Below, in pieces: positions 1 through 32,000 of a stretch of 32,000 nucleotides of DNA (positions within the stretch are counted from its first letter, which is position 1; each line of letters starts with the position of its first letter). The notes below the pieces were generated by a model, which saw only the letters and a list, made by a program, of their open reading frames with translations, did no database searches and had not been told where the DNA came from. Source of the DNA: Candidatus Saccharimonadota bacterium (GTDB lineage: Bacteria > Patescibacteriota > Gracilibacteria > BD1-5 > UBA6164); assembly GCA_965227835.1 (NCBI GenBank), contig OZ245768.1:1457122-1489121 (forward strand), read 5' to 3'. Both the position numbers and the translations under genes were made by a program.

Positions 1-319
1 TAATTAGCTATTATTTTTAATAAGAAATGTTCAAAATAGTAATTTATATTAAAGCCTTTAGCTTATTTTCAATTTATCAAATTTTTCTCAAAAAATATTA
101 TAAAGTTCATGAACATATAGTGCATGAGGGAATAAAATAAAAAATTTATATTTTTTATTTTCAAGTTTACGTTTATAATAATTAAAGTAAAAATTATTTA
201 AAAACCTATTAAAATTATTGTAAATGAAAACCTATACTCTTTGAAAAATTAATGACTTCACTCAAAAAAATATCATCCAGTGATTTAATTTGAATCCAGA
301 ATTTTGTCACGATATAGCA

Positions 320-1375
320 ATGCTTATTTCTAAAAATCTTGAAAAAACACAGTGGATATTAGATCAAATAAAAGAAGCATGTTATTTAGAAGGAGAAGAA
401 AATTTAAAAATAAATATCTCTGGTTTAGAATTAAAAAATCCTGTAGGCCTTGCAGCTTGATTTGTAAAATCCCCATTTGGTCTTAAATTTTGGGAGGCTT
501 TTTGATTTGGTTTTATAAGTATATGATGAATTACCGAATATCCTCAACCTTGAAATAAAAAACAAAGAATATTTCGTACTTCTTCACAAGATATTGTAAA
601 TGGTATGGGGCTTCCCTGAAATGGTCTTTATGAAACAGTATCAATGCTAGCTGAAAGGAAGTATAAATGAGAGTATCCACAAATTCCTATATGAGCAAAC
701 TTATGTAATAGTTCTATTACGAAACCTGAAAATAAAATAGAAGAATTTAAAAATCAAATCCTTGCTTTATACCCTTATGTTGATTATTTTGAAATAAATA
801 TTAGTTGCCCAAATCAAGCTGGTATATGTTTACTTGGAGAACAGTTGGAAAATATATTAAAGGAGCTTAGTAATTATAACGATTTTGTTGCCTATAGCTT
901 TTGAAAGAAAAATAAACTTTTTGTGAAAATATCACCTCTTAGCATAAATCATAATGACCCTAAAGATGGTAGTATAGAATGATTAAAAACTATCGCTGAA
1001 ATATGTAACATATATAGTGATGATCAAATACATTGAGTTATAGCCACAAATACTGCTAAAGAGCATAAATATATAGATAAAACACAAATTCAAACACCCA
1101 GTTGAGATATTATTACTTGATGAGCTTCAGGTAAACAAATCCAAGAACGTTCTAAAAAGACTGTATATGAATTAAGGAAAGTTTTAAATAAAAAAATACC
1201 TATAATATGAGTATGAGGTATTTGATATGATGAGGTGGGAGAAGAGTGAAAAAGTGCTATTCAAATGCTTGATTCGGGAGCATCTAGTTTACAAATATAT
1301 TCATCTTTTGTCCAAAAATCAGTTTTAGTTGTAAGACAATCAAAAAACGCAATATTAAATATAAATAATAATTAA
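320..1375 (+). CDS. pyrD: dihydroorotate dehydrogenase (351 aa, table 25)
   Basis: ATG 320 to TAA 1373-1375. With TGA=Gly it reads LKNPVGLAAGF, YPQPGNKKQRIFR, NISCPN, TGGASGK and IIGVGGI. Many in-frame TGA, no TAA/TAG. Confidence 0.85.
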
Positions 1376-1434
1376 ACTTTAATTTACTAGTTTAACAAAA
1401 TCTTTATAAAGTTTATTGAGTCATGTTTTCTCAT

Positions 1435-1845
1435 CTAGTTTTTTATATTTTTCTTCAAGCTTCTGTCTTTCATCATAAATTTTTTCTGACTCGTAAGCGA
1501 GAGCTTCATATTGCTTATAATATTTTGCCATAATTTCCTGTATTTTTTCAGAAATTTTTTGTTATTTCAAAAATATTCCCATGAATCATCATCAATAATA
1601 GCAAGTGTATGATATTGTATTTCTCAATTGGTTTTTATATTTGCATTAAACCAAGGAATTCAATATTCATCAATATTATCTATCATAACAACAGGATTAT
1701 TTTTTATAATTTTATCCAAAATATCTGCAGTAGAAAAATCATCCATATCTAAGTTTGGATGATTTTTTTCATAGTCTTTTATATCTGATTTTGGGATTTT
1801 TGTAAGTAAGATTCTATCTCAAACTTTCAATTCTTGTCTTTTCAT
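1435..1845 (-). CDS. hypothetical protein (136 aa)
   Basis: ATG at 1845 to TAG 1435-1437, phased line by line with no TAA/TAG; 4 in-frame TGA. No family recognised. The 3' end is uncertain because an overlapping frame (1379..1531) reads as cleaner coiled-coil text. Confidence 0.45.
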
Positions 1846-1938
1846 ATTTTTTTGTTTATAATCCAATACTCATTTTAAATAAATTATTTTTACTTATTAA
1901 CTTTTTAATAGATGTTAATTTTACAGAAGTTCCTTTGC

Positions 1939-2763
1939 TTACTCACTAAACTTTCCTTTCAAAACATTTCTAAAAAAACCGAATAAAAAATCCAAATCAG
2001 TTTTTATAGGATGTTTTTCATATTTTCTCAAATATAATCTTTCTAATGCTTCTAAATTTGAAATATTTTTTGTTTTTTTTAGACAATAATAAATTGAAAT
2101 AAGGCCATACTTTATATTCTGTTCTAACCTTTTTCTAAACTTAGGTGTATAATCTTCCAAATCCCTTATTTCTTTAGGTCTAATCCCAACTAGCTTTAAA
2201 TCTCCTTTCAAAAGCCAGTATATTTGTGGAATTTCATCTATCCAATACTTCCTTAAAAACTTATGGAATCTAGATATGTAAAGCCCTTCATGGTTAGGTT
2301 TTCCTTTAGAATTTAAAGACCTATCTTTGGGATGATTATTCAAAGTTCTAATTTTTGGTAAACTAATATATTTTCATTTTTGAATTGTTTTTCTCCAATA
2401 GAAAAAACTCATATTATGGTTTGTTTCTTCATATTTATTTTTTTCCTCTTCTTCCATCTTTTTTTCCTCTTTAAAAGAGATTTTATTTATTACTTTATTA
2501 TAATTTTTTCAATATATAAAACTATACTCTTCTTCTAAATCTTTTGATACATAATTTGTTATCCACATATCATTTAATGAATTTTTATCATAGTCTATTG
2601 AATCTAGCTCTGGATTTTCTAGTAATTCTCTTGCTTTCATTTTACAATATTCTAAGTATTTATTGGTATGGTTAAATCCATATTCATCTTTCAAAAAATA
2701 CTTATTTTTAAAAATTGTTTCTACACCTTTAAGACAAGAATGTTTGCTTTTTGTATAAATCAT
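1939..2763 (-). CDS. chimeric protein: duplicated module fused to the C-terminal part of a bacterial sugar transferase (PF02397-like), N-terminal membrane segment missing
   Basis: ATG 2763 to TAA 1939-1941, continuous once TGA at 2506-2508 and one further in-frame TGA between the two track ORFs are read as Gly (this joins track ORFs 2509..2763 and 1939..2343). The C-terminal half reads GKYISLPKIRTL...RKYWIDEIPQIYWLLKGDLKLVGIRP, the sugar-phosphate transferase signature. The N-terminal ~95 aa duplicates the upstream gene. Confidence 0.7.
2443..2660. repeat. 218-bp intragenic duplication, copy 1 (pairs with 3334..3551)
   Basis: Hand alignment to 3334..3551 gives about 18 mismatches in 218 nt with no indels. 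Both copies are in frame and encode YLEYCKM.A.ELLENP.LDSI.YDK.SL.DM.ITN.VSKDLEEEYSFIYGK.YNKVIN.ISFKE.KK.EEEE. Confidence 0.85.
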
Positions 2764-2772
2764 AAAAATTTT

Positions 2773-3960
2773 TTACAACATTTCTTTTAAAAAATCTATT
2801 CCTAGTTCACGAAAGTTATAATCATATCAATATATAGGTTTTAGGTTTGTATATTCAAGACATTTTTCTAAAATTCTCTTATCCATTCTTCAATATCTTG
2901 AGCTACATCATGATATGATTATATATTCTTTTCATATATAAAATGAACTTCATCAAATTATTTCATAATTATTATATTTTAGCTCTATTTCACCATGATA
3001 ACCTGCTCATAAATTAGCCATCTCATCTGTATCATCCATTATCGTAAATAAATCTTTTAATCATTCTATTTTATGAGTTATTTGGACTTTTTTATTTCAA
3101 AAAACCAGCTGGAAAGTTTTTTTATCTTTTAGATAAACTAATAGGCATTTTCAGCAATCTCAAGGGTATAAATTTCCTAATAAACTAAAATTACATAAAT
3201 TGAGCATATGCAATGGAATATAACTTTCTTTTAGATAATCATTCACAGATTTCTCAATAATAATTAAATCTAATTTTTTCTTAAAAGTCCTTTTTTCTTC
3301 TAGTTTTTTATTCTCTTCAACTATTCTTGCTATTTCCTCTTCTTCTATCTTTTTTTGCTCTTTAAAAGAAATTTCATTTATTACTTTATTATAACTTTTT
3401 CAATATATAAAACTATACTCTTCTTCTAAATCTTTTGATACATCATTTGTTATTCACATATCATCTAATGATTTTTTGTCATAATATATTGAATCTAGGT
3501 TTGGATTCTCTAGTAATTCTTTTGCTCTCATTTTACAATATTCTAAATATTCATCAATATAACTAGATTCATCTACACTAGGCAAAAATACTTTTTCTTC
3601 ATAAGAGTCACAAAATTCTAGTTTTTCTTTTATTCCACATACTTTTTTTATATAAAAAGCTGATTGAATCACATTTTTTCATGAAACTCTTTGAACTAAG
3701 TCAATTATGTCTCAATTCTCTAAACATCAATAACAATAATAACTTCAATGATCTTTGTATATTTTAAAAGAAGCATTTACTTCTTCGTGAAAGGGGCATT
3801 TAGAGTATTTATTCTTACCCACCTTAATTCATAGACTTTTAGCAACTTTTATTATATCTCATTTTGATATTATTAAATCAATAGAAGAGGCTTTTAAGCC
3901 TCTTCATAAATGGGTTTTTTCAACTTCAAAATAGGAATGTTCATTTTCTACACGAATCAT
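2773..3960 (-). CDS. CHC2 zinc-finger (DnaG-primase N-terminal-like) protein, 395 aa, no recognisable TOPRIM
   Basis: ATG 3960 to TAA 2773-2775, translated fully under table 25. It reads KYSKCPFHEEVNASFKIYKDHGSYYCYGCLENGDIIDLV, the CPFH...C.GC primase-type zinc-finger pattern. The C-terminal 200 aa are unassigned. Confidence 0.7.
3334..3551. repeat. 218-bp intragenic duplication, copy 2 (pairs with 2443..2660)
   Basis: See copy 1. Confidence 0.85.
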
Positions 3961-3992
3961 AAAAATTTGAAAGTTAAAAATATAAAATTAGT

Positions 3993-4048
3993 GGTAGGTC
4001 TTGGAGTATTATCTAACTAGCTACTTCCAGTATCATTCAAGACCTACC
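3993..4048. other. long hairpin in the leader upstream of the zinc-finger gene
   Basis: GGTAGGTCTTG (3993-4003) pairs perfectly with CAAGACCTACC (4038-4048) around a 34-nt interior. It lies in a locally GC-richer noncoding stretch, 3961-4338. Confidence 0.4.
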
Positions 4049-4159
4049 ATTGATAATGGAAATAGCTATACTACCCGAATTTTCAACAAATAGACAGAGA
4101 ACAAATGCGCATTGTATCTCTACTATAGTAAAAATTAACTAAGGCATTCAGATGACCTT

Positions 4160-4186
4160 ATTATAGTATATATTTTTCTTTGTCAA
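4160..4186 (-). promoter_or_regulatory. candidate sigma70-type promoter for the zinc-finger gene
   Basis: On the minus strand, TTGACA (4186-4181), a 15-nt spacer, then TATAAT (4165-4160). The spacer is short, and this would give a ~200-nt leader. Confidence 0.3.
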
Positions 4187-4338
4187 ATAAAAAACTTGCT
4201 TTTTTCTGATTTTATAAAATAGATTTATATAATTTAGATTATTTCATTATATAATTGTTGAAGTAAAGGGGATATATGTAATATAAATTTATATGTTTTC
4301 ACTATATAATTTTTTTGCTCTTGTTTATATTACAACTT

Positions 4339-5133
4339 CTACCAAATTTCCTCATTAAATATATTTTTTCTAAAAATTTCATCTAAAAGTTCTACTGGTA
4401 TTTTTCTTGAATGATGCTTTGAGGCTCTTTCCTCTATAAGTTTCATTTGTTTGTCTAAAAACTCATTTATAATTTTTATTTTATTTCCAGAATCTAGTTC
4501 GTCTCATGACTTCTTCCTCATAATAAGAACATCAATTTCTTCTCTTAATTCTGGACTTATAAGTTCACAATCATCGTATAGCTTTTGAAATTCCATCGGT
4601 GGGGCATAATTATATTTTTCTATCCATAAACAAGCAAGAACGGGTCTTAGTACATAAAAATATTTTTTTATTCTAACTTCATCTTTTTTTAGGTATTCTC
4701 TAAAATTTCTCTTTGCCATATGAAGGTAGTGATATATGTAGTTTTTTGGTGAGAAGTATTTTGTTTCTATTTCTAGTATATTTTTTTGAAATTCATCATT
4801 TTTTCTATAAATAATAGGTGATTTAATCCATTCAGAGAAGCTAGGATTTCATTTTTGAAATAGATATAAAGTTTTTTTTATATCCCAGCCGTTAATGTCT
4901 ATTTCATCTAATATAGGGTATTCAATTACATCTCTTTTTTTATCAATGGATAAATAGTATTCTATTTTATGTTTGTAAATAAATCTTACATCAAAATCAC
5001 TATTTTTGGACTCAAATCACCAAGCTCTTGATCAAGATTCTACACCAAATAATATTTTTACATTATGTTCTTTTTCGCAGGTTTTGAATCTTTCTTGTAT
5101 TTCTTCAGATATGTCTTTTGGTATTTTGTTCAT
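4339..5133 (-). CDS. Pol-beta superfamily nucleotidyltransferase, RlaP/PF10127-like (264 aa)
   Basis: ATG 5133 to TAG 4339-4341. Reads [25 protein letters not shown] (the GS...D.D nucleotidyltransferase motif) and KKYFYVLRPVLACLWIEKYNYAPPMEF. Confidence 0.7.
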
Positions 5134-5300
5134 TTTTTATAAGTATTAATGACACATAAAAAATATGATTATTTTTTATAATCTAACAAAAATATCTATT
5201 GTGTCAATATTTCGAGTTGCAAAAAACGGGCTAGTATCAATTATGTGTGATTTTTTTGTTTATATTAAACTAACCTATAAATTTTTTTGATATATAGATA

Positions 5301-5375
5301 GTAAATAACATGCAGATAGAAACTTCCTAAAATAGAAAATGGCTAAAGCCATCTGTTGAAAAGAATATGAAATCA
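5301..5375 (-). repeat. dispersed hairpin element, copy A
   Basis: Core on the minus strand is CAGATGGC-TTTA-GCCATTTT (5337-5355), with conserved flanks (tcaacag upstream, ..aagtttctat downstream) shared with copies at 16572, 19689, 28189 and 27977. Confidence 0.7.
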
Positions 5376-5465
5376 AAGAGCTAAATCTCTCTGCTTACTA
5401 AGAATAAAAGAATTATTTTTTTGCAGAATCTTAATTTTTTAGGGTTTCATTAAATAAGATTAGAA

Positions 5466-5682
5466 TTATAAAGTATAGATCTTATCTGATACTTTTTCAA
5501 TTTTTGAAACTATTTTCTTGTCTTTCATCATCTTATCAAAAAAATTCTCTTCAATGTCAAAATTTACTATATTAGGTTGTCTCGTAAAGTATGTAATGAA
5601 ATATCTTAAAATAGCACTTCTATCTACTCCTTTCTTTTTATAGGCTTCTAAAAAATCTTTTTTTTAATTTTAAATTGTTCAC
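5466..5682 (-). pseudogene. ribbon-helix-helix (CopG/Arc-like) gene interrupted by a frameshift in a homopolymer
   Basis: GTG 5682 VNNLKLKK runs into a T8/A8 tract (5658-5665). After a 1-nt shift it continues KDFLEAYKKKGVDRSAILRYFITYF...YTL to TAA 5466-5468. The shifted frame has no start codon before residue ~45. Confidence 0.45.
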
Positions 5683-5733
5683 TATGTTAATAGAAATTTG
5701 AAACTCTTATTTATTAAAACAAAAAGTAACTTA

Positions 5734-5762
5734 TTGAATACAAAAATTGATTTTATTATAAT
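5734..5762 (+). promoter_or_regulatory. candidate promoter of the methyltransferase gene
   Basis: TTGAAT (5734-5739), 17-nt spacer, TATAAT (5757-5762), 45 nt upstream of ATG 5807. Confidence 0.4.
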
Positions 5763-5806
5763 AGTTTATATATTATATACATATTCTAATATTAATATAA
5801 AAAATT

Positions 5807-6868
5807 ATGTTGAATTGATTATCTTTATTTGCTAATGTGTGAATAGCAGAATTTTATTTGAGAGAACTATGAATAAAAGTAGTGCTTGCAAATGAATTAT
5901 TAAAAAAAAGAGCTAATTTATATAAACATTTTCATCCTAGTAGTAATATTATTTGTTGAGATATTACAAAAAATGATATATATAATAAAATATTAGAAGA
6001 ATCAAAAAAAGCAGATGTAGATTTTGTTATGGCAACACCTCCTTGTCAATGAATGAGTATAGCTTGAAAAATGAATGAAAATGATCCAAGAAATTCACTA
6101 ATAATGAAAGCTGTTGAAATCATAAAAGAGTTAAACCCTAAATATTGATTAATAGAAAATGTTCCTTGATTTTTAAAAACATATATTCAATATAATTGAG
6201 AAAAAATATTAATTACTGACTATATTAATAACGAATTATGAGATAATTTTAATCTAAAATTTGATATTTTAGATGCCTCTAAGCATTGAACACCTCAAGT
6301 TAGAAAAAGAGCCTTTGTTTTAATTTCAAATAAAAATACTTGAAAAGAAATTAATTTTCCCAGAGAACAAAAAGAAATAACTGTAGAAGATGCAATTTGA
6401 CATTTACCAAGTTTAGAAAGCTGAGAAACATCAAATATAGAATATCATAATTCTAAAAAACATAATAGTAAACATATATTATGGATGAAGAATACACCTA
6501 CTTGAAAAACAGCATTTGATAATGATAAACACTTCCCTCAAAAAGATAATTGAGAAAGAATAAGATGATTTAATACAACGTATAAAAGAATAAATTGGGA
6601 TAAACCAGCGCCTACAATTACCATGTGTAGTTGAGCAATTTCTTCTCAAAATAATGTTCATCCTTGAAGAAAAAAAGATAATTGAGAATTCTCTGATGCT
6701 AGAGTTCTTACATTAAAAGAATTATTTATACTAATGTGATTACCAGATAATATTAAATTACCCAATTGGGCTAGTGATAATTTTATAAGGCAGGTCATTT
6801 GAGAATGAGTACCTCCTATTTTTATTAGAGAAATTTTAAAAGAAATAAAACAAGCGGATTATAATTAA
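5807..6868 (+). CDS. DNA (cytosine-5)-methyltransferase, 353 aa
   Basis: ATG 5807 to TAA 6866-6868. Motif I LFANVGIAE, motif IV PPCQ[TGA]MS at 6038-6058, motif VI ENVPGF, motif VIII QVRKRAF, motif X GEGVPP. Confidence 0.9.
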
Positions 6869-6869
6869 T

Positions 6870-7796
6870 TTATCATCTTTTATTAAATTGTAATCAGTGA
6901 AAAGCTTCATTCTTTCAACTTCATTTCATTTGCACTGTTATATTTCATATATGAAAACTTCAATTTTCAGTTTCTTTATATCAATTTAAACAACTTTCAG
7001 AAATGACTTCATCCATATTTTTTATATAAAAATCAACTACTTGTGTTGAAGAATATTCATTGTTATTTACCAAATAATAGTCAGCAAAATATTCTTTTTC
7101 TGAAAATCATTCTTTCAAAACAATTTCTGTAATCTTTTTTTGATTTTTATTAAAAAAGTTTTTTATTATATTTCTTTCATTATCAGTTAATTCATTTATT
7201 AACCATCTATTTCTTCTTCATTGCTCTAGTTGAAATAAATTATTTAAACAATTTATACATTCAATATCATTTTTTGATATTTTAGTTTTTTCTTCTAATT
7301 CGTTTAAACATAATTTTTGTAATTCACTTAAATTATTCCTATTTTCAATTAAAAGTTTTGAGGGCTTATAATTTCAAAATCAACAAAATTTTGATAATCA
7401 AATATATAATTCATCTGAAAATTCTATTAAATTATTTTTTATAATCTCTCTAAAATTTTTAACATTAGTAATTTGCACTTGAATACTTCAACTAGAAGAT
7501 TTAATAGATATTCATTTTTTTGTTATAAAATCATCTTTTTCAAATATTATATGTATATCTGCTTTAGGTGGTTTTTTTTGTCATCAAAATCTATTTTTCA
7601 CTTTTTTAGGAGATTTTTCTGCATATATTTTGTAATCTTTAAAATTATTTATTCATAAATCCTTTGAAATATATTCAACTATTTTATATCACTCTTTTTT
7701 TGTTTTATAATTATTTATTAATTCAACTATAATATCTTCATATCAATATCAATGAAATCGTCAATTTTCTCAAGAAGCTACTAAATCTGTAACCAT
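6870..7796 (-). CDS. putative type II restriction endonuclease (308 aa), family not identified
   Basis: ATG 7796 to TAA 6870-6872, phased line by line with no TAA/TAG. It is convergent with the MTase (stops 1 nt apart) and sits directly downstream of a C-protein gene. KADIHIIFEKDDF...GISIKSSS resembles a D...(S/E).K nuclease core. Confidence 0.5.
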
Positions 7797-7808
7797 ATTA
7801 TTATATTT

Positions 7809-8012
7809 TTAATTAAATAAATCTTTTATCTCAACTCATAGAGCCAAAGCAATTTTTTCAATGTTCTCAACTGAAATATTTTTTAATCCTCTTTCCACTG
7901 ATGATAAATAAGTTCTGTGTAACTTAGATTTAAATCATAGTTTTTCTTGAGATATATTTTTTTCTTTTCTTATTTTTTTAATTCGATTTCATAATTTTTC
8001 TTTAACATTCAT
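7809..8012 (-). CDS. XRE-family HTH controller (C) protein of the R-M system, 67 aa
   Basis: MNVKEKLGNRIKKIRKEKNISQEKLGFKSKLHRTYLSSVERGLKNISVENIEKIALALGVEIKDLFN. This is the typical C-protein/XRE pattern, ending 12 nt before the REase ATG. Confidence 0.8.
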
Positions 8013-8240
8013 AATATTAATTTTATAAAATAACAGTTTAATATTATATTTTGTATTCAATAAATCTACACTCAATAAATTACATTTATAATACTCTATT
8101 TATTAAAATATTTTGTAAGCACAAAAAAAGTCCAAATCTCAAGGGATATTGGATTTTTAGCCACACATTTTTTACAATTATGCTGCAATCTAAAAAATCA
8201 ATTTTAATCAAAAATCATTTACTAAATTATAAAACCAAAA

Positions 8241-8268
8241 AAAGATTTTCAAATATTTGAAAATCTTT
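8241..8268 (-). terminator. rho-independent terminator downstream of tRNA-Lys
   Basis: AAAGATTTTCAAA / TTTGAAAATCTTT palindrome with A/T runs on both sides (T-run on the minus strand). Confidence 0.55.
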
Positions 8269-8281
8269 TTTAAATCTTAAA

Positions 8282-8357
8282 TGGTGGGGCATCCGGGGCT
8301 CGAACCCAGGACCTCCTCCTTAAAAGGGAGTTGCTCTACCAACTGAGCTAATGCCCC
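8282..8357 (-). tRNA. tRNA-Lys (anticodon UUU), CCA encoded
   Basis: 76 nt. Acceptor GGGGCAT/ATGCCCC, D arm GCTC-AGTTGGTA-GAGC, anticodon arm ACTCC-CTTTTAA-GGAGG, T arm CTGGG-TTCGAGC-CCCGG, then A-CCA. Confidence 0.9.
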
Positions 8358-8434
8358 ATATAAATGCCAGGGCATTTTATAAAAAAAAACTCTCATTGCA
8401 AATTTTTTAATACCCTACATAAATACTTTTTAAA

Positions 8435-9304
8435 CTACAAACTCAACCTCTTTCTAGGAAACAAAAACTCTCAATCATAAAATACAATATTTGTAATCTC
8501 ATCTCCTTGCCTCACAAACAAATCCACATTTTTAGAAAAACCAAAATCTCCTTTTACCCTTAATCAATCATTTATTTTACTCAAAACACAAGAATCCAAA
8601 GATATAAATTCATTTTTAAATAAATCTCATACATTCAAAAATTTATTCATATCAAAATCTTCCAAACTTTGGGCTAAACTTATATTTAAATCTCCTATTT
8701 TAATCCTCCTAAGTTCGCTAATAAATCATCAACTACCCAAAATCTTACCCAAATCAGAAGCAATAGACCTTATATAAGTTCAAGCAGAAACTTCAGCTTT
8801 CAGATTCAGTAAAGGATAACAAAATTTTAATACCTCTATATCAAAAATCTCAATCTCTCTAGCTTTCATCTCTAAATTTTCTCCTGATCTTGCCAAATCA
8901 TAAGCCCTTTTTCATCATATTTTTACTGCACTATATTTTGGAGGTACTTGCATTATCTTTCCTCTAAAATTTTTATTTAAAACATCCTCTATCAACTCTA
9001 AACTTATTTCTTTTTTATATTTCTCCTGAAAACTCTCATCCAAAAAATCTGGAATTTCCCCCAAATCAAAAGACTCACTAACTCAATTTAAACTTACAAT
9101 AAATTCATAAGTTTTTTTCCATTTTTCCAAATAGGGAATTAATTTTGTATAAGAACCTGTAGCTAATAAAATCCCTCAAGTAGCCAAGGGATCAAGAGTA
9201 CCAGTATGACCTATTTTTCTAATATTAAGTTTTTTTCTAATATTTCTAACTACATCAAAACTAGAAATTCACAAAGGCTTATCTATATAATAAAATCTAT
9301 TCAT
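8435..9304 (-). CDS. truB: tRNA pseudouridine(55) synthase, 289 aa
   Basis: ATG 9304 to TAG 8435-8437. Reads [32 protein letters not shown] and [13 protein letters not shown], with TGA at the Gly positions. Confidence 0.9.
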
Positions 9305-9372
9305 ACTTTTAAAAAACTCATATATAACATTCTATATTCTATTTTTGTCTATCATCCCCCAATTTTTTTATT

Positions 9373-9427
9373 CCCTCTCCTTCAAAGGAGAGGGTTAGGG
9401 TGAGGTTTTTACGGGTTAGGGTGAGGA
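9373..9427. repeat. GC-rich repeat element, copy 1
   Basis: CCCTCTCC-ttcaaa-GGAGAGGG hairpin followed by TTAGGGTGAGG ttttt ACGGGTTAGGGTGAGG. An inverted relative lies at 27783..27873. Confidence 0.7.
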
Positions 9428-9489
9428 TCTATCCTTCTTTCTAAGCAAAAAATTATGATGAGTATGAGCGATGAGACTTTCTAAACTAC

Positions 9490-10179
9490 CTAAATTCAAT
9501 AATCATAACTACTAGGAGTTGAAAACCATTTAGGTTCTGTGCTTAATCATTTTTTAGGATGAGTAAAAGAAAAATTATAAAAATTAAAATAACCTAAATC
9601 TAAAAACATCCTACCCACAATTTCATCTTTACTTATAAAACTATCTCTCTTAGTTGCCTCACATGAAAAAGAAAAACAAGTCCTTGAATCACTTGAATGA
9701 GCCCTATTATCTCACATCAAAAAATACTTTCACTCAGGAACTCTGTAATTATACTCCACTTTCAAATTTCAAACCTTTGTATTTCAAGAATTTGATAAAT
9801 TTAAATATGGCTCATCCAATTTTATAAAATTATAGGTAGAATCATTCTTCAAAAAAACATCTCAATCTTTAATTCTCACTGTATCTCCTGGGACTCAAAT
9901 AATTCTTTTTATAAAATATTTTTTATCCTTGTTTACTCAAGGTTTAAATACAACCACATCACCCCTTTTTAATTCTCATTTTTTAATCTTTGGTATATTT
10001 AGATAAGAAAACCTATCTACTATTATGAACTCTTTATCATAATAAGAATCAGCCATTGATTGCCCACTAATTTGAAAAGGTTCTGCTATAAAGCTCCTAA
10101 TAATAACAACTATAACAACTATCCAAACCAAATCCTTCAAAAAATCAAAAATCTCTCATTTTATTCACTGCTTTTCCAA
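9490..10179 (-). CDS. lepB: signal peptidase I, ~229 aa
   Basis: TAG 9490-9492. TM segment LVWIVVIVVII, then SGQSM (catalytic Ser), GDVVVFK, KRIIGVPGD (catalytic Lys) and GDNRAHSSDSR. The ORF has no in-frame ATG upstream of the catalytic SGQSM box, so TTG 10179 is assumed as the start. Confidence 0.8.
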
Positions 10180-10228
10180 ATCTTTTTAAACTTAACTTTT
10201 AAAAAATTTGCCACATTATATAAACAAG

Positions 10229-10257
10229 CAAATAAAAAACAAGAGCTTTAGCTCTTG
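10229..10257 (-). terminator. rho-independent terminator of the giant gene
   Basis: CAAGAGC-TAAA-GCTCTTG (10240-10257) immediately after the stop, followed on the minus strand by TTTTTTATTT. Confidence 0.75.
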
Positions 10258-13200
10258 TTATTTGCTTAACCAATCTGGAACATCCATTCCATCATCCCAT
10301 AAATCTCAAGGTGTTTTTTTATTTTCCTTTTTATCCTTATCATCATCTTTTTTATTCTTCAAACTTCAATCATCTTTTTCATTTTTCTTTGTTTCACCAT
10401 CTTTTTTTCCTTCATCTTTTTTCTCGGGATTTTTACTTTCTTTAACATCATCTTTTTTATCTGACAGCTTATCTTTGTTTCATACATTATCTCAATCCTC
10501 TAAACTATTCCTCTTTTCTTCTCATTTTTTCTTCTCTGAAACATTCTCAACTCATTTATTTTCTTTACCAATACTTGGATTCTTACTATCCAGTTTTTTA
10601 TCTTCTTTTTTATTTTTTTCTTCTTGCTTTTTGTATTCTAAACTTCAGTCACCTTTTTCATTTTTCTTTTCTTCTAGTTCATTTTTTTCAGGATTTTTAC
10701 TGCTTTTATCATCACTATCTTTTATATCATTACTAACATTATCTTCTTTCAAAGGTTCTACTTTTTTATCTTCTTTTTTATCCAAAGAAGTCTTGTTATC
10801 ATTTTTAGAAATATCTTCAATATTATCTTTTTTAATCTTTTCTTCTTTATTATCCTTTTGTAAACTTCAAGTTTCTTTAGTCTTATAATCGTTTTTCTTT
10901 ATTTCCTTTGTATCTACTTTTTCAAATGTTTTTTCAGTGTTTTTATTCTCTTTGATGTCATCCTTTTTCTCTGATTTATTATCTTTTTTCAATTCACTAT
11001 TTCAATCTTTTATCCCCATTTTTTTATTATCTCATTTTTCGTCTTTGTCAATGTTTTTCATCTTTTGGTTATTTTTATCGTTATTTGTATTTTTATTATC
11101 TAATTTCCCGTTTTCTTTTTTAATAGAAAAATCTTTTTTCTCATCTGCTTTAACCTTTTTCTCTGTAGAAGTTTTTTCACCCATAGAAGTATTTTTAATT
11201 TGATCTTTATCGTTTTTTGGAAAATCCTCTTCAACATTTTTTATACCTTTTTCATCTTCTTGATTTAAATCATCTTTTAAAAATTTCTCATCTTTTGTTT
11301 TAGGAGCTTTCAAACTATCTTTTTTATTTTTCTCTCAAATCTCTTCTAAACCTGAACCAATTTTTGAATCAGTTTCTTCTTTAGGTTTTTCTTCCAAACT
11401 TCATTTTAACCAATCTGGTATATTGCTATCATCTTTTTTTTCTTCATCTTTTTTTAAACTTTCTTCACCTTTTTTATTATTAGATGCTTCCTGTAAACTT
11501 CATTTTAACCAATCAGGTTGATTATCTTCCTCTTTTGTAACATCATCTAAATTATTTGGAGTTTCTTCCTTTTTATTTCCTATAAAATCATTTTTAGGTT
11601 TTTCTAGTTTCTCATTTTTAAAATCTTTTTTATCTTCAGTTAAAGTACTTTTTTTATTTTTGCTTGATTCATTGTTACCTTCCACATCTTTTATACTACC
11701 AAGTAACCAATCAGGAGTATTTCATACTTTTTCTTTTTTATCTTGTGTATCTTCATTTCCAAAACTAGCCATCTTATTATCTCAGGTATTTTTTTCAGTT
11801 ATTTTGTTATCTACCAGTTTACTATCTTTATCATCTTTTAATCACTCTTTAGAAGATACTTTTTCAAAATCTGTTTTAAAATCCGAAACTCAAGATTTAT
11901 TTTTTAAATCATTAGAATTTTTTTCCTCATTTTTCTCACCTTCTCATTCTTCTACTTTTTTTTCTCCACCAAATATATCATCTTTCTCTAGTTCTTGAGA
12001 AGAGCTTTTTTCTTTAACAAAATCTTTAAATCATTTATCTTTATTTTTATTTGATACTTTGTAATAAACAAAATATCAAGCTCATCAAATTCCAAGTATG
12101 AAAAGTATTCATAAAAGTATGTATATAATTGTTTTTAATATACTACTTATTATAGAACCTCATTCCTCTTCTTGTATTTCTACTATTTCTTCTTCTGGTA
12201 TATTTGACACATCTCAAAATATTAAATTCTTCAATGTCATTCAAAAATTAATTTTGTCATCATTAATAAGGTTTCTATCATTTCTTATAACTTCCCATAT
12301 CTTATCTCAAAGTATTTTATTTTGATCTATATTATCATTAGCCTTGATAACTTCTAGTGTAGAATCTACATATTCTTCACAAGTACCATATTCCTTTGTA
12401 TCAAATTCACATTCCAAATTTTTAGGAGTCAATCATTGTAAAGCTCTAAGTGCTACACTTTTTAAACTTCAGTCATCACTTTCCCTCAAAAGTAAATCTT
12501 CTAGTTTTTCTATTATTTCGTCTCTATTTTCTATCAGAGAACTACTTAAAAATCATTCAAAATCATAAATGATTTTTGTTCTTTCTGTTTCATCATTCCA
12601 TTCATCTTTTAGTCTTGCTACATAAGTCTTTGCTGTTCTTCAATCATCTCATACTATACTAGAAACTAAATCTTTTAGCTCTTCCAGTTTTTGCCTTTGT
12701 TCATCCGTAACTCATTCAAAAACTACACTTTTTAAATTTATATCTTCATCTTTTATATATGATTTTACGATTTTATAATCCTTACTTATTATTACCCTTC
12801 AATCTAAATCTTTTACATAAACTCTTATTTCTTGGACTTTATTGTTATTAAGTTCTATTTTCAAATAATTTTCATTTTTAGAGCTTATATCTTCATCATC
12901 ATCTTTTCAACCATTCAAATCAGAGTCTTTTTCCAAATTTATATCTGCTGCTATTTGTGAAAAATCCTTTTCATCTTGAAATAACAACACACTTACATCA
13001 GGTATTCTTTCATCAAGCTCAATAGTATTTTCAGAATCTTCTATAGGATTCATAAAAAGCATACCAACTTTACTTTTTTTTGATCTAAGAAGATTAGAAA
13101 CATTTTTTGATACAGTTTTTTTAATTGTTTTTGCTTTGTTTCAATCAGATATAGAAAGTTCAACCTCGTGAGATTGTTTTCAGTCTCTATATGTATGTTC

Positions 13201-16059
13201 AAAGTAATCTTTGTTTTCTACTTTATTTCAATCTCAAAGATCAAATACAAAATCATCATATACTCAAGTAGTTCTATTTATAAATATAAACTTATTTCAT
13301 ATAGAAACATAATCAAAACCAGGTATCAAACTGTTAGCTACATTTATCTCTATATTTCTAGTATTACTAAATCATTTATTCTTTACTTTTAGTTTAGCAT
13401 AATATTTTCAAGGTTTGTTATATACATGAGTTATATTTGGGTCTCTTGTATCCAAATCATAAAATCAATCTCCATCAAAATCCCAAAAATAAACTACTTT
13501 TTTGGATATATTTTGTTTTAAAATATTCTGCACTTTTGCATTAAATATTACCTCATCTCATACAGATACACTATTATCAGGAGTCTTTAATTCCACAATA
13601 GGTACATTTATGTTATTTCAAGCAAGAGTTAGAGAAGTTGATTTTCATATATCTTTTGATGAAATTCTAGAATCAGAATCATCCGTAAGAAGTGCCACAA
13701 AATAATAATTTCATGTTATCTTTGGTAATACAAATCTAGTAGAGGGTCCTGTAGTTGCCCTAAAATCTTGAGGTTCATCATCTAAATCTGTATAATAATA
13801 CCATAAATATGAAGTAATTACACCATCTTTATCTATAGCTCATATAGCATTCACATCTACTATTACAGGTTCAGATTCTAAATCATCTGTTCTAGCAACA
13901 AGTTTTGATAAACTTGGATTTATATTTTCTATTTTTATCCATATTTTTTTTGTATCGCTAGTTCTATTTTTTTGGCTTGTTACTTTTAATATAGCTGGGA
14001 AACATCATAGTTCATCAAATTTATAATTGGTATTTTTTGATGTAAAATATTTATTGTTTCATATTTTAAGTGAGTAGTCTAGATTATTATTATTTCAATC
14101 AATATCTATACTATCTGAAGCATCAAAAGAAATAGGTGTCAGCCTATCAGCTATATAGGCATCCTGACCTTTACAGGCATTTTTTTTCAACACAATACTA
14201 TTTGTAGCATTTGAAACTTTCATAATAGCAACAGGGGAATCTCAATCTCATACATAAGCTACTTTGCTATGAGTGTTTGATTTTCAAAATTTATCTATTA
14301 CCTTTAACCTAATTTCAAACATACCTGTTTTTTGATATTTGTGTGATATTTTTCTTTTTACTCAACCTGTGGAATTGTTCCCATCACCAAAATCCCATTC
14401 AAAAAACTCTGCTTCAGGACTTACTGCTTCAAATTTTATAAAATCTCATCTTTTGATAGCTCTAGGATTTACAGAAAAATCTAGGCTCAAAATAGATGCT
14501 ATATTAACTTTATCTTCTTTTATTCATTCTATATTATCGGGATCTTCTACTCTCAAAACTACACTATGATCTCATATACTATCAAATGTATAAAATCATG
14601 TTGATCAGTTGAAATTTGTTTCTTCCAAATTGACTCTTACACCATTTACCTCCCAAAAATATTTTAATTTACCAGTATCTACAAAATCAGGGTCAAAACT
14701 ATCTGTAGCATCTAAAAATACTCTGTTTGGTTTGTTTTTTTCTGGTATTGTTGATTTAAACTCAGCTACAGGAGCTCTGGAGTTTATATAAATATTTTGA
14801 GTATCTATACTTTTTTCAGATGATCATATTCAACTTACTTCAAGTTTTACATTGAAATGTCATTTATTTTTGAAATTGTATGTGAAAAGTTTTGTTTGAT
14901 CAGAAAATATTATTTCATCATTTATAGTATCAACTATTTGCCAGCTGTATGTTAGATTTTCGTCATTACTAGAATTTTTAGCTCTAAAAGTAAATTTATC
15001 TCACAAAAATCACTCTTTGGGTGATACATCTAGAGTTGCTATTGGATCACGTATAGATATTACAAATTTTTTTTCAATGGTTTTTCATAGATTTGTTGTC
15101 AATCTCAAGGTTACATCATAATCTCATTGTTTGTTGTATTTTACTCTTTCTACTCTTGGTTCTCAAGAATAGTTTTCTCTTTCTCAGTTACCAAAATTCC
15201 ATTGTGTTCTTATAAATTTAGCAGAACCTGTAGGGGTGGAACTTGTGGCATCAAAAAGTAATCAATATTCAGCTTGTTCTGGAGTAAACTTTAATCTATT
15301 TTTGAATCATAGTCTGTCTCCATTTACTTTTATTATAAAAGAAGCTAGTTTTTCTCTAACTTGTACTTTTACCTCTCATCTATAAGGTATTACATCCATA
15401 TAACCTTTGGAGTTTTTATGGGCAGATCTTATATCAACAAAAACTGTAAATATTCATTCTTCTTTAAATGTATAGTTTATAGATGGTCATGTTCAAATAT
15501 TTACTTTTCTAGAACCATAATCCATCCACCATACATAATTGTATTGTGGTATTTTTGTTCCTGTTGGGTCAAATACATTTGCTCTTAGAGTTACATTAAA
15601 AGGTGCATTTCAACTTTTTGGTAAACCTGTAACTTCTCATGTGATTTTTGCTACTGAACTTTCATCTAAATATGCTCAAATAGCTTTTATAAGTCATATA
15701 TAAGCAGCATCACTGCTACTATATTTCAAAGCTTTTTCTATAGCTGTATTTAGATTACTTAAAAGATTATCATTTTCTAAATTATTATCAGGTAGATAAT
15801 TAGAACTTTTAGATACCAAATCTTTTAGAGTTCCTAGACTTCCAGTATCAAGTATTCAGTCTATTTCCCATTTACTTTTTAAATTGAAAAACTCTTTTGT
15901 GATTAAATACCTATATTCATTGAAAGAATTTTTATCAACTGTTTTAAAAACTGTATATCAGTTTGGATCTTTCTGAGCTTTTACTGTATTAACCAAAAAT
16001 TGGCTAGTTATAAATAAACTTATTGCTATCAGTAAAATAGATTTTAGTATTTGTTTCAT
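10258..16059 (-). CDS. giant surface protein, 1933 aa: signal peptide, multiple PKD/Ig-like repeats, one TM helix, 600-aa K/E/D/N-rich tail
   Basis: ATG 16057-16059 to TAA 10258-10260. I phased all 97 sequence lines and found no in-frame TAA/TAG. N-terminus MKQILKSILLIAISLFITSQFLVNTVKA. PKD-type motifs WNFGNGE, EWDFGDGN...HKYQKTGMFEIRLKV, FWDFDGDG...HVYNKPGKYYAKLKV, FDLGDGN...HTYRDG. TM segment IIYILLGILFILGIGGAGYFVYY at about 12061-12130. Confidence 0.85.
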
Positions 16060-16141
16060 AGTTATTGTCTAAATATTTTTATCTTTAACAAAAAGATAAC
16101 ATACTTTTTAAATTAAAACAAATATTTGTATTATAAATAAT

Positions 16142-16183
16142 AAAAAAAAGATATGATAACAAATTCTTAATTTGTTATCATAT
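16142..16183 (-). terminator. strong rho-independent terminator (15-bp perfect stem)
   Basis: ATATGATAACAAATT-ctt-AATTTGTTATCATAT (16151-16183), followed on the minus strand by a T8 run (16142-16149). Confidence 0.7.
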
Positions 16184-16517
16184 GTTTAGGGGGATTTTTT
16201 TAAAATTTATGCTTTTAATAGAAGTTTTTATAGACAAGGGACTTTGACTACTTGTTTATTTGTAGTTTTTATAACATACTTATTGTTATCATGAATGATT
16301 CTTTAGATTCCATTTAATTGTATGTTTGATAATGTAAGTGGTAAAGATAAAGTATTAAAAGCAATTTATAGAGACAAAAGATTGAAAGCAAGGGGTTAAA
16401 ACTCTTTGTCTAATTTAAATATATTTTTTAGGTATTTATTTAGCAACCAAATAAGTATAGAGCAAAGCACTAAAGCAACTTTATTGAAATTTAAGGAAGT
16501 TATTTTACTATAACTAT

Positions 16518-16605
16518 GTAAATAACAAACAAAATTAAAAGTATTTGAAAATAGAAATTTCTTACAAGAGCAAATGGCTAAAGCCATCTGCCTACAAGAA
16601 ATAAG
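16518..16605 (-). repeat. dispersed hairpin element, copy B
   Basis: Core on the minus strand is CAGATGGC-TTTA-GCCATTTG (16572-16590). It shares gtaaataaca, aaatagaaa.ttc and flank motifs with copy A. Confidence 0.7.
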
Positions 16606-16645
16606 TATTTTTTTATAGAAGTTAATTTTTGATCTATCCTTAATA

Positions 16646-17656
16646 TTACTTTATCCATCACAAAGCTATATCAATAATAGCTTTTGAAAGTTTGAAAGGA
16701 TTATGTCTCACTAAATCACTTTCATCTAAAAAATCCCTTTCTATTATCTTGTATTTTTTTGATGAAAAATCCATATATTCTTTCAATTTTACAGGTTTTT
16801 TTCATTCCTCTTTGTACTTATTAACTAGATTATCTGAAATACTTCAAGAATTTACCAGTACATAATCAATAACATTTCAAGCATATTTTTCAATATTTTT
16901 TATAAAATCTTCTAAATCATAGTTTGTAGTTTCTCATCTATCAGCCATTATATTACAAACATAAATAATTTTTGCATTTGTCTTTTTTAGTACCAGCTTC
17001 ATTCAAGGAGAAAGTAGGTTAGGAATTATAGAAGTGTAAAAATCTCATGGTCATATCACAATTATATCTGATTCAACTAGAGTATCATAGGCTTCTGGAT
17101 TTAGATTTCATTCTCATCCCACTAAAAAAGCATCAACTATGTTTTGATTGGTATTATGAGTTTTATCTCAAGGATTTTTGTCACTTACATCAATGTTTTT
17201 TTCTCAAACAACTTTTGTACCATCTTCAAACTTAACTCACAAATGCACGTCTTCCAAAGTTACAGGTATTACTTTTCATTTAACTCTAAACATTTTATGA
17301 GCCTCTCTTAGTCATTCTTCAAAACTTCATTTGATATCATTTAGAGCAGTTAGAAGTATATTTCAAATTTTATTTGATCCTATTATTCAAGATTCTCACT
17401 CAAATTTGTATTCAAATAGCTTTCTCACAAATCAAGTATCTTCTGCCAAAGCCGCTATAGCTCTTCTTATATCACCGGGAGGTAGTATTCAATATTTATC
17501 TCTTATATCTCCAGTTTTTCAACCAGAGTCAGTCATAGCAATTATCGCAGCTAAATTTAAATCAAATTCGCTTTCCACACTTTTTAATCAATAAAGTACA
17601 TTAAATGTCCCACTTCATCATCAAATAGCTGATATATTTAGTTTATTTTTTTTCAT
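16646..17656 (-). CDS. yvcK: YvcK/CofD-family (UPF0052) gluconeogenesis-factor-like protein, 336 aa
   Basis: ATG 17656 to TAA 16646-16648. Reads ISAIGGGSGTFNVLYGLK, AIIAMTDSGGKTGDIRDKYGILPPGDIRRAIAALA and IVIGPGDFYTSIIPNLL. Confidence 0.85.
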
Positions 17657-17660
17657 TTTA

Positions 17661-19556
17661 TTAATTTTTATGAAGTACTGCCTTTATCCTTCTTACTCAT
17701 CTAGAACTTGATTCTTCTTTTTTTATTTTAAATACTCACATATCTTTAGAATTTTCTACATGGGGTCATCAGCATAATTCTCTAGAATAAATTGTTCCAT
17801 CTTTTCAAGTCATAGTATACACTTTCACTATATCTGGGTATTTATCCCAAAAACTTCATTCTACTCCTGACTTTTTTGCTTTTTGTTTTTCCATATCTTC
17901 CATACTTACATCAAATCAAGCCTCAATTGCTTCATTTACAAAATTTTCTATCTTATCAAGTGTTTCTCTTTCTATCTTTTCATCATTATTGAAATCAAAT
18001 CTTAGTCTTTCAGATGTGATATTTGATCATTTTTGATGTACATGTTCTCAAACATATTTTTTAATTCCTGATAATAACAAATGTGTAGCTGAATGTAGTT
18101 TTGTAGTTTCATCAGAGCTATCTGCTAGTCATCATTTGAATTTTCAAGCAGATGCTGTTCTTGATTTATCTTGATGTTCTCTTTCTGCATTTTTAAAACC
18201 CTCTAAATCCACCTCTAAATTTCTCTCTTGTGCTAACTCAATTGTCATTTCCAAAGGAAATCCAAAAGTATCATAAAGTCTAAATGCTTGTTTTCAAGAA
18301 ATTTTTTCTCTTCAAATATTTTCTGATTTCATTAGCTTTTCAAATTCCTTTAAACCTTTTTCAAGTGTTTTTAGAAATTGCTTTTCTTCAGAGTCTATTT
18401 CTTTTATTATAAAATCTTTTTGTTCCAAAAGATTTTTATAATGATTTCCATACTCATCTATTACTACTTCTGCTATATTTGATGATAATCATTTTTCTAT
18501 TCCCAAATCTCTAGCAAATCTTATAGCTCTTCTAATCATTCTTCTAGTAAAGTATCATTGGTCTTTGTTTGATGGGATTGCACCATCTCAAATAAGAAAT
18601 GTTGTTGCTCTTAGATGATCCATAACAATGCGAAATGCTCTTGTTTCTTTTTCATTCTCTCCATATTTTTTTCAAGATAACTCTTCTATTTTTTCTCTAA
18701 TTGTTTTAAACAAATCTCATAAAAATACATCGGCTTCATCCATTAAGGCCACGGAAACTCTTTCAAGTCCAGAACCAAAGTCTATATTTTTATTTTTAAG
18801 CTCTTCAAAACCATTTGGGGTTTTTTTATACTGCATAAAGACATTGTTTGCAAATTCTAGAAATCTACCACAATCACAAGCAGGATGGCAGGGTTTATCT
18901 TTCCACCTAGATTTTTCGTGTAATCCCAATTCTTCTCAAAAATCCCAAAACATCTCTGAATCTGGTCATCCAGGTTCTCAAATAGGCATATTTTCAGGTA
19001 CTCATGCTCTACTCCACCAGTTTTCTTTTTCATCATAGTAAAATATTCTTCATCACTGCATTCATTTTTCTTCTGCAAAATCAACTGATTTAGCTTCTAT
19101 TCATTTTTCTATAAAAAGTTTTTCCCACAATTTTGCTGACTCTTCGTCTTTTGGTATTTTTAGCTTACTATTTCATCTATAAACAGATATGTATATCTTT
19201 TTTGGATTTAAACCAATTTTGTTTACATAAAAATCAAAGATTTGATTTATTTGTTCTTTCTTAAAGTAATCTCAAAGGCTCCAATTTCAAAGCATTTCAA
19301 AAAAAGTAGTGTGTCTGTTGTCTCATATATCTTCTATATCTCAAGAACGAAAAGCTTTTTGACTATCACATATTCTATTTCAAACAGGATGTTTTTCTCA
19401 TAAAAGATATGGAACCATTGGTTGCATACCACTACCTGTAAAAAGGGTTGTGGGATCATTTTCTGGTATTAAAGATGAAGAGGGAATTTCTTTATGTCAT
19501 TTTTCCTTAAAGTACTCTATATATTTTTCTCTTATTTGATGACTTGAATATAACAT
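17661..19556 (-). CDS. alaS: alanine--tRNA ligase, compact 631-aa form
   Basis: ATG 19556 to TAA 17661-17663, in frame with track ORF 18717..18929. Reads [35 protein letters not shown], editing-domain HSATHLL and CGGPHV. Confidence 0.9.
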
Positions 19557-19669
19557 TTGTCTAAAAATTATAATTATTTATTTTGGTAAGTTATTATAAT
19601 AAAAATTTGTTTAATACAAGAAATAAAAGTGTTTTAAGAAGATAGCTTGAAAAAAGGCAAATATACTTC

Positions 19670-19745
19670 ATTCTTATATATTCGTCAACATATGGCTTTT
19701 AGCCATTTGCTATTTTGGAAAGTTTCTATTTTTAGAAAAACTTTC
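19670..19745 (+). repeat. dispersed hairpin element, copy C
   Basis: CATATGGC-TTTT-AGCCATTTG (19689-19709) followed by ctattttggaaagtttctattttt. It lies between the divergent alaS and recJ genes. Confidence 0.65.
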
Positions 19746-19861
19746 CTTTTTAAATCAAGAATGATTTACACTTATCTTTGACATATTCAAAACATTTCTA
19801 TACTTTTAAATACAACTTTTCATACCTTCCCATGAAAATATAAAAATATTCAAATTCTCTA

Positions 19862-21523
19862 ATGACAAAGCAAATATCAATTAAGTGAAATATAGTTAAA
19901 TTTAGTCTAGATAGCTTAGATGAAAATTTAGATTTTATATTATCACAAAAATTTTGAGAAAATATATCTGATTTAGCTAGTATACAATCTTTGTATAATC
20001 CTTTTTTACTCAAAGATATGGATAGAGCTGTGTCTAGAATTAAAAAAGCAAAAGATCTATGAGAAAAGGTTTTTATTTTTTGAGATTATGATGTTGATGG
20101 TGTTACATCAACATCTATTTTGATGCATTTTTTTATGAAAATATGAATAAAAGCTAGCTATAGACTACCTCATAGAATAGCTGATTGATATTGATTAAAT
20201 TTCAATGTAGTTAATGAAGCTTTGGAAAAATGAGTTAGTCTTATAGTAACTGTTGATTGTGGTACTCGTGATATGGAAATAATAGATTATGCAAAAAAAA
20301 ATTGAGTTGATGTAATAGTTACAGATCATCATTGAGTACCTGAAATAACACCCGAAAATTCTATAGCTTTCATAAATCCTAAAAGAAAAGATTGTTTATA
20401 TCCATACAAACATCTATCTTGAGCAGGTGTTGCATTCAAGTTAGTCCAGGCCCTAGCATCTTTTTATTTAAAAGAAGAAGCTTATAAAAAATATATTCTA
20501 TCTTCTACAGATATTTGTGCTATTTGAACTGTGGCTGATTGTATGCCTATTACTTGAGAAAATAAATTGATTGTTGCACTTTGATTAAAACAAATAAAAG
20601 AATCAAGATCTAGGTGAATTAGAATTCTTCTAGATTCATATTTAGATACAGACCTAGATTCTGATATATTTTGATTTATTATATGACCTTTACTCAATGC
20701 GGCTTGAAGAATGGACTCTGCTTTTTTGGCTGTGAATTTAATTCTAAACAACAATGATTCTGTAGAAAAAACACTTACAGAACTGCAATGACTAAATGAA
20801 AAAAGAAAATTTTTAACTAAACAATTTTTGGAAGATTTTGAAAGCAATATAAATACAAAAGATAATATAGTTTTTTATATGAGTAAAGAAATTCCTCATG
20901 GTATAATGTGAATAGTGGCTGGTAGGATTACAGAAAAATATTATAAACCATGTATAGTTTTGAAAGACGAGTGAGATTCTTTTGTAGCTAGTTGTAGATC
21001 TCCAGATTATTTTTCTATGATAGATTTACTTGAAAAAAGAAAAGATGTGTTTTCTGCATTTTGATGACATAAACAAGCTGCAGGTTTTAGTTTGGATAAA
21101 GACAAATTTGTGGATTTCAAAAAAGATATACTTTTTGAAATGAATAAAAAAGATTTCTCAAAATATAAAAAAGAAATAGAAATAACCAAACTTGTTAATT
21201 TTGATGAGCTTGGTTTTAACTTTTTATACAAAATAAACAACTATAAACCTTTTTGAATAGGTAATGAAAAACCTATTTTTATGCTAAATTGATTTAATGA
21301 ATATAAAGTAGAATTTTTAGGAAATAAAACTAGAGACCATTTAAAATTTACTACAAAATATGGCTTTAAAATAATTGCTTTTTATATGTGAGAGTATTAT
21401 GAAGAAATAAAAGTAGCTTTGAAAGAGGGGAGAGATATTTTTTTGATTTTTGATATTTCACAAGAAAATTGGCTTTGAAAGAAAAGTTTATCTTTGAAGG
21501 TTTTGGATGTGGTTTTTAACTAA
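19862..21523 (+). CDS. recJ: single-stranded-DNA-specific exonuclease RecJ, 553 aa
   Basis: ATG 19862 to TAA 21521-21523, phased line by line. Reads IFGDYDVDGVTS, VDCGT, VTDHH, GAGVAFKL, GPLLNAAGRM and GGHKQAAGF (DHH/DHHA1 motifs). Confidence 0.9.
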
Positions 21524-21536
21524 TAGAAATTATACT

Positions 21537-22160
21537 TTATTTTTTATTCTGATTATCTAATATTTTTACTACTCTTTTTTTTATATCACTTTTTTGCGAT
21601 TCTCTAATTTTTAAAATTCCCTTAGCTATAGCAAAAACATCACTTAAATTAATTCTTTGCAAGAAATCACTTATATACATAGTATTTATACTAGGATTTT
21701 TAAGGCTAGATTTTCTATTAGTTAGTTTTCATCAATCTAGTATTTCAAGTCATCTTTTTCTAATCTTTTTTGCTCCAGGTACTACTTTTGAAATATCTTT
21801 CCACAAGTTATCTGGGTAGTCTCAATCATTTCAAAATAAGTCTAAAAATTCCCTTTTAATTTTCATAAATTCTAAAGCTTCTTTTAAGGATACTCATTTT
21901 TCATTATATAGATTACCTATATCTTTACTTCTTCTTTCTCTATAATAAAGTCTTTTTATAAAATCATTTCCATAATTTTCTATTATTATTTCTATTTCTG
22001 GATATTTATAACCATTCATATAAAAAATCTTAATTATATCATTTATTCCAAGATCTTTATTTTTGAATTCTTTATCTCATTTTTTGTATCATAGTGAATG
22101 TATAGACCAAAATAATCCATTTCCCTTTTTTTTTATTTCTAATTTATTATTATTATTCAT
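21537..22160 (-). CDS. hypothetical protein, 207 aa
   Basis: ATG 22160 to TAA 21537-21539 under table 25, with several TGA read as Gly. No family recognised. Confidence 0.5.
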
Positions 22161-22294
22161 TAATATTTTATATGTATTAAATAAATTTATCTACCTATAT
22201 TTTACTTCAATAAACAAAATAAAACAAATTTTTGAACCAATTCCAGAATTTTACTTTTTAATTTTTACATAATCCATAAATTTTTTCAATAAAA

Positions 22295-22318
22295 CCCCCA
22301 AGCAAATTTGCTTGGGGG
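22295..22318. terminator. GC-rich palindromic terminator
   Basis: CCCCCAAGCA-aatt-TGCTTGGGGG flanked by A and T runs, just downstream of the FKBP gene. Confidence 0.7.
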
Positions 22319-22358
22319 TTTAAAAATTAAAACTTATTTTGCATTATAAATTTTTCTG

Positions 22359-22871
22359 CTAATTTATTTCTTCTATTTTAACTTCAAAAATTAGTTTTTT
22401 TCAAGCTAGGGGATGATTTGTATCTACAGTTATACTTTCATCATCAGAAGCTAATATTTCAAGTTCTCAAATTTGAGTTGGTATTTTTTCTCAAACCTTT
22501 AGTTCAAATCAAGCATTTGTGAAACTAGTCAAATCTTTTTTAAGCAAAGTTTGTTTTTTGTTTTCATCATATTCTCCGTAAGCATTTTTTGGTTCTATTT
22601 CAATATTTTTTGTTTCTCATAAACTCATTCCTATAACTCAAGCATCAAAACCTGCTATCATCTGTCATGCTCAAGCCTCAAATCTCAAAAACTCTCATCC
22701 GTGTTTTTCTGTAGAATCAAACACATCTCAATTTTCTAGTTTACCAGTGTAGCTTACAGCTATACTGTTTCATTTTTCTACTTTTTTAGTCATTTTGTTA
22801 TTATTAGAATTTAAATTACCACAAGATACAAGCAAAAAAAACACAGATATTAAAGATATTATTTTTTTCAT
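22359..22871 (-). CDS. FKBP-type peptidyl-prolyl cis-trans isomerase, predicted lipoprotein, 170 aa
   Basis: ATG 22871 to TAG 22359-22361. Lipobox FFLLVSC, then VSYTGKLENGDVFDS, GAGQMIAGFDAGVIGMSLGE and HPLAGKKLIFEVKI. Confidence 0.85.
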
Positions 22872-22924
22872 TTTATATAATTTTAATTTTAAAATAGTTT
22901 TTTTAATTTAATTAATATTTTTTA

Positions 22925-22952
22925 TTGACAAAAACAATTAAATTAATATAAT
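22925..22952 (+). promoter_or_regulatory. near-consensus sigma70 promoter
   Basis: TTGACA (22925-22930), 16-nt spacer, TATAAT (22947-22952), about 100 nt upstream of the AGGAGG-preceded ATG 23051. Confidence 0.5.
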
Positions 22953-23050
22953 GTATTTAACAATTTTTTGGAACTTATTATTTTTAAAAATATTTGAGTT
23001 TTTCCAAATTGTTAAGTCCTTTTACATTAAATATTTTTCAGGAGGAAAAA

Positions 23051-23389
23051 ATGTCAGTAAGAAAATTTGATTATTTACTTATTCTTTGTTTTGGATTTCT
23101 TCTTTTTAATTTAATCTTTTTTTTATGGAAAGTAATAACTTCTGATAGTTGGGAGCAAACTATTTTTATCGTTCCATTCCTTATAAGTGCGTATATAATT
23201 CATATATACATTAAATTTATTAAATGGTATGTGAAAATACCTCCTGATATATTTTCTAAACTTCAAAATATATGCTATAATATTATAGCTACACAAACTA
23301 TTTTTAATGATGAAAGAAAGGAAAATTTTAGGTTATTTATGAAAGAACTCAGTATGGATCCAAAAGAATTTCGGAAAAAACATTGCTAA
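23051..23389 (+). CDS. small membrane protein, 112 aa
   Basis: AGGAGG at 23040-23045 then ATG 23051. Two hydrophobic segments (LLILCFGFLLFNLIFFLW, IFIVPFLISAYIIHIYI). No TGA codons. I prefer this start over the TTG start at 22994 used by the track. Confidence 0.6.
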   Translation: MSVRKFDYLLILCFGFLLFNLIFFLWKVITSDSWEQTIFIVPFLISAYIIHIYIKFIKWYVKIPPDIFSKLQNICYNIIATQTIFNDERKENFRLFMKELSMDPKEFRKKHC

Positions 23390-23407
23390 GTTCTTATAAG
23401 AACCATC

Positions 23408-23439
23408 AGAGCCGTTAACTTAAGTTAACGGCTCTTTTG
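23408..23439. terminator. bidirectional terminator between convergent genes
   Basis: AGAGCCGTTAAC-ttaa-GTTAACGGCTCT followed by TTTT. It abuts the mfd stop at 23440-23442. Confidence 0.75.
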
Positions 23440-26400
23440 TTAACTCACTTTTTTTACTTTTTCATTTCTTATTTTTCACCCAAACAAAGACAACATATAT
23501 TCTATAAAACTTTTATTATTTGCAAAATTTTTTGTATTAGACCTAACCCTCCCAACTGTAATAACCTTAAACTTCACTTCTTTATCCATTTCTAAAAAAT
23601 CTTTTAGGATTTTTACTTCATCCACATTTTCTGATTTTTCCAGTGAGTTATAATCAAAATCAATTTGATAATTTAGTCATATTTTTTTAATAGATCATAT
23701 CATATATTTTGAAGCCCTTATTTTCAACTCTATCAAATCAAATAAATTTTTTAATCAAACAAGGCTCTTATCTGAAAAATCCATTTTCATATTCTCCAAA
23801 TCATCCAAATCAAAAATCATTTCAGCTTCTCTATAAAAATTTATTTTATCCAGCTCTGAATCAAACACATCATCTGGAATATACAAATCCATATCTAAAT
23901 CTATTTTAGTATCTATACTCAAATCAAGACTATCTGTAGAAGAATTTTTCTCTTCATCACTAGATTTTGAAATAAGAGAACTCAACTCTGCCACTTTTTC
24001 TTCTATAATTTTTAGATACAAATTAATCCCAACTTGGTTTGCTTGTCAACTTTGTCTAAAACCAAGCAAATCTCATCATCATCTTATTTCCAAATCTTTC
24101 ATAGCCAACTCAAAACCCGCTCAAAGATAACTATATTCAGCTATAGTTTTCAATCTTTGAGCAGTATTTGTTTTCAGATTTTCTCACTTATAAAGTAGAA
24201 AACAATATCCTTTTTTTTCAGACCTTCAAACCCTTCATCTAAGCTGATGAATTTGGCTTAATCAAAAACTCTCGGCATTGTTTATTATAATAGTATTTAC
24301 ATTGGGGAAATCTATTCAGTTTTCTATAACTGTGGTTGATAAAAGTATATCATATTTTTTATTTTTAAAATCAATAACTGCTTTTTCTAAGTCTGTTCAA
24401 GCAAGCTTCCCATGAGCTACTATTATTTTTTTGTTTGGAAATACAGACTTCAAAATAGTTTTTATATTTTCTATATTTCAAACTCTATTATGCACAAAAA
24501 ACATCTGTCCTTTTCTATCAAATTCTCTTTTTCAAGCAGTATTTATAATATTTTCTGAAAACCTGCTTATTATCGTTTCTATATCCTGTCTACCATGAGG
24601 AGCTGTTTTTAAGATAGATATTTGTCTAATATTTGATAATGCCATATTCAAACTTCTAGGTATAGGTGTAGCACTCATAGCAATTGAGTCAATATTTACC
24701 TTGAATTTCTTTACTTTTTCCTTGTCTGAAACTCAAAATTTATGTTCTTCATCTGTTATTATAAGTCATAGATTTTTATATTTTATCTTATCTGTAAGAA
24801 GCTTATGAGTTCATATTATCAAATGTATTTCTCATTTTTCAAGCAAACTCATAGTTTCTTTTATGCTTTTTTCGTTTTCAAGTCTAGTAATTACTGATAT
24901 ATTTAAACCAAAACCCTTAAATCTTTCTTTTGCTTTTTGATAATGTTCATAAGCCAAAACTACTAGAGGGACTATCAATATAGATTGTTTTTTGTTTATA
25001 AAACTTCTATATATAGCATTAAAAACTACCTCTGTTTTTCCAAATCAAACATCTCATATCAAAAGCCTATCTGTTGGGGTTGGTTTAGACATGTCATCTA
25101 AAATTTCTTTTATTGCTTGTATTTGATCCTGTGTATGTAAAAATGGAAACGAGCCCCTAAATTTATCCTCTAAATCTTTATTTTCTACAAAACTAAAACC
25201 TTCTCTTTTAACTCTTTTGGCATATATTTCTACCAATTCTTCTGCTATCTCTTCGGCTTGTTTTTTTACTGCTTTTAGTTTTTTCTCCCAAGAATTTCAG
25301 GAAAGAGAAGTTAGCTTTGGATTTTCTACTCATATATATTTATTTACTCTTGATACTTCTGATATAGGAACAAAAAGCCTATCTTCTCATAAGTATTCTA
25401 TTTCTATATATTCCTTGATTGTCTCTTTTGATTCTTTAGAAAATACACTTTTTTTTACAATATTTTTAAAAATACCTATTCAATGTTCTATATGCACTAC
25501 ATAATCTCAAGTTTTTATTTTCAACAACAAATCTAAATCGGTGCTTATTCTCTTGCTTCTTTTTTTTATAAATATCTCTCTTATTATATCATCACAGATT
25601 ATTATCTCTTTTTTTGTTTCAAAACTTTTCAAAAAAAATCAGCCAGTTTCAAATATTTGTGAGTTTTTTATATTGTTATATTCCAAGAAATTTTTTATAG
25701 TTTTAATATTTTTCGTATAAAATTTAGAATTTTTCTTACAAAGAGAATTTTTTAACTCGGATATATTTTTTATTTTTGGTATAACTATTTCTAAATCTTT
25801 TACGAAAAAATCTTTGTTTCAAATATAATCAAAAAAACTCAAATTTTCTATATTTTTTGTTAGACTATCATAATGCCTAGAAAAATTTAAATTATCAAGC
25901 ACAAAAAAACAATCTTTTGGGATTATTCCAAAAAAGTTTTTTAAATCTCAAAAACTTTCTTCTTTCAAAACATCTTTTGATTCAATTTTTTTATTGTTTC
26001 AAATATTTATCTTTTCTGTTTTTTCACCATTATTTCTTATATCATCTACCTCATCTCACCAAAAACTTATCTCATATTTATTTTTATTATCAGGAGATAT
26101 TATTTTTAAAGTGTCTCATTTTTTTATAAAACTAGCAGGCTCTTCAAATTCAGAAAAATGATAATTTAGCTCTATAAGTTTTTTTGTTATCTCACTAAGA
26201 CAATATTTTTTAGATACTTCAAATTCAAAACTAAAGTGCTTTAATTGTTCTATACTTACTATATCTATGCTTTCTAGATTATTTATAGATGTTATAAAGA
26301 ATCATTTATTGCTAAATACCAAGTCGTTTAAAACCCCATAGTTTTCTACAACTCTACAATCAAAATTTAAAAAACTAAATATTTTTTTATAGCTTTCAAG

Positions 26401-26514
26401 AGTTTTATCATCCTCTACAATGACTAAACTTTTTTCTTTTTTTAAATTTTCACTCAAAAATAAGGCTTTACTAAAGGAGTTTCATGCATTTATATAAGAT
26501 GTTTTTTCTAACAT
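23440..26514 (-). CDS. mfd: transcription-repair coupling factor, 1024 aa
   Basis: ATG 26514 to TAA 23440-23442, phased line by line. Walker A [TGA]DV[TGA]FGKTE at 25030-25056, DEEHKFGV, SATPIPRSL, HGKL and QLRGRVGRS. Confidence 0.9.
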
Positions 26515-26579
26515 TTTTGCTTTTACAAATAATTTTTGAGGATTATAATAAGAAGGTCTTATAAATAAAGTTGTATTTT

Positions 26580-27167
26580 ATGAATTTGTTTTTAAATGCT
26601 ATATCTGAGTCTTGATCTATAATACTTTTTGATGATAAAAAAGAAATAGTCTTAAAAAAAGATATTGAGGTTTTCTGAAATGAAAGTGAAAAACTAATAG
26701 ATATTTTTGATATGTTTTTGGCTGAACAAAATTTATCTTATAATGATTTGGAAAATATTGTTGTTGTCGTTGGACCTGGAAGCTTTACTGGAGTAAGAAC
26801 TGTTTGTCTTTTTGTGAATACTATAAATTTCGTTACAAAGAAAAATTTAACTCCTATTAGTTTCTTTGATTTATACAGCTCCTATCCAATAATAAAAACT
26901 TGTTCTAAAAGGGATAGCTTTTTCAAAAAAGATAAAAAATCTAAAATAGAAGCTTTTAAAAATGGGGATATATTAAATTACTTAAAAGAAAACAAAATAA
27001 AATACTTGTATTGAGAAAACCCTAATCTTATTACAAGAGATATTTCACAAAATCAGTATTTTAAAATACTTGAAAATATAGATTATCATACTATAATCAA
27101 AAATATAAAACTAGAGAAATTAAAGAGTGTAAAACCTCTACATATAAAAAAACCTAGTATTTCTTAA
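26580..27167 (+). CDS. tsaB: tRNA t6A37 biosynthesis protein TsaB (YeaZ-like), 195 aa
   Basis: ATG 26580 to TAA 27165-27167. Reads IVVVVGPGSFTGVRTVCLFVNT. Confidence 0.7.
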
Positions 27168-27179
27168 AATTTTAAAACT

Positions 27180-27692
27180 ATGTTACAGCTTGAAAATCTA
27201 AGGGAGTGAGAAAAAATAGAAAAGGTAATTAGAAGGCACTGGATAGTTTTTGTAATGCTTTGATTACATGGTTTTTTTGGCCTTTTTATAAATGTGGTTT
27301 TGCATATGATTTTTTGATTTGAACTTTTGGTTAATATTTTTAGTTTAGTTTATCTAAATTCTTTCATAGTTTTTATGTATATAAGTTGGATAAATCATGA
27401 GCTTGATATGTATGTAATAACGAATTATAGAATAATTTGAATAGAGCAGGTATGATTTTTAAATAGAGAGGTATCTCAGTGTAGTTTAAATGATGTGCAA
27501 GAGGTAAATAGTAAAACTAAATGATTTTTTTCTAATATGTTTAATTATTGAGAGCTTACGATTCAAACTGCTTGAAATGCGAGTAATTTTAGAATGGAGT
27601 TTGTGCCAGATTCTCTTGGTACATCTAAGAAGGTTTTAAATATAGTTGAAGAAAATAAGTATCCTTCTGGTGGTGTGGATAAACTTAGTTAA
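27180..27692 (+). CDS. membrane protein with bacterial PH (bPH_2/YdbS-like) domain, 170 aa
   Basis: ATG 27180 to TAA 27690-27692. Two TM segments, then YVITNYRIIGIEQVGFLNREVSQCSLNDVQEV...NYGELTIQTAG. Confidence 0.6.
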
Positions 27693-27729
27693 AATAACTA
27701 GAATAAATTTTATTCTAGTTATTTTTTTA
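27693..27729 (+). terminator. rho-independent terminator
   Basis: AATAACTAGAATAAA / TTTATTCTAGTTATT hairpin followed by a T run. Confidence 0.7.
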
Positions 27730-27782
27730 GGTTTGAAATATCACTATAGCCAGATTAAATCTGATTTTAATTCTCTCTAACT

Positions 27783-27873
27783 CATCCCAACCCGTAAAGC
27801 CCTAACCCTCTCCGGGGGAACCTCACCCTCTCCATCTATACCTCACCCCCAACCCCTACTCTCCTTAGAGGAG
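27783..27873. repeat. GC-rich repeat element, copy 2 (inverted relative to 9373..9427)
   Basis: CCCAACCCGTAAAGCCCTAACCCTCTCC...CCTCACCCTCTCC...CCTCACCCCCAACCCC...CTCC-ttag-AGGAG. Its reverse complement shares GGAGAGGGTTAGGG..TTTACGGGTT.GG with copy 1. Confidence 0.7.
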
Positions 27874-27967
27874 ATTAGAACAGAAGGAATAGAATATAAA
27901 TTACTATTAAAGAGTAGAGAATAATAAAATAAATTTTACTCTATAAATTATTTTTTAATCTATTGTT

Positions 27968-28000
27968 TCCCTTCAACAGAGGGCTTTAGCCCTTTGCCCA
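27968..28000 (+). repeat. dispersed hairpin element, copy E (stem variant)
   Basis: ttcaaCAGAGGGC-TTTA-GCCCTTTGccc (27977-27996). Same flanks as the CAGATGGC..GCCATTTG copies, but with both stem arms changed. Confidence 0.6.
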
Positions 28001-28139
28001 TTAACAATATTTGTATTCAATCCTTTGCTCAATTAACAATATTTGCATTTAGCCCTCTGCTAATTAACAATATTTGCATTTAGCCCTCTGCTAATTAACA
28101 ATATTTGCATTCAGCCCTTTGCATAGTAAGATTTTTGCA
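27985..28139 (+). repeat. tandem repeat, about 5 x 31 bp
   Basis: Units start at 27985, 28016, 28048, 28079 and 28110, with consensus TTTAGCCCTCTGCTAATTAACAATATTTGCA. Units 3 and 4 are identical. Each unit contains the right half of the hairpin element. Confidence 0.8.
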
Positions 28140-28177
28140 AAATAAAACTTAATTGCAAATTATCCTAAATTTAGTAT

Positions 28178-28215
28178 ATTCCTTTAGGCAGATGGCTTTA
28201 ACCATTTGTCCCATA
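28178..28215 (+). repeat. dispersed hairpin element, copy D
   Basis: taggCAGATGG-CTTTAA-CCATTTGtcc (28189-28208). Confidence 0.6.
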
Positions 28216-28284
28216 TTACATTATATCCTTTCAGGGTCTGTTGCGTTTTGATTTTAAAAAGAGTTTTAATTAAAAAATGTAGTA

Positions 28285-28322
28285 AATAGATGAAAAATTT
28301 ATAAGTTTCATCTATTTTTTGT
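28285..28322 (+). terminator. rho-independent terminator closing a noncoding plus-strand unit
   Basis: AATAGATGAAA (28285-28295) / TTTCATCTATT (28306-28316) followed by TTTTTGTT. Confidence 0.55.
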
Positions 28323-29432
28323 TAAATTATAATCATATTTATATAAAATTTAGGATTTTAGACACAATCCACCTAAGGAAACTAACCTAGGTTATTCGGA
28401 TTTCCTCTAAAACAACCAATCTTTTGAGATTAAAAGATATAGCCTCCATAAATGCAGTAAACTGGTTTTTTACTACAGACTTATACCTCACTCTATGATT
28501 CATTTTTGAAAATACCCTCTCATAAGGAGATCTAAGTTTAGAATAAAACTTATCTTTATCCTTGTTCTTATCTTTCATATTATTTTTCTTTATTGCACAT
28601 AGATGTAATCACTTCTTTTTTGTTGATATTACAGCCGGTCAAATACAATATCACTTATCAGCATATACTGCTCATGAACTTGGTAATACATGCTTCATTC
28701 ACTTTGCATCTGTTACATTAGCTTGAGTTATAGCTATCTTGTTTATCATTCAAGATTGCATATCAACACTAGCATGTTTTTTATAACCATACCAAAATTT
28801 ATTTTTTCACTTAGATCAAATTTTAGCTTCCTTATCATTAGCAACTTTTGGAAGAGTTTCATTATTCATTTTTTCATATCATTCTTTTATTCATTTATCT
28901 CTTTCTTCCCATAAATTAGCTTTAGTAACTAAATGAGAAGCATCTACAAATGTAAACACTTCACTCATATAACCCTTATTTGATAATTGATTTTTTAAAT
29001 CTTCAAATATCTTTGATAGTTCTTTTGTTCATATCTTTTTTCTTGCTCTTGAGAATATACTATGATCTGGAGTTTTATCTGTTAATTTAAATCAGCAAAA
29101 CCATTTACCAGCTAAATTTTCTGCAAGATATTTCTCTAACTCTCTATCTGATAGATCTTCCATAAACTGGATTAGTAAACATAGAAATAATTTTTTTACT
29201 CAATATCATACATGAGTTTTTCATAGATCTATATTTTTTAGTATTTTATTTACTCAATCAAAGTTCCACAATTTCTTAAATTTACGATATTGATGATTTT
29301 CTGGAATTAGCTCGTTTAGGATAACAAAACTTATTTGATTTGATTCTCACATAGGTATTTTCTTAGAATATAATTACTATCTAATTATATCTCTTTTTTC
29401 TCTTTTTAATAGTCAAAGTTTAATTTACAACA
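28321..29432 (-). mobile_element. IS5/IS1182-like insertion sequence (ends approximate)
   Basis: Single transposase ORF. A weak inverted similarity links gttaaattataatc (28321-) with the reverse complement of 29415-29432 (gtaaattaaac). No clear target duplication was seen. Confidence 0.4.
28387..29352 (-). CDS. IS5-family DDE transposase (DUF772 N-terminal + DDE_Tnp_1), 321 aa
   Basis: ATG 29352 to TAG 28387-28389. Reads FMEDLSDRELEKYLAENLAGKWFCGF...PDHSIFSRARKKIG, YADK[TGA]Y, and C-terminal SPYERVFSKMNHRVRYKSVVKNQFTAFMEAISFNLKRL. It extends track ORF 28387..28578. Confidence 0.85.
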
Positions 29433-29435
29433 AGC

Positions 29436-29470
29436 TCTTTCAACAGAAAGCTTCATCCCTTTGCCTAGTA
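29436..29470 (+). repeat. degenerate hairpin element, copy F, upstream of the pilin-like genes
   Basis: ctctttcaaCAGAAAGCTTCATCCCTTTGcctag aligns with copy E (cccttcaaCAGAGGGCTTTAGCCCTTTGccca), but the stem is decayed. Confidence 0.45.
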
Positions 29471-29528
29471 GAAATTTTTATAAAAAAACTTTTAACTTTC
29501 CAACTTTTAACTCTTAACTCCCCCTCAA

Positions 29529-30316
29529 ATGAAAAACAAACTAACCCTCCAACTAAAAAAAGCATTCACCCTAGTAGAACTAATAGTAGTAGTAACAATA
29601 TTAGCTATAATCTGAACAATATGATTTGTAAGCTATACAGACTATCTATCTTGAGTAAGAGATACAAATAGAACAGTACAACTAGAAAGTATATGAGATT
29701 GACTAAAACTATCACTAACAAGATGAAGACTTCCAATACCCGATGACTATATAGAAGTTAAAACTAATTGAAATACTATAGCATATCAAGGATATGCATG
29801 AGAAGAAGTACTAAAAAAAATTAAATATGATAAAGAAGGTAAAGACCCACTAGATAATACATATTTTTCATACTATGCTACAGACAATAGAAAGAACTTT
29901 CAATTAATGGCATTACTAGAAGAAACAAATGAAACTGTAAGTTTATTTAAGGGAGAAGTATTATCTAATGATATAGATTATGCAGATAGACAAGTTAAGG
30001 TAAGTTGAAAGAAGCTATGAATATTAACAGGGGGTTGAGATAATTTAAATGTACCAGTACAAGAGATATGAGAGATAAAAGATAATTGAGAATTAGATAT
30101 AGCTACTACACCAGATGAATATATATCCCATATAGATGATAGTGATAAGATTAGTTGAAGTTGAAGTGAATTAATAAAATCAATTTATAATTCTAGTTGT
30201 AAGAGGATACTAGAATCTAGCTTAGATAATTGAGATTGAATTTATAAGATAAATCCTGCTGGAACAGAAGAATTTGAAGTTTATTGTGATATGAGTACTG
30301 ATTGAGGGGGGTGGAC
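29529..30316 (+). repeat. direct repeat, copy 1 (5' 788 nt of pilin-like gene 1)
   Basis: Near-identical to 30871..31661, with scattered substitutions and one codon indel (LFKGEV vs LYNRREV). Identity ends abruptly after GATTGAGGGGGGTGGAC. Confidence 0.85.
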
Positions 30317-30854
30317 TTTAATTACTAGAATTATAACATGACTAAATTATTCTTGAAATATTGAAATGAATAATTTCTCTAACTCGTCTACAAAACATTA
30401 CTGAATTTCAAGAGATATTGTAAATAATCTAATTTATTGAGAACAAACAATACGATGATATTATAAGTATTATGATACAAATTTAGATGTAATTCAAGAA
30501 ATGATATATAAATTACATAATGTTAGATGAAATTATGCATCTTTATATGAAGAGGATAAGATATATATATTAGGGCAAAAAAGTGATACAGCTTTTATTT
30601 TAAATTTTAATGGTGACTCATGAGATGATTTTCGTGAGCCCTTAAACTCATGTTGATACGGAACAACCTTTGATCAATATTGGTATGAATCTTCTTGGTG
30701 AAACTTTACAGATCACTTAATACCTTATTTTTCAGTATATGATTGATGTACTTGAGGTATATATAATCAATGAGCTACTGTTATAAACAGTAAACAAAGT
30801 TCTCCCTACGATAAAACCTCTTGATCTTTTCAAGAATTGTACATTAAATTTTAG
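29529..30854 (+). CDS. type IV pilin-like protein (class III leader) with fibrinogen-related-domain-like signature, 441 aa
   Basis: ATG 29529 to TAG 30852-30854, with the C-terminal half phased line by line. N-terminus MKNKLTLQLKKA/FTLVELIVVVTILAIIG. Residues ~220-265 read SSCKRILESSLDNGDGIYKINPAGTEEFEVYCDMSTDGGGWTLI. Confidence 0.8.
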
Positions 30855-30870
30855 TATAAAAAAATAAAAA

Positions 30871-31661
30871 ATGAAAAACAAACTAACCCTCCAACTAAAA
30901 AAAGCATTCACCCTAGTAGAACTAATAGTAGTAGTAACAATACTAGCAATAATCTGAACAATATGATTTGTAAGCTATACAGACTACCTATCATGAGTAA
31001 GAGATACTAACAGAACAGTACAACTAGAAAGTATATGAGACTGATTAAAACTATCACTAACAAAATGAAGACTACCAATACCCGATGACTACATAGAAGT
31101 TAAAACTAATTGAGATACTATAGCATATCAAGGATATGCATGAGAAGAAGTACTAAAAAAAATTAAATATGACAAAGAAGGTAAAGAACCACTAGATAAT
31201 ACTTATTTTTCATACTATGCTACAGACAATAGAAAGAACTTTCAATTAATGGCATTACTAGAAGAAACAAATGAAACTGTAAGTTTATATAATAGAAGAG
31301 AAGTATTATCTAATGATATAGATTATGCAGATAGACAAGTTAAGGTAAGTTGAAAGAAGCTATGAATATTAACAGGGGGTTGAGATAATTTAAATGTACC
31401 AGTACAAGAGATATGAGAGATAAAAGATAATTGAGAATTAGATATAACTACAACAGGAGAAGAATATATATCTCATATAGATGACAATGATAAGATTAGT
31501 TGAGACTGAAGTGAATTAATAAAATCAATATATAATTCTAGTTGTAAGAGGATACTAGAATCTAGCTTAGATAATTGAGATTGAGTTTATAAGATAAATC
31601 CTGCTGGAACAGAAGAATTTGAAGTTTATTGTGATATGATTACTGATTGAGGGGGGTGGAC
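30871..31661 (+). repeat. direct repeat, copy 2 (5' 791 nt of pilin-like gene 2)
   Basis: See copy 1. Confidence 0.85.
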
Positions 31662-32000
31662 AAGATTTTGGTGGTATACTTGAAATTCTTGGCCTGTATG
31701 AGAAATAGATGTTTTAAAATATGATTTGTCTGACACTAATGTAAATTTAAATTTTTGATTTTCAAGAATTCCTTCAAATGTAAATCCCGAAAATCTTTTC
31801 ATAAAGTCCTGACATAAATTAAAATTAAATGAAAAAATAGATTTAATTTGGAAATTTGATCAAAATAATACTACAAGTAACAATATACTATGAGTATTAA
31901 GAGATAAAATATCTTGAAGTAGTGCAGGTGCTGTATGGAATCCAATTAATGATACTAATTATAAATGCGGTGGTTGATGTGATTATTTTTGGTATCAAGA
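30871..32000 (+). CDS. paralogous type IV pilin-like protein with FReD-like signature and a different C-terminal region (partial, runs off the window)
   Basis: ATG 30871, translated line by line to the window end with no TAA/TAG. The N-terminal ~263 aa are nearly identical to the upstream gene; after VYCDMITDGGGWT it diverges (RFWWYTGNSWPVGEIDVL...). Confidence 0.8.

Follow-up and report, generated by a model that had tools for sequence, protein, structure and literature searches.

Modular prepilins that join a constant stem to unrelated, putatively adhesive heads in a Gracilibacteria multigene family, probably shuffled by recombination

Modular pilins combine a pilin with a module that is foreign to type IV pili (Raynaud et al. 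2021). The S. sanguinis modular pilins PilB and PilC are pilus-presented adhesins, and Dataset S1 of the same study lists an IPR012902-IPR002181 architecture with 8 + 2 proteins (PMC8179133). This uncommented entry is the only literature that we found on fusions of a pilin with a fibrinogen-related domain (FReD) in CPR bacteria. Gracilibacteria encode and express type IV pili (PMC11452946, PMC8080830), and type IV pilus systems have been reported for Absconditabacteria, too. The Gracilibacteria and their relatives are barely or never cultivated episymbionts or predators with tiny genomes. The preliminary description of the DNA analysed here, a stretch of 32,000 nucleotides that is referred to as the window, was not aware of any described pilin-FReD fusion. 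The novelty of such a fusion is weakened by the curated model NF040941 (GGGWT_bact), whose name is already attached to many Gracilibacteria homologues, by pilin-fibrinogen fusions named in NCBI records and by Dataset S1 of PMC8179133. What is new here is the architecture of the family, in which a constant leader and stem are joined to unrelated heads at codon 263.

The two pilin genes of the window lie on the plus strand. Translation with table 11 yields only short open reading frames between positions 29529 and 32000, and two long genes span this region when UGA is read as a sense codon. Over the whole window, stop-free segments of at least 100 aa amount to 1,598 aa with table 11 versus 12,758 aa with UGA as sense. 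Judged from the sequence, UGA is Gly (code 25) and not Trp, because the invariant GGGW motif (TGA GGG GGG TGG) starts with this codon, which also stands at Gly positions of the pilin, and because code-11 relatives, e.g. from Myxococcales (L005), have G at the same positions. In gene 1, TGA accounts for 31 of the 43 Gly codons. The gene 1 product equals the database protein P0001, except that P0001 reads UGA as W. Such UGA-to-Trp mistranslations make up two thirds of the family's database entries, including the record of the source genome; they hide Gly-rich motifs and degrade structure prediction.

Gene 1 (29529..30854, stop codon TAG at 30852-30854) encodes a modular prepilin of 441 aa, which starts with a class III signal peptide leader (29529..29564). 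The N-terminus of both proteins reads MKNKLTLQLKKA followed by FTLVELIVVVTILAIIGTIG, and cleavage is predicted before FTLVE, with Ala at -1, Phe at +1 and Glu at +5; Ala at -1 is the consensus across the family. Genes 1 and 2 exceed the cutoffs of TIGR02532 (23.5 and 23.8 bits, cutoff 16.3) and PF07963 (24.4 and 24.6 bits, cutoff 21.2). The prepilin site that the preliminary description assigned to both genes is confirmed by these matches, and the N-termini that it quoted are present verbatim. The pilin module of gene 1 (aa 13-135, 29565..29933) shows a weak GspG-like match at aa 12-129 and is modelled by AlphaFold, on the P0001 sequence, as an α1 helix followed by a four-stranded sheet (helix 15-65, strands 72-79, 82-89, 114-118 and 124-130; pLDDT 82-96). 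The predicted stem has a 50-residue α1 helix and a β-sheet at pLDDT >90, and the same pilin fold is predicted for P0010, which represents the largest head cluster of the family. These data support the view that both window genes encode prepilin-type proteins with a predicted pilin fold. Genes for PilB, PilC, PilD and PilM-Q as well as gsp genes were found neither in the 32-kb window nor in the flanks of the paralogues examined. Because no pilus machinery adjoins the loci examined, we infer processing and assembly from the signal peptide and from the literature on type IV pili in Gracilibacteria.

The pilin module is followed by a stalk domain (aa 147-220, 29967..30188; AlphaFold pLDDT ~89-95), which is family-wide according to the conservation profile and has no known family name. 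Downstream of the stalk, NF040941, PF00147 and Foldseek identify a fibrinogen-like neck (aa 223-265, 30195..30323) that comprises FReD subdomain A and the first B strand and reads SCKRILE...YKINP...FEVYCDMSTDGGGWT; the corresponding neck of gene 2 covers aa 224-265 (31540..31665). The 46-position model NF040941 (cutoff 30) matches gene 1 with 62.3 bits (E 3e-17, model positions 1-46) and gene 2 with 58.1 bits (E 6e-16, model positions 1-45). PF00147 (cutoff 22) reaches 32 and 24.8 bits for genes 1 and 2 and covers profile positions 14-59 of 221, a coverage that extends to profile position 87 in the W-miscoded version. In table-25 translations, both PF07963 and PF00147 are above cutoff in both genes. 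An EFEVYCDM-coding pattern occurs twice in the window, with 0 occurrences expected, C224 and C253 do not vary across the family, and Foldseek aligns gene 1 with ficolins, fibrinogen and intelectin over 42-52 columns at ~2 Å rmsd. The FReD-start signature noted earlier is likewise found verbatim in both genes, including YCDM..GGGWT, and the caveat that only ~45 aa match a FReD agrees with the coverage of PF00147. These results support a genuine fibrinogen-related subdomain-A module fused downstream of the pilin in both genes, which makes the proteins modular pilins: in line with the definition of Raynaud et al. (2021), N_methyl is combined with Fibrinogen_C/GGGWT_bact. In the AlphaFold models of P0001 and P0010, pilin, stalk, neck and head appear as separate regions. 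FReD subdomains B and P, which would occupy ~170 aa past GGGWT, are not recognisable by sequence (Pfam) in the window genes; these contain no alignable P subdomain, and Ca2+ and ligand-pocket residues are not identifiable in them.

Gene 2 (30871..32000) encodes a second modular prepilin of at least 376 aa and runs past the end of the window. It begins after a spacer of 16 nt and has no leader of its own, and is therefore probably co-transcribed with gene 1. Its constant stem (aa 1-264, 30871..31662) is 95.6% identical in DNA sequence to the gene 1 stem (dS 0.128, dN/dS 0.19), and the block shared by both genes extends from the ATG exactly to codon 263 and is bordered by unrelated DNA on both sides. 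At the protein level, 95% identity up to residue 263/264 is followed by unrelated sequences. The variable head of gene 1 (aa 264-441, 30318..30851) is an orphan without homologue, PDB or profile match. An exhaustive search of 1.84 billion representatives returned 0 matches and the AlphaFold model stays at pLDDT <50, in both cases with the P0001 version, whose 14 G-to-W errors in the head weaken these two negative results; a word-indexed search retrieved no relatives, either. The variable head of gene 2 (aa 265-376 and beyond, 31663..32000) has no similarity to that of gene 1. The motif-less window heads gave only noise against PDB sequences and no match to nine head-cluster profiles (hhalign, all probabilities <15%). 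Both head frames are open throughout, with chance probabilities of 1e-5 (gene 1) and 8e-4 (gene 2) and 9-14 stops in each of the other two frames, and the heads use TGA-Gly as the stems do.

The mosaic structure of the two window genes recurs throughout the family. Homology searches yielded 593 matches, mostly from Ca. Gracilibacteria, nearly all of which cover only the N-terminal ~60% of the query, and conservation drops at residue 263, with a mean top-residue frequency of 0.42-0.81 before and 0.14-0.28 after this position. The heads vary in length from ~90 to 223 aa, and 115 of them fall into 47 clusters. Similar heads are present in only 9 of the 48 stem pairs that are at least 80% identical, and eight stems with 91-97% identity bear seven unrelated heads. 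Profile comparisons between head clusters (hhalign) all remain below 15% probability, and a common fold of all heads is therefore not demonstrable by sequence. Tandem arrays of two to three genes in other MAGs combine stems that are 70-92% identical with heads at the random level of 17-23%, and one MAG contains at least nine copies. The heads are stable cassettes and not hypermutating, because orthologous heads are kept across genomes (L010 and L011; P0002 and P0044). The NF040941 module is also found on non-pilin carriers, such as PilX-like proteins of Falkowbacteria, Cys-repeat proteins of Myxococcales and a giant repeat protein. A G-tract as hotspot of recombination or slippage at the junction is no general trait of the family, because the G6 run is confined to this species cluster. 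Diversity-generating retroelement targets were also dismissed: the heads differ in size and along their entire sequence, the window holds no second copy of the head DNA, and no RT-like gene is present among the window genes scanned, a subset of those called.

Structural models provide a first view of what such heads may look like. For P0010, the top 50 PDB matches are all XEEL, ficolin, FIBCD1, angiopoietin or fibrinogen (probability 1.00), with structural alignments of its head spanning 112-295 columns; the commonest head of the family thus models as a FReD/X-type-lectin (intelectin-like) fold. A C-terminal strand with the pattern hydrophobic-x-hydrophobic-Arg/Lys is present in 95 of 118 members, versus a background of 1.5%, and gene 1 is without this usual R/K ending. 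The conserved C-terminal strand fits the FReD topology, in which, as in the γC domain of fibrinogen, the chain runs back into the B-domain sheet with its final strand. The preliminary description had allowed for YCDM..GGGWT being an isolated motif. The window genes conform to this insofar as similarity ends at GGGWT, but the P0010 head models as FReD-like. Similarly, the proposal of a pilus-displayed lectin is retained for the pilin carrier and the FReD neck and is in line with the P0010 head, whereas the window heads have no FReD match past GGGWT. The structural comparison suggested at that time gives a confident model of the stem and FReD alignments for the neck but no confident model of the gene 1 head, for which the modelled sequence was W-miscoded. 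For the two window heads, a function as lectin or adhesin can be proposed only by analogy with the family.

A conserved non-coding leader precedes gene 1 on the plus strand. The distal part (27801..28233) is 88-97% identical at the nucleotide level to the regions upstream of P0002, P0003 and P0004 (loci L015, L016 and L014) and contains a C-rich tract and 31/32-nt tandem repeats (27985-28122, 4.3 copies according to TRF). The proximal part (29437..29528) lies directly upstream of gene 1 and is 96-97% identical to the upstream regions in L014, L015 and L016. The leader matches no Rfam family, and promoter and terminator scans were not above background. It is split 92 nt upstream of the gene 1 ATG by an IS5-family insertion sequence on the minus strand (28234..29436), with a transposase ORF at 28387-29352 (Pfam DUF772 and DDE_Tnp_1) and a CTTTCA duplication on its flanks. 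The syntenic locus L016, with ~97% identity on either side, lacks the element, which interrupts the pilin gene system and is no part of it. Because IS5 cuts gene 1 from most of the leader, the gene pair may be mis-expressed or silent. L016 also documents head replacement at an orthologous locus. It aligns with window positions 25389-28233 and 29437-30317 at 96-97% identity and diverges past 30317, where it bears the P0003 head in place of the gene 1 head. Thus, a strain that is ~97% identical in the flanks has another head at the same locus, with the break exactly at GGGWT, and comparisons with the paralogues in L014 and L015 and with gene 2 place the break at the same point within ~6 nt.

We consider it probable that these genes represent modular type IV pilins with recombination-shuffled adhesin heads, which form a multigene family in Gracilibacteria. 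Each protein consists of a constant carrier, i.e. prepilin signal peptide, pilin module, stalk and FReD-A neck up to GGGWT, followed by a variable head. Prepilin peptidase would cut after Ala12 and the α1 helix would place the protein in type IV pili; given its bulk, a position at the tip or a low abundance is most plausible. The head may then be displayed as a binding device for ligands of hosts, prey or surfaces; for some heads glycans are the likely ligand, because these heads are FReD/intelectin-like. Homologous recombination and gene conversion could make and maintain the head repertoire, with the near-identical leader of ~500 nt and the stem of 789 nt as substrate. They would homogenise the stems within a genome and move or replace heads always where homology ends, at codon 263. 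In a bolder version, which we regard as unlikely, leader, stem and GGGWT neck serve as a dedicated socket for the programmed switching of heads from a genomic library, by which pili are retargeted to new hosts or prey, and the unit of neck and head is also used on PilX-like and other carriers in other phyla. The structurally unrelated heads would then all plug into one FReD-derived frame made of the neck and the C-terminal strand and would change places between expression contexts through recombination at the junction, and the system would do in cells what host-range switching of tail fibres does in phages.

Several other explanations deserve consideration. The sugar-binding proteins of Sulfolobus bear prepilin-like signals and form the bindosome. 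By analogy, the signal peptide could serve only for processing and for anchoring in the envelope or membrane, while nutrients or ligands are captured by heads that sit on the cell surface and not in extended pili. This would suit CPR cells, which rely on scavenging, the bulk of the ~440 aa proteins, and genes that are dispersed or in arrays of their own and never adjoin pil genes at the loci examined; moreover, a modular pilin modelled into the filament body produced steric clashes (Raynaud et al., PMC8179133). However, the stem is a complete and well-folded pilin module in the models, with the 50-residue α1 helix as polymerisation interface, the homogenisation of stems within a genome is expected if all copies fit one filament or machinery, and no ABC-transporter partners are adjacent, which leaves bindosome-like display rather improbable. 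As in the classical antigenic variation of pilins, the heads could also vary mainly to escape from pilus-binding phages or from host recognition, without any diversification of ligand specificity. Pili are often phage receptors, and a constant assembly part with a variable exposed part recalls pilE/pilS of Neisseria. Yet every copy seen is a complete gene that has a start codon, a signal peptide and, where it stands at a locus of its own, a conserved leader; the window contains neither promoterless silent cassettes nor stem or head fragments elsewhere, and the heads are wholly unrelated and not variants of one head. Orthologous heads are, furthermore, conserved between genomes and hence each head is under functional constraint, so that we give evasion only a slim chance.

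A reading as polymorphic toxin, in which a trunk conserved up to GGGWT (cf. VENN in CdiA) would deliver variable effectors to prey, finds support in the sharp break between a conserved motif and unrelated C-termini, in the tandem arrays and in same-locus replacement between strains, and the lineage does include predators. Nevertheless, we judge this reading very unlikely: small immunity-type ORFs are not found downstream, genes 1 and 2 are separated by just 16 nt, a transporter and a transposase follow the genes in L014 and L016, and 111 members contain no toxin Pfam domain. In addition, the commonest head has a lectin-type fold in the models, and the common C-terminal strand of the heads suggests one scaffold rather than independent effector domains. 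Decaying duplicates or an assembly artefact, in which a recent tandem duplication was followed by a frameshift or mis-assembly that left the 3' parts as junk, could draw on the orphan status of both window heads and on the adjoining IS, but this notion is hardly credible. The open head frames and their stem-like TGA-Gly use argue against decay, neither head DNA is a frameshifted version of the other, and hundreds of proteins from independent assemblies show the same stem/head pattern.

The family provides a concrete candidate for a host-recognition repertoire, because a constant carrier is combined with dozens of unrelated heads in multicopy arrays and near-identical strains differ in their heads by exchange at a fixed junction. 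The family also shows the bacterial "GGGWT" module to be the conserved neck of a far more variable C-terminal unit, one that is reused on several kinds of surface fibres.

The family can be compared with several known systems. Ficolins, FIBCD1, angiopoietins and intelectin/XEEL have the disulfide pair of subdomain A and the Y.I.P...VYCDM..GGGWT signature in common with the proteins and, for most members of the family, a returning C-terminal strand as well; the restriction of sequence similarity to the N-terminal part is also seen in intelectins. Unlike in eukaryotic FReDs, nothing past GGGWT is recognisably FReD in the window genes, and the heads of the family are mutually unrelated. NF040941 is matched over its full model, but it spans the short module alone and includes neither the pilin carrier nor the heads. 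Phage tail fibres are known for modular head exchange, and fibres of the cyanophages P-SSM4 and S-ShM2 and of PaBG (BFVD) also present a FReD or collagen-NC1-like head distally on a fibrous carrier; here, however, the carrier is a pilin and not a tail fibre, and the likeness exists at the fold level only (TM ~0.25-0.38). As in Neisseria pilE/pilS and in the CdiA VENN/Rhs systems, a constant N-terminal part is combined, across a sharp boundary, with a variable C-terminal part, which in the present family, too, would be swapped by homologous recombination. In contrast to these systems, silent cassettes and immunity genes are absent, every copy is complete and the heads are whole unrelated modules. 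The vWA pilin PilB and the lectin pilin PilC of S. sanguinis likewise join a prepilin motif and pilin module to a grafted non-pilus module in proteins of ~400-450 aa, for which pilus-presented adhesion is proposed, but the carrier described here is longer and includes the stalk and the FReD-A neck. Further differences from the modular pilins of Raynaud et al., which like the longer carrier are not taken up in that study, are the multicopy arrays of the present family and the combination of one near-identical carrier with many unrelated heads at a fixed junction.

Gene 1 (29529-30854, plus strand, 441 aa) and gene 2 (30871 to beyond 32000, plus strand, at least 376 aa and cut by the window end) encode proteins with 95% identity as far as residue 263/264 (the T of GGGWT) and no detectable similarity beyond this point. 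At the DNA level, the common block starts right at the ATG and stops precisely with codon 263 (789/792 nt, 95.6% identity, dS 0.128, dN/dS 0.19), and the DNA flanking it upstream and downstream is unrelated. Gene 2 starts 16 nt past gene 1 and has no leader of its own. The constant part is termed stem and the variable C-terminal part head. Each stem/head junction (TGA GGG GGG TGG) coincides with a run of at least six G (30306-30311 and 31651-31656), and the 32 kb window has no other such run; GGG is used here although it represents only 3.7% of the Gly codons.

Under translation table 11, 29529-32000 contains only short open reading frames, and the two long plus-strand genes emerge when UGA is read as sense. 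Over the whole window, stop-free segments of at least 100 aa increase from 1,598 aa (table 11) to 12,758 aa (UGA as sense). Codon positions indicate that UGA is Gly and not Trp, because it encodes the first G of GGGW and Gly positions of the pilin helix, at which relatives using code 11 also have Gly. TGA accounts for 31 of the 43 Gly codons in gene 1. The frames of the heads of genes 1 and 2 stay open against chances of approximately 1e-5 and 8e-4, both alternative frames are stop-rich, and the TGA-Gly usage continues into both heads; on these grounds both are genuine coding sequence. In database records, UGA was mistranslated to W (code 4 instead of code 25) in 79 of the 120 listed homologues, including two from the window's own genome record, P0001, which is gene 1 itself, and its paralogue P0005. 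As a result, GGGWT reads WGGWT in these entries, and about 7% of their residues are wrong.

The pilin-like N-termini and the SSCKRILE...YCDM.TDGGGWT stretches quoted in the preliminary description are present verbatim in both genes. The N-termini score above the cutoffs of TIGR02532 and Pfam N_methyl, and the neck matches NCBIfam NF040941 (E 3e-17 in gene 1, 6e-16 in gene 2). Pfam Fibrinogen_C also exceeds its gathering score in both genes, but the matched part is limited to profile positions 14-59 of 221.

A search with gene 1 retrieved 593 proteins, chiefly from Candidatus Gracilibacteria, and nearly all align solely to the first ~60% of the query; the top match is P0001, i.e. gene 1 translated with code 4. 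Conservation in the family is high up to residue 263 and collapses thereafter. GGGW is present in 107 of 120 listed members, the heads are 93-223 aa long, and a C-terminal hydrophobic-x-hydrophobic-R/K pattern occurs in 95 of 118 members, compared to 1.5% per position by chance. BLAST grouped 115 heads into 47 clusters, with both window heads as singletons, and profile-profile comparison revealed no relationship among the head clusters or between them and the window heads. Similar heads were found in only 9 of the 48 stem pairs with at least 80% identity, and eight stems at 91-97% identity bear seven unrelated heads; conversely, some heads are common to proteins with stems that are merely ~45% identical. 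Pfam detected N_methyl in 102, Fibrinogen_C in 66 and COLFI in 12 of 111 members, and no other recurring domain. Gracilibacteria MAGs have the genes in tandem, two or three to an array, and the parts retrieved from one MAG contain at least nine copies; array members have stems that are 70-92% identical and heads at random level. The window's source contig holds a minimum of three paralogues, the third of which (P0005) bears a different head again.

L016 is an orthologous locus in a strain with ~97% identity in the flanking sequence; it is syntenic to the window and has the same upstream TsaD-like and bPH_2-type genes. It matches the window at 25389-28233 and 29437-30317 and then diverges into the head of P0003, followed by an IS110 transposase, in place of the gene 1 head and gene 2. 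Hence, as judged from this alignment, the orthologous locus has undergone a head replacement whose boundary is precisely the GGGWT junction. The same breakpoint is seen in paralogues from two other loci of that sample (L014, L015). The intervening segment, 28234-29436, is an IS5-family element (minus strand; transposase 28387-29352, DUF772 + DDE_Tnp_1) flanked by a CTTTCA duplication; since syntenic L016 lacks it, the insertion is recent. It interrupts a conserved leader 92 nt ahead of gene 1, with a possible effect on how the gene pair is expressed. This non-coding leader of ~480-520 nt (window 27801-28233 and 29437-29528; L014 and L015 9350-10000; L016 2300-2947) is duplicated along with the stem at paralogous loci with 88-97% identity. 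Within it are a 31/32-nt tandem repeat, which varies in copy number (4.3 copies at window 27985-28122, about one in L014), and a stretch rich in C (27790-27860), unusual for a 25% GC genome. Neither an Rfam match nor a convincing sigma-70 promoter signal was found in the leader.

Comparative sequence evidence thus shows that recombination shaped these genes: the constant block is young and homogenised, the heads are ancient and unrelated, four comparisons give the same breakpoint, and the head at the orthologous locus differs. Gene-conversion or crossover tracts would reach only as far as homology, i.e. to the last structurally constrained codons, generating a sharp boundary. The end of homology is the simplest cause of this boundary and makes a special site needless. 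The junction G6 run was considered as such a site, a hotspot of recombination or slippage, and rejected as a feature of the family, because it occurs in the close relatives L014-L016 and not in other Gracilibacteria genomes, and is therefore confined to this species cluster. Its action as a slippage site that yields headless stems is pure speculation.

P0010 is a relative in which Gly is correctly coded and whose head belongs to the largest cluster. AlphaFold with the family alignment modelled it well (pLDDT 79.6, pTM 0.77), from a 50-residue alpha-1 helix and a pilin sheet through another small domain to the neck and the greater part of the head. Its top 50 Foldseek matches in the PDB were all fibrinogen-related domain (FReD) or X-type-lectin structures at probability 1.00 (XEEL, lamprey lectin, ficolins, FIBCD1, angiopoietins, fibrinogen), aligned over 112-145 columns at 4-5 A; for XEEL the alignment reaches ~295 columns. 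In this head type the predicted fibrinogen-like fold therefore reaches well past the 46-residue motif. The viral structures in BFVD nearest to the P0010 head come from cyanophages and a Pseudomonas phage and bear annotations such as fibrinogen C-terminal, collagen NC1 or tail-fibre-like, a hint that receptor binding at fibre tips has converged on, or shares, heads of FReD type. The model of gene 1, built on miscoded P0001, is confident for the stem to residue ~270 and matches FReDs over 42-52 columns at ~2 A rmsd, corresponding to subdomain A and the GGGWT strand, but its head (273-425) has pLDDT below 50. A PDB sequence search with the motif-less heads of both genes gave no match, and exhaustive phmmer of the gene 1 head, likewise in its miscoded form, against 1.84 billion representatives found no relative. 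Both window genes thus have a short FReD module, and a FReD fold of their heads is possible, but the proposed FReD lectin head is unproven.

Scanning reference genomes with a degenerate EFEVYCDM pattern located the motif in Gracilibacteria pilins, at the C-terminus of Falkowbacteria proteins with a PilX-like N-terminus (L008 781-804; L009 3203-3226), in a Myxococcales Cys-repeat protein and in a giant repeat protein; the loci with these non-pilin carriers also comprise L005 (Myxococcales), L002 and L001 (Polyangia). On these carriers the unit is C-terminal and ends ...V[R/K], and the giant repeat protein has a LamG-like region. Because the same combination of neck and variable head ends PilX-like, Cys-rich-repeat and giant repeat proteins, the unit looks portable between surface-fibre carriers.

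Elsewhere in the window, a 1,933-aa protein (10258-16059, minus strand) is a giant surface protein of the type reported for Vampirococcus: it combines a signal peptide with several PKD repeats and a transmembrane segment and has a long tail rich in Lys, Glu and Asp. An RlaP-family nucleotidyltransferase lies at 4339-5133. A HinP1I-like restriction endonuclease (6870-7796) probably forms a restriction-modification pair with a C-5 cytosine DNA methylase (5807-6868). The adjoining minus-strand genes 1939-2763 and 2773-3960, one a Bac_transf sugar transferase and the other with a CHC2 primase-type zinc finger, share a near-identical ~75-aa segment (LEYCKM..ELLENP..EEEYSFIYGK..YNKVIN.ISFKE), which suggests that the two recombined or that part of one was duplicated.

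The signal peptide, the fold, the FReD/lectin type as commonest head, the phage analogues and the published type IV pili suggest that the proteins would be processed by PilD, incorporated into pili, probably at the tip because they are bulky, and would then mediate adhesion. Gracilibacteria are reported to make type IV pili (PMC11452946, PMC8080830); pilus machinery genes were absent from the window and from the surroundings of the paralogues examined. A conjugation-type type IV secretion cluster (PrgI-like, TraC-like, T4SS_pilin; L014 4863-6452) lies a few kb upstream of the paralogue P0004. Bindosome-like anchoring at the cell surface instead of pili fits these data less well, and the same applies to polymorphic toxins, to antigenic variation or phage evasion as the sole function, and to an artefact.

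The module itself is already known, being curated as NF040941, and several homologues were already named "fibrinogen-like YCDxxxxGGGW domain-containing protein" in NCBI records. The searchable literature contained no account of the family size and copy number in Gracilibacteria, of a constant leader and stem with unrelated heads at a fixed junction, of head replacement among near-identical strains or of the conserved C-terminal strand. The architecture of pilin motif plus IPR002181 is on record, listed uncommented in Dataset S1 of PMC8179133 (8 + 2 proteins), which weakens the preliminary view that a pilin-FReD fusion was undescribed. The gene family is best explained as modular type IV pilins as Raynaud et al. 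2021 (PMC8179133) define them, in which a constant carrier would present variable binding heads.
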